DNA of 62,728 nucleotides, the filler included, from Diploschistes diacapsis (taxonomy: Eukaryota): the NCBI GenBank assembly GCA_023645945.1. It is 24 parts of 24 records of this genome, joined end to end, with 100 filler letters (N's around TTAATTAATTAA, not from the genome) between each part and the next. Parts side by side here need not be neighbours in the genome. Positions count along the whole stretch, not along the records: positions 1,751 to 24,388 come from JALAIB010000277.1; 23 more parts are not named here. The stretch is one strand, 5' to 3'. A program made the position numbers and the translations under genes. The notes under the pieces were generated by a model. It was not told the DNA's origin. It ran no database searches and saw only the letters and a program-made list of their open reading frames with translations. Each line of letters opens with the position of its first letter. Within the stretch, counting starts at the first letter, position 1. This document shows, one piece after another, positions 1-62,728 of this stretch.

Positions 1-813
1 ATTTTTAATAGTATGTTTTTTATTATTTCTGGTATATTTCTTAATATAAATTCGAAATCATTTTTTTATTTTAACGATTCGTTTGCTGATGTTTTGCTTT
101 TAGATTGCGAGTTTCGTTCTTGTTGTTCGATATGATCTGAATCTTTTTTATTAAGTGGGGTAGTTTTAGATCGTTTATTTCTTTTTTTTTTTTTTCTATT
201 TTAATTTGGTTACGTGAGTTTGTTTTGCGTGTACGTTGCGAAGAACGTGTTATCTTGTCGGATCGTCGTTCTTAAGAAAGGTAGAATAATTAGAATTATA
301 AAAAGTAAAATACGATAATGTAGTAAGATAATTATACGCAGGGTAGATTTATGTTAGGACTAATTATTAAAGAAGAGGAGAGAGTAAGAAGGGCAAAATC
401 TTCCTTCAAGTACCCGCAAGCTAAGACCTTGAGTGCCGCTTGTCCGACTCTTGGCATGCTCCTTGCTTGGTCTTACATAGATTCAGTTTTTCGACTTCGA
501 AGTACGACATATCCTAAAAAGACATCATATTATAATGAGTACGTTCTCACGACGATCGCCTGCAGAATCAGATTTAATAAATAAAGAAGATATAGACGAC
601 TTTATAAAGCAATCCTTCGGGATTCGTTATCGGATTTGCGCCCAAGATCATACGGATTATGTCGGACCTTCATCCTAAAACCATCCGGACGGATCAGAAC
701 AGGGGACCTTAGAGGCCAGTAATCCCACTTCGGAAAAAGTCTTATCCGTAACCTTAAATCCTAATTCACATTATACAGATAAACATTAGAGGATAATAAA
801 ATATCTAACTTCC

Positions 814-1650
814 TGTTTGGCAACGTAATGGATATATTGAAGTCTAGAGGTCTACTCTAGGAGGTTATCCTATTTTGCAGACTTTTATCCTCGTGGGATA
901 CGCTAAGCCCTATTACTTACATTATTCCTTAATCGGTCTAGTTAGAATTCTAAAAGGTTTAACTAAACTGAACCTCGGAATTCAGCCGAACTGAACCTCC
1001 CTCTAAAACTTATTCGAATTTCCAGCCATACCTTTTATCTATCTACTCAACATTCCCCTATAGACGGAATCGTCTTACATATCTATATAATCTAACTAAA
1101 TATCTTTTAAACTAAACCGAATCCTTTAATAAAAACGTCGTGCTTCGAGTAATTTAATGGCTTCGTAAATCTATTAACAACCATTTTATCGATAAAGACA
1201 TAAGACATCTTAATACGTCCTTACTTAACAAGATCTCGTACGTAATAATAAATAATATCGACGTGCTTTAAACGATCGTTAATCCTTACGTGTTTTATTA
1301 AATCTAAAAAATCAATATTATTACCGAATAAATTAATAATATATAAAAATAGTTTTATAAACTCAAAATAATCAATATCTTTTAAAAATTATAAACACCA
1401 TAAAACCTATTTAACGACGTAAAATAAATTAATATATTTAACTTCTATAATTAACGTTAAAATTAAACTCTATTTCTTATTTATTTAAGATCTTAATTCA
1501 CCGCATAGCTGGAAGATATATCCATACATAAACTTTCGATCTAACTTATCTCCCCTATAATCTATATCGGAATATCCCCGTAGTTTCGAAAGTTCAAATT
1601 TAGTACTAAACTAAATCTTAATATCTTTTATCTTTTAAATATAACGGAAT
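814..1650 (-). mobile_element. RIP-degraded Ty1/copia 3' end: RNase H C-terminus, PPT and 3' LTR (814-1052)
   Basis: Minus strand reads RLKHVDIIYYYVRDLVK*GRIKMSYVFIDKMVVNRFTKPL (copia RSKHID...ADxLTKPL motif), then GGGGAA and an LTR bounded by TGTT...AACA. A second copy lies at 55196-55796. Confidence 0.85.
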
Positions 1651-1750
1651 NNNNNNNNNNNNNNNNNNNNNNNNNNNNNNNNNNNNNNNNNNNNTTAATT
1701 AATTAANNNNNNNNNNNNNNNNNNNNNNNNNNNNNNNNNNNNNNNNNNNN
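1651..1750. other. Artificial contig-joining linker (N-run, TTAATTAATTAA, N-run; 100 bp), first of 23
   Basis: The same linker, with stops in all six frames, recurs at 24389, 26139, 27889, 29638, 31385, 33132, 34878, 36624, 38370, 40115, 41860, 43604, 45348, 47092, 48836, 50579, 52321, 54060, 55797, 57532, 59265 and 60997. Adjacency across linkers is not biological. Confidence 0.98.
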
Positions 1751-2526
1751 GGATCTACGTGGTCTCAACACCACATTTTTAGTATATACGCGTATATAGA
1801 GCTTCAAATTCAGTACATTTCTACTAAAAACCTTGCAAATTGTAAAGTAACTTAAATTTCTATGTAAATTGCTAATAAATCTATGTACCTCGGCAATCGC
1901 AATCGCGGCGGTTAAGCCAGATTACCACTAAAATTGTTTACTAGCGGCTCCACAAGGCAGAATAACACAAGCCCTTTTTCCAACTACTTCGTACAGGCCT
2001 TGACCACAGCAATAATTTCTCCAATCGAGCACACCCTTAGGCCCTCAGGCTGTGGGTACTGGAAAGGCTGATAGCTTGCGCGACTATGCGGCATTGACTC
2101 AGCTGGCTTAGGACATGCGTAAAAAAGGGAAAACCTCCGCGGGTGCTTTAACACCCCATTGTCCGCGTTGAAATGATTGGTTTGTGGCACATTGCTCTTT
2201 GTTCTGACTATAGTGACTGCAGCATCTGCAATGCAACCGCAATGGCGTCTTCACGCTGCATTTCGTAGGAATACATCCTCGGTACAGCGAAGATAAACCT
2301 AGTACGATAGAAGGACGACAGGCCTATCTTTCTAGCATCCTGACATATGATATTTACTGTCACGTGTTGCTATTACCATGACTTCCAGGCTCCATGGCTA
2401 AACTGAAATTTCACTATATCTACTGTCTCTTGGAATAAGCTAAGCTTTAGGATCAAAACACTGTGGACTTTGCGTATTTCCTTATAATATTAGAGAACCG
2501 CTAGCATATCCTGTTTCGATCTGAGA

Positions 2527-4118
2527 ATGGCTAATCAAGCAGACTCTCCGAAAAATAGTCACAGAGCGCTTCCCAATCCTAGTACAGACCCCGAGACTAT
2601 GTCAAGCAACGACCACAACAAGACACAAGTATTTGACCGAACAGTTGCCGATTTTGACGGCGAGGACGATCCAGAGAATCCTTTCAACTGGAACAAGAGA
2701 TACCGCTGGTCCCTTGTTATCTTGCTTTCTCTCATGACAACCCTTGTGTAAGCCTCCTTTATGCTTGTTACCAGCGAAATGGCTTCTGAAGAACCGAAGA
2801 ACACTGGCCACGGTGATATGTGCTCCGGCAGCACCACAGATACTGCAAGAGTTTGAGTCTACAAATTCTTACGACTCCATTCTGCTTGTCTCAATCTGGG
2901 AGCTCGGAGAGGTCTTCGGTCCGCTTCTCATGGCTCCTCTGTCGGAACTCTACGGCCGCTTGTGGACCTGGCATATTACTTGTGGACTTTTCGTTATCTG
3001 CTCAGCTGGGACTGCACTGAGCACCAGCTTGAACATGGTCATAGCGTTCCGCTTCCTGGATGGCGTTTTCACTCCAATGGTCTTGAGCGCAGCAATGACA
3101 AGCGATGTTTTCCGGCGCGAAGAGAGAGGCCGAGGTATGGCCGTCGCGAGCTTCGCTCCTCTCTTCGGCCCAACCTTCGGCCCTACTGTTGGAGGCTATC
3201 TAGCTTTAAAAGCTGGCTGGCGGTGGACGGCATGGGTTATCACCATTGCAGCCGCCGTGATTGAGGTCGTACTATTATTCTTCTTGCGGGAGACTGGGGC
3301 TTGCAAGATATTAAAAGACAAGGCCCGAAAACTTCGGAAACAGACTGGCCGGGATGATATCAGATCAGTATATGAACTTGATATCAAGCCCAGAAATCTC
3401 TTTATGCGGTCTATGTTTCGACCTTTACGATATTTGCTTTTCTCGCCCATTGTCGCGCTGATGTCGCTATATACAGGCGTAATCTATGGATATATGTATT
3501 TAGTTCTCACAACGATGACCAATGTTCTTGAACAGACCTATGGCTTCTCGGCGGGCAGTGCAGGTCTATCTTTCATTGCCATGGGTCAGTCACTCCGATA
3601 TTCATATACAAACGCTGACAGCTTGTTTAGGGCTCGGGTTAACATGTGGAGCCTTGGTCTGTTTCTTCTTACTGGATCGGGTAGTGAAAAGTCAAGCCTC
3701 GAAAAGTGAGCCGCTGCCACCAGAGAGTCGACTTCCATTCCTGTTTATAGGTAGTTTTGTCACGCCTGCAGGACTCTTCCTTTACGGCTGGGCCACACAC
3801 AACGCGATTCACTGGATTGCACCGCTCGTTGGAACCTTCCTAATTGGACTCGGACAACTGGTTACGAATACACCGATCCGCACTTACTTAGCTGATGTGT
3901 TCTTGGAATACGCGGCCTCTGCTATTGCGGCAAACATCTTTTTTCGGACTATTACAGGTGCTCTATTACCACTTGTTGCACCTCCACTATACGACAATCT
4001 TGGGCTTGGGTGGGGCAATTCTCTTTTAGGATTCATCGCCTTAGCACTAATACCTCTGCCGCTTGTGTTCATGAAGTACGGAGCGCGTCTACGAGCGAGG
4101 TTTCCTATGAAAGACTAG
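2527..4118 (+). CDS. MFS transporter, DHA1 (drug:H+ antiporter) family, spliced
   Basis: DFDGEDDPENPFNW motif, motif A APLSELYGR, DVFRREERGRG, GPTVGGYL and PPESRLP, with many hydrophobic segments over three ORF pieces separated by GT-AG introns. Confidence 0.92.
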
Positions 4119-4197
4119 GTCATAGCATCTCGGAGAGCGTGCACAAACTCTAAGTGCGCACCGTTTGTTTCAGAAGCCTACTTATCGGATCCCTGAA

Positions 4198-6168
4198 CTA
4201 GTTTCTATAAGAGGTAAGAGCGCCGACTTCTCGCACCGGTCCTCGATAGGACTTGTGCGCCCAAATGATATAATAGGCGATGCTCCAGATAAGTGCAGCG
4301 CCGAACAGTAGTGAGCCATAGTTCATGGTCGCAGCCTCCACTGCGGCCATCGAAGGCCAGAAGCCGAAGAAGAACAAAATAGAAAGATACATTAGAGCGC
4401 AGATGTTGATCACAATACCAAGGCCACCTTTTATATGCCATGGGCCCCATGTGAATGGTTTTTGTGACAAGGCACGCTCCTCTCCAATCTCGCCGCGTAC
4501 GCGACGGTACAAGAGAAGACTGCAGGAAAGGATGTAAGTACCACTTAGACTTCCGAGACCAAGGCTGATAATGTCGTTGAACACAGCACTGCTACCGATG
4601 TTGATCAAGGCGAAGAGAGCGGCTAGAGTGACCCCAACAATTAAACATCTCAGCGGAATCGTTGACCGAGCATCGATCTATTCAGATAATCTATATCTGT
4701 TTGTGTCAATAGAACTCGAAGACTTACCTTGATGAGTTGTTGCCAGCCCGGCAGCCCACGATCGCGCGCGAATGCCCATAGCATCCTCGAGGCCGTAGCA
4801 GTCGTGGTCAGGCAAGCGCAGAATTGCAGAACGATTATCAAGGATATCAGAATCGCAGCGCCGGTATTAGAACCCATGACTCGTGCTAAGATCGGAATAT
4901 AGGGGAAAATTGCCTCAGCCTCGTCTTCGCTGATTGTGCCTGCACTGAACAAGAAAGCAATAATCAAGGCAAGGGCCATCATGCCATTGAAGAAAGTGGA
5001 AAAAACCATGGATCTGGGAACATTGATACTGGCTCGGCGGATCTCTTCCGACATCTAACAGTATAAGCGTTCGAGCGTGGCTACAGATAAGACTCGACTC
5101 ACATGTACAGCAGCATCTGCACCTGAAGAGCGTTAGATGCATGACCAGAGGCTCGAATTTCGAACACTTACCGATGAACGCTGCTGCAACTCCAGCCAGG
5201 CCTACGAAGAATGACAGGCCCTGCGACGGCCAGCCCCCACCGTTGTTGAAAATAGTGAAGACATCTGCGGCTGTGGCTTTCGGTGCCAGATAAAGAATGG
5301 AGATGAATATCGCGAAGAAGCCGAGTATATGGATAATCAAGATACCAATTTCGATTGCTGGTAACGCTTTGCTGAGAACAGAATTGAAGAAGAGTACGAG
5401 CGCCAAATAAGCCCACATGAACAATGTCTCTTGCCATCCAGTCGGACTGTAATCCGGGACCATTTGTGCAATGAGAGCTTGGGTCATGCTTCCAGTGAAG
5501 AACGACGTGGCCGCTATGCTTCCCAACCATCCTAGGACGCTCAACCAGCCTAAACAGTCAGGTACGCTGCTTCGAAATAGAGAAACAAGACCCGTCTCAC
5601 CAGAAACATAGCTCAGGAATATCTTGCAATTGTCAGGGGCTAGAACGGATACCCAATGGTACTGGCCTCCCGAGGTAGGCATCATTGAAGCCATCTCTCC
5701 AAGGGAGATATAGACGCATGTCATACCAACCCAAGCAAATATGTATCCATAAATAATGCCAGCTGGGCCGCCACTTTTCGGTCGTCAGCTTCAACATCGA
5801 GAATATACGCTTTGGGTCTACTACTTGGTAAGCCCCAGCGTAAAGGATCTACAACAATATTTTAGCCCAATATTCAGCAGCTATAGATGATAGGATTCCG
5901 ATTACAGCAAGACGCTCTCCCACAGTGACACGACAACGGAAGAGAAACCGATCATACTAGTCAAGTCGAAATTGCGCTGCTCGAAGTGAGTTTTTGAACT
6001 TGGAAGGGTAGGCTCGAGATATAATACTTTAAGAACCTGTTTCTTTCCTGTTCTTGCAAGTTCAGAGCGATCGAGCTCAAGATCCGAAGTTGCTATATGT
6101 TCTGTGGAGTAGCCAGCACGGCGCACCGCGACGCTTCCGTCTTTGAGCGAGTGTAGTTCGTTGTCCAT
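4198..6168 (-). CDS. Amino acid-polyamine-organocation permease (GABA/choline permease-like), multi-intron
   Basis: LARTGKKQVL, SLGEMASMMPTSGGQYHWV, MSEEIRRASINVPRSM, ASRMLWAFARDRGLP, and a C-terminal YRGPV. Confidence 0.92.
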
Positions 6169-6656
6169 CTCGGCTAGGTTGCCTGTCTTGAGCAGCATGA
6201 AAGCGCAGAACGATTCGCAAAGCAGCGACACAGCGCTTATATGTTAAGAATCAATATTCTATCGAGAAGAAATAAAGTTGGAAGCATAATAAGACGCTCG
6301 TACTTGGAAGTGAGAGATTCAGATGAGCGGTCCGACACCACACTTGCCGCGGTCTTCAGGGTTACAAGGCTGCACGATCTGTGTGACCCTGACAAGCAAA
6401 ACCTTCTTCGTTTAGAAGTGCCATGCTGTACAAAGCGACCCTGTAAGATTATAGTCACCCACTAGCCTAAGCTTATTGGTGGAGTTCGAGATCGACGCAT
6501 CCTATCCTGAACAATAGGGAGCAAGGAAGGCAAGACAGCTCTTGCCTCTTAACATGGCTTATTTACAATAGGTAAGCAAGCAGGTCCTATCCAATCTTTT
6601 TCTCGCGTTTCTCGAGTCTTGCTTCTCGTCCCTTGCCTTCCTTTGTATTTTCACCT

Positions 6657-8008
6657 ATGTCTACGCCCGAAGCTCCCCTTTCTGGGGTATGGCCTGGGAC
6701 GGGCATTGGTGCCTGGGTTCTACTAATCGTCTCCGCCATGGCTGTTTTAACGAGGCTTCTCACGAAATGGTCCATCGAGCGCACCTTGCATCCAGATGAT
6801 ATGCTAGTCTTAGGTGCGTTTGTATGTACAAAGCCTTCAAAATACAGCAGCCCGTGCTGGTGCTGACAGGTAAGTAGTTGGCGAGCACCGGGTCCGTCGC
6901 TGCCGTGCACGTTCAGTCTCTGAATGGCCTGGCGATATCACAGTCCGACTCAGGCGCCTCGGAAATTTCGAACTGGATGAAGGTTTGTCAACGTCTATGA
7001 ATAATCCGTATAGCGGGTTTTCTGATGCGTCTGGAAGGCCTTCTACGCTATGGAGCTGTTATATCTTGCAACTCTGTGCTTGGCCAAGCTCTCGATAATT
7101 GCTCTGCTGCGCAAGATCTCGCCCGATCAGCTACATAGAAGACTTGGATTATGTCTGGGCGGACTGATCGTGCTCGGAAGCATCGTCTTCGGATTAACAG
7201 CCGCGTTCCAGTGTCAAGTTCCTGAAGTTTGGAATATCCAAGGAGGATCTTGTCTCGAAGAGGTGAATAATCACGCTCCTGTCTCAATTCTCTTATTCTG
7301 AATCAATGAACAGGCAACCTTCTGGCGGCTGACGGCTGTTTTCGAGATTCTTCTCGATATCGGCCTGGTTGCTCTTCCACTGGTTATTGTGATCCCACTA
7401 AATATGAAGACAAACAAGAAGTTTCTAGCGCTCTCGTCCTTCTCAGCCCGTGTGATGTAAGTCGAAGATCCACCATCTACCTACTCGAAGCTCACAAAGA
7501 CAGCGATATTGCGGCGGCGGCGATTCAACTATCTTTTACCCAAGGATTCGTATCCTCCGATCCGATCCTCGAGCTCTGGGAATGGGTTCTTTTGGCGCAA
7601 ATCACGCAGTGTGTCAGTATCGTGACCTCCTGCGTGCCATTCCTTCGTCCATTCCTGGAGAGCATGTCTATTGGCTTCATGCTAACGGCGGACATGGAAC
7701 GGCGTGCGGATAATGCGAGCTATGGGCGGAGCTACAACCATACCGGCAGCAAGAATTCCTCCAAGGCACCTACGAGAAACGGAACAGTACCCTCAGTGGA
7801 AAGAGGGACGCGAACAGAGCCCAACGACACGGCAATCTTTGCACCTCAGATCGACCCTCGGATGCACAGAACCAATCGAGATTGGTACGAGCTGAGACAC
7901 GGTCAGGGAAGGCGGAGCGAAGGAGAAAGCGAGGGTGGCAGAGGTGGGGCTTCAACTAGCCAGGACAGTCAATTAAGGATCCTGGAGGAAGTGGAGCTAG
8001 CTCATTAG
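6657..8008 (+). CDS. PTH11-like fungal rhodopsin-domain membrane protein (no CFEM domain seen), spliced
   Basis: RTLHPDDMLV, ELLYLATLCLAKLSII, AFQC, EILLDIGLVALP, QCVSIVTSCVPFLRPFL, and a hydrophilic C-terminal tail. Confidence 0.85.
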
Positions 8009-8089
8009 CTCAGACTACGTGATATTTGGATTATTTATTTATGCCATCCTTTTATATTCATTTAGTCATGGTTTTTCGAATCGTAATAA

Positions 8090-8490
8090 TTTTTACCTGC
8101 AGATACTTCGCCACGTATTTGCAGCCCCTCGTAGTGTGGCATCCTTTCCTGCGCTGACGATCTGTCAAAGAAACCCACCAGCAGTTGAAATTTCTATTCT
8201 TAACGCTAAAAACTAAAGTCCAAAAAAATTGAACGTTTAAATAAGCTTTTGGCTCGTTTGATTATTGAATTGAACGGATAACATTCAGACCACTTAACCT
8301 ATTTTTTAAACCAGGATTTCGAAACCTGAGTAAAATAAGAACAATAAATATTAACAAATAGTCGCAGTTGTTGTTGTTATTAAAATGGAGATAAATACTG
8401 TTATAAATTATGTTTAGACACTGTTTAGCGCGGTATAATATCATTATTAACACGATCGATCTAGACACAAAGGGGTAAATTTATACTCGG
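8090..8490. mobile_element. Short AT-rich, probably RIP-degraded repeat relic
   Basis: Abrupt AT-rich patch. Motifs TTTTACCTGCAGAT and GCATCCTTTCCTGCGCTG also occur, in the same order, in the repeat contig at about 27309-27391. Confidence 0.5.
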
Positions 8491-9584
8491 ATATCCACGG
8501 GCTAGATGGAAAGGCAGCCATCGTTCTCTCCCCCGTCGTAAAGCAGCTTTTACTGGCTACTAACATACTTGCGCCATCTGCACCCAGATGGGTTTTGCCC
8601 GTTAACACCAGGGAGCGGGATTAGCCGCATTATGTTTCCAGTCAGACCGTTCAGCCTTTCCTTTCTTTCCACTCATGAGTTGTCAGAAGAAGGCATCTCA
8701 AGGCAAGCCCTAGCCTCTCCACAACACCTCAGACGACGGCCTGCAGCGGGCCCGTCGGGTATCGATTGTCCAATAAACTCCCTTGACCCTTTTCGCAAGA
8801 AGATGGTGTGAGGCAATTCATCTTCCTTCCTCCAGTCTTACTTGTCAGCTTACGGGCGCGGTGGGGTCAATTTCAGCCGTGAACTGAAGGACTTGCCTGC
8901 CGATACCACCCCACGATGGCCCAGGCATACGCACTGCCTGCCTCCTTGCCTCCTTGACCCATTGCAGGGGCATCAGAGAATACGGGACGGCACGGCACGC
9001 AGTGCATGTCACATCACCTTCCCGCCGCTGTGGCTAACGAGCCGCAATTACCGACTACCGCCTGCATATCTAGGACTTCACATGGGGACGATCTTGATTC
9101 TGTCCGGGATTTCTTCGCTCGACAGGGCCTTCATTTCGTCTGCATGTCAGGCAAATTTTGGTGGAGACGCTCTTTCCCATATCAGAAGGTGCAAATTGCC
9201 TATACCTCCTGGGCTGCTGACGCCAGAGGCTAATGCAAGTCATAGACGGAGGGCTCTCAACCTCTCACCGCCGCAGAGGGTGAAGGGGCGGCGATCCGGG
9301 TGCCAAAGATCTTCAATCGCTAATATCTTGCATGCTGAGAACAAGGTCATACAGTTCTACAGCATTGCGAGAGAGCGAAGAAAGAGGTTACTTCGATCAA
9401 CTGAAGGGGGAAGAACATGGTTGAGGATATCTATAAAAGCCATCCTCATCATTCGGGCATGGTTTGAGATCCCCGAAGTGATCATCTCGCTCGCTCGATT
9501 TTTCTTTGCTTGCTCTGCTCGTCAGCTACCTTCCGGCTGCCTCAGAAAATCACATTCTCGTAATCCCCCAAAGGCACACCCACA

Positions 9585-10036
9585 ATGACACCCTTCGCCT
9601 TCAAAGCTCTCGCCCTTGCGGCGACGCTCCTCTGTGTCGTGGTCGCGGTGCCGATAACACCACGTAAGACACCGACATTCTCTTTTTTTTTTTAAGGGGG
9701 GGGGGGGGGCCAAAATGAAGCGATGTCTCGCGATGGCGAAGGAGCTAATTCGAACCTTTGAAAGCACTTGCACAAGATCTCGCCAGGAAATCCGCGGGTA
9801 GTTACACGCCCAATGCCCTGTACCAGTACGACCCAACCAAAGCCAAAGTCACGGACGAGGTAGAGGTGAGAGAGGTGGACAGCACTTGGGAGCCACAGGG
9901 CATGTATCGGTACGAGGACGGGAAGGCGGTGAAAGTGGTGGATAAAGTTGAGGCTAGGCAAGCAAGTACCACCTGGACACCACCGGGCATGTTAAGATAC
10001 CAGGAGGGGAAGGAAGAGGCTCAAGATCAAGCCTAA
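9585..10036 (+). CDS. Secreted repeat-peptide precursor (candidate dikaritin/fungal RiPP precursor), 116 aa, join(9585..9663,9765..10036)
   Basis: Exon 1 encodes signal peptide MTPFAFKALALAATLLCVVVAVP. The intron GTAAGA...GCTAAT...AAG splices in phase with ORF 9758-10036. Three 28-29 aa repeats have cores YTPNALYQY, WEPQGMYRY and WTPPGMLRY. The gene lies about 370 bp upstream of a DUF3328 gene. Confidence 0.85.
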
Positions 10037-10403
10037 AGTAGATACGGGCTGGCAGAAGGCAAACACGATAAGATAGATAGATAGCTGGCTGGGGGAAGCT
10101 GCAACAGGCGCTCTTTAGGTAGTCTGTTGGGATGTACAGATAGCAGTTCATGTCATCTTTTCAGATTCTTTGACTCCAGTACTGGGCAAGAAAATTTTCG
10201 TAAGCAGAAGCCAGCTAGCTTTTGCTCATGTAGGAGACCCAGGTGCCCGCAGCAGCAATCCACCGGGGTCTTTTCGAAGTACCACCACAGCCCGCCCTCC
10301 AGCTCGAAGATCTGCCCCCCCTCCAGCGCCATGGGCCTGATAAAATCTCCTCACACCGCCGGGCTCTAAAGTCTCTTCTTCTCCCACCGTGCCACCACGA
10401 AAA

Positions 10404-11619
10404 ATGGGCCATCGCTATACTTCTCTTTCGCCAGACTCCGAAGGCCCCATCGTCAAAGGCCCCCCCCCTCTTTTTAAATCTGGCAATATCCCTTTCCGCC
10501 TGATCTTCGAATTAGTCGTTGTCTTGCTCTGTCTCTTTCTGCTCCTCCGATCCCAATGGGAGCCCTCATGCGTTGAGAAATGGTCAATCTACTGTATGCC
10601 GCTTTTTTCCGTTTCCCCTGTAACATCTTCCACCGCGAGAAAAGAGGATACGAGAGCTGACCGCCCCTGTAATGTTGTGTTTTTGCAGCGCCGATCCTCC
10701 CCGTCGTGACCAAGCCGCCCCAGACGATCAAGTTCAATGGTTCATTCGCGCCGAGCGCGTATATGGGCCCGCCGAGCACGGAAGTAGATAGGGCATGGGC
10801 GGAGCTTACGGAGCGTAAGTCCCTGTTCTTTTCCTATCTTGCTCTGTCTGTCTTTCTCTGTCCTCGACACAAGTACTCGAAAGGCGGAAACGCCACGGCG
10901 GAAGAGAGAATGTACCCTGAAAGCTTGCCTGCTTTCGTCGTGAGGTGCAAAAGACTGATACTGTTTGTTGAGATCGCAGGCGGCGCCTTCCGTATTTCAG
11001 CGGAGGATATGGTGCGTATCGGCGAGCCGCTCACTGCCGCGCAGTGGCCGGCCAAGTACGGCGGCGGGTATGTGGGGTATGTCGAGGTGTTGCATCAGTT
11101 GCATTGCTTGGTATAAAACTATCCCATTGCTTCTTTGGAGGGCTTCTGAGTGCTGGAGCTCGAGTAGGGGTGATAGTCGAAGTGATATTTGCTGATTCCG
11201 GGCATGATCCTAGAGGTTCCTCTGGCAGCATCTGTATCCGGAGTATTATATGAACAGGACGAGCTCGTGGGGCGATTCGGACGAGTGGCGGCTGGAGCAT
11301 GCTAGTAAGTGCATCATTAGGCTTCTGATGTGGAAGGGTTTCGAGCTTGTGCGAGAATCTCTCGATGCTGATAACGCCGAATATAGATCACTGCGCGGAT
11401 CTGCTGCGCCAGAAGATCATGTGTGACGCCGACGTCGGTCTGATCCCGCAGCTCTGGATCCGCGACCGATCCATTCCGTGGCCTGTTTTCTCCACGGTGC
11501 ACCAGTGTCGAGATTTCGACGCCGTACTGGACTGGGTGGACGAGCATCAGGTGAGGGTTCCGGAGGGTTTCGACCTTGTAAAGCCTAAAGACGCGTACGA
11601 GCTGCCGAGTCCTCCATAA
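10404..11619 (+). CDS. DUF3328/UstYa-family oxidase, join(10404..10593,10689..10814,10980..11110,11214..11304,11387..11619)
   Basis: N-terminal TM helix, YSP, GPPSTEVDRAW, two HxxHC motifs (VLHQLHCL; EHANHCADLLRQKIMCDAD) and HQCRDFDAVLDW. All four introns are GT-AG and in phase. Confidence 0.95.
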
Positions 11620-11745
11620 GAGACTTGATACGTCGCTCAGAGTATTACATAGATCTTTAAGCCGTTCATTGGAGAAGAGCTGCACAACTTGCAATGATAT
11701 ATCAAAGCACTATAGCCATTCCTGGCTGGCAGCTGCTTGTTGGCT

Positions 11746-12651
11746 TCATACGGTAGGAAATTTTTCGTCGGCCCTCTTTGGTCGCCAGAGCCATTCCACC
11801 TCAAGCGGGTAGTTCTCTTCCAGATGTTTCCACTCTTCATTGCCTTCGTGCTCTTTGGGCCGCTTCACGATGCAGTGCTCGACATGCTGGAACCCGAACT
11901 GTCGGTAGACATGACTGCCAAAAAATGAAGCTTCCACGAAAGCCTCGATGCCCAGTTCGTCTGCCCGCTGGACGCCCCACTGTACCAACATCTTTGCAAC
12001 ACCACGCCGCCGATAAGCTGCACAGACGCCCAGAGTTCCGAGCCCTGCGCATGATCAGTAGCCGTTCCACATGTTGCGAATTGACGCGGTGTCAACAGGT
12101 AGAGGCAGAGTCGAGAAAACGTAACCAACTTACAGGCGTTTGGTTCCCGACATCTCTGCGCTTGCCGTACAAGACGGTCGTTCATCAAGAACGAGGTGTA
12201 TTCGCGGATAAGGGAGCCTTCAGGGTACCATTTGGCCTCAACACGCGGCGGCCCGTTGGGAAAGGGCGCTTCCGGATAGAACACCCACCTCGAAATGCTT
12301 GCGTACAAGTAAGCATTCATGATCATTCAGTGTATAGAAACAATGTGGCAATAGTTCAAATCATATACAAAATCCTATTCGAATGTCGACGAACTAGTTG
12401 AGATGCAAAACTTACCCAATGATCCGATCGGTATCGGTGTCCACCACGTTCATCCATTGCTCATTAGGATCTGCATCCCAGCGTTCCTGCCAGTTGCGTA
12501 TTGCATAAGGTTTGCCCTTTGGGTCATTGGTACCTGCACCGGGCAGCATCAGGTCGCAGTATGGATGCCGAGGGTGGCTGTAGGCATCAAATAGACAGTC
12601 CACGATCTGGGAAATGTCGGCTCTCTCGCCAGCCCTAAGCTGCAAAGGCAT
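11746..12651 (-). CDS. GNAT-family N-acetyltransferase, two introns
   Basis: The spliced product gives WLGTLGVCAAYRRRGVAKMLVQWGVQRADELGIEAFVEASFFGSHVYRQFGF (acetyl-CoA motif A, RRRGVA, plus motif B) and an N-terminal VVDTDTDRIIG. Confidence 0.9.
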
Positions 12652-13108
12652 CGTGGACGTGTTTTAGGGAAGAAGTAGACTGGGCTAGAAAGAAAGTGCT
12701 GGGGGAGCAACGGCGGGTATATATAACCCCGGCATGACCGAAAGCAGCAGGCGCACTGCGAGGTGAATGGAACACCGGACAATCTCTGGATAACCCGTTA
12801 TATAAGTAAACTCCGATGAGGCTACGATCTTATAAAGATTTATCCTGCTCTTTAAATATCTTGTGTTTATAAGTTTTAATATTTCTGACGCTATCCTTTT
12901 GCAGGATCAGTATTATGTAATCTTAAATTTGTCAAAATATAAGCCACACAAGCCACACCACACGAATTTATCCCACACATGCATTGTTTGTCAAGACTTC
13001 AATGCCTGAGTGCACAAGGTCGTTGTCTTCCTTTTGCTGAGGCTATTGCCATGCGATCCATGATGACTTCGCACGCAGGTTCTCAGCTTCAGTTTCCACC
13101 GCCCTAGG

Positions 13109-14740
13109 ATGGCTACGCCGGTGCGGCCGGGACCAAGTCCGATAGCTTCCCCACGAACTCCGCAACGAGGGATATCTTCCACGTTCTCCTCGCCGGGAAG
13201 CTTTCGTCCTGAAGACGACGCAGTGATCTTCGAGTTCGGGTCCAGGTACCTTCGAGCTGGTTATGCCGGCGACAGTCTGCCCAGATGCACGCTGGGCTTC
13301 GGTCCCGAAGAGTCGAGGCGACTGGGTGACTATCGAAGATGGCTCCCCGGTTACGAGGACCGAGTCAGACAGGCAAAGAAGCTTGAGGATTGGGCCGCTG
13401 ACTACGAGTTGTGGCGGCTTGATCTTCGGGAGACCGATTTGGGCCTGGTTGAAGATAAGATAGAGCGCGCCGTGCGCGATGCCTACTCAAGGGTACTTGT
13501 TCTGGATTCCAAATCAAGGAAAGCCATGCTCATCGTCCCGCCTTCTTTGCCGCATGCTTTGCTCTCGACCATTCTTTCCCTGCTCTTCCACAACTTTCAA
13601 TTGCCGACCGTTACTTTACTCCCGCCCCCAACTATGGCCGTGGTAGCCGCTGGTCAGCGCTCGGGTCTTGTAGTGGATATCGGGTGGCATGAAACGAGAG
13701 TGACTATTGTCTATGAACTTCGTGAGGTTCGGGAATACAGAAGCGTCCGTGGCATGAAGTTGTTGGTCAATGAGACCGGCAAGCTACTTCGCCGAACCTT
13801 GGATCCCAGTGCATCTGGCGGAGTGGACGAGGAAATGAGGATGACTGTTGACTTCTCATATGTGGAGGAGCTGCTTACTAGAGTCATATGGTGTCAGAAG
13901 CCCAGCGTCTCTACTTTAGAAGATAGCATAAAAGATCCAGCCATCTCAGGGAATAACGCTCAGCGACCTCGAGACGATTCTAAGATATCAATGCGCCTTC
14001 CGCCACCCTCTGACTGGCAGGTCGAAATCCCTTTCTCTTCTCTAAGCAAACCGGTTGAAACGGCTTTGTTTGCAGAGCCGAGTAGGTTGCGCGACCAGGA
14101 TGACCACGAGCATCCCCTTCACTACCTGCTCTACGAGGCGCTGGTGTCTCTGCCGCACGACATCCGTTCCGTTTGCATGTCGCGGATCATGTTCACTGGC
14201 GGCGGCGCCAACATACCAGGCCTAAAGACGAGGCTCCTCGATGAACTCATCAACATGGTCAAAGAACGGGGTTGGGATCCGGTATGGGGGAAAGCGGCGG
14301 AGGAGCAGCGGCGAAGGAGAGCAGAGCAAGCAAAAGCCATGGAGCAAAGAAAATGGAAGATACGAGAGAGCGCAACGAAAGATGCAGAGGGCGATGACGA
14401 GGACTCGCCGCCTCGCAGAAGAGCGGCTTTCGAAGACCAGGAACCGGATCCCCTGCAGGATAAACTGCGGCAACGGAACGCCAAGCGTACGAAGTCGAGC
14501 GTATCCGGCGTCATCAGGGGGCTGGAGACGTTGGGTCCGTGGGCTGGAGCGAGCATCACGGCCGCGCTCAAGGTCAAGAGTGCTGTCGAAATAGACAGAG
14601 ACGTGTTCTTGCAGCACGGACTCGCGGGTGCAAAACGGCATACCGACGTTGTTCCCCCGAAACCAAAGAGCCATACTGCCACGCTGGCTCGGATGAATAT
14701 GACAGACAGTGGCACATGGACCCTTGGTACATGGGCATAG
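13109..14740 (+). CDS. ARP10: Actin-related protein, dynactin Arp10/Arp11 (Neurospora RO7-like)
   Basis: FEFGSRYLRAGYAGD, SGLVVDIGWHET, DIRSVCMSRIMFTGGGANIPGLKTRL, GPWAGAS; single exon of 543 aa. Confidence 0.85.
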   Translation: MATPVRPGPSPIASPRTPQRGISSTFSSPGSFRPEDDAVIFEFGSRYLRAGYAGDSLPRCTLGFGPEESRRLGDYRRWLPGYEDRVRQAKKLEDWAADYELWRLDLRETDLGLVEDKIERAVRDAYSRVLVLDSKSRKAMLIVPPSLPHALLSTILSLLFHNFQLPTVTLLPPPTMAVVAAGQRSGLVVDIGWHETRVTIVYELREVREYRSVRGMKLLVNETGKLLRRTLDPSASGGVDEEMRMTVDFSYVEELLTRVIWCQKPSVSTLEDSIKDPAISGNNAQRPRDDSKISMRLPPPSDWQVEIPFSSLSKPVETALFAEPSRLRDQDDHEHPLHYLLYEALVSLPHDIRSVCMSRIMFTGGGANIPGLKTRLLDELINMVKERGWDPVWGKAAEEQRRRRAEQAKAMEQRKWKIRESATKDAEGDDEDSPPRRRAAFEDQEPDPLQDKLRQRNAKRTKSSVSGVIRGLETLGPWAGASITAALKVKSAVEIDRDVFLQHGLAGAKRHTDVVPPKPKSHTATLARMNMTDSGTWTLGTWA

Positions 14741-14807
14741 CTAAGCTAACAAGGCTAGGAATTCAGGGCATTCCAGTCGTAACATTGAGAAGTGTACAAT
14801 AATCTAA

Positions 14808-15959
14808 TCATCCGAAAACCTTCAAAAAGCTCCATAATCCCGCTGCGCTTAAGATGGGTATAGTAACGTTATCATCCAGGTTAAGCACATCCACGAGCTC
14901 GCTGGCGCTGGCTACTAGCCCGCTGCAGATGCTCATTACCCCAACAGCCGCCCAGCCCGTAATGGTGCACGCTGTCTCATCAACGTATCCAAGCGTCAAT
15001 CGCATGCTCTCCGGCAGCGTCAAGCGGTCCTTAAACATAAAGGACTCCTCGAAACCCCAGTAAGTAGGCGCAACGTAACCCCAGAATAGGCACGCCGTTG
15101 ACACTCCAACCACCAGTGCTGCTAAGCTCCCCGCCAAGCTCTTCCCTTTACGTATTCGCGGCGTGTTGCGCCCATAAAGCCTTCCGAACGTGCTAGCCGC
15201 AGTGTCACACCAAGAGAGCAACATAACGCTCATGACGCCTACATCCTTGGGGAAGAACCTCAATGCAGCCCATGCGCCAAGCAAATACCAAATGACCCCG
15301 TTGTACCTATCGTTGACCTCCGTCTCACGCATCAGTGCCCCACAGACACGGACATAAGCCCTGTTGAAGCCCGCAGAGTGATGGCGCAGCACGTCCAGGC
15401 TTGCAATGGGTATCAGCGCACCCAAGAGCCAGGGATGTATGTCATCCGTCTGCGCGCCGCGCGTGTAGAGAAAGAGCGTAAAGAAGCCAATTGAGACGTG
15501 CAGAGCTTTGCGGGGAACTTCATGCTTGTGCACGAAGCTACGCCAATGTCGATGAATAGGGATTAAGCCGAGCGGGCTTGGAGAACGCGAGATAGCGCGC
15601 CAGTAGGAGGAGCCGATGCCGCCAGCTGCGGAACTGGGGGACAAGTGGCCATTGGTAACAGCATTGGGGACAAGTGGTTCGGACTTTTGCACAGGGAATG
15701 AATTTGTCTTTTTCTTGGGTGGAAGACCGCTGGGACGACGCTTTTCGAGTAACGGCTTGGGACTTCGGCTTCTTGAGCGCGCTCTGGGTATGACGTCCTT
15801 TTCTGAGCCCTTTTCTTCTTCGATTGCGCTCGAAGAGGTGACACGACGTGCTGCGGACCGGGTAAAGTAACCGCCCGATGAGTCGCCTGCTTCGGATGTT
15901 GTAGGTGAGGGAGCAATGACACTGGGCGTAACGGGTATTTGGTATTCTTGGGACATCAT
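14808..15959 (-). CDS. DGK1: CTP-dependent diacylglycerol kinase
   Basis: HEVPRKALHVSIG, LMRETE, NGVIWYLLG, LSWCDTAASTFGR, GKSLAGS and LDDNVTIP. Start taken at the first ATG (MMSQEY). Confidence 0.92.
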   Translation of the reverse strand: MMSQEYQIPVTPSVIAPSPTTSEAGDSSGGYFTRSAARRVTSSSAIEEEKGSEKDVIPRARSRSRSPKPLLEKRRPSGLPPKKKTNSFPVQKSEPLVPNAVTNGHLSPSSAAGGIGSSYWRAISRSPSPLGLIPIHRHWRSFVHKHEVPRKALHVSIGFFTLFLYTRGAQTDDIHPWLLGALIPIASLDVLRHHSAGFNRAYVRVCGALMRETEVNDRYNGVIWYLLGAWAALRFFPKDVGVMSVMLLSWCDTAASTFGRLYGRNTPRIRKGKSLAGSLAALVVGVSTACLFWGYVAPTYWGFEESFMFKDRLTLPESMRLTLGYVDETACTITGWAAVGVMSICSGLVASASELVDVLNLDDNVTIPILSAAGLWSFLKVFG

Positions 15960-16528
15960 AGACGTCGTACCGCGCTGACACCAGAAACTTCGTAAGGGTG
16001 ACAATGCTACAACGCCGGAGACATCACGGCGAAGGTGGAAAAAGGAGATGTTCGAGTGGGGATGACCGAGAAGCAAGTAAGGAAACGTGTTGGCGGCGGT
16101 AGGTATATCGGAGGGTAGGGTATTCGAAAATTATGAACAGGTTGGGCAAGCCATCGTGAATAGGTGCAGCAGAAAAGATGACTGCTACAGCTTCGGATAA
16201 AGGGCAAAGGAAACTGATTACTGTATTGCGAGCCTCGATCGTGATGATAACGACGAGAAAAGTTGATGACGGGAAAACAGGATTGAGCGATGTGAAGGGA
16301 TATGACGCCACAATGTGGCTCGGGCGTTGGTGCCTCTGCCGCCTTGTCATATTATCACCTACATTGTACCTTATGAGATGCGACTTGTTCTCTAAATCGC
16401 AGGATAGCCTCTGAGCTCAAGGCGAATAACCTACATTTGCTCTTAGATACCTGTTTGTCCATTTAGTCAATGATCCGAATAAGGTGTCCGGTGTCTGATA
16501 TTCTCCTGCCCTGTTCAACATTTCCCTG

Positions 16529-18613
16529 ATGTCTCAATCATCCACGCCTAGGGCGTGGAAGACCCTCGCGCCCTCTCTTTCGGAATGGATGCTAGATGCC
16601 GTGTCCAGTATGGGATTCGACAGAATGACCCCTGTGCAAGCATCGACCATTCCCCTATTTATGGGACACAAAGATGTTGTCGTTGAGGTCAGTTCATGTA
16701 TGTAAAGGAAATGAAAAGTGTTGAGTTTGGCAAGGCTGTGACTGGCAGTGGGAAAACCCTTGCGTTCCTCATCCCTATCATTGAACGATTACTGCGGCTT
16801 GAAGAGCCGATAAGGAAGCATAATGTCGCCGCCATCATCATCTCTCCAACAAGGTACTGAGAGTGTGATAGCTGCCGCCAAAATCTAACGATTATGTAGG
16901 GAACTGGCCTCTCAGATCCACAGCGTGCTCTTATCATTGCTCAAGTTTCATGGCCCTTCCGCAGCTTCTCTCAGAGATGCTGAGAATGGAGATGATGTTG
17001 TTCCACAAGGTGGTTCGGATACGCCGATAGAAGGGGCACACGCTCCTCAACAAACGTGGCCAGAATTGACTGCGAGAGTACTTCCGCAGCTGCTCGTTGG
17101 AGGCTCTACAACACCACAGGAAGATCTCAAGTACTTCCTAAGGCACTCACCAAATCTTCTAGTATCTACGCCAGGCCGCCTACTGGAGATACTATCCTCA
17201 CCACATGTTCATTGCCCGCAGTCCTCTTTCGAAGTCCTTGTAATGGACGAAGCAGATCGGCTGCTTGATTTGGGCTTCGAACAAGACCTGCAAAAGATCC
17301 TAAATAGACTCCCGAAGCAGAGGCGAACAGGTCTGTTTAGCGCCAGCGTCAGCGAAGCACTAGACCAGCTTATTCGAGTTGGGTTGCGTAACCCAGTCAA
17401 GATAGCAGTCAAAGTACGAAGCACGAGCGGCAAGGAGGATCAGAGAACGCCGGCAAGGTAGTATCTCCTTCATACCCTCGTCTGCAGCTCTCTCACAATA
17501 AGTAGTCTTCAAATGAAATACCTCGTTCTGCCACCAACCCATCGCATTCCCGTCATCTCCAAACTCCTACATACGCTCACCCCAACACCTGGGAAAACGA
17601 TCATCTACCTTTCCACTTGTGCAGCCGTCGACTACTTCCAACACCTACTCCCATTAATTATCTCTCCAACAAACACCTTCGCTCCCTTCATCGTCGTCCC
17701 CCTCCACGGCAAGCATCCATCTAATGTCCGCAACAAGAACTTCACCCGCTTTACAAACGCCATTACACCCATCATACTACTCACAACTGACGTCGCCGCT
17801 CGAGGTCTCGACATCCCTCAAGTAGATCTCGTCCTCCAGTTCGACCCGCCAACAGACCCCAAAGTCTTCCTCCACCGGTGCGGTCGCGCAGGCCGGGCCG
17901 GGCGCAAGGGGCTAAGCATCATCTTCCTCACCCCAGGGCGAGAGGAAGACTACATCTCTTTTCTTTCCGTGCGAAAAACTCCCATCACACCATTCACCGA
18001 GCCCTCGATATCAGCAACTGACAACGAAGCCGCTGCAGCAACGGCTGGCATGCGCCAGCTCGTTTTGAAAGACAGAGCACTGCACGACAAAGCGCAACGT
18101 GCCTTTGTAAGCTGGGTGCAGGCCTACCGAAAACATCAGGCGAGCAGTATATTCCGCGTGGCGGATCTGGACTGGGCAGATCTGGGCAAGGCATGGGCAC
18201 TGCTCAAACTGCCCCGCATGCCGGAGCTGAAGAACTGGCAGGGCGATCACAGTTTGGGTACAAGCGTGGACTGGGACGGATACGGATACAATGACAAGGT
18301 CCGAGAGAAGCAGAGGAGGGAGGCTTTGGCAGAGTATCAGAGATCGAAGAATGACGATGCAGATGGTAAAGTAGCGGGCAAGCAGAATAGGCAAAGCGCG
18401 AGTGGGGAGAAGCGCGCTTGGAGCGACAAGGTCGACTCAAAAGAGGAGCGGGCAAAGAGGCGCGCGAAAAGGCAGTCGAAGAGGGAGAGGGAGCAGTGGG
18501 AGACGATGGGGCCAGAAGAGCGGGAGAAGAAACTGGAGCTGGATAGCTTGATCGAGCAAGTAAGGAAGCAGAATATGGCGGAGCAAGACGAGTTTGAAGG
18601 ATTCAGTGACTGA
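16529..18613 (+). CDS. SPB4: DEAD-box rRNA helicase Spb4 (DDX55), three introns
   Basis: Q motif [59 protein letters not shown], and [10 protein letters not shown]. Confidence 0.95.
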
Positions 18614-19381
18614 AGGGTTACTTTATAGACTTCTTATTAGATTAAGTAATGCTATCAAAGAACAAGCCGGCTCAACGCTCTGACGCTTGCTCTGAATGTG
18701 AACGAACCGGACAAAAGCCACGGCAACTGACAAGCGCTTTTCAATAACTAACTATACCGCAGACGACGATGCGACGTGGATGCCTTTCTCCTTCTTGCCC
18801 CCATTGCGGTGGCAAGAGGCTCCCACATCCCACGCCTTCCTCACCGGATTCCATCGGCGATGCTCAAAACAATCTTATGGACAATCAATTTCATCGCTCT
18901 TTCCCGCATGGCTCTTTCCCGCCGAAGACAGAAAAGTCTTCGCATCGCGTGCATGCATTCCTGGCGAGGTTCCATGGACAACGCCCAAGACGTCTCCATT
19001 GACATAACGATCTGACAACTCCTCCTCGAACCGAACCTCAATGGAATGTATAAGAAGCCTCTCGCATCCCGTATCTTCCTCAAGGATACTCGAGACTCCC
19101 AAACGATCGAACCATTTGGAACCCAACTCCTCCTCAATTTAACTCACAATGCAATGTATTGGGATGTCTCTCGCATCCCGTGCCTTCATGAAAGGACATA
19201 TCAATGATGCTTGAGGCTTCCAGGAAATCAGACGAATCGAAAAATTAGCTAAGCTGGAATCAACACTTAGCAATAACGGACAAGGTACTGAAAAATCTGT
19301 CCGCAAACATCCCCATCATAATCCCATCAGTGGACCGAGAATCGTCCTTGTTGATGAAACTCATTCTCAGCGCTTTCAAAT

Positions 19382-22161
19382 CTACACCCCAGCAAGAACC
19401 GACAGTGATCCGCTCTGCAAGCTGCTGGCATACTTTGCCATAACATCCTCAATGCCCATCAGTGACTGCGGTGATGCAGAAACCCGCTTCGTCTCTCTCA
19501 ACTTCGACGGTGTTTTAGGCATGTACTTTGCATCTCTCACATAGTCCGCCTTCTCCTTCATGCGCCTCATCGACTCTGCATCTTTCTCTGTAGCCTTCTC
19601 AGCTTGAGGCTTCCCAACATCCACTGACCCACGTTCTTCGACGGTCTTCGCCTGGGCCTTACTCTCAATAGGTTTTGCCAATGGCTGCTCTTTGCCACTC
19701 GCTTCGGTCGCCTCCTCGTCCTCGTCATCGGAGAAACTATTGTAGTCTAGACAATAAGTTCTACCGGGACGTGAGGCATAGCTGGGCGAGCTAGGGCTGG
19801 GCTTGTCAGTTGGGCTGTATTTGGGTAACTGTTTCTCTGGCGACAAGTCGTCCTCGACAGTCGGCTGATATGATGATTTCTGCTTGAGAACGGAAACTGG
19901 CTTGAAAGTCGAAGTCGGATTGCGGGGAAGTTTGTCTTTTTGCGGCGTGATAGGCTCTTGGTGGACGATGCGATCAAAGGTCACCCTGCGGCGCTTTGCG
20001 GCGGATGGGGCGTCCCTCTGGGTCGAAGTCCCTTTCTGGAGTGACACTGTTTTGACAACGCAAATCTCTTCATCCGTGAATTCGGAGCTTTCATCGGAAT
20101 ACGGCGCATACAGATAGTCATCATCGATACCGTAACCCCCCTTGCGAGGCCCGGGAATCATGCCATCGATAAGTGGGAGCTCAGGATCTCCAATCCTTGG
20201 TCGACGATGTCTCTTCCGCTTCTGACCAGAAGCCGGAGCTTCTCCTGCAGTACTCGCCTCAGCCTGAGCTGCTCTGAGCTTGATTATTTCAGCCTCAGTC
20301 TCTTTTTTTGCCGCCTCAATCCGCTCATCTGCCCTTGCGGCATACCGATGCTCCATCTCTTGTATGCGCTTAGCTACTTCGGCCTTGGCTGCTTCTGTAG
20401 CCTTCTTGACTTGCAGCAAAGCCTGAGCTTTATATTTCCTTTGCAGCGCGTCGATTTGCTCTGCAACTCTTCGATTAACTTCTTTCGCTATGAACTTCTC
20501 GACCGAAACCTTGATGGACTTGGCACGGAAGTTGGGTGTAGTCCACTCTGGGTCACCATTTTCATGTGGTTGCAAAGCCATAGCCGTTGTATCTGGTAGC
20601 GGAACGATATTTTCGGGGATATCTCTATTCAGTTCAAGCTCCGATTCTTTGAAAGAAGGACCGCTGAGGGTTGCAGCGGATAAATCTTCCTTCCCAACAG
20701 TATTAACTCCTGTGGTATTCACTCTGTCTTCAGGAGTAAAAAGGAATCTATTTCTGTTTGGTGAGTTGTTCTCGATCGAACTTCTCCTTTTCGCAATGAT
20801 GACCCCACCCGGTGAGGTAAGAACAGGACCGTTTGCAGGGAGTTCGAGGGTTGGGAGCTGTTCCGCTGCATTGCTCCTGCGAAACCCGGGGACCCAACCA
20901 GAGAGAGGACGCGTGACTGAGTGAACAAAGCTAGTGAAGCGACCATGAGACGGACGAGGAGGTGTGGCAAGGATTGCTGCGCTTGGAGAAGACTGAGATG
21001 CGTCAGGGACGGCGATCTCCAGACCTTCCATAGCTTCATTATCTTCGTGAGCATCTGTGCCTACGGCCAGGTCGGGAGTGGAGTCGGTAGCATGGCCTTC
21101 GCGGTCCAGCCGGATCCTGATTCCTTGCATGCCAGTCGTTCCAAATGTTGTCAAGGTGTGAGCTGTGTTTTGCTGCTCTTGCTCTTCCCTTTCCTCCGCC
21201 TGTCTGTTCTGTTCCTCTACATCCTTCTTTCTTTGCGTGGCTCTGAGCTGCGCTTCTTCTTTTAGAATCGCCAAGGCTGCAACAGGATCTAGGAAAACAA
21301 GCTCGGAAGGCTTCGTGTCCTCATTCTTGCGTGCGACAACGTATTTGCCATCTCTACAGCGCTTGAATGCCATTTTCCTTGGTTGGCCGCGACGCCTGCC
21401 ATTGCGAGCACGATTATCTTGCCAGATAGCATGCTTGACCATGTCATAGAATTCGAGTTTGGTGTCAGATGTGAATTCTTGGTCGTGAATGTTGTCAGGC
21501 TGAAGAGCGTGTTCAGCGGCTTGCTGTTCCTCCAAAGTGAATTCAATGGGAGTCTCCGTGGAATGAGCCTCGGGTTCAATGTGGCCAGTCTTTGAATTCA
21601 CATCCTGTAGGCGGGTTCTCTTCTTCGCCTTCGGTTGCTCCTGCGACCCTGAGTCTTCTGACTCAATTCGCGGCCTGCCTCTTTTCCGACCCGTAGTTGA
21701 CTTTGTAGCCACAGGCTTTTCCGGCTCGTCAAGCGACTCTGGCTCTACAGACGTAGAAACAGAACTCCCTGAGGTTTTTCTTACGTTGCTTAGGCCCTGC
21801 GCCCTTTGCTTACCGCGACGTGCTGGAGGCTTTGTTTGGTCATGTGATGGTTGTGTTGATGCGGCTTTGCCACTTCTCGTCTGCCGCTTGTTGTCGATGT
21901 TTTCCTTGTTGTCGTGATCATCATTCACTGTTTGCTGTAATTCGTAGCTACTGGCCCGAGGCTCTTCTGCGCTGGAATTTCCAGAACCATTGCCTTTTGC
22001 AGTCTTACGTTTACGAGTCGTTGCGGGCAGCGACACTTGAGGCGATGGTATTTCACCACTCGCTTCGATCCCCTTTCGAGTTCCACGACTAAGGGGAATT
22101 AGTACCTCGGTCACAGGATAGTAGAAGTCAAGAAAACTTACGTGCTTCGCATACTCCGCAT
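19382..22161 (-). CDS. Hypothetical low-complexity, probably nuclear protein with AT-hook and coiled coils
   Basis: A short exon MRSMRS(T) splices (GTAAGT...CTAAT...TAG) in frame onto a 900-codon ORF containing RKRGRPR, two coiled-coil-like stretches and a C-terminal KYMPKTPSKLRE. Confidence 0.75.
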
Positions 22162-22731
22162 CTTGAATAAACTGAGAGTATTTAAGTATTGGGCTGAGGT
22201 CGCCAGCTTGGGTCTGTGTCTATGTGCTGAGGAGTGTAGAGAATAGTCAGTGTCAACAAGCGTATGGCAACTCTTGATGGTTGAGCTTCGTTCAATGTAA
22301 AGCGTTGAAAACGACTTGATCGTTATAACGTGGTGTAGCAAACCTATGACGCGATACCACAGCGCGTAGTCAAGGCCACAAGTGTGTTGAGGATGGGATG
22401 TTGAATGGCATTCTCTCTCGGTAAACAAACAGAAAATGAAGTTGTGTGAACCTGACAAAATCGAGTCGGTGTAACTTGTACGGATGGATGCCCAAAAGCC
22501 GAACAAAAGTGAAGCCATCACTATGTTAGTAAGCAAGCCCTATGAAATCTTGGCAGCCTTCTATCCCACAAGCGAAATTCTATGTTACGGATATCAAAAA
22601 AGTCCCTTCACGTTTGTATGAGGGCCATCTTTTCTCTCCTTAATATCTCCTAGCTTTGAGAGCCCAAGGTAATGATCGCCTTCTCCTAAACCTCAAGCAA
22701 GTTATAAAGCTAAGAAAAGTAGCGACTCAAG

Positions 22732-24041
22732 ATGGCGCCCTCAAACCTTCCTTCCATATTCAATGCGACCTCCCAGGACATTGAAATGCTGCGTAGGCTT
22801 CTATTATTAACCAACGATACCATTTGGGCTTGTACTTACAAATTCTAGTGTCAGCTCAATGCCATTTGGGCTCTAAAAATCTACAAGTTCACATGCTACC
22901 GTAGTGGTTGTACCCCTTTAATGAATCTCGTTGCTAAAGGAGGCCAAAGGTACCTCTGGAAGACTAGGCCTGATGGTATCAACGTGAGCGGTCTTTGTTG
23001 GCGTTACTGAGCCGAGCTGATCGCCTAGCAATAGATCATCAATATTGGAAAGACCTGGTACCGCTCCCTGAGCCCCTTCCTCCTGTGTGCCTAAAGTATA
23101 TTGACGGATCCCAAAGGGAAAAGATCGTGCTCGCGGCGCGAATCATCGCCGCGGTCGATAACCCGGCAGATGTAGCCGTTATCTCTGCCCGCCCTTACGG
23201 GCAGCGTGCAGTTCTAAAGTTCGCCGCACATGTAGGCGCATCGCCGATTGCGGGTCGCTTCACCCCAGGTTCGGCCCTTTGAATTGCTCTTTTACGTTAA
23301 AAAATCATGTTAACGAAGGGCAGGAAACTTTACCAACTACATCACCCGCTCGTTCAAGGAACCGCGCTTAATCGTCGTCACTGATCCCCGAACAGACGCC
23401 CAGGCCATCAAAGGTACTGCCTTCGGAATTTTGACGCAATAACCCTTCTGACCAAGCAATTGTTTCAGAGGCGTCATATGTCAACATTCCAGTCGTGGCA
23501 CTCTGCGACACAGACTCGCCTACTGAGTTCGTGGACGTGGCTATTCCAACGTACGGAGAAACCTCCCTGAATCGTGGCTCGGCCGAATCTAATCTGTTCT
23601 CAGAAACAACAAGGGGCGCCATGCGATTGGGTTGATCTGGTGGATGTGAGACAGCTACTCCCCCGTTTCTCATCGACTGAGCTGACAGTTAGCAGGCTTG
23701 CAAGGGAAGTGCTCAGACTCCGCGGCACGCTGGCCACGAGAGAGACGGAGTGGGACATGATGGTCGACCTGTACTTCTACCGCGACCCCGAGGCCGAGGA
23801 GAACAAAGAAGCAGCCGAGGAGGGCAAGGTTCCTGGCGCGGACGACGTCGGCGCTGCGGTTATCGATCAGGGCTTCAGCGGGAATGCCGATTGGGAGGTC
23901 CAGGGGGGTGGTGCCGTGGCCGCCTTCTCTGCAGCGAGCAATACTGCGGCTGGTGTTACCAACACCAGCTGGGAGGACGGTGGCCAGGACTGGGCCACTG
24001 CTGCTCCGGCGGAGACTGCTAATGCTGATGTGCAGTGGTAG
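22732..24041 (+). CDS. RPS0: 40S ribosomal protein S0 (uS2), nine exons
   Basis: [58 protein letters not shown] [11 protein letters not shown]. Eight GT-AG introns were traced by eye. Confidence 0.97.
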
Positions 24042-24488
24042 ATGCTTGCTCCGGGGATAATAGCGGGTAAAGGCAGTGTATTTAAAAAGATGTCACATCG
24101 GAACAACATGGTTGCTGGCTTCGGGGTGAAAAATGACGGGCACTTACGAGGGAAAGATATCTGGCAGGTGGTAAAATACTTGCCAGGGGAAAGCCCTGTG
24201 CTTATCAGAGGGATGTACTTGAAAGTTGCCCAGCCCCGAAAATGCCAAACCATACTGAACATCTGTGCCAAATGTAGTAAATCTGTTGTGCCATGAGTAA
24301 ATGTTCTCCCGGTCTCGAAGAGCTTCGGCCCCTATCCACTACACTACCCCTATCTAGGTATCGACCTCACCCCAACATCCCTTTCTGCNNNNNNNNNNNN
24401 NNNNNNNNNNNNNNNNNNNNNNNNNNNNNNNNTTAATTAATTAANNNNNNNNNNNNNNNNNNNNNNNNNNNNNNNNNNNNNNNNNNNN

Positions 24489-25808
24489 ACCTAGAATGTT
24501 TAGTACTAAATTTAAGAATCTGAGACGCCAAGCCACCCAGTATCTAGTCCAATATAGGGAACTTTTTAGACGCGGTCGCCACCTATAGACAACACGAAGA
24601 ATGGTTAACGATCTCGACGAAAAAACATATATCTTGAAAGAAATGCACCTTTAATCTAACCATCGGAGTTATAATATTATTTAAAAGATAATAACTCAGC
24701 GATACTGATAAAATAAAATATATATAGATGCTAAATAGGTCTATAAGGAATATCGGGAATATTAATTAAAAAAACTAAATCGCGAAATAAACTTGATTTA
24801 TTTTAATTTTATTAATTGTCTATGGGTAATGGTTCATCTCGACATCGTTAAAATGTTAAACTGTCGAAACAAGCATTTTATAATACAGGCCAGGGATCAC
24901 TTGTCCGAATAGATTAAAGCACGAACCATTGTTAAAAACGATTCAAAAACGGTTACCAAGTTCATTCATAAAGAACTAATCTATCGACATAAAATATTCG
25001 GAAAGATAATCGTCGACGATAGTCCAGAAAATAAAGCAGAAGTTATCGATCTTTTAACCAAATACGGAATTCAACGAACCCAGATTTCGGCCTATAATCC
25101 TCCTGCAAATGGCTTGGTTGAACATAATCATCGCGTGATCATAGACGCTCTAAGCAAGTTAATTAATGGCGGGAAAGGAGACTAAGTATCGGCTTTATCT
25201 TCAATATTCTAGGTAGAACGGGTCTCGGTTAATACTATTGTAAAAAGAACTTTATTTTCATTGTTATATAAGACAGAATATATCTTATTAATAGAAACGG
25301 AAGTTATTACATAGACGACGTTATTATAAAACGATGTTCATAACCGTGCCGATCTTTTGACGGTAAGAATAAGACAACTAAAAAGTCGGGATAAAAATAT
25401 AAAAAAGATCTCTACTAGAATAGAACGTCGAAAGGATCAGATGATCGATTTATGCTATAAAGGTATTTATACGAAGGCCTATCTCTTTTATATTAAAGAT
25501 CTTGTATTATTCTATAATAACAGATATTAAAAGAATTATTCCGTATTTAAAAAGTTAAACTTTTAGTGGCTCGGTCCTTACAAGATAACCTATATAAATT
25601 ATAAAAAGTTAATATAAGCTTACCGAGCTTAATAGTACGGACCTTAATGGAATTTTTGCTAAAAAAAGATTGAAAGCTTTTATCAGCGATTTTATAAAAG
25701 ACATTCTATAACCCGAACCTGGACCGGAGTTAGACAAAGATAATAAAACCTTAGAAGAAAATATAGAGGAAGATTCTGGATCTAAGGAAGCTATATCTGG
25801 CATATTAG
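24489..25808 (+). mobile_element. RIP-degraded Ty3/gypsy-type integrase fragment
   Basis: VHLDIVKM...IIVDDSPENK...ISAYNPPANGLVE (DDE core), then WLGPYKI (GPY/F motif), with many in-frame stops. Confidence 0.85.
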
Positions 25809-26138
25809 CATCACGAAAAGTTTTTGGCGGCGAAACACCGCGAAAATCCGCGAAGTTGGCGAAACTGGCAAAACCGGCGAGGTGGGCGACAGATAATGCG
25901 TTCAAGCGACTCGCCAACTTTCGCCAAAAAGTTTGGCGAAACACGGCGAAACTGGCGAAACCGGCGAAACCGGCGAAAGCTGGCAAAGATGGCGAGGCCA
26001 ATCATTTTTTTACTAATATATTACGTAAGCAAAAAAAATTAATAAATTTAATATAATATTAATAATATTAATAATAATTAATTAATAATTATATAATCAT
26101 AATTACGTAATTATTATTATTATTATATTATATAAAGT
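25809..26138 (+). mobile_element. Terminus of a DNA transposon (hAT-like) with GGCGAAAC(T/C) subterminal repeats
   Basis: Starts CATCACGAAAAGTTTT followed by tandem GGCGAAAC repeats. The same terminus is at 31160 with an unrelated left flank. Confidence 0.6.
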
Positions 26139-26238
26139 NNNNNNNNNNNNNNNNNNNNNNNNNNNNNNNNNNNNNNNNNNNNTTAATTAATTAANNNNNN
26201 NNNNNNNNNNNNNNNNNNNNNNNNNNNNNNNNNNNNNN

Positions 26239-27260
26239 AAATTATATAAAACACTTAGAACTTCGTTAAAAAATATATAATATTAATATAATAACGATAA
26301 AAGCGATACGCGGACGAATACCAACGTCTCGTTAAAGAAATCAATCCCGACGATTCGATTTAATTAAATATACGTAATATTAAAATCACTCGGGTTTATA
26401 AAAAATTGAATAATAAATAAAACGGCCCCTATAACGTCTTACGGAAGATAAGTAATATAGATTTCGAACTGGACCTATTAACGTCGATAAAATAATTTAA
26501 AATCTTTTATTTGTTTTTACTTTCGAAAGACCCGCAAAACCTTTTAAAAAAATAAACGTATTCTAGACCATTCCCGGTAAAGACGGAAGACGGAAAAGAA
26601 TAAGAGATCGAGAAAATCCTCGATATTAAAAGAAGCCCCGGGCGAGAAATGAACGTTTAATATAAGGTACGTTGGATAAAATAATCTATCGACGATAACT
26701 AATATTCTACCGCTAATTTCGAAAATACCTTCGAGATCTTACGGGAATTTTATTAATTAAATTCTAAAAAAATAAGACTTTCGTGGTTAACAATACCCGG
26801 GGATAGGCAACTAACGCCAGTAAAAATTACAAATAGGGGCGAATTTTTAGAATAAGGCGGTATCGATTATTACGACGATTATATTTTCCTATAGAATCTA
26901 AGAACGTATTTAATTAAAAACGACGCTGAAAGAGATTTAAAGAAACGGAAATATCTATTACGAAAGAATAACAGGTATCTTTTTAAACAAATCAGAAAAA
27001 AGAATGAAGATCGAGGTGGAGATTGACTGAAAAAAGAGCATCGCTTGTAAGAGACACAAGCATCTAAAAAGGGAGGTAGTGAGACAGCCCAGCCCAGGGG
27101 TTTGCCAAGCCACGGCAGGGTTAGTGCCCAGGGGCTTGTCAAGCCACGGCAGGGTCAATGCCCAGGTGCTTGCCAAGACACGGCAGGGTCAGGGGGTGGC
27201 TGTGTAGATGGGTAGTCCCCGAACCCCGGTAGGCCTAGCATCCACACTACTTAACGGTAC
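26239..27260 (+). mobile_element. Chromovirus (gypsy) 3' end: GPY/F, chromodomain, PPT, and 3' LTR starting at 27080
   Basis: NGPYNVL, then E*EIEKILDIK...YKVRW (chromodomain); AAAAAGGGAGGTAG precedes TGAGAC; the LTR contains GCCAAGCCACGGCAGGG tandem repeats. Confidence 0.8.
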
Positions 27261-27399
27261 CTTCCTCCCACTTAGATAATTTCTTTTTCAGTTTTTTGAA
27301 TCGAGACCTTTTACCTGCAGATGCCCAAGCTATACCTAATCCTTCCGGATCAGGCCCAGCCCCCGGTAGAATAGCATCCTTTCCTGCGCTGGCGTTTCA

Positions 27400-27746
27400 A
27401 AATTAGCGTATTCGGTCTTGCGTTCGTAACCGTTCTAATTACCGAAAAGATTTATTTCTAATAATTAAAAACGAAATGGTTCGAATAAATTAACCCGGGC
27501 TTATAATCTATTTGATAATATAATAAATATATTAAAGTTTAGAGATTTTATTCTATAAAGATATTTTATTATATAAACTTTTATATCCTACGAGATCCGT
27601 TAAGTTTTATTATTAATATTATTCCCGATCGGTCTAGTCAGAGTTTCAGAAGGTTCAGCTGAACTGAACCTTCGAGTCCAGCTGAACTGAACCCCCGACT
27701 AGAACTCAGTCGAACTCCCAGCCATGCCTTCTGCCTGTCTGCTCAA
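27400..27746 (-). mobile_element. Copia 5' LTR (27509-27746) plus PBS
   Basis: Same LTR family as 814-1052, followed on the minus strand by GATTATAAGCCCGG (a RIPed GGTTATGGGCCC-type copia PBS). Confidence 0.75.
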
Positions 27747-27988
27747 GAATTTAGATTTACGAATATATCCTTTTTTAAACATTTTTTAAAAATATTGTTT
27801 AAGGAATTTTAGCTTTATTACTAATGTTTTATAAAAAGGTTTAAATTTTGGGGTTTCTCCGTTCATAAGTTCGATAGCATGGTTCTAANNNNNNNNNNNN
27901 NNNNNNNNNNNNNNNNNNNNNNNNNNNNNNNNTTAATTAATTAANNNNNNNNNNNNNNNNNNNNNNNNNNNNNNNNNNNNNNNNNNNN

Positions 27989-28857
27989 TTATTTATTTTT
28001 TATTATTAATATTAAATAATTAGTTTCGAGATGTTTCGATTAAAATTTAATTAATATTAATATATAATAGTTTAAAAATAATTATAAGCGGTAATATCTC
28101 GTTAATAATTAAAATATATTCGATTATAGTTATTTTTTTTCTTTTTTTAATAACCTTTTAATTCGAGCTTGTTCGACTCGAAACGAAAGCTTTAAAAAAA
28201 GAATTATTATTAATATTAAAACTTAACTCGTTTATATTATAGATATATTCGGGCGCGTATTGCTTTTTATTATATTAAATTATTACTGCATCGAATTACC
28301 GTTGTATAACCTCGTAACTTATCGCATTAAATCTATTCGACTCGATCTATCTCGTCTAGATATTGGTAATTTTAGGAAATCGTTTGCGAAATAGCGATAC
28401 CCAATTTTTGACGATAGGTTAAAGATTCGCGATTATAACTTCTAGATTTAAACCGAATCGAATTCTTTCGCGTCGAATCTCTTCGGCTATTTCCATTATT
28501 AACGCAGGCGATGTAGGAAAGTTAGTTTATATAAAACGTGTAATCCATCGTATTAATATCTTTTCTTTAGGATTTAAAAGGATTTAACTCGATTCGTGAT
28601 TATTAGAACGTGATTGTACTTTAGTGAATCGACGCATGATGGTTAAACGAGGAACTTTAAATACGCGAACAGCTTCTCGAACGTTGGTATATTGTTAAGA
28701 ATTTAGGGCCTATAAATAATCGTTGATATTAGATTTTATTAAAATCGAATTATTACGATGCGAGATAATCATTATTGAAAAAATCGAAGAAAAAGATGAA
28801 AGTTGTAATGAGAGGTGGCCCATTTCTGGGGGTGGCCCGGTTCCCCGTCAAACACGT
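27989..28857 (-). mobile_element. Pogo/Fot1 DNA transposon 5' end (TIR and RIPed transposase N-terminus)
   Basis: TIR ACGTGTTTGACGGGGAACCGGGCCACCCCC flanked by TA; degenerate HTH/CENP-B-like ORF homologous to 51665-52320. Confidence 0.85.
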
Positions 28858-28859
28858 TA

Positions 28860-29637
28860 TATGGAATACCTGTTACTGGATCTTTGGATGTTAATAGTTT
28901 GATTATAAAGTCTATCGTGATTGTCTTTTATGGTTGATCTGATTTCTTAATGATTTATAGAATCCCGTATCTTCTATACGTAAAATATTTATTCTTCTGA
29001 CAGCTCTCGTATTGCTTAATGAAATTAATAACTTATTGTTTTATTCCTTCGAAATAACAGTTTCGTTAAATAGCTTTAATGGTATTCGTAATACTTTTAT
29101 ATCCATATTCCGGTAGATCATGATGTTGTCGTATACAATTCTATATCTTCTTAATAGGAATCTATAGCTTCCGTCGTGTTATTAAATATTGTTCGTATTG
29201 ATCTTTCAAGACATTCATAACTGCTATAAATTCTCGAAAATTTGTTATAAATAATCCATCATTATTAATCTTTAATAACTTAACTTAGCGCGGTTCTTTT
29301 GTCATATAATCTAGCCGTTTGTTCAACGCGTTAACCCGTTCGTTTATTTTATCTATAATCCGTTTGATCGTGAAACGATATCGTCCGAAAATTTTTAACT
29401 AACGAAACTATTTAGGATTAAATTTTTTTATTATCGTGAACTTTAATAAGTTTATATAGTTTATATAGATTTCGGTTTCCTTTATTTCGTGAACGTAAAT
29501 ATGCCATTCGTTTAAAGCAGCGATTATAACGAGTAATTCTTAATCGCTTATATCGTAATTGATTTTTATTAATAATATCTTTCTCGAGTAATAGGTTATT
29601 AACCGCCACTTATTATTATTATTAAATTATAATAAGT
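28860..29637 (-). mobile_element. RIP-degraded gypsy RNase H / integrase zinc-finger fragment
   Basis: HDLPEYGY (H-D-x-P-x-x-G-H-like), SCQKNK and RSSNRYSI-region motifs on the minus strand, interrupted by the pogo TIR. Confidence 0.7.
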
Positions 29638-29737
29638 NNNNNNNNNNNNNNNNNNNNNNNNNNNNNNNNNNNNNNNNNNNNTTAATTAATTAANNNNNNN
29701 NNNNNNNNNNNNNNNNNNNNNNNNNNNNNNNNNNNNN

Positions 29738-30808
29738 TTTTTATATATCCTTATTAAGGTTTCTTTATTTTACTTAATTAGTCTAGCGTGTTTTTAAAAT
29801 TTCGTCGTATATTCTAAAGCCGAGCTTCGTTGGCTAATTATTTTGATAATTCGAATCGTATATTTCTTATCGTTGGTCGTTTTAAAGGTCAGTTGGACCT
29901 ATTTTTTAAATCTCGTAAAATTCGTAAACATTCCGTAATTGTTTTTTTAATCTTTTAAGTATGCGTCGAGGTGAAGTTTTATTTATGTTAATACGCGGTC
30001 ACGTATGAATTTTACGGCGAAGACGGTTCGTTTTTTTTAATCGTTTATAATATGCGGGTTTCAATAGAAATATATTAAAAGTTAAAGTATTTAATATTTT
30101 AATTTCTTTCGGTTTTTATGGAACGTTATTGACTTTATAATTTTTATAATAGGTTTTTTATACGGTTTATTTTCGTCGGGTTTATCGTTATTTCCGAGAT
30201 CGTAACCTTTAGCTTCCGCGGTGTCCGTTATTGGGGTATGAGTTTCATCTGATGGCGTTACTGCTCTAAATATTCGAGATAATACGGATTTAGTTATCGG
30301 TGGCGATCGCCCGGTTATACTGTTTAAGATATTTATTCTTAAGGGTGTTTAAATGTTATAATCTTTATCTTTATAACGTAGACACGAGGTATTAATTAAG
30401 GTAAGTTTGATCTCGTTTAGAAGAAGAATGCAAATAAGAAAAGAAGATAGAGCAGTTATAAGTCGTGAATTATCTCTAAAGAGAAGGCTCTAATAATAAA
30501 GATAACGAATATAGATTGATCCCAAATAATAATTAAAAATATCGATAAAAAAATTAATATACCCCGACTCATAAAAGCCATAACGCGTTCCTATATAGCC
30601 AACTACTCCCTAGCGGAATAATTCAGTAGATAAGTAGAATTACCGTTCTCCCGTTTTATCTACAGAAAATAAAATAACCTTTAAGGCTTTCTACTCATCA
30701 CGTGACCCGTGTCACCATAATTGGATTATATATAAGGAATGATTGGGTTAGGCCCGATCAGCTGTGAAGTGCCAAGTGGACTACCACCTAGTTACTTGGA
30801 TCGTCACA
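29738..30808 (-). mobile_element. LTR family B (30354-30808) with adjacent degraded internal (gag-like) sequence
   Basis: LTR ends TGTGACGATCCAAG...TATAACA on the minus strand. Related LTR copies at 46012-46466, 48936-49198, 50278-50578, 54160-54388 and 56280-56734. Confidence 0.65.
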
Positions 30809-31104
30809 CACGATAAGGTGATATGATATCTTAATCGGCTATAAAGAATACGTCGATATATTTTTAGTACGCAATAAGTAATTTTCGTTCTATCTACTTT
30901 TTCTAAGTTTTATCCGTTTAGTAGCAGAGGTCTTTCGATTCTTTTCTTTTAGATCGCCGTGTTGATTTCATACAACGAATATATTTTTAATTTAATGTTT
31001 TTACGTTTCGCGTTCGTTCGAAGTGCCGCAATATCTATTATTATAAATCTTAATATTAAAATGGTATTCTGTTTATTTACCGTGGTGAACGTTTAGATGA
31101 TCGT

Positions 31105-31134
31105 TGGAACATCCTGAACGTTCAGGATGTTCCA
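31105..31134. repeat. 30-bp perfect palindrome made of an LTR terminus, flanked by 5-bp direct repeat ATCGT
   Basis: TGGAACATCCTGAAC|GTTCAGGATGTTCCA. The arms match the LTR end at 38281-38296; ATCGT lies at 31100-31104 and 31135-31139. Confidence 0.9.
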
Positions 31135-31159
31135 ATCGTATGTTCTTCTCGAATATCTT

Positions 31160-31384
31160 CATCACGAAAAGTTTTTCAAGCAAAAAAAATTTCTGGCGAA
31201 ACTGGCGAAACCGGCGAAACTGGCGAGGCCAATCATTTTTATTACGTAATCAAGAAATAAAAAAGCATTTTTTTAAATATTTTAAAAAAAAAATTTCGAA
31301 AAAAATATTAAAAAATCCGCTAATTTAGCGCCGGATAACTAGTGTCGCAAACTCGCTAAAGCTCTCACGCCGCGAATATCAACG
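31160..31384 (+). mobile_element. Second copy of the CATCACGAAAAGTTTT transposon terminus
   Basis: Shares the terminal 16-mer, the GGCGAAAC repeats and GGCGAGGCCAATCATTTTT with 25809-26138. Confidence 0.6.
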
Positions 31385-32372
31385 NNNNNNNNNNNNNNNN
31401 NNNNNNNNNNNNNNNNNNNNNNNNNNNNTTAATTAATTAANNNNNNNNNNNNNNNNNNNNNNNNNNNNNNNNNNNNNNNNNNNNCTAGGAGACTTTATAA
31501 GGGTAATATGGATTTCTAATAAAAAGAATCGAAAGACACCATTAAAGGATAAAAAAATCAACTCACGGATAAAAATAAGAACCTAAAGAACTACCAGTAA
31601 AAGATAAAGAATATAAAAAAAGAAAAAAAGATTAAACGACCTATCCATTAAATAACAGATACCTTTTCAAGATTATTAATAAAAATAATAATGGATTTCT
31701 ATCAAAAATCTCCGCCTTAAATACCGACATATTCATTATATTGCGGTAAAGATGTTCATCTTCAGATATTCTACTTTCGCATCAATACACGCTTGTATTT
31801 TTTTTTATAATAAAAGCTTATTCCGCTCGATGCAATAAATTAATTCGAGAAACCGATGGGTATCCTCTTAAATCGACTATTTTAATACATTTTATATTCG
31901 TTTTAGACGAGCTTACGATATTTAAACGTGAAACCGACTACTATGAACGTGTTTTAAACATTGAATAGCGGAGAAACAGGCGGTATTATAAAATAAAAAA
32001 ACTCTATTAAAAAACTGTATTTGTAAAGAAAAAATCTTAAATTTTTATAACGAACGATAAGTCGACATAATCAAATCCGAATAAAAGATCAATTACGAGA
32101 AATTATAAAAGATATTTTTATTCCACCATTGAGGATTCTTTTTTATTTACTATCTATATTGGACCTTCGGCGAATTATTGGGCCGATGATATCGGAAAGA
32201 AATAATTACGATCTAAAGTATCGACCTTAACACGTCTTAATTACTTATTATATCTAATACATTCGTTAATGGGGAAATAAAATTACGTAACTCGATTATT
32301 ACTCGCGCTTATTTAAATAAACGGCGAGCGTGCCTCGCCACCTACTCGATGCTCTCGTTCATGTTAACAAAC

Positions 32373-32929
32373 TAAACTAGCCGTTTCGTGCCACGGTCAC
32401 TAACACGGACACTACAACAAAAATTTTCAAAACACGGACACTGACACGGACACGACAGCTAAAATTTTAAAACACGGACACTAACACGAACACTGCACTA
32501 CAGTAAAAACACGAACACGGACACTACAATTAAAAATTTTAAAACACTGATACTGACACGGACACTACATTTCCGTAAATCCATCGAAACACTACGATAA
32601 ATCCACCGAAATACTACAATGAAATTTTTTTAAAAAAATAAAAGCGTAAGAAATAGGCGTGATAATTCCAGAATTATTGTAATTAAAAAAATTATTTAAA
32701 ATGTTTCGGTGAATGCACGGACACGGACACCGTAATAAAAAAATTTTCGACACGGACACTAACACGGACACTACACTATAATAAAAGCACGGACACGGAC
32801 ATTGCAATTAAAATTTTTAAAACACTAACACTAACACGGACACTGCACTTCCGTGAATCCACGGACACGGACACCGCAGCTAAAAAATCTAAAACACGAA
32901 CACTGACACTGTCAATGACGGCCAGCCTA
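32373..32929 (+). mobile_element. Non-autonomous hAT element (MITE), 557 bp, with 8-bp TSD TAACAAAC
   Basis: TIRs TAGGCTGGCCGT (left copy RIPed to TAAACTAGCCGT) and ACGGCCAGCCTA; interior of CACGGACAC repeats; identical 8-mers at 32365-32372 and 32930-32937. Confidence 0.92.
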
Positions 32930-35769
32930 TAACAAACCTCGAGAGTTATAATTATCAACTGGATAGTTTTATTAAAAGCAATAGGCCGTAAACGTTTGAA
33001 AAAAATATTTATTCCTTTCATTCCAATCCTTTTAAGTTAAATATATTTCTTAGTCATTACGACTCGTTTTCCTAATCATGGACCTTAATTCTAAATCATT
33101 TATTATTCGAGATATCTAATAACTTCTTAATNNNNNNNNNNNNNNNNNNNNNNNNNNNNNNNNNNNNNNNNNNNNTTAATTAATTAANNNNNNNNNNNNN
33201 NNNNNNNNNNNNNNNNNNNNNNNNNNNNNNNATATAAAGATTTTATATCTGGATTTTCGTCGCTATTCGGACTTCATAACATGCATAAAAGCGTGCCGTA
33301 TTTCTTTAAAGCGGTAATTCAGGTTATCGGGTTTGAAACAATCTCGAACGCTTTAATAGTGAAAAGAAGATAAACGGATTTTCTAATTATAAAAGAATAA
33401 ATAAAGATTTTCCGGCTAGAGATTAAAAATGTTTATTTCCGAGAGTGGATCGCAAAGGTAACCTTGGCGCTAAAATAGCATTTCTTTGCAATTCGGTCAG
33501 CAGAATAGGGGCTCTATAATCCTATAAAAAAAGCTTCTTCGGAACGATAATAAGAAAAAAAATGGACTACTAGGAAATAGGAAGATTTGCGCCTCCTCCG
33601 GACGAGGAGGAGGAGGGAGAAAAAGATAAAAAAGAAGAAAATGATCTGGACCTCAGTTTAAAGGATATGGAATCCAGGGAGGAAAAGGAGGAAGAGAGCG
33701 GGAATGAGTAAGCAACATGATAAAAAGAATGGGTATTAGCAGATTTCAGGGGTTTATAATTATAATAAAATACTATCTATTGTTTGCGCGGTTGTTTACT
33801 TTATCGGTTAGTTTTATAGCATTTTTACTTTTCCGTCTTATTTTTTTTTTATGTGCTTTATTTACTTGCCTGCCTTTCTGCATGCTTATCTATAATTAAC
33901 TTCTTGCTGGTCGTGACGAGAGGAAAGAAAATGAAGGAAGAAGAAGAAGGCTGTAGGACGTGTTATTAATTATATTTATCGAGCGAAGCATTTACGGATA
34001 ATGTGAATACAATCGGAAATAAGGATTTTTTAGATAGGCACCGCCTTTCTATCTAGTTGTATTTAAGAGAATAGAATATAGGAGGATAGGTCCAGGAGCA
34101 CGGTTACGTCGAGAAAAGAGCATTAAGGATAATAAGTTTTTGGGTATTTCAGTTGCCGGTGAGGTATAGGACTATATTGGGGTATAAAGATAAACGGGAT
34201 GGAGATTTCTTGTTGATAAGACTTGTGTGGAGTTCGCTATAGGACAGCGAATTATTGAGGGGGGGGTCGTATATAAATATAAAAGTAAGCGGGCAAATTT
34301 AGTAGGGATAGTCCTTATAGGGCAGCTTTATTTAAAGAGGCCTGCTAGGTAGCTCTAGACAATTAATCCATCCTACACCTCACAAATATCCTACCTAGGT
34401 ATGCTGTTGACTACGAGATCACACTACATTCCCTTACTACACCACCTACGACTACCTACCTACTACAGCAAGGGAAGTCTCCCTAGACAGCGCGCATTGA
34501 GTTTATACTAGATTTGCTAATTCGAAGTATTTAGAATAAAACATTAAGTAAATTTTGGCATCTTTAGATAATTTGAATCAATAATTGACTCGCTTAGTTT
34601 CGTTCGGTATAACGGGTTATTTATCGATTAAAAAGGGTCCGACGTTAACGTGATTTAGTTTCTTAAAAGGTTTACGTGTCTTGAAATTATCCGTATATAA
34701 ATAAACCTTATTTCCTTCCTTTAGCTAAGGATTCTTCTTTAAGATTCTAAATTTTCTGACATCATTCAGTGCCTCGTTGTTTAGTGATTATGTATTTTAA
34801 ATCTTCTTAACTTCTTTATACCTGTTGTTAAGGCAGTATTCGGCGTTCGGTAATAATTTAATTTAATTATCTATGTTNNNNNNNNNNNNNNNNNNNNNNN
34901 NNNNNNNNNNNNNNNNNNNNNTTAATTAATTAANNNNNNNNNNNNNNNNNNNNNNNNNNNNNNNNNNNNNNNNNNNNGTACGGGGTGCAGGGGGGGTATT
35001 AAGAGGGGAATGGCAAGGGAAGAGAGGGGATGGAATGATACTCAGGGAAGTGGGAGTTACTTGGGTTGATCTGGTGTGGCGTTTTGCGGTTTTTGAACAT
35101 GGTGTTTCGCGTAGCAGAGCGCTGGATTGGATAATTGCAAAGGCGTCAATTTCTGGGACTCTTGAGAGTTGTTGTCTTCTCGTTGTTCCAGATTTGAATG
35201 ATAGTATGCTATTGTTTCAGTGCTACCACTGGTTCCAACCGGCTAGTGCTTCCCTCTGGTTTTCTCGCGCCAATTTGTCTTGGGGCGCTCGTTAACAGCT
35301 GGGGAATTGCTAGAAGTCCGGTCTGTGAGTGATGAGATTGGATAGTCCCCATATGTATATGGAGCATGTTATTAGTTGTTCCTTATCTAGGGGTGTATTG
35401 TCGTGGCCATCTTGCGGGAAGTTAAGGGAAATAGGTCAGTGCTTATTGTATCATAGACTACCTCAGGATAACTTATAATGTCTCTCCTCGCTTTGGTAAG
35501 AGTAGATCTCGAAGATGTAGATAGCGGTACGGGTCTTGTCTGCCGACATGTTTTCTAAGGGGCTGAACTGCTGCTTTGTGTGCAAATAGACAAAAAGAGC
35601 TATGACCCTACTTGTACAAGGTCTAGCAGCCTAATGCCTGGCATAACATGAGAGTCTATACTACCAGGACCCAGGTAGGTAACTTATGCTTACTCACGCT
35701 AATTACAGTGCCTATCAAAGCCAAACTATCAGCATACCCGCTCAGGATCCTTCTCTCATGCTTTTACTA

Positions 35770-36257
35770 GAGTGTTGCCCCTAGTAACCGAGCGGACCCT
35801 AGTAACCGATCATCCATAAGCGCTTTTTACACCCAAAATGCCCTCCCCCTTTTCATCCATTATAAGTTCCAAATATTTTTTTATTTTTTGCTAATTTAAT
35901 CCTAAATACTCTCGATAATGGAAAATACTCTTATCGAAACGAAAACTCGATTCTTCTCGCTGTCATTTCGTGAAATCGTTCGGCGTAATGACGTCCCTTT
36001 TTCTTTTTTTCTCGATAAGCTTAATAGCCGCTTTAAAAGATTTATTAGTTATAAAACGCAATAGATTTTAATTATTAAACAAAAGAATATCCTCGCGATA
36101 TATATAAAACGTTTATAGGCTAAAGAATTCTCTATTTCTATCGTAATGTTTAAAAACTTAACGGCGGGAATTTAAAATACTTCCGAACTTAATAATCAAT
36201 GCCAGCCAGGCCGTCACTGACCGCAACGCTTTTTAAAAAGGCATTTAAAGCTAGGTA
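35770..36257 (+). mobile_element. Second pogo/Fot1-like family: TIR and transposase N-terminal relic
   Basis: TA then GAGTGTTGCCCCTAGTAACCGAGCGGACCCTAGTAACCGA (internally duplicated TIR), followed by degenerate REIVRRNDVP...KQKNILAIYIKRL. Confidence 0.6.
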
Positions 36258-37051
36258 ACGTGTTTCACGGGGATTCCGGCCACCCCTAGATTCCGGCCAC
36301 TTCAAATCACTACCGCTAACATTCTACGGTTTTTAGATACAACCTATTCGTCGCAATCAGAATCTAATCGATCTAAATCGAATCTATTTTCTTTTTTTTT
36401 ATCTATTTTCGATTTCAGAAATGCGACGACGTTTTTTACGCGTTATAGGTCGTTTCGAAACTATCCGACTCGATTTAATCCGAATTATTATTTTAAAAAT
36501 TTCGTTTATATTAAATATAAAACGATTTTTTAATTTAATTCGTTTATTTAATTTACGTTTTTTATTTTTAGTTTTTTTTACGAAGCGTTATGAACTTAAT
36601 ATGCGTTAATTTAAATCTGTCTCNNNNNNNNNNNNNNNNNNNNNNNNNNNNNNNNNNNNNNNNNNNNTTAATTAATTAANNNNNNNNNNNNNNNNNNNNN
36701 NNNNNNNNNNNNNNNNNNNNNNNTCTGAAATCGAGGAGGATAAAGATGAAGAAAATAGATTCGATTTAGATCGATTAGATTCTAATTGCGACGAATAGGT
36801 TGTATCTAAAAACCGTAAAATGTTGGCGGTAGTAATTTGAGGTGGCCCACTTCTGGGGGTGGCCCGGTTCCCCGTTAAACACGTTATATTAATATTAATT
36901 AGATTTTAGTCGAAACGCCTCGAAACTAACTATTTAATATTAATAATAAAGGATAAATAATAGATAGATACGGTTATTAATAACTTATACGTATTTTTGA
37001 GCCTTTAATCAGACCGAATCGATCCGAAACGCGTCGTTTATTAATTATAGA

Positions 37052-38296
37052 TAGAACGCCCCTACAGGAATACTACACAACCAGGGGCTGAGCCTAATCT
37101 GGAAGGATCACGTGTAGCTGCAATCTGTAGGCTGAATGGTTCAGATTCGAAAAGGTGAAGAAGGAACTATCTAGGTGGAAGCAGAGCACATATAAATACT
37201 GGGTGCCAGCCCTACCAGCCCTACCAGGGTTCAACCCTTGAACCCACAAACGTTCAGGATGTTCCACTATCCCCCTTTCCAAACTGTTGCTGTCCCCTAG
37301 CAACAAAACAAAACAAAAACAAAACAAAACCCTTATTCCCTCTTTCCTAGTTCGGATATCTACTTCTCCTATACCCTAATATACTCTTTTCGGCCTAGTC
37401 CAGTTCCTTTTCCCTCTATTGTCTTCAACCCGTACTACACGTAGACACGTGCCCGACCTTACTCCTCTCAAGTTTCGGCGTCGTAAATGGGTGCTATTAG
37501 ACCAATAGTACTAAAAACAGGCGACTCCCAGGGCGAAAAGCAGTAGTAACAGCAATAATCGTGACAGCAGAAATCGCTTTCGAAAGATGGCGAAATGAAG
37601 GTTTGTTTATTAATAAAATGAAGGTTCGACTAGTTCAAAAACTTGTATGGGATCCCAAGCTCTTTCATCGTAATTGATTAGATTAGATCGAGGTCTCTAA
37701 TTCGTCGATCTGCTTGTCGTAAGTTCTTGATAAGAGCTTTTCGTCGCTCCAGGTGGGTGTGTCATACGTAGATCTACTACTACCAGATTATTCGCTTAAA
37801 TAATATCTCATCGTGACAGATAAGACTAGATCTAGCACTTCAACTATAACCATAGCTGAATACTAATTAGATCGAAAATTCTAATTGATCGATCTTTTGC
37901 TTATCGTAAGAGGTTTTCGTCGCTCCTAAATGTCGTAGACCTTCATCTTCAAAAACGCGCCAGCTCGCGTAGGCAGCATCAAATAGAATTAGGTCTAGAT
38001 TCTTTCTCGTAGATAGGTAATGTAGGCTGAATACTTCAAATCCTAAGCCGAGCAGGTAGCCCTGAAGGACCTTTTCGAATGTAGAACGCCCCTACAGGAA
38101 TACTACACAACCAGGGGCTGAGCCTAATCTGGAAGGATCACGTGTAGCTACAATCTGTAGGCTGAATGGTTCAGATTCGAAAAGGTGAAGAAGGAACTAT
38201 CTAAGTAGGAACAGAGCACATATAAATACTGGGTGCCAGCCCTACCAGCCCTACCAGGGTTCAACCCTTGAACCCACAAACGTTCAGGATGTTCCA
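37052..38296 (-). mobile_element. Miniature non-autonomous LTR retrotransposon (TRIM-like), 1245 bp
   Basis: Near-identical 215-bp LTRs (37052-37266, 38082-38296), 5-bp TSD ATAGA, PPT AAAGGGGGATAG on the minus strand; an empty-site homologue is at about 54540-54575. Confidence 0.93.
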
Positions 38297-38801
38297 ATAG
38301 ACGATTATAGTAGCCATATTACCGCTAATATTATTCGTTTTTATATATCTAATCGAATCGATTTAATAANNNNNNNNNNNNNNNNNNNNNNNNNNNNNNN
38401 NNNNNNNNNNNNNTTAATTAATTAANNNNNNNNNNNNNNNNNNNNNNNNNNNNNNNNNNNNNNNNNNNNGATATTAACACGGACATTACATTTCCGTAAA
38501 TTAATTAACACGGATACTACACTACAGTAAAAGCACGAAAACACTTTTTTTTTTTAAATATTTGTAAAATTATCACGCTTATTTCTCACGCTTTTATTTT
38601 TAAAAAAAAACTTTTTAACACGGACACGGACACTATTTTACGGTGAATGCACGGACACGGACACCGTAATTAAAATAATAAAACACGGACACTAACACGG
38701 ACATTGCATTTCCATGAATCCACGGACACGGACACCGTAGCAAGAAAATCTAAAACACTGACACTGACATTGCGGTGTCAGTGTCAGTGACGGCCAGCCT
38801 A

Positions 38802-39854
38802 GTTCAATTATCGGCGTTTAAATTCAGTTATCGTTTAATATTTTGCTTTTAAAGAATCTTACCTGGCTTTCGTAGTTTATAGATCATGAAAACGTTCTTA
38901 ATCGATTTCCCCCGTATAGATCATGATCTAATAATTTATTTTCGATTAATCTTTCTTTTATTATTTAGATATTTTGTTTAAAATTAAACCTAAACCGATA
39001 GGGGTAGATTGTATGAAGTCGTCTGGGGTGACTGTAACTGACGATAATAGCTGATTTTTAAGAACGTAGTTTATTTTTTCGTTTTTAAGGAATATGCGTA
39101 TGAGTTCGAATTATTACTGTTGTTTTTCTTTTTTTAGGATAGAAGTAACACGCTTTCTGGTTAAGATGTCGTTTACTTTATTATTATTTTCGTAAATAAA
39201 GAAAATTTATTGAATGAATGACTCGTAGTTAGTAAATGATTGATGAATGATATAGAGGGTAATTTTCTGCAGTAGAAATAAAAGTAATCGAGGGGTTTAA
39301 CAAAGTTCAGCTGAATTTCGATTATTGTCGAGGAAGGGAAGAAGGTTATTTTTCGTTGGTCTATATAGATGATATCTGAATCCAATTATTTCTTATTTAG
39401 GTCTACTCTAGGTCAGCGTATTAAGGTCCCACGTTCTTTTAAAGTAATATAATTTCTATCTTTGAATTAATTTATTTTGGGGTTTTATGATTTAGATCTT
39501 AGGCTTTTGGATTTCTTCGATTTACTTGCGTTAGGTAACGTAATCGGTGCCCGCGTTTATAATAGTAATAATTATCGGGAGACGTAATTTTAATAAACGA
39601 TAAACGTAGTAAAGTAGGTGTTAATTCGGGTTTATAACTTATTTAATAACGTAACGGATGTATTAAAGTTTAAAGATTTATTTAGAAAGTTATTTTATTT
39701 TATAAACTTTTATTTTTGTGAGATACGTTAAGTCTTATTACCTACATTATTCCTAAATCGGTCTAGTTAAGATTCTAGGAGGTTCAGCTGAACTGAACCT
39801 CCCTCTGGAACTCAGTCGTACTCCCAGCCATGCCTTCTGCCTGTCTGCTCAACA
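38802..39854 (-). mobile_element. Copia 5' LTR (39640-39854), PBS and RIPed gag region
   Basis: Same LTR family as 814-1052; the internal sequence is homologous to 60107-60996; a hAT MITE end (38470-38801) abuts it. Confidence 0.75.
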
Positions 39855-40495
39855 ATTCGTATCATATTTAAAGAAGCGAAATAAAAATACGCTTTTTAAA
39901 ACGAAGCAGTATTAACTCAATATTATATTCGAAATAAAACGGTAATAAAACCTAAACTGAACGATTCAGTCGCGACGTCTATCGAGTATTAGCTAAACCA
40001 AAAACCGTTAATAGATTATATCCGTGTCTAGGGGTCAAGATATTACAGCTACGTAAATCCGAAATTATTATTTAAACGATAAGATAAGTTGATAGATAGG
40101 GCGAGACTAAATATNNNNNNNNNNNNNNNNNNNNNNNNNNNNNNNNNNNNNNNNNNNNTTAATTAATTAANNNNNNNNNNNNNNNNNNNNNNNNNNNNNN
40201 NNNNNNNNNNNNNNATTTTAACCTTATATCTATAAGCGGTTCATTCGGTAACAACGATTCTTTTTAAATAGACGTTTCTGATTATTCGCTTTTTTCCGAA
40301 GATATAACATCGGGCTAATTATCTGTCTTTAATGGGATTTTAGATTTAGGATCACGATATATCGCTTTTATATTAGTCGTGATCGAACAGAACACCCTAG
40401 AGGTCCTTAATATTACTAATACTTGAAGAGAATTATAAACTAACCACGAGAGAAAGGAAGACGCGATAATCCGTAAATAATTTTTCGGGTTTATT

Positions 40496-41474
40496 TATAA
40501 ACAATTCGAAAAAGAAAAAAAACGATATTTTTTATTTAACTTTTTACGTTATTTCACCGTTTTCTTTTTATACTCTTTTGATTTCTTTTCAGAATCATAG
40601 TACCATGTTTTCTCTTATTTTTTCTACTGCAAAGCCCCTAGCTTCAACAATACACCAAATTTTCTTTCCTTGTTCTTCATATCCGCCTCATTCTTTTATT
40701 ACTTTTTCCTTCTTTTTTCTCTTTCTTATTCCCTGGTTTTTTCGTTCCGATAATATTGGTTCTTTTATTCAATTATTTTTTATTATTCTTCCCTAAAACT
40801 TGTATTTAATTCCTATTTCTTACCGTTCGTATTCGTATCATCCTATTCAATCTATTCATTCGTATTCAATTTCCTTTTCCTCGTGTTCGTATTCGCGTAA
40901 TCTTGATTAATCTTTTCAATTTCCGTCCGGTACCGAGTAACTCGAGCTAATAATACTTATCGTTTCTAATATCGATAATCTTTAACTTCTAATTCTTTTT
41001 TAATATCCCACCTATTCGCAACTTAATCTTCTAAATGCATCTTAATTAAATTCTGCTTTTTTATTTTTTTAATACTGGTAGGCCATTTAAGAATAATTAG
41101 ATATTTCCTTTATTTATTTTTTTATATTCTTGTAAACAATATCTTCTTATTATATCTAGAACTTTCAGATCGTAATTTTCTTCTTACCTTTCGTAAGATG
41201 TAGAAGGGTCCTTAGACAAGTCCTTAAATTAACCCCCATTATAAACACAAAGCGCGTTATCTAAGAAAACTTCCCTTGCTATAATAAGTAAATAATCGTA
41301 GATGGTGTAATAAAAGAATGTAATGTGATTTCGTAATCAACAGCATACCTAGATAGGATAATTATGAGATATAGGATGCATGAATTGTCTAAAGCTACCT
41401 AGCAGGCCTCCTTAAATGAAGCTGCCCTGTGGGGACCACCCCCACCAAGTCTACGGCCTACTTTTATGTTTACA
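40496..41474 (-). mobile_element. Repeat family C (long LTR-like element starting TGTAAACATAAAAGTAGG)
   Basis: Homologous copies start at 42942 and 62323 with unrelated flanks, and a partial copy is at about 34250-34495. The left boundary is uncertain. Confidence 0.6.
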
Positions 41475-41959
41475 ATATAACGCCCGTTATTAACGTAATA
41501 GGTTTTAGTATATTCGATTTAATAGGTTCAGGTTTAGGTTCAGGTTCAGTTCTTTTTTTTAAAATCTTAACCCGTAAGAAGCTCTTTATTAACCGTCGGT
41601 CACCATTATTTGGCTCGGGTGGATCATATGGAGTAAAAATAGGGGCCTTTAGGGTGCTGTGATCCTTAATAGGAATAAATGATGAAGGTTTAGTATAATT
41701 TAGTTGAACCTTCGCCTTATCGTTGATACGTTTTTGGCGTGCGTAATTAACACGTCGTTAACGTAAGTAATTGATCCGTCGTTGATACTTCTAATATCAG
41801 GTATTAAATCGTTAATTAGACGTTTCGATAATTTTCGGATAAATATTACGTTATCGTTCNNNNNNNNNNNNNNNNNNNNNNNNNNNNNNNNNNNNNNNNN
41901 NNNTTAATTAATTAANNNNNNNNNNNNNNNNNNNNNNNNNNNNNNNNNNNNNNNNNNNN

Positions 41960-42941
41960 TAAAAAATTCAGATAAATAGTCATCGTAACAAAATATAATA
42001 AACGAAAAAAAAAGAAAAGAATCCCGAAACATCCGCGATAAGAAAAGTAAGAATAAGCGCGCCTATAATATAGAATGTTTAGACGATGAAAGTTTAGAAA
42101 ATTTAAAATCTGAACCTGAACCTGAATTTTAATTATATGATAATAAAATTAATAATATAGCTAAAAACGCTATTATTAAAAGTAAGATTATTTTTATTAA
42201 ATGGATCGGTGATACCGGCGTTTCATTATATATGATTAATTAGTTACATCTGTTTAGAAATCTGACTCTTATTTAAAGACGACGAATTAAAATCGGGGGA
42301 AGAATGCTCTATTTAGATTATGCTAGGAAGGTTAGGTTAAAGTAAGATAATAGCGTTCTGTATTTAAGATATGTGATATATGTGTTTGAATTGAAAGCAA
42401 ATCTTATATCGGGGCAAAAGTTATATAAAATAGGATTACGGGGGAATTTTAATCAAAAAAGCTTGTATTTATACGACGAAGACGGTCGGATCATTCTTAT
42501 ATATAAAAAAAAGAATGGAGTTTATTATTCGAGCAAGGTTGCAAAAGAAGAACATACGTATAGAGTAATTACGTATCTAATAGCTGAACCTGAACCTGAA
42601 CTGAACTTAAAAGTTCAGTTTAATAAAAACAGTTATTAGTTATGGTACGCACGCATGGCCTATATAAGACCTAAGAAGTTCTAAAATCTACACGAAATTA
42701 CGACTTTCGTTAATCTTATCCGTATCGCACCTTATACGTATAAGATATACCAGTTGATCAAGACTAGGTAATAAATTGGCCGTATATTGGTCAAATATAA
42801 GCAAAATATCCTAAATTTAGTAAACATCGACATCTATAGACCTTTTTTAAGGTCACTTGACAATACTTAATAGCTTATAAAGATTATCGATAATTACTCG
42901 CGAAAAACCTAGTTTATTCTTTATAAAACTTAGAAAGATAT
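41960..42941 (+). mobile_element. RIP-degraded copia protease / GAG-pre-integrase / integrase start
   Basis: KWIGDTGVSLYM (WxxDTGA), VFELKANLISG, LWYARMAY (WHxRLGH) and LVNIDIYRPF (HxDxxGP). Confidence 0.85.
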
Positions 42942-43603
42942 TGTAAACATAAAAGTAGGCCGCAGACTTGGTGGGGGTGGTCCCTATAGGGCAGCTCCAT
43001 TTAAGGAGGCCTGCTAGGTAGCTCTAGACAATGAATGCATCCTATATCTTAAAAATGTTCTACCTAGATATGCTATTAATTATCAATTCACCTTACAGCT
43101 CTTTACGATATTATTTACGAATACCTACCTATTACAGCAAGGGAAGTTTCCTTAGACAACGCGCCTAGTGTTTATAATAAAGGTTAACCTAAGGACCTGT
43201 CTAAGGACCCTTCCACATCTTGCGAGAGGTAAGGAGAAGATTAGGATATAAAAGTTTTAGGCATAATAGAAAGACATTATTTATAAAAATATAAAAAAAG
43301 AAAAGAAGAGGGCATCTGATTATCCCTAAACGACCTGCTAGCGTTGAGAGAAAGAAAGAATAGAATTTGGTTAAGATACATTTAAAAGATTAGACTGCGA
43401 ACAGATAGGATGTTAAAAAAGAATTAGAAATTAAAGATTATCGATATTAGAAACGATAGGTATTATTAGCTAAAATTATTCGGTACCGGATGGAAATTGA
43501 ATAAATTAATTAGGATTACGCGAATACGAACACGAGGAAAAAAGAATCGAATAAGAATAAGTAAATTAAATATGATTATAAGAATACGAACGTTAAAAAA
43601 AAA
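42942..43603 (+). mobile_element. Repeat family C inserted into copia integrase
   Basis: Starts TGTAAACATAAAAGTAGG; homologous to 40496-41474 and 62323-62728. Confidence 0.7.
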
Positions 43604-46011
43604 NNNNNNNNNNNNNNNNNNNNNNNNNNNNNNNNNNNNNNNNNNNNTTAATTAATTAANNNNNNNNNNNNNNNNNNNNNNNNNNNNNNNNNNNNNNNNN
43701 NNNAAGTTAATAAGAATAAATTTAAATCGAATTGATGCGAGATTAAAAAAGGGTTGTAAAATAAAAATAAAAAGATCCGATAAATCGAAATTTTTTTATT
43801 AAATACGGTTATAAAATTAATAAATTATAATTTAATATTTATAAAGTCTGTTTAAGCGTTTTAACTCGTAATAACTCGATTCCGAGTTATTAAAAATAAT
43901 TCGATTTATTTAAACGTATTATACGCGATTTATTTAATTAAATAATATTATCCGTTTTTTACGTTAACGCGCTTTTTAACGGCGAAGATACTAGGCTGGC
44001 CGTTTCGTGCCACGGACACTTCTACGGACACTACCGAGAAAATTTTTAAAACACGATACTGCCACGGACACTACCGTTAAAATTTTAAAACACGGATACT
44101 TCCACGGAAATTATATTATAGTAAAAACACGGACACGGATATTACGATTAAAAATTTTAAAACACGGATACTTCCACGGACATTACCGTTAAAATTTTTA
44201 AAACACGATATTACCACGGATATTATATTATAATAAATTTATTAAAATATTATCGTGAATTTATCGAATGTTACGATCCAAGGTACTTGTAAAGGATAAA
44301 ATGCAGTAGTATGATAATAATGGTTATAGTATTCATGAACTAATCTTTAGAGAAGAAAAAAGGAGATCCCTCTGTAAAAACTCCTCTTATGACCAGCGAT
44401 CTTGGCGCGGCGTTAAAACTAAGTTCCTCCACTCGCCCGAAAGACTGTTATAGCTATCTATTATAATTACTTTTTTCTTTCTTAGCTCTAGACTTCTAGA
44501 ACCGTTGTTTATATTTATTTAAAAACCTTCGTAAAACTCCCGATATACTTTTATTAACTTCGCGGAAAAATAACGGGCACGTGCTCGCCATTAAACGGGA
44601 AAATTATCGGCACGGTTTCGGTTAATTAATATACGGGTTAATATCGGTCCCCCGGTGCGTATAACGCGGGTATATAAATCACGGGTATTTATAGATTATA
44701 ATATATAATAATTTTATAAAATAAATATATTAATAATAAATCCTTTTATCTCGATATATCTTTATAGCCTTTATAATTCTTCCGTACTTTTTTTCTTTTT
44801 TTATCTTTAAATATAATTTAAATAAAATAATTATTCTTATAGATAAAAACATGATGAAAAACTTCCTTAAAACATTTCTGCCCCGTTTAATATACGTATA
44901 TCATGCGATCGGGTTCCGGAAGGCTAACGATCGTTATTAATAGGAAATATTCCAGTTTTAATCGGAAATTTTCCCTGTAATTTACTATCTCGCCTGTTCC
45001 CGGAACCTGTTGATTGCTGGTGTGGTACTTGTCTAACCTCCCTGTTCCGGATTCTTTCCTAGGAGATTTGTTTATGCGGCCTGTTCGGATCCGAAAATAA
45101 AGCGAATTTATGAACTTGTAAGTCGCTTCCGTTTGATAAATTAAAGATTCGGTTTATTAATAATGTTTAATAAATCCCTAATTTGTTTACAACGGATCTA
45201 CGTCGGTTAATAATCGACATCCAATCGGTTTATAATCGGGACGTACTTCCTTCCGAACAATTTCTGATTTAATTTAAAATATAGAAAGCGGGTTTAAACC
45301 GCTATTTAACTCGAAAAAACCTTTATAGGGCCAATAGACCTAAAGACNNNNNNNNNNNNNNNNNNNNNNNNNNNNNNNNNNNNNNNNNNNNTTAATTAAT
45401 TAANNNNNNNNNNNNNNNNNNNNNNNNNNNNNNNNNNNNNNNNNNNNCTTTAAATGCGCGGATAATTTCTCGAATATTAATATATTATTATGATTTTAAA
45501 ACCTATAAACAGTCGTTAATATTAGATTCTATTAAAATCGAATTATTACGATACGAAATAGTCATTATTGAGAAAAATCGAATATAAGATGAAAACAGTG
45601 ATTTAAGGTGGCCGGACTCTGGGGGTGGCCGGACTCCCCGTCAAACACGTTATCCGTATTAATGTCCGTGTTTTAAAATTTTAGCTGTCGTGTCCGTGTT
45701 AATGTCCGTGTTTTGAAAATTTTTGCTGCAGTGTCCGTGTCAGTGACCGTGGCACGAAACGGCCAGCCTAAATAATATCATTAAATCGATTCGATTAAAT
45801 ATATAAAAACGAATAATATTAACGATAATATAATTACTATAACCGTTTATAATTAATAAACGACGCGTTTCGGATCGATTCGGTTTAATTAAAAGTTTAA
45901 AGATATATAAAAGAATAATGGCTTCCCGATCACCTAATAAAAACGATTAAAAACAAAAAAAGCATTATACTTTAAATTAATATAAAAACCGGTGAACGCG
46001 TCGTGTGATAT

Positions 46012-46466
46012 TGTTATGATCTCTATCTATATAAGGTATACACGAGTAGGATTAAGGTAGGTTTGGTCTCTGTTAGAAGAGGAATATGGTAGGAAAAGAA
46101 GATAAAGCAATCATAAATCTTGAACTATCTCTAAAAAGAAAGCTTTAAGATAATAAAGATAACGAATATAGATTGATCCCGAGTAATAACTTAAGATATT
46201 TATAAAAATGAACACGTTCTCTTTTACGAAGATAAAATCGTGTTTATATATAATTAACTCGCTTGCCGTTTATTATAAGTTTAATGAACGGTATCTTCGA
46301 AGCTCGCCGCTTATAAGAATAAACGCGATTATCGAACGGTAACGAAAGCTAACTCGCCGCTCACGAGAATGAGCGCGAACAATGAACGCATCACGTGACC
46401 CCTGGTCCCGTGACTGACCTATATACAAAGCTGGGACGTGCCAAGTCTGGTACTTGGATCGTAACA
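46012..46466 (-). mobile_element. Solo LTR of family B
   Basis: TGTTATGATC...GATCGTAACA inverted ends; near-matching flanks TGATAT and CGATAT. Confidence 0.75.
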
Positions 46467-47191
46467 CGATATCAATAAACAGATTAAGATAGCTATCGAT
46501 CAGCCCTTATAATTCTATTATTTCATCTTCGTGTCCGTAAGCCGTAATTCCGTTATTTAATTTCGATTTAAGCTACTTCGGGTTAGTCGAGATAGCTTTA
46601 AGTTCGAGTTATATGGAGAAACATCTCGCTAGATCCTCGAGGCTAGTATCGATAACGTAAACGCCATTACCGTTATAATCGATAATCAGACCTAATTAAG
46701 CATGATTCGGTAAAATATACGTAACATTCGTATCATTTCGTATTAGCACGGCGTTGGTATTATAGTCGATAACGTGTACGTATATTAAAAAATATCGCTA
46801 TCGTTTAAATTAAAATAAAAAATCCCGATTCTATAATAATACTAAAGATACATTCTTTAAACCGATAACAAACATTAATATAACCGTCTTAAAAGGTATC
46901 GTCGATATATTTTCGACAAATACTATAATCGTAATCTTCTTTATCGTTATAATTAAGATTAAAACTTATAAATTAACATAATTTCTAATAATAACAATAT
47001 ATCTTTAAAAGTCTATCAAAAACCGTTCTAAATCCAATATATCGATCTCTATAAACACGTTTACTCGTAAATCGTCGATAATATATAGCTTNNNNNNNNN
47101 NNNNNNNNNNNNNNNNNNNNNNNNNNNNNNNNNNNTTAATTAATTAANNNNNNNNNNNNNNNNNNNNNNNNNNNNNNNNNNNNNNNNNNNN

Positions 47192-48835
47192 GCTTAAGAT
47201 AGATTTTCGATATTAAGTATAATCTTAATAATAATAATGAAAGATTTAAAATTAGATTAATCGTAAAAAGGTTTTCGTAAAGATAAAATTGTAACAGCGG
47301 GGGCAAGTGCCTAATGGGTAGCGCTATCCCACTGAACCAAAAGACTAACCACAATGCTTTCAAGAACCCCGAAGCACTGTTTCCCTATTACACTATATGT
47401 AGGTGCGTGGCTGTGGCAGTAGGTGGCAGATGTGTAACCCCGCAGGCCTTACAACTATCTCCCCTCCCCACAGTGCTGGCCCCAAGCGCACTGACTGATC
47501 CCGCACCTACCACGTCTCATATAGCGCCCCGGGTATGTTAGCCTAAACCGTTTATCGCAACTATCTACAATAACTTAAAGGCCCCTAGGCATGTTCATTG
47601 CGCCCCCGAACAAATCCACACCTATAGACAACAATAGTGCGCAATTAATTCAACTGCACAAATAACCAACCCCGTGCTCGAACCAACGACCTGGGAACTG
47701 AAAGCATAACTATAACAGTGGGGGTAGTGCCTAATAGGGTAACGCTATCCCACTGAGCCAAAAGACTAACACAATGCTTTCAGGAACCCCGATGCATTGT
47801 TTCCCTATTACACTATATGTAGGTGCGTGGCTGTGGCAGCAGGGGGACCTGAACCCCGGGGCGCACCTTTGGGCGTTACAAAAATATCGATTTCGATAAG
47901 ATATTTATTTTTATTATTCGAGCCGATTCGCTACGAATTCTATTAACGGTTATAATAATTAAAGATTTAAAATATTATTAAATAAACGTTAATAATGAGT
48001 TTATCGAAGTGTTATTAACGTATTAAATTTATATGACCGTATTAGATGGATATAGCGTTTTAAAGGGCATCGTATTTAAGATCAATAAAAGCTTATATAA
48101 ATTAAAGTAAGCGGTTAAAAATTGGTATGAAGAATACGATAATATAATTTTAAATTTAGGATTCGTTCGATTTAATGTTGATTCGTACGTCTTTATTCTA
48201 CGAAATCGAAAGTTATTGGTTGGTTTTTACGTGAACGATATTATTGTAATAACGTCGGCGCTGCGTGATGTATACTGGTTTAAAAAAGCATTAATTGAAC
48301 GTTATAAGGTTAAGAATTTGGGAGAGATGAAAAAGCTTTTAAGAATGAAAGTTCAACGATAGCGCAGTTTAGATTCAATAAGTTCAGCTGAACTGACCCT
48401 AGATCAAGAGATATACGTCGAAAAGATGCTTCAGCGTTTCAAGATGATAACGGACACATATAAAAGCTAAAAGATACCGTTTAATAAATACGACGGTATT
48501 AAATTAAATAAAAAATTCTTCGAAATAATTAATAAGATATAATATTAAAAAATTATTAGTAATATCATACATTTAACGGTTTATACGAGATTAAACATCG
48601 TATTTACCATTAAAAAATTAAATTAATACATAACTAACTTATATATCTATTATTTACATGCTTTAAAGGAATTACTCCGCTATATTCGAAAGATAAAAGA
48701 TATTAAAGTTTAATTTAATATTAAACCTAAACTTTTAAAACTACGGGAATATTCCGATACAAATTATGAAAGAAATAAGTTAGATCGAAAATCTACGTAT
48801 AAACATATCTTTCAGTTATGCGGTAAATTAATATC
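47192..48835 (+). mobile_element. RIP-degraded copia reverse transcriptase to RNase H start
   Basis: RFKIRLIVKRF (KARLVA), IDFDKIF, INVNNEF (DVxNAF), KSLYKLK, GFYVNDII (YVDD) and EYSDTNY...DRKST; interrupted by the TRIM at 47290-47880. Confidence 0.88.
47290..47880 (-). mobile_element. Miniature LTR retrotransposon (TRIM), 591 bp
   Basis: LTRs 47290-47453 and 47711-47880 (TGTAAC...TTACA), 5-bp TSD AAAAT, PPT GGGAGGGGAGATAGT on the minus strand, 257-bp non-coding interior; partial LTR copy at 49392-49493. Confidence 0.88.
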
Positions 48836-49493
48836 NNNNNNNNNNNNNNNNNNNNNNNNNNNNNNNNNNNNNNNNNNNNTTAATTAATTAANNNNNNNNN
48901 NNNNNNNNNNNNNNNNNNNNNNNNNNNNNNNNNNNAATAAACACGTTCTTTTTTACGAAGATAAAGTCGTATTTATATATAATTAACTCGCTTACCGCTT
49001 ATCGTAAATTTAACGAACGGCGCTTTTAAAGCTCGCCGCTTACGAGAATAAACGCGAGTATCGAGCGATAACGAAAACCCGCTCGCCGCTTACGCGAATA
49101 AACGCGATCAATGAGCATATCACGTGACCCCCGTCCCGTGATTAACCTATATACAAACAAAGCTGGGACGTGCCAAGTCTGGTACTTGGATCGTAACAAT
49201 TTATAACGCGTAAAAAACGTCATCGCGTTTTTAAAATCGAGAAGGATGAAAAGAAAGAAGATAGATTCGATTCGGATCGATTAGATTCTAATTATGATAA
49301 ATAAATTATATCTAAAAACCGTAGAATGTTAACGGTAGTGATTTGAGGTGGCCGGAATCTGGGGGTGGCCGGAATCCCCGTCAAACACGTTAGTCTAATA
49401 GGGAAACAGTGCTTCGGGGTTCCTGAAAGCATTGTGTTCAGTCTTGGCTCAGTGGGATACCACTACCTATTAGGCACTACCCCCGCTGTTACA

Positions 49494-50140
49494 AATACGA
49501 AAACAATAGATACGAAAACAATAGATACGAAAACAATAGATACAAAAACAATAAATACAAAAACAATAGATACAAAAACAATAGATACAAAAACAATAGA
49601 TAGGAAAACAATAAACATAAAATTAATAGATTTAAAAGTAATAAATTTAAAAGAAGTAGATTCGAAAGTAATAGGTTTAAAAGCAATAGGTTCAAAAGCA
49701 GTAGGTTCAAAAGCAGTAGATTCGAAAGCAGCAGATGCGAAAGCAGTAGGTTTGAAAGCAGTAGATTCGAAAGCAGGAGGTTTGAAAGTAGTAGGTGCGA
49801 AAGCAGTAGGCGCGAAAGTAGTAAATGCGAAAGCAGTAGGTTTAAAAGCAGTAGGTTCGAAAGCAGTAGATTCGAAAGCAGTAGATACGAAAGCAGTAGA
49901 TGCGAAAGTAGTAAATGCGAAAGCAGTAGGTTCGAAAGCAGTAGGTTCGAAAGCAATAGGTTCGAAAGCAGTAAATGCGAAAGCAGTAGATTCCAAAGCA
50001 GTAGATTCGAAAGCAGTAAATTCGAAAGCAGTAGGTCGAGAGTAGTAGGTCGAGAGCAGTAGATTCGAAAGCAGTAGATTCGAAAGCAGTAGATTCGAAA
50101 GCACTAGGTGCGAAAATGAATTTAAAAAGCAGTAGATGCA
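49494..50140. repeat. 15-bp tandem repeat (consensus GCAGTAGATTCGAAA), about 43 units
   Basis: Clear 15-nt periodicity; units toward the left carry more G-to-A changes (ACAATAGATACAAAA). Confidence 0.95.
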
Positions 50141-50678
50141 AAAAAAGATGCCACGTAATAATTCAGTTCAGTTCAGCCAATCAAACCCTTGACTGATACT
50201 TTCGGAGTTAATTTCTTATCTACGGTTTTTTCTACGCCCATAAACACACTAATATGCCAATAAGTTATAGTCCTGCGTGTTACGATCCAAGGTACTAGGC
50301 GGTAGTACTTGGCACGCAACAGCTAGTCGGGCACTTCCCAACCATTCCTTATATATAATCCAATTAGGGTAACAGAGGTCACATGACGAGTAAAAGGTCT
50401 AAAAAACCATTCTATTTAGTTATAAATAAAAAGAAAGAACGGTAATTCTACTTATTTATTTATTTATTTTACTAAAAAAGCTATTAATTATATAAAAACG
50501 TCGCCATAACCTTTATAAATTTAGAACGTGTTGATTTTCATAAATATCCTTAATTATTACTCGAGATCAATTTATATTNNNNNNNNNNNNNNNNNNNNNN
50601 NNNNNNNNNNNNNNNNNNNNNNTTAATTAATTAANNNNNNNNNNNNNNNNNNNNNNNNNNNNNNNNNNNNNNNNNNNN

Positions 50679-51391
50679 TAAAGACTCGTATTAACACGAA
50701 TACTAATAAGAAAAGAAATGACTACCTTTTAAAGATCTTTAAAGAATATTATTAATAATTGTACCTTTTTTAGGAAAAAATAGGTTTACGAATATTACTT
50801 AAATACAAACTTTAAGATCATATTATTGAACTTATAGACGGAGAAATCCCAAAGTTTAGACTTTTTTATAAAGCATTAGCGATAAAACTGAAATTTCTTA
50901 AATAATATTTTTAAGAAATGTTTAAGAAAGGTTATATTCGTAAATCTAAATTATTAATATCGTTTTTAATTATTTTCGTATTAAAACCTAACGGCAAAAA
51001 AAAGTAAACTTTTCGATCTTATATCGACTTCCGGAAGCTTAACGTTATCATCGTGAAGAACCGTTATCCCATATTAAATATTTAAAAGTTGCGAGATCGA
51101 TTATATAGCGGATTATGGTATACGAAGTTAGATTAACGAGTAAGCTTTAACTTCATGAAAATAAAAAAAAGCGAAAAATAGAAAATAGTATTTAAATACG
51201 TTACGAGTTATTCGAGTATTTGATAATATTTTTTAAACTTATTAACGTATTAATTATCGAACAAGAATTTATAAACGATATATTACGCGATATTTTAAAC
51301 GAATACGTTATTTTATATTTAAACGATATTTTAGTTTATTTTAACTGGACACTCGAGGATCATCGATAAAAAATTAAAGAAATATTCCGAT
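50679..51391 (+). mobile_element. RIP-degraded gypsy reverse transcriptase
   Basis: DHIIEL, KKGYIRKS, FRSYIDFRKLNVIIVKNRYPI and FYLNDILVY (YLDD); cut by a hAT MITE starting at 51392. Confidence 0.88.
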
Positions 51392-51664
51392 TAGACTGGC
51401 CGTTTCGTGCCACGGACACTGACACGGACACTACACTACGATAAAAGCACGGACACGGACACCGCAGCAAAAAAATTTAAAACACGGACATTAACACGGA
51501 TACTACATTATAATAAAAACACGGACACGGATATCGTAATAAAATTTTTTAAAACACGGACATTAATACGGATATTATAATTTATAATAAATTCACGGAA
51601 ATACCGTAATATAATTTTTTAAAAAATATAAATATAAAAAATAAACGTAATAATTTTAAAATTA

Positions 51665-52320
51665 ACGTGTTTCACGGGGATTCCGGCCACCCCCAGATTC
51701 CGGACACCTTAAATCATTATTTTCATCTTACATTCGATCTTTTTCAACAATGACTACCTCGTATAGTAATAATTCGATTCTAATAAAATTTAATATCAAC
51801 GACTATTTACAGGCCCTAAAATCATAATAATATACTAACATTCGAGAAACTACCCGCGTATTTAAAATATCTCGATCGACCATTATAGATCGACTCGATG
51901 AAACTTAATTTCGCTCTAATAATTACGAAACAATTTAAATCCTTTTAAATTCGGAAGAAAAGACATTAATACGATAGATTATACGTTTTATATAAATTAA
52001 CTTTTTTATATTATCTGCGTTAATAATAAAAATAATCGAAGAAATTCGACGCGAAAAATTTCGATTCGGTTTAAATTTAAAAATTATAATCGCGAATTTT
52101 TAATCTATCGACAAAAATTAGATATCGCGATTTTACAAACGATTTCCTAAAATTATTAATATTTAGACAAGATAGATCGAGTCGAATAAATTTAATACGA
52201 TAAGTTACGAGGTTATACAACGATGATTCGATATAATAATAATTTAATATAATAAGAGGTAATACGCGCCCGAATATATCTATTATATAAACGAATTAAA
52301 TTTTGATATTAATAATAATC
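51665..52320 (+). mobile_element. Pogo/Fot1 transposon 5' end
   Basis: TA then ACGTGTTTCACGGGGATTCCGGCCACCCCCAGATTCCGG; RIPed ORF with IRETTRVFKISRSTIIDRL, EEKTLIR and YYINELNF (NMDETGF-like). Other TIR copies near 36259, 36884, 45650, 49390, 52528 and 58776. Confidence 0.88.
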
Positions 52321-52793
52321 NNNNNNNNNNNNNNNNNNNNNNNNNNNNNNNNNNNNNNNNNNNNTTAATTAATTAANNNNNNNNNNNNNNNNNNNNNNNN
52401 NNNNNNNNNNNNNNNNNNNNTTATGACGATGCGAGGTAGTCATTATTAAGAAAAATCGATTGTAAGATGAAAATAGTGATTTGAAAAGACCGGAACCTAA
52501 GGGTGGCCGGAATCCCCGTGAAACACGTTATAAATAATAAATATATAAGTTAATTATATATTAACTTAACTTTTTAATAACAAATACGATGTCGGATCTC
52601 GTCTTAGCCGCTAGATGCATAATATTATCAATAATCTCTTAATACTAGCCTATTAATTAACTTATCTCGAAAGATTTTTTACCTAATTTAATACCGTCGT
52701 ATCCATTAAACGGGATTTTCAGATTTTTATATATGACCGTTATTATTTTAAAACGTTAAAGTATCTTTTCGATATATATCTCTTGATTTAAAG

Positions 52794-53439
52794 TAGGCTG
52801 GCCGTTTCGTGCCACGGACACTGACACGGACACCGCAGCTAAAATTTTTAAAACACGGACATTAATACGGACATTATATTTCCGTAAATCCACGGACACG
52901 GACACCGTAATTAAAAAATTTAAAACACGGATATTAATACGGATATTACTACGGATACTACATTTCCGTAAATTCACGGATATAGACACCGAAATTAAAA
53001 AATTTAAAACACGGATATTAATACGGATATTACATTTCCGTAAATTCATTAACACGGACACTACACTATAATAAAAGCACGAGAATACTATTTTTTTTAT
53101 TAAAATTATTACGCTTATTTCTTACGTTTTTAGTTTTAAAAATTTTTTTAAAACACGGACACGGATACGGACATTATATTGCGGTGAATCCACGGACACG
53201 AACACCGTAATTAAAAAGTTTAAAACACGGACATTAATACGGGTATTACATTTCCGTAAATCCACGGACACGGATACCGTAATTAAAAAATTTAAAACAC
53301 GGACATTAACACGGACACTATATTTCCGTAAATCCACGGACACGGACACCGCAGCAAAAAAATCTAAAACACTAACACTGACACTATCAGTGTCCGTGTC
53401 ACTAACACGGCCGTGTCAGTGTCAGTGACGGCCAGCGTA
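52794..53439 (+). mobile_element. Non-autonomous hAT element (MITE), 646 bp, with 8-bp TSD ATTTAAAG
   Basis: TAGGCTGGCCGT...ACGGCCAGCGTA; CACGGACAC repeat interior; identical 8-mers at 52786-52793 and 53440-53447. Partial copies at 38470-38801, 43992, 45654-45770, 51392, 54041 and 57632-57773. Confidence 0.93.
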
Positions 53440-54040
53440 ATTTAAAGTTAATTTAGTTAAACTTGTTGAATCTAAATCTAAACTGCGCCATCGCTGAATT
53501 CTCATATTTAGAAACTTTTTGATCTCCTCTAAATCCTTAAATTTATAACGTTCAGTTAGTGCTTTCTTAAACTAGCATATATTATACAGATCCGGCGCTG
53601 TTATAATAATATCATTCACCTAAAAAACCAACCAATAGCTTTCAGCCTCGCAAAATAAAAACGTATAGATCAGTATTGGATAGGACGAATCCTAAGTTTA
53701 AAATTATAATGCAGTATTTTTCATGCCAATTTTTGGCTGCCTGCTTTAGGTCATAGAGGTTTTTATTGATTTTAAGCACGGTGCCTTTTGGAACGCTATA
53801 TCCTTCTAATGCGGTTATATAAATCTAATACGATAATAATATTTCGATAAAAGCGTTATTAACGTTCATTTAATGACATTTTAGATCTATAATTACTATA
53901 ATTGTTAATAAAATTCGTAACGAATCGGCTCGAATAATAAAAATAAATATTTTATCGAAATCGATCCTCTATCTTTACGAGAATCTTCTTGCGATTAATC
54001 TGACCTTAAACCTTTCGATATTCTTATTAAAGTTATATTT
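53440..54040 (-). mobile_element. RIP-degraded copia reverse transcriptase (continues at 52531-52793)
   Basis: Reverse-complement homologue of 47192-48400; split by the hAT MITE. Confidence 0.8.
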
Positions 54041-55195
54041 TAGGCTGGCCGTCACGGACNNNNNNNNNNNNNNNNNNNNNNNNNNNNNNNNNNNNNNNNN
54101 NNNTTAATTAATTAANNNNNNNNNNNNNNNNNNNNNNNNNNNNNNNNNNNNNNNNNNNNAGATTAATTTATATTCGTTTACTTTTATTATTAAATAATAA
54201 TCTTTTTAGAAATCAGAACAAACCTATTACCGATCTACTTCTTCTCCTTCTATACTCCTCTTCTACCAGTGACCAAACCCACCTTAATCAATACCTCGTG
54301 TCTACGTTGTAGAGATAGAGATCATAACAGAAGTGCCCGTCTAGCTGTGACGTGCCAGGTTACTGCACCAGTACCCTGGATCGTAACATCGAGAAGGATG
54401 TCCGCTCGCTATGAGTGTCCGCTCGCTATGCATATACGTTATTTAATATTAATAATAAAAGATAAAGAATAAATAAATACGATTATTAATAGTTTATATG
54501 TATTTTTAAATTTTTAATTAGACCGAATCGACCCGAAACGCGTCGTTTATTAATTATAAACGATTATAATAATCATATTACCGTTAATATTATTCGCTTT
54601 TGAAATATCTAATCGAATCGATTTAATGATATTATTACCGTATAATTCTTATTTTTTTAACCATTCGATGTCGTAATGTTTTCGCCGTTAAAAAGCGCGT
54701 TGGCGTAAAAAACGAATCATATTACTCGATTAAATCAATCGCGTATAATACGCTCGGAATAAATCGAATTATTTTTAATAACTCGAAATCGAGCTATTAC
54801 GAATCGGAACGTTTAAATAGGTTTTATAAATATTAACTTATAATCTATTAATTTTATAATCGTGTTTAATAAGCTTTTTTCGATTTATCGGATCCCTTCA
54901 CCTTTATTTTATAATTTTTTTTTAATCTCGAATCAATTCGATTTAGATTTATCTTTATTATATAATTTTTTATTGAATACGACAGAACTGCGAAAGGTTA
55001 ATAAAGAATTTAATTAAACGTTACGAGCCGTTTTAAAACTAATTAATTTAATTCGACGTTATTCGAGTCGAGTAATCCGTATATTTGAATTAACGTATAT
55101 TAAGTTTACAACGTTTCGTAAAGAAAACCGAAAGCAAAAAACGTTTCTTAATAATCGTAAGAAACGTAAATTAAATAAACGAATTGAATTAAAAG

Positions 55196-55796
55196 TGTTT
55201 GGCAACGTAATGGATATATTGAAGTCTAGAGGTCTTATCCTATGAAGATATCCTACTGCGCAGACTTTTATACCCTAAGGGATCCGCTAAGCCTTATTAT
55301 TAACATTACTCCCGATCGGTCTAGTCAGAGTTCCAGGAGGTTTAGCTGAACTGAACCTCGGAATCCAGCTGAATTGAATCTCGGAATCCAGCTGAACTGA
55401 ACCCCCGACTAGAATTTAGTTAAATTCCTAGCTATACCTTTTATTTGTTTATTTAATATTCCTTTATAGACGGAATCGTCCAGTATGTATATATAATTTA
55501 ATTAGATACCTTTTAAACTAAACCGAGTTTTTTAATAAAGACGTCGTGCTTCGAATAGTTTAATGGTTTCGTAAGCCCGTTAATAACCATTTTACCGATA
55601 AGAACATAAGATATCCTAATACGTCTTTATTTGACAAGATCTCGTACGTGATGATAAGCAATATCGACGTATTTTGAACGATTATTGATCCTCGCGTGTT
55701 TCATTAGGTTTAAAAAACTAATATTATTACCGAATAAATTGATAATATATAATGATGGTTTATAAGGCCTGTTTAGCGGCGTAAAATAAACTAATA
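55196..55796 (-). mobile_element. Copia 3' LTR (55196-55458) and RNase H end, inserted in a pogo element
   Basis: Colinear homologue of 814-1430. Confidence 0.82.
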
Positions 55797-57773
55797 NNNN
55801 NNNNNNNNNNNNNNNNNNNNNNNNNNNNNNNNNNNNNNNNTTAATTAATTAANNNNNNNNNNNNNNNNNNNNNNNNNNNNNNNNNNNNNNNNNNNNTTAA
55901 TACGTCGAGTTAGTGCGAGAAAGCGATTAATATCTTTTTATATCAACCGCTTTAATATAGTTTAGATTTATTTTTAGCGAGCCTCTAATATTTTTACGTA
56001 AGAACGTTTACGACGTACGTATTCCGAACATTTTAAAACCTTAAAACCAGACGATATAATAAAACAGAATTTATCGTTAAAAGAACAATATTCGTAAAAA
56101 GAAATAATAAAGATTTTGTAACGAATAATAGAACGGGAAAGTTAAATTCGTTCGACGGACCGGTTACGAGAAGTTAAAAGAGATATCGTTGTTTCACGAT
56201 TTAAGATTCTTTTTTATTTAATACTTATATTAGATCCTTCGGTAAATCATCGGGTCGATAATATTAAAAAAAAAGGATAATATTACGATCTAAATATTAG
56301 ACTTAACACGTCTTAATTTTATATATAAGTTAATTACGGGATTAAAAATCACGTAATACGCTTATTACTCGCGTTTATTCTCGTAAACGGCGAGTAAGCT
56401 TTCGTTACCGCTCGATAATCGCGTTTATTCTCGTAAACGGCAAGCTTCGAGAACACCATTCGATAAATTTACGATAAACGGCGAGCGAGCTAATTATATA
56501 TAAACACGATTTTTTCTTCGTAAAAGAAGACGTGTTTATTTTTATAGACATCCTTAATCATTACTCGGGATTAATCTATATTCGTTACTTTTATTATTAG
56601 AAAGCCTTCTTTCCAAAAATAGTCTAAGATTTATAACTGTTCTATCTTCTTTTCCTACCATACTCTTCTTTTAACAGAAATCAAACCCACCTTGATCCTA
56701 CTCGTGTATACCTTGTATAAATAGAGATCATAACAACGAGTCGTTAGGATATCGTTATAGAAATATAAACGGGTTAGGATCTATTTCGTATATCGGATAT
56801 AGGCGAATTCTTTTAGTTTATGTTCCGGGGTGGCGATGCGCTGGCTTGTTAGTAATAATCTGATGCCACGTTGCCATCCTTATTTTTCTAAGGCGAATGT
56901 CCTTATCTTTGGGGGTAGTAGGGACGTCTTCGCTTTCAGATATGGTAATAAAGATTCGATAAGAATAAAACAAGTAGCTAACGAGAATAAGAATAAAGAA
57001 AGAAAAGGAAAGATAAAGAAAATAAAACCTTTATATTAAACCCACGTTAGTAGGAATTAATAATAATAATATATTAAAATATTAACGATTCGCCGTCGAC
57101 GCGCTAATTAAGAATTAATAAACATTAAATAGAACTATATATTAATAATTAATATTATTAAAATATAGAAGATTAACGATACGTTAAAAATTTGTTATCG
57201 TATAGTTGATAATAAAGTTACGTTACGATGATTAAACGTTTTAAAGATAGAGTTTAGGAAAGGAGAGGGTAATTATAATACGTAGAATTTAATAAGAGTT
57301 ATTAAAGGGTATGTTAAGTATATATCAAGGCCCGTTAGCGTGTTTTTATATAAGAACAGAGTTTTCGTAGATAGAGATAGTTTTTCAGAAGTTATTTCAT
57401 TAATGCATCTATCGTCTAGCCGAGATCTAGCCACCGAATAGCCACTTATCTGCCTTATTGTCACACTGTAGTATTAACCTTTACAGTATGGTACGATAAA
57501 ATTGAAATCAATATTAATTCGTTAAGACTGANNNNNNNNNNNNNNNNNNNNNNNNNNNNNNNNNNNNNNNNNNNNTTAATTAATTAANNNNNNNNNNNNN
57601 NNNNNNNNNNNNNNNNNNNNNNNNNNNNNNNCACGGACACTGTAATTAAAAATTTTAAAATATTGATATTAACACGGACACTACACTTCCGTGAATCCAC
57701 GGACACGGACACCGCAGCTAAAAAATCCAAAACACGGACACTGACACTGTCAGTGTCAGTGACGGCCAGCCTA

Positions 57774-58773
57774 CGATAAAAAGATATTCGCCATAATACG
57801 ATATTTCGAGAAATAAAAGCCCGAGTTATTAATCTTCTCGATTAATCGATTTATTTTAATATTAATCGATTATAAAGCCCTCGAGTACTTTATGACGAAT
57901 AAATAATTAAACCGTTGATAAGCCCGGTAGGCGGAGTTCTTATTACAATTTAACTTTAAAATCTAATATCGACTCGCGGCAAAAAACGTAAAAATCGATT
58001 TATTAACGAGAAAACTTAACACGAGCGAGGCTCTAAAAGCCAAAAAAGACTCTCCTATATAATAAACATTGATCAAACCCGACCAATTTTCGGGAAAATT
58101 AAATAGAATCTAAATATACACGCTTTAAACGGTGAGGATTATGCTCCCGAATCGTAAAAGATAATTACGAACGACCCGAACCCTATTATTGAAATCATTT
58201 TAACTATTAAAACCCCGACGATAATTAAAAAATTAAAAAACGTCAATCGACGAAATTAAATATTTAACGAAATTAGAATTAAACTAAAAAAAGATAAACT
58301 ATTAAAGCCCTTCACGGCTACCGACTGAACTCGTATCGAACGAACGAAAACATATTATACGCTAACGATAAATTCGTCGGCCGAAAAATTAAATTATTCA
58401 CGTTATTTAATCGATTTATTATCATAAAAAATTTAAACACGCGGAGATCGATAAAACCCTTCGAGTAATTAAAAAAACTATATTCTTTTAAATAAAAGTT
58501 ATTATCGCCCGATTTGTGGGAAATTATTACGATTACCGTCGAGCGAAATTAACGACTTAAATATCTTAAAGATTTTAAAAACCGTTACCCGTTCCCGATA
58601 AAGTATAAACGGATCTTTTAATAAATTTCGTAACGGGGTTTTCCGAAGACTCGAAATAGAATAATATTATTATGATAATTATTTACCGCTTATTGAAAGA
58701 AAAGTATTATATCTCTTATATAACAAAAAATAAAGGTATAAAAATTAAAATCATGGTTTAGTTATTTTATAAA
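57774..58773 (+). mobile_element. RIP-degraded gypsy RNase H to integrase
   Basis: LIDYKALEYFMTNK*LNR**AR*AEFLLQFNFKI*YRLAAKNVKIDLLTR, then LKPLPVP...INFVTGFSE. Confidence 0.85.
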
Positions 58774-59890
58774 TAACGTGTTTCACGGTCATCTCGGCCA
58801 CCCCCCAATCTCGGTTACTTCAAATTACTACCGCCAACGTTCTACGGTTTTCATATACAACCTGTTTATCGCAATCAGAATCTAATAGATCTGAATCGAA
58901 TCTATTATTTTTCTTTTTATCTTTTTCGAATTTAGAAACGCGACGACGTTTTTTACGTATTATAAATCGTTTTTAAATTGTTCGACTGGATTTAACCCGA
59001 AAGATTTTTTTAAGAACTTCGTCTACACTAAACATAAAACGACCTTTTAATTCAATTCGTTTATTTGGTTTACGTTTTTTACGATTATTAAGAAACGTTT
59101 TTTATTCTCGTTTATTTTTACGAAGCGTTATAAACTTAATATACGTCGATTTAAATATACGAATTATTCGATTCGAATAACGTCGAATCAGATTAATTAA
59201 TTCTAAAACGGTTCGCAACGTCCAATTTAACTTTTTATTAACCTTTCGTAGTTCGGTCGTAATTNNNNNNNNNNNNNNNNNNNNNNNNNNNNNNNNNNNN
59301 NNNNNNNNTTAATTAATTAANNNNNNNNNNNNNNNNNNNNNNNNNNNNNNNNNNNNNNNNNNNNATTATATACGGGACTTAGTTAAGCGAGACCGTATTA
59401 ATATTATTTATATACTTATTAATAAAATAATAATTAACGGATTAATAAAGCTATTAAATTATATTAAGCACGACATGTTTATTAAAGGACTTGAATTAAT
59501 ATAAAAGATATCCAGCTGGACTAAATAAACATGCCGGTGGTTCCGCCCGTAAAGAAGTGTTAAACAAGCAGGCAGAATACATGGCTGGGAGGTTCAATTA
59601 AACCTATTTAGGTTCCTATTAATCCGGATTGGGAATAACTCAAGCCTATAAGGCTTAAAGAATCCCATAGGTATAAAGGCTTGCATATAGGTTGTTCCTC
59701 TTAGATAGATCTTTAGAGTTCAATACATACGTTGCCCAAAAGATTTCTACTTTAGTTTATCGGCTAGCGACGTTAAAGGCTACGGCGTTAATCGCGAAGA
59801 TCTAATTAGAATTATTACTCGTATAAATTCGTTTATCGGTCTCACGAAAGATAAATAAGTAAATTAAATCTTTTGTATTAATATTATTAT

Positions 59891-60996
59891 TGTTGAGCAA
59901 ACAGGCAGAAGGCATGGCTGGGAGTATAACTGAGTTCTAGAAGGAGGTTCAGTTCAGCTGAACCTTCTAGAATTCTAACTAGACCGAATAAGGAATAGTA
60001 TAGGTATTAAAATTTAGCGTATCCCACGAGGATAAAAGTTTATAAAATAAAATAACCTTCTAAATAAGATCTTTAGATTTCAATATATCTATTAGGTTAT
60101 TAAATAGATTATAAACTCGGATTAACATCTATTTTATTACGTTTAATCATTTATTGAAATTACGTTTCTCGGTAGTTATTACGGTTACGCACGCGGATAC
60201 CGATTACGTTATTTAACGTAAATTAAATCGAAAAGATTTAAAAGCCTAAAATCTGAATTATAAAATCTTAAGGTGAATTAATTTAAAGATAGAAGTTATA
60301 TTACTTTAAAAGAACGCGGGACCTTAATACGCTGGCCTAGGGTAGGCCTGAATAAGAAATACTTAGATCTAGATATCATTTGTATAGGCCAACGAAAAAC
60401 AATCTTCTTTTCTTTTCGATAATATCGAAGTTTAATTGAACCACGCTGAATCTTATCGATCATTTATTAATTATCGAAATCTAGTCGAATCGCTATCTTC
60501 GCTATTAGACCTATTCGATCCCTTCGTCAATCATCGATCTTTAACTGTACTGTTGCTAAACCTGCTCGATTACTTAACAATCATCGAAGTTCAGTTGAAC
60601 CTTACTGAACCCCTCGATTACATTTATTTCTATTATAGAAGATTATCCTCTATATCATTTATTAATTACTTATTAATTACGAGTTATTCATTTAATAAAT
60701 CTTTTTTATTTACGAAAATAGTAATAAGATAAATGACATCTTATTTAAGAAACGGGTTGCCCCTATCCTAAAAAAAAAGAATTAATAATAATGGTTCAAA
60801 CTTATACGTATATACCTCGAAAGCGAAGAGGTGGATTACGTTCTTAATAATCAATTACTATTGCCTACTATAGTTATTTTAGATGACTTTATATCATCTA
60901 TCCTTACCGGTTCAGGTTCAGTTTTGGACAAAATATCTGAATAGTGAAAGAAAGATTAATTTAAAATAAACTATTAAATTATGATCTATATAGGAG
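59891..60996 (+). mobile_element. Copia 5' LTR (59891-60106), PBS and RIPed gag region
   Basis: LTR starting TGTTGAGCAAACAGGCAGAAGG, followed by GATTATAAACTCGG; homologous to 38802-39854. A diverged related LTR lies at about 59558-59740. Confidence 0.78.
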
Positions 60997-61096
60997 NNNN
61001 NNNNNNNNNNNNNNNNNNNNNNNNNNNNNNNNNNNNNNNNTTAATTAATTAANNNNNNNNNNNNNNNNNNNNNNNNNNNNNNNNNNNNNNNNNNNN

Positions 61097-62322
61097 ACCT
61101 AACAGGGCGATATCGATGACTTAATTGATAAAAATATTGAAATCACGTCTTTACCGGTTATAGCATTAATCACGTAAGTTTTGAAAAGTAATGATATTTT
61201 GAATCAAGATGTAACGGAATATAGAAAATTAGTATAAACGTGCGATCTAATTCCTAATATTAGATTAAATATTCGAGGATCTTTAAGAATTAATTTAAGC
61301 GAAAAAGCAGCGTATATGTTTCGTATTTTAGGAGGAGTTATAAGTAGAAAAGAGTATTTCCGAAAAAAAGCTTTTATAGTTAATAATCGGAAATATCTCG
61401 ATCATATATTTTTTTATAAGTACGGAAACTTCGGATGCGATTACGTTAGATACGAAATATTAATATACGTTCTTTACGGAAAGTTAATTATTAACGTAAC
61501 CTTCCAGCGGTATTATAAAGAAGTGTTGTATAACAACAAACACGAAGACCATTGTCTTTTGTACGACTGTAAGACAAAGGGATATCCGGTTGATATCCAT
61601 AACGAAACATACCCCACATAGAAAGAAGTTATGGGAAAAGCTAGAGCTTTTTAGTTATAAGTTAAACTGAAGAGCTATATATTACAGACATAAACGCTGA
61701 CACACGGACTTAAATAAAACGAATTTAAACCGACCTCGAGATTAAATCAAGACGATATGCCGTGCGAGCACTAATCGATCCGGATACTATAATGAACGTT
61801 ATTTCAACCTTATATATATAACGGTTAAAGATAAAGAGTTACGAACTTATACGAAAATATATATTCAAAATCGTAATAATAAATAACGTTATATAAATCA
61901 CTAAACGTACGTTACCGTTAATAGTCAGGATTTTAGAGTATATTAAAAAACTTATTTTCGATTTAATAGATATAATTATTTACGAAATTATCCTCGGAAA
62001 CCCTTAATTAAATATTTATAATCCAACGATTAATTTCAAGACACGAACCTTTGAATTAAACGGATATACGTATATTAATACATCCCGCCTACGCGTAATT
62101 ATAGCAATTACGGCAAATAAAAAAAGAATATTATACGATACTCTCCGAACCGGTATCAAGGACGACTTTAATCAGCAGATTTAGATACAAGAGGTAAAGA
62201 CTCGTATTAATAAGAATACTAATAAGAAAAAAGATAATTATCTTTTAAAAATCTCTAAAAAATATTATTAATAATTATACCTTTTTTAGGAAGAAATAGA
62301 TCTTAAAATACTGTTTAATTAC
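61097..62322 (+). mobile_element. RIP-degraded gypsy gag / aspartic protease region
   Basis: VRALIDPDTIMNVIS (ALIDSGA) and YEIILGNP; the 3' part is homologous to 50679-50790. Confidence 0.78.
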
Positions 62323-62728
62323 TGTAAACATAAAAGTAGGCGGTAGACTTGGTGGGGGTAGTCCCCACAAGGCAGCTCCATTTAAGGAAGCCTGCTAGGT
62401 AGTTCTAGACAAGGAATGCATCCTACACCTCACAAATATCCTACCTGGGTATGTTATTGACTACGAGATCACACTACATTCATCTATTACACTACCTACG
62501 ACTACCTACCTACTATAACAAAAAAAATCTCCCTAAACAGCGCGTTTATGTTTATAATGGGGCCAACCTAAGAACTTATCTAAAAACCCTTCTACATCTT
62601 ACGAAAAATAAAGAGAAAGTTACGATCTAAAAACTCCAAATATAACAAAAAGATATTATTTATAAAAATATAAAAAAAGAAAAGAAAAGGACATCTGATT
62701 GTTCTTAAATAACCTGTTAATATTAGAA
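62323..62728 (+). mobile_element. Repeat family C inserted in gypsy pol
   Basis: Starts TGTAAACATAAAAGTAGG; homologous to 42942-43603. Confidence 0.7.

Follow-up and report, generated by a model that had tools for sequence, protein, structure and literature searches.

A compact locus in Diploschistes diacapsis quite likely encodes a UstYa-dependent fungal RiPP pathway of the dikaritin/epichloecyclin-like type, judging from its sequence. Because related fungi keep the pairing of precursor and UstYa genes, it is probably another cluster for cross-linked ribosomal peptides; the kind of system is probably a known one, with a core peptide that is probably undescribed. The DNA is from assembly GCA_023645945.1, of a fungus from a lichen metagenome, and we refer to the whole 62,728-nt stretch analysed as the window. 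Three intact ORFs lie side by side within it: a small precursor gene (9585-10036), a UstYa/DUF3328 gene (10404-11619) and a GNAT acetyltransferase gene (11746-12651). Splice signals are canonical in all three gene models.

Gene organization of the locus

The precursor gene is on the + strand. Exon 1 (9585..9663; 26 codons plus 1 nt) begins with the ATG at 9585 and ends in phase 1; it encodes a hydrophobic, signal-like N-terminus in which, read by eye from the sequence, a charged start is followed by approximately 15 hydrophobic residues. The predicted intron of 101 nt (9664..9764) has a GTAAGA donor, a CTAAT-type branch-like site and an AG acceptor, and also contains T and G homopolymer runs; if it were retained, translation would stop 13 codons inside it, approximately 39 codons after the ATG. 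Exon 2 (9765..10036), whose ORF is P0001 in our protein collection, encodes three repeats of approximately 28 aa and the stop codon. The spliced model is 116 aa long; an alternative acceptor at 9777 would shorten it to 112 aa. A TATA-like box, TATAAAAG (9432..9439, + strand), can be read in the sequence 146 bp 5' of the ATG.

The UstYa gene lies downstream on the same strand. An earlier note on this DNA had described an intact, co-oriented five-exon DUF3328 gene about 370 bp from the precursor and carrying both HxxHC motifs, and our analysis bears this out, with a spacing of 367 bp and a spliced product of 256 aa. Exon 1 (10404..10593) encodes one hydrophobic helix (approximately residues 31-48, nt 10494-10547) preceded by a short tail at the N-terminus. 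When 10404-11619 was compared with PF11807, three exons matched in collinear order: exon 2 (10689..10814; E 8.9e-5, profile 52-90), exon 3 (10980..11110; E 3.8e-8, profile 95-137) and exon 5 (11387..11619; E 1.7e-19, profile 168-220). The first HxxHC motif (HQLHC, 11093-11107) closes exon 3, and the second (H-A-N-H-C) spans the junction between exon 4 (11214..11304) and exon 5, starting at 11298 and ending at 11394; alignment with relatives places two more conserved Cys residues after it in exon 5. DUF3328 enzymes need O2 and copper, with the HxxHC pair as metal site (PMC12435403). PDB sequence searches with UstYa exon 5 and GNAT exon 3 gave no meaningful matches.

The GNAT gene (11746..12651, - strand; exons 12651-12416, 12297-12134 and 12044-11746) encodes 232 aa and matches Pfam Acetyltransf_1 in its last exon (E 1.1e-5). 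It converges on the UstYa gene with 126 bp between them, as the earlier estimate of about 130 bp had it, and is present in the window as a single copy.

Directly upstream of the precursor is a partial gene model for a fungal-rhodopsin-domain (PF20684) membrane protein (6576..8005, + strand), with Pfam matches on 7026-7298 (E 3.2e-9) and 7302-7457 (E 1.6e-5). A Pfam scan finds the same family near UstYa in four related loci (L007, L014, L018 and L022), and it may be a recurrent neighbour of UstYa loci. Tyrosinase and methyltransferase genes had been reported absent, and we likewise found no tyrosinase, methyltransferase, NRPS or PKS domain by Pfam in the selected long ORFs of the window; nor was any SET or S8 domain found in the scanned window ORFs. 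Rfam gave zero matches on 7800-13200, and no tRNA was found in 1-24500.

Contigs of four sequencing runs were compared over this region. The stretch 2500-14800 is spanned by one contig of the source sample, and parts of it recur in short contigs from runs X2 and X3; among the X2/X3 pieces listed, all but two have less than 2% other letters and none covers the precursor gene.

Repeats and putative cores of the precursor

The precursor contains three diverged repeats, with a period of approximately 28-29 aa, that are real at the protein level, as the earlier reading of a spliced 116-aa repeat protein at 9585-10036 had proposed. Aligned locally against itself, the protein gives a best score of 91, versus 21.5 +/- 4.2 (maximum 47) for shuffled sequences, with 0 of 500 shuffles reaching 91. 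At the DNA level of the precursor, Tandem Repeats Finder detected zero repeats. Repeats 2 and 3 are identical at 13 of 24 residues, five of which are encoded by different codons; thus the DNA of the repeats has diverged and motif residues have been kept, which fits long maintenance of these residues.

We delimit a putative core in each repeat, all on the + strand: S-Y-x6-Q-Y-D-P (9800..9835), T-W-x6-R-Y-E-D (9884..9919) and T-W-x6-R-Y-Q-E (9971..10006). Repeat 1 is the most diverged, and the Thr, Trp and Arg that the core pattern calls for are gone from it; the second core aligns with the repeats of a probable database relative described below (P0005). The invariant Tyr is present in every putative core. 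Ahead of each repeat stands either a lone Arg or an Arg-Lys pair, and the 89-aa mature part contains no KR, no RR and one RK. Known dikaritin and epichloecyclin precursors differ in this respect, which counts against the RiPP reading.

Precursor-UstYa pairing in related loci

We compared 29 related UstYa loci from metagenomes, 18 of which contain the region approximately 1.4-2.2 kb upstream of exon 5. A small gene with an [R/K/A]-Tyr core motif adjoins UstYa, on the opposite strand, in 14 of these 18 assessable loci; many of the 14 are near-identical samplings, and they reduce to approximately 8-9 distinct lineages. The motif is repeated at least twice in 12 of the 14 genes (range one to four); no precursor-like gene is visible in the other four assessable loci (L005, L006, L028, L029). 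In the architecture that these genes share, a putative signal-peptide exon and a phase-1 intron are followed by repeats around a conserved [R/K]-Tyr. Exon 1 measures 67-82 nt, with a hydrophobic N-terminus and a phase-1 end, in the eight modelled loci and in the window. The precursors of all relatives are divergent from UstYa, whereas that of the window is co-oriented with it.

In the UstYa tree the window protein clusters with those of L001-L004 (support 96/98), and core types track this tree. The cores of the L001-L004 clade read T-Y-x6-R-Y-E-E, with spacing equal to that of T-W-x6-R-Y-[E/Q]-[D/E] in the window. Among 564,164 six-frame residues, the pattern T-[Y/W]-x6-R-Y-E-[D/E], composed after the cores of both the window and its relatives had been seen, occurs in precursor ORFs only, plus one stop-containing match. 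The L001 and L003 precursors differ with a pN/pS of 0.36 over 89 codons.

A tblastn search with the precursor had been suggested as a way of asking whether homologues stay next to DUF3328 genes. Neither the window precursor (best E 0.38) nor P0005 had a significant match in the 29 loci, but the linkage itself is seen in the same-architecture gene beside UstYa at 14 of 18. The case for homology to the L001-type precursors is made from gene architecture, from position and from a motif drawn up once the sequences had been seen.

Wider searches added one probable relative. From 1.84 billion representative proteins the precursor drew six matches, the window's own ORF among them. P0005, matched at E 1.7e-4 over 3 stretches, looks related: S-T-W-E-x-Q-G-[M/I]-Y-[R/K]-Y recurs in its three repeats, whose period equals that of the window precursor. 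The remaining four (P0006-P0009) were judged spurious on reading (three long repeat proteins; two of 1005 aa and bacterial-looking). A word-indexed search for homologues of the precursor brought up the window's own ORF only, and a metagenome scan with the precursor alignment gave 106 pattern matches, of which 0 were confirmed.

A possible objection is that the 116-aa product is a small secreted repeat protein of a common kind (an effector, wall or stress protein) that happens to lie beside a UstYa gene, and that the UstYa substrate is encoded elsewhere. The lack of dibasic sites, the lack of a significant sequence match to the precursors of related loci, the orientation differing from that of all relatives, and the four assessable loci without a visible precursor would all suit such a protein, as would the abundance of DUF3328 genes, which also serve non-ribosomal pathways (PMC12048977). 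We nevertheless consider this unlikely, given that a gene of the same architecture sits at the same distance in most assessable loci, that the sister clade has the core spacing and flanking residues of the window, that motif residues were kept despite DNA divergence, and that other biosynthetic core genes are absent from the scanned ORFs.

A second objection is that the locus is a RiPP cluster by descent that is now inactive or decaying, having lost its Kex2 sites, with repeat 1 degenerate and the precursor inverted off a shared promoter. KR is retained in the precursors of L001, L007, L009, L012 and L014 and absent from the window, repeat 1 is off the pattern, and L004, a decayed relative that lacks 1139 bp and with them the 5' end of each gene, shows that clusters of this sort can be lost. 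We find this reading still less probable than the first. Here all three reading frames are uninterrupted, their splice signals are canonical, neither HxxHC motif is missing, and the X2/X3 pieces described above (none of them over the precursor gene) mostly show under 2% other letters. Moreover, KR is likewise absent from P0005 and from the L022-L024 precursors, where Arg-Glu or Pro-Arg-Gln junctions stand in its place; monobasic junctions are thus seen repeatedly in genes that are intact.

The status of the GNAT gene

The earlier note had counted the GNAT gene as part of the cluster, and the related loci gave no support for this. No GNAT relative was found in any of the 29 related UstYa loci (tblastn E <= 1e-4), and none of 110 ORFs from seven of these loci had an acetyltransferase Pfam match (E <= 1e-5). 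Homologous GNAT proteins of greater length were also sought, with no match. That the GNAT is nonetheless a tailoring enzyme, which would place this locus with the lichen 'Clan R2' clusters flanked by GNAT genes, strikes us as possible but doubtful. Its membership is argued from adjacency (126 bp, convergent) and from the literature parallel, Clan R2 of Parmeliaceae, in which two conserved GNATs flank one ustY homologue, together with other accessory genes (Pasinato and Singh 2025, PMC12048977). The window has one copy rather than two flanking ones, and none of the further accessory genes that PMC12048977 names for Clan R2 was seen in it.

Compared by description only, the window resembles Clan R2 in coming from a lichen fungus, in having a single ustY homologue that carries two HxxHC motifs, and in having a GNAT next to that gene. 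It departs from it in having its one GNAT downstream only, in its clear repeat precursor, and in what lies upstream, the precursor and then the PF20684 gene. The same study saw no conserved repeated regions in Clan R2 and no conserved repeated motifs in either of the lichen ustY clans that it examined, and it discusses the precursor as unresolved.

Comparison with known systems

The asperipin-2a cluster has one precursor and a single UstYa homologue, AprY, without a tyrosinase (PMC12048977); AprY is a reported copper- and O2-dependent cyclase (PMC12435403). The window shares with it a predicted secreted multi-core precursor, a Tyr in each core, a single adjoining DUF3328 gene, and, in the ORFs scanned, the lack of tyrosinase and methyltransferase. 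Its core sequence is unrelated, however, KR/RR sites are absent, a GNAT is adjacent, and the reductase and multidrug transporter given for asperipin in PMC12048977 are not adjacent in the window.

The epichloecyclin cluster of Epichloe festucae (gigA/gigB/gigC/kexB) encodes imperfect repeats of approximately 27 aa bounded by LxKR, each unit consisting of a short core that contains an invariant Tyr and, after it, a spacer (the 'follower'); a single DUF3328 protein cyclises the cores, and the cluster includes a SET methyltransferase and a kexin (PMC10540207). The window likewise has a small, predicted secreted repeat protein, with a period of approximately 28-29 aa against 27, and one DUF3328 gene. 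Unlike the epichloecyclin cluster it lacks LxKR sites, and SET methyltransferase and kexin are absent from the scanned ORFs; GigA cores are of the I-N-F-K-I-P-Y-T type, those of the window T-W-x6-R-Y.

Ustiloxin and phomopsin loci (UstA/UstYa/UstYb/UstQ; PhomA/PhomY) encode DUF3328 oxidases and a signal-peptide precursor in which Tyr-containing cores are repeated (PMC7329392), and the window has a signal-like peptide, repeated Tyr cores and a DUF3328 gene. Those pathways need a tyrosinase, and they have several UstY paralogues, methyltransferases and KR-bounded cores of the Y-x-I type; we found none of these here. By the definition of Umemura (2020, PMC7329392), KEPs have repeats separated by KR or RR Kex2 sites, and the window precursor, with 0 KR and 0 RR, falls outside it. 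As 838 KEP types are reported, 22% with DUF3328 nearby (PMC7329392), new core types beside DUF3328 are very numerous.

The proposal of a dikaritin-type cluster in the earlier note thus stands in part. The window has a DUF3328 gene with HxxHC...HxxHC, several repeated cores and a precursor adjacent to DUF3328, and the pairing in related loci and the agreement of cores with the UstYa tree speak for it; cores flanked by Kex2 KR/RR sites, a further mark of dikaritins, were not found in the precursor.

Proposed pathway

Under the UstYa-dependent RiPP reading, a predicted N-terminal signal peptide would direct the 116-aa precursor into the secretory pathway, and the precursor would supply three cores of the form [S/T]-[Y/W]-x6-[R/Q]-Y-[E/D/Q]. 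By analogy with CctR (PMC12435403), UstYa would be a single-pass membrane protein whose lumenal domain holds the HxxHC...HxxHC site, which binds two copper ions in characterised family members (PMC12435403). UstYa would oxidise each core, most likely linking the invariant Tyr to an upstream core residue to form a macrocycle. Cleavage close to the conserved single Arg/Lys before each repeat might then release the cores, which would be trimmed. Finally, the released peptide may be acetylated on an amine by the GNAT, the least supported step of the scheme.

A bolder view, which we put forward tentatively and hold to be even less likely than a tailoring role for the GNAT, is that the precursor gene of the window belongs to an undescribed family of UstYa-linked precursors (signal-peptide exon, phase-1 intron, one to four [R/K]-Tyr repeats, usually two or more) that would include the kind missing from the 2025 lichen survey. 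The window lineage would have swapped dibasic for single-Arg junctions and recruited a GNAT, and its products would be N-acetylated Trp/Tyr macrocycles of approximately 10-12 residues, a type not yet seen in fungi.

Significance

The locus reveals no new kind of system. UstYa-made fungal RiPPs include potent microtubule-assembly inhibitors (ustiloxins, phomopsins), and lichen fungi carry many UstYa genes. The related loci provide a search rule for precursors, namely a putative signal-peptide exon, a phase-1 intron and [R/K]-Tyr repeats 1.4-2.2 kb from UstYa, and this rule covers precursors without Kex2 sites, which KEP-based miners miss. The three-gene set of the window is small enough for direct heterologous expression.

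Gene models at the locus

The window is fungal. Its gene-rich part is an island at about 2-24 kb with a GC of about 0.5; the remainder, up to 62.7 kb, is AT-rich (GC about 0.3). We modelled three genes at 9585-12651, all with canonical GT..AG introns. The first, on the plus strand, encodes the precursor: exon 1 spans 9585-9663 (ATG at 9585; 79 nt, phase 1) and exon 2 spans 9765-10036, giving a spliced product of 116 aa; the 101-nt intron between 9663 and 9765 has the donor GTAAGA and a CTAAT-type branch site. Unspliced, the frame meets a stop 13 codons inside the intron, about 39 codons after the ATG, so the precursor repeats depend on the splice. At 9675-9709 the intron contains an 11-T run and then a 14-G run. 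Homopolymer runs such as these are prone to errors of length in assembly; because they are intronic, the reading frame is independent of their lengths.

The UstYa gene (10404-11619, plus strand, five exons, 256 aa) begins 367 bp further on. Its product matches Pfam PF11807 in exon 2 (E 8.9e-5), exon 3 (3.8e-8) and exon 5 (1.7e-19) at collinear profile positions. Its HxxHC motifs are HQLHC at the end of exon 3 and H-A-N-H-C across the exon 4/5 junction, and its N-terminus is a short tail followed by one hydrophobic helix. The third gene (12651-11746, minus strand, three exons, 232 aa) has a last exon matched by Pfam GNAT families. The earlier note, which had proposed a dikaritin-type cluster here, described the three genes accurately, the gaps between them being 367 and 126 bp, and its observation is confirmed. 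The best match at DNA level is a lichen metagenome run, possibly the source. Contigs from two other runs cover part of 2500-14800; all but two of the pieces listed have <2% other letters, and none of those listed lies over the precursor gene.

Precursor repeats and their relatives

The mature precursor comprises three units of about 28 aa each. Its best internal local alignment scores 91, against 21.5 +/- 4.2 (maximum 47) for shuffles, with none of 500 reaching 91. Between units 2 and 3, 13 of 24 residues (5 by different codons) and 46 of 72 bases are identical; unit 1 has diverged furthest, and the residues kept are Thr-Trp, Pro, Gly-Met, Arg-Tyr and Gly-Lys. Since Tandem Repeats Finder found no DNA-level repeat in the precursor and some of the shared residues are specified through different codons, these comparisons indicate that the duplication is old and that particular residues have been retained since.

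The only protein returned by a word-indexed homologue search with the precursor was P0001, the 92-aa call of the window's own ORF. Six hits at E <= 0.001, P0001 among them, came from a profile-free search of 1.84 billion representatives. We judged P0006-P0009 spurious on reading: P0007-P0009 are long repeat proteins, and the two of 1005 aa look bacterial. The other hit, P0005 (118 aa, E 1.7e-4), matches the precursor in three stretches and has three near-identical units with S-T-W-E-S-Q-G-I-Y-K-Y-L-G-K, in the same period and register as the window's units.

Precursor-like genes beside UstYa in related loci

The last exon of UstYa was aligned with its three database homologues, and a scan of metagenome contigs with this alignment yielded 29 loci (L001-L029). 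The earlier note had looked to tblastn for linkage, and here tblastn itself was null: the window precursor had no match in the 29 loci (best E 0.38). Linkage emerged instead from searching for small repeat ORFs and then scanning for motifs. Of the 29 loci, 18 extend over the region about 1.4-2.2 kb upstream of UstYa exon 5, the other 11 being too short. In 14 of these 18 (L001, L003, L004, L007, L008, L009, L011, L012, L014, L018, L020, L022, L023 and L024) it holds a small precursor-like gene on the strand opposite to UstYa; in L005, L006, L028 and L029 the region is present and no small gene was seen. Many loci are near-identical samplings, so the independent lineages are fewer: a precursor was seen in about 8-9 and not in 2.

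Models with a hydrophobic start were obtained in eight loci (L001, L003, L007, L008, L012, L014, L018 and L022), where the best model has an exon 1 of 67-82 nt encoding a hydrophobic N-terminus and ending in phase 1, a 44-57-nt intron and one to four repeats; the window gene, by comparison, has a 79-nt, phase-1 exon 1 and three repeats. Taken comparatively, these gene arrangements leave the precursor-UstYa pairing well supported.

Variant forms occur among these loci. At L018:4120-4625 (minus strand), and at the same position in L020, only a single core (I-V-A-Y-T-N-D) can be recognised in the small secreted gene beside UstYa, and repeats are not evident; the precursor family may thus have a single-core form. 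Comparison of L004:4818-5198 with L001:3968-5106 shows 1139 bp absent from L004, a gap spanning precursor exon 1, the shared intergenic region and the stretch that holds the first UstYa exon in L001. In the L004 UstYa last exon, Tyr also replaces a His conserved in relatives, and by its appearance L004 is a copy of the sister-clade cluster in decay.

Core types follow UstYa clades

In a tree built from concatenated UstYa exon translations of the window and loci, the window UstYa groups with L001-L004 (ultrafast bootstrap 96, SH-aLRT 98), on a long branch; its identity to the individual loci does not exceed 57%. Judged by their sequences, precursor core types follow these clades. L001-L004 have T-Y-[S/G/T]-G-[V/I]-F-L-N-R-Y-E-E with KR in the spacers; L007, L008, L009, L011, L012 and L014 have V-V-N-x-I-V-[K/R]-Y-T-[D/N]-D with KR sites on both sides; and L022-L024 have C-x-G-S-A-C-V-I-R-Y with K-P-R-Q junctions. 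Window cores 2 (T-W-x6-R-Y-E-D) and 3 (T-W-x6-R-Y-Q-E) agree with the L001 type in length and end residues. A joint window/L001-type pattern, searched against the window and all loci (564,164 six-frame residues), matched 11 times, 10 times in these precursor ORFs and once in background containing a stop codon; it had been devised with both sets in view, and the count is therefore supportive and not an independent test. The L001 and L003 precursors have pN/pS 0.36 over 89 codons, and also differ by one whole repeat and two conservative core changes.

Neighbouring genes

Upstream of the precursor lies a gene for a PF20684 fungal-rhodopsin-domain membrane protein (6576-8005, plus strand, Pfam) and, further upstream, an amino-acid permease and an MFS transporter (4-7 kb away). 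The genes downstream of the GNAT encode an actin-related protein, an SPB4-type helicase and ribosomal protein SA. The window ORFs scanned contained no NRPS, PKS, tyrosinase, methyltransferase, SET or S8 domain.

Neighbours vary among the related loci. An amino-acid permease occurs in L001 (and, by tblastn, in L003 and L004), and P450, FMO or cupin genes occur further out. A full-size ABC transporter converges directly on UstYa in L007 (6326-10042), L009 (4313-7975) and L012 (6324-10039), which suggests that the clade whose cores are V-V-N-x-I-V-[K/R]-Y-T-D-D has a dedicated exporter; the window has the MFS transporter and permease instead. PF20684 genes lie near the pair in the window and in four of the seven related loci scanned with Pfam (L007:11739-12212, L014:7812-8871, L018:7167-8323 and L022:6523-7830), their copies being about 29% identical where comparable. 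PF20684 is a large family, and its recurrence may therefore be chance. The GNAT gene, single copy in the window, does converge on UstYa as first noted, 126 bp away; none of the 29 loci contains a relative, and Pfam found no acetyltransferase domain in 110 ORFs from seven of them.

Beyond the island, at 1-2000 and 24000-62728, GC is 0.24-0.39 in nearly all 1-kb windows, long ORFs are almost absent and Pfam gave nothing above curated cut-offs in the AT-rich tracts except low-complexity hits at 49347-50167, consistent with heavily mutated repeat relics. Over the 35 bases at 8122-8156, contig depth is about 5000 (against 94) in each of the four runs compared. The matching contigs always have 3-5 mismatches and unrelated flanks, and the stretch has no Rfam or tRNA match; it probably resembles a high-copy sequence by chance at the 80% threshold, rather than being a feature of the locus.

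Proposed mechanism and comparison with known systems

We consider it fairly likely that this is a UstYa-dependent RiPP locus with a repeat precursor and its UstYa. As described in PMC12435403, DUF3328 enzymes form homodimers, span the membrane once and have a lumenal domain; their binuclear copper centre is made up by the HxxHC...HxxHC pair, and the enzymes require O2 and electrons. The asperipin-2a cyclase AprY behaves likewise. PMC7329392 places ring closure at Tyr for ustiloxins, phomopsins and asperipin-2a, and the account of epichloecyclins in PMC10540207 has a DUF3328 protein join an invariant Tyr to the core's first residue within 27-aa repeats. By analogy, the window precursor would enter the ER, where UstYa would cross-link each core's invariant Tyr to an upstream residue, one candidate partner being the conserved Trp or Tyr that precedes this Tyr by eight residues. 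Core release is the weak point, because the window precursor has no KR or RR site. A single Arg or Arg-Lys precedes each unit, and the counterpart junctions at unit starts are V-R-E in P0005 and P-R-Q in L022. Acetylation of a free amine is a conceivable role for the GNAT; bacterial RiPP pathways in which GNATs acetylate the N-terminus are cited as precedents in PMC12048977.

Closest in architecture are the single-UstYa dikaritin cluster of asperipin-2a type and the epichloecyclin cluster, with which the locus shares a UstYa carrying the two motifs, several cores that contain Tyr, and the adjacency of the genes; it differs in lacking Kex2 sites and the accessory genes of either cluster. In Parmeliaceae Clan R2, as described by Pasinato and Singh (PMC12048977), one ustY homologue lies between flanking GNAT genes; compared by that description, the window likewise has a UstY homologue and a GNAT, but only one GNAT. 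The passages of that paper on the two lichen clans surveyed report no conserved repeated regions and discuss the precursor under a mystery heading. The literature searched contained no description of [R/K]-Tyr precursors of this type, and we provisionally regard them as undescribed; the published catalogue runs to 838 KEP types. To a specialist the locus is unsurprising and falls within a known type of system; its use is as a lead, and in giving a rule by which RiPP precursors of lichens can be searched for.

Follow-up and report, generated by a model that had tools for sequence, protein, structure and literature searches.

A small gene with three sequence repeats lies next to a DUF3328/UstYa oxidase gene in the genome of Diploschistes diacapsis. 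The question raised by this locus is whether the repeat protein is the source of RiPPs and, if so, to which residue of each repeat the oxidase would join the terminal tyrosine. The window, that is, the whole stretch of 62,728 nucleotides analysed, consists of contigs joined with N runs, and the locus lies on the fungal contig at 1751-24388. The other parts (1-1750 and 24389-62728) consist for the most part of AT-rich (27-39% GC) short contigs of ~1.7 kb, which are unrelated to the locus; one short contig at 49347-50167 carries a five-codon tandem repeat, with several frames open on either strand.

The preliminary description had placed the precursor at 9767-10036. The repeats were found there, but this interval corresponds only to exon 2, and the gene starts at the ATG at 9585. 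Translation across one phase-1 intron gave a protein of 116 aa, to which the sequence of the public model P0007 is identical; the source of P0007 assigns it to a lichen-forming fungus. The gene has the following features:

9585..9663, plus strand: exon 1, predicted signal peptide and first pro residues, with a hydrophobic stretch at residues 10-22
9664-9764, plus strand: phase-1 intron, GT..AG, with a branch-like GCTAAT, in agreement with P0007
9765..10036, plus strand: exon 2, with the three repeats and the stop codon (translation)
9803..9829, plus strand: core 1, YTPNALYQY, residues 40-48, Tyr-initiated (translation)
9887..9913, plus strand: core 2, WEPQGMYRY, residues 68-76, Trp-initiated (translation)
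9974..10000, plus strand: core 3, WTPPGMLRY, residues 97-105, Trp-initiated, with Leu at position 7 (translation)

The mean hydropathy of residues 10-22 was 2.86; judged by this value, the N-terminus would be a signal peptide, with cleavage predicted after Ala21. The intron contains a run of 12 T followed by ~14 G (9684-9709), which is harmless to the frame.

All three gap-free nine-residue cores were obtained by translation exactly where they had been described, and each of the three units had Arg at -6, Pro3, Tyr9 and Lys at +4. The units are spaced by 28 and 29 aa. Pairwise scores of the 19-residue units were 32, 30 and 66 (identities of 5/19, 5/19 and 10/19), and in a shuffle control (n=300) the best pair had a mean of 16 and a maximum of 39, a score of 30 or 32 being reached in 2 of 300 shuffles and a score of 66 in none. 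The repeats are beyond chance. Two copies of the motif, which was defined after the sequence was seen, occurred in 0 of 100,000 shuffles. The DNA identities among the 69-nt stretches were 31/69, 28/69 and 44/69, so unit 1 is the most diverged.

The oxidase gene starts 367 bp downstream of the precursor on the same strand and is followed by a convergent gene:

10404..11619, plus strand: DUF3328/UstYa copper oxidase gene, five exons, 256 aa (PF11807, E 1.2e-20)
11746..12651, minus strand: GNAT acetyltransferase gene (PF00583, 26.1 bits, cut-off 20.7)

The oxidase exons lie at 10404-10593, 10689-10814, 10980-11110, 11214-11304 and 11387-11619. The protein has a membrane helix at 29-47 and two intact HxxHC motifs, HQLHC at 144 and HANHC at 178, and thus shares the architecture of CctR (PF11807, two HxxHC, one membrane helix; PMC12435403). 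DUF3328 enzymes act in organelle lumens as dimeric oxidases that are anchored in the membrane and depend on Cu and O2 (PMC12435403), and activity outside RiPP pathways is also described for them (PMC12048977). The two PF11807 matches on the locus contig are exons of one gene, so there is a single oxidase. One 241-nt contig from run X1, a run of uncertain kind, joins exon 4 to exon 5 with the modelled intron 4 skipped (depth 6.1; three differences from the window, two of them silent), and this single contig gives weak support for the splicing of the oxidase gene in a close relative. Run X1 had no coverage of the precursor.

Genes for a fungal rhodopsin-domain protein, an amino-acid permease and an MFS transporter lie upstream of the pair; those beyond the GNAT gene encode an actin-family protein, a cytidylyltransferase-family protein and an SPB4-like helicase. 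The GNAT gene may be a member of the cluster; it had no match in the three most closely related loci discussed below (L032, L034 and L035). None of the 18 tyrosinase matches was on the locus contig, and a general scan of the window frames revealed no methyltransferase; no kexin gene was present among the frames scanned. The amino-acid permease was rejected as a common cluster gene, since a search with the L032 permease gave 24 own-genome matches, among which the window copy was only 4th.

The arrangement of a UstYa gene with a repeat precursor is common in this genome. There were 46 UstYa matches over 27 contigs, and repeat-precursor-like frames were present on 9 of the 25 UstYa contigs examined, the locus contig counted and four seen only with 1.5-kb flanks; at least nine such pairs thus exist. 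None of the other UstYa-linked repeat precursors has the grammar of the window gene. Eight of them (L020, L027, L030, L065, L075, L076, L078 and L079) all have different cores, and L075 has Trp-Trp-Pro cores with a GNAT-like frame nearby. Near another UstYa match (L077, contig C4240, ~2490-3120), a long array of five-residue units RD-V/M/L-A-A/S was observed, which may be a precursor or a low-complexity repeat.

Direct searches with the precursor yielded little. In its own genome, and in a word-indexed search with 1 candidate, only the precursor itself was found, and phmmer against 1.84 billion representatives returned it with five weak matches (E 2e-4 to 9e-4). Among these, four were discarded: an ABC transporter fragment together with other kinds of repeat protein. 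The fifth, P0002, strikingly similar to unit 2 (47% over 44 residues), is a tandem-repeat frame that occurs as a singleton and lacks a signal peptide; the likeness was treated as chance. In the ESM Atlas, exon 2 had no usable match, and the matches of P0007 were all under 0.9. Because no direct homologue was found, relatives were sought via the oxidase. Its last exon as a query gave four relatives at 52-64% and 32 metagenome loci; precursor-like repeats were present at 14 of these loci, and no precursor was found at the other 18, many of which are on short contigs.

A tree was built from 30 partial sequences, BLAST-projected onto the window protein, which represented 21 of the 32 loci, four own-genome paralogues, four proteins and the window itself; 10 distant paralogues and near-duplicates had been excluded. 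The window enzyme was grouped with P0008-P0010, of which P0008 and P0009 are the nearest to it, and with the enzymes of L032, L034 and L035 with a support of 96.7/96, the first, query-anchored tree having left the position of the window without resolution (support 55). The enzymes of these three loci are 50-53% identical to the window oxidase, and beside each of them lies a divergently transcribed precursor that repeats T-Y-[STG]-G-[VI]-F-L-N-R-Y-E-E:

L032:3664-4056, minus strand: family precursor, head-to-head with UstYa
L034:2260-2583, minus strand: family precursor, head-to-head with UstYa
L035:4897-5160, minus strand: family precursor, head-to-head with UstYa

A profile search added 13 proteins with T-Y-x-G-V-[FY]-L-N-R-Y (P0020-P0032), five of them named from lichen-forming genera; these are known as proteins, and the link to an oxidase was seen at L032, L034 and L035 only. 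With enzymes in the same clade, this family comprises the closest actual relatives of the window precursor. Both have nine-residue cores and a phase-1 intron after the signal peptide (after codon 27 in L032 and L034, compared with codon 26 in the window). In contrast to the window gene, the family has near-identical repeats, KR sites, X-Ala spacers, Gly at 3, Asn at 7 and never Trp, and its precursors are divergent from the oxidase gene instead of in tandem with it. The D. diacapsis genome contained no member of the family (one match, E 1.84).

No relevant paper was found for the core motifs of the window, the family and the sister clade in a search outside which most subscription literature lies. 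The motifs had 0 matches in three supplements of PMC7329392, where the repeat sequences may not be listed, and 0 in four supplements of PMC12048977. The T-Y-x-G-V-[FY]-L-N-R-Y family is apparently undescribed.

Several further features were noted at the related loci. Downstream of the family precursor, L034 (212-1962, minus strand) and L035 (2651-4305, minus strand) have a long gene that matches ATP-grasp only weakly (E 0.014-0.055, below the cut-off); possibly it encodes a tailoring ligase, and it is absent at the window locus. Sister-clade UstYa loci (L038-L040, L044-L046, L048, L056-L058 and L063) have other repeat precursors ending in [RK]-Tyr-[TNSE][DA]D, one type of which carries Cys residues. 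Judged by eye, flavin monooxygenase-like frames are present at several sister-clade loci and an S53-peptidase-like frame at L036/L037.

Conservation was counted over 37 family units from 15 sequences (17 distinct 11-mers; P0028, a piece of the L035 contig, was excluded). The units were anchored on [RK]Y[EQD], which fixes positions 8, 9 and +1 by construction, and since the members are closely related, the counts are not independent events. Tyr was present at position 1 in 37 of 37 units, eight residues before Tyr9 and without indels. High counts were also obtained for Thr at -1 (34/37), Gly at 3 (36/37), Val at 4 (35/37), Leu at 6 (36/37) and Asn at 7 (35/37). Arg occurred at -6 in none of the units, and Lys at +4 in one.

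Therefore, only part of the grammar proposed earlier generalizes. The end aromatics and their eight-residue spacing, taken in that description to mark cross-link positions, are kept across the precursors of relatives, and the lack of aromatic conservation that would speak against the proposal was not seen. In contrast, Pro3, [YL]7, Arg-6 and Lys+4 are not kept and are private to the window gene. Other features that had been missed are common to the window and the family: Ser/Thr at -1 (Thr in the family), Leu/Met at 6 (Leu in the family), Arg at 8 (two of the three window units) and an acidic or Gln follower, in addition to aromatic 1 and Tyr9. Nothing is common at positions 2-5 or 7. Scored against the family, each window unit fell within the best 1-2% of a background of 672 Tyr-anchored 11-mers (p 0.010-0.019); the joint p of 3e-4 for the three units assumes an independence that repeats lack. 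The pattern [ST]-[YW]-x4-[LM]-x-[RKQ]-Y-[DEQ], drawn after the sets were compared, matched all three window units and 1 of the 672 background 11-mers. From its enzyme clade and this common pattern, the window gene is assigned to the family.

In the sister clade, 16 units from seven of eight loci, anchored on the Tyr end, had Ile, Val or Phe at position 6 in every case, so that this position, with Leu, Met and Met in the window, is hydrophobic throughout; an aromatic residue eight positions before Tyr was found in only one of the 16. Therefore, the Tyr end is the common ancestral feature: together with the acidic follower it is old, whereas the aromatic residue at position 1 belongs to a narrower clade.

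The release of the units from the precursor was also considered. Three candidate processing sites were recognized:

9785..9790, plus strand: Arg34-Lys35, the only dibasic pair in the precursor, candidate site of unit 1 (from the sequence; cleavage predicted)
9860..9871, plus strand: VEVR, monobasic candidate site ahead of unit 2 (from the sequence and Kex2 preference; cleavage predicted)
9947..9958, plus strand: VEAR, monobasic candidate site ahead of unit 3 (from the sequence; in register with EKR of L065; cleavage predicted)

Kex2 favours Arg at P1 and an aliphatic residue at P4 and tolerates variation at P2 (PMC8528282). At the unit-1 site, P4 is Asp, and the Val and Ala at P2 of VEVR and VEAR are absent from the preferred alternatives listed in the available text of that source (PMC8528282).

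The lack of dibasic sites between the window units would be expected if the small repeat protein were secreted without being processed, or if it were a precursor under relaxed selection with little or no product. The units are also far more divergent than those of the relatives, and the searches gave no direct homologue. However, the reading frames of both the precursor and the oxidase genes are open and uninterrupted, and the mature part of the precursor contains no Cys and no Pfam domain. Moreover, VEAR, which also occurs in L063, is in register with the EKR of the own-genome precursor L065, and a monobasic Arg precedes the first units of relatives in 8 of 10 cases. An intact or decaying protein was therefore judged the least probable of the explanations considered, with only a slight chance of being right.

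In the family, 21 of 22 KR-led spacers of the KR-(X-Ala)n type are even, and 74 of 98 dipeptides end in Ala or Pro; these spacers resemble alpha-factor-type processing. The idea that even spacers place the mature N-terminus at Ser/Thr -1 fitted these 21 spacers and all three window units but was set aside, since the spacers of the first units of relatives are odd in 9 of 10 cases. The alpha-factor-like spacers could point to secreted peptides that are linear, or only hydroxylated or acetylated, with an oxidase that makes no cross-link or has another substrate. It is known that some DUF3328 members hydroxylate and halogenate (PMC12435403), and a GNAT gene is adjacent. Nevertheless, the precursor grammar follows the enzyme tree, Cys and a pheromone-like core are absent, and according to the available text of PMC7329392, pheromone precursors are almost never near DUF3328 genes, with three exceptions. 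Linear products thus seem rather improbable.

The claim that the gene encodes a repeat precursor for the adjacent DUF3328 enzyme gained support from the signal stretch, the significant repeats, the adjacency of the genes and the pairing of kin enzymes with similar precursors. A small secreted three-repeat protein and its adjacent copper enzyme probably represent a known fungal cyclic-peptide route in varied form. As to the partner of Tyr9, it is proposed, with about an even chance of being correct, that the precursor is a dikaritin-type RiPP source in which the oxidase cross-links Tyr9 with residue 6 or residue 7. The precursor would enter the ER through its signal peptide, and the oxidase would recognize each unit by its [RQ]-Tyr-acidic follower end. 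The phenol oxygen of Tyr9 would form a bond with the beta-carbon of the second or third residue upstream, giving a 14-membered ring with Tyr/Leu7 or a 17-membered ring with Leu/Met6. A Kex2-like protease would cut after the Arg of each unit, exopeptidases would trim the spacer and follower, and up to three different cyclic peptides of ~9-10 residues would be secreted. Aromatic 1 would mark the N-terminal end, where a second link may or may not exist.

This proposal is favoured because the sister clade lacks aromatic 1, position 6 is hydrophobic and precedents for short rings are commoner. Asperipin-2a has Tyr-to-beta-carbon ethers formed with one AprY (PMC6514808), victorin has a C-terminal Phe linked to an internal Leu (PMC9233826), 14- and 17-membered Tyr-O-Leu rings are described in plant peptides (PMC11253845), and most of the dikaritin rings described in PMC6514808 and PMC9233826 span 3-4 residues. 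The preliminary description had named residues 7 and 1 as possible partners; residue 6 is as good a candidate as residue 7. A point against the short ring is the Asn at position 7 in the closest family, an acceptor for which no precedent was found; therefore, an i-2 ring could not be uniform across the clade. Furthermore, a short ring alone does not account for an invariant Tyr1 at a constant distance from Tyr9.

For this spacing, and owing to the epichloecyclin precedent, in which one DUF3328 enzyme acts on a nonapeptide and Tyr is joined to residue 1 (PMC10540207), the main rival is the same pathway with Tyr9 linked to residue 1 through its beta-carbon, ring or N-terminal amine. The ring would contain about nine residues, and either Tyr or Trp would be accepted at position 1; a beta-carbon acceptor would take both by the same chemistry. 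Such a link would be consistent with the Tyr of all family units and the Tyr, Trp and Trp of the window at a constant distance from Tyr9, with positions 2-5 and 7 swapped between the lineages. However, the family core is near-invariant at positions 3, 4 and 6 as well, so Tyr1 is not singled out, and both the sister clade and the usual size of dikaritin rings argue against it. A link to residue 1 is accordingly regarded as unlikely, although worth serious consideration. In its fullest form, in which one DUF3328 enzyme makes nine-residue Tyr9-to-1 rings with Tyr and Trp interchangeable, release is monobasic and the gene is an offshoot of a lichen RiPP family, this reading is doubtful to a greater degree; if it were true, one gene would give one Tyr-Tyr and two Trp-Tyr macrocycles.

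The endings YQY and YRY of units 1 and 2 could also indicate that the product is only the C-terminal Tyr-x-Tyr tripeptide, closed by a diaryl ether like that of OF4949; the remainder of the unit would then serve for recognition, with unit 3 inactive or differently linked. OF4949 is a tripeptide with a Tyr-Tyr C-O link, and its pathway reportedly includes a copper oxidase (PMC13185096, PMC13703928). However, with Leu7 in unit 3 and Asn7 in the closest family, this core is present in 2 of 3 window units and 0 of 37 family units, and the conservation of positions -1, 1 and 6 would be left unexplained. A tripeptide product was thus considered very improbable.

Among known systems, the locus is provisionally a dikaritin by the DUF3328 definition, the ether of the product aside: it has an oxidase of PF11807 with two HxxHC motifs, as given in PMC12048977, and nearby a repeat precursor with a signal peptide, as judged by hydropathy. 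The KEP definition (Umemura 2020), of at least three repeats between KR, KK, RK or RR as described in PMC7329392, does not cover a precursor with one RK only. Nor does the five-gene dikaritin definition of the ustiloxin/phomopsin type apply, a tyrosinase and multiple DUF3328 genes being absent from the locus contig. Like the window gene, victorin, ustiloxin and phomopsin loci combine a repeat precursor with DUF3328, but they have several oxidases, a tyrosinase, other tailoring genes and short cores.

The asperipin-2a locus (aprA/aprY) is similar in its signal peptide and repeats, single DUF3328, lack of a tyrosinase in the available description and C-terminal Tyr in the core, but differs in the hexapeptide FYYTGY, which is absent here, in dibasic sites and in the reductase and transporter of its cluster (PMC6514808); the window has unlike nine-residue cores, monobasic sites and a GNAT neighbour. 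Closer in core size are the epichloecyclins (gigA/gigB), with nonapeptide cores, imperfect repeats, several congeners per gene, one DUF3328, a conserved Tyr and a follower peptide (PMC10540207, PMC9233826). Their LxKR sites, dimethylated core Lys, SET methyltransferase, kexin and Ile/Pro at residue 1 (PMC10540207, PMC9233826) were not seen at the window locus, whose precursor has no core Lys and no KR. The novelty claimed for nine-residue cores and three congeners per gene is lost to this precedent, in which nonapeptides from imperfect repeats with a Tyr-to-residue-1 link are already described (PMC10540207). OF4949, known here from citing passages (PMC13185096, PMC13703928), shares the YxY ending and aryl coupling by a copper oxidase, a reaction already reported for DUF3328, but is a tripeptide. 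Lichen RiPP Clan R2, compared by its description, likewise has a single ustY homologue and GNAT neighbours in lichen fungi, but no repeat precursor is reported for it in the available text of PMC12048977.

The asperigimycins, compared by title, are fungal RiPPs with a benzofuranoindoline. Their Trp-Tyr link is said to be built by several DUF3328 oxidases, and the compounds are reportedly heptacyclic; the window has a single oxidase. Overall, no new class is opened, as precedents exist for the route, for the enzyme family and for most individual features. What is unusual is the Tyr/Trp exchange at position 1, the monobasic sites and the apparently undescribed lichen precursor family.

The available text of PMC12048977 reports no characterised RiPP from Lecanoromycetes as of 2025 and no repeat precursor in two conserved lichen clans. 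Because the window precursor does not pass the dibasic-site filter of the large KEP survey (PMC7329392, as far as its available text describes it), such precursors are probably under-counted. The two-gene precursor-oxidase pair and its related family, known from five or more named lichen genera, are directly expressible. The three unlike cores offer one copper oxidase a natural set of substrates, with Tyr or Trp at position 1 and Tyr or Leu at position 7, and this set would reveal how DUF3328 enzymes choose the partner residue.
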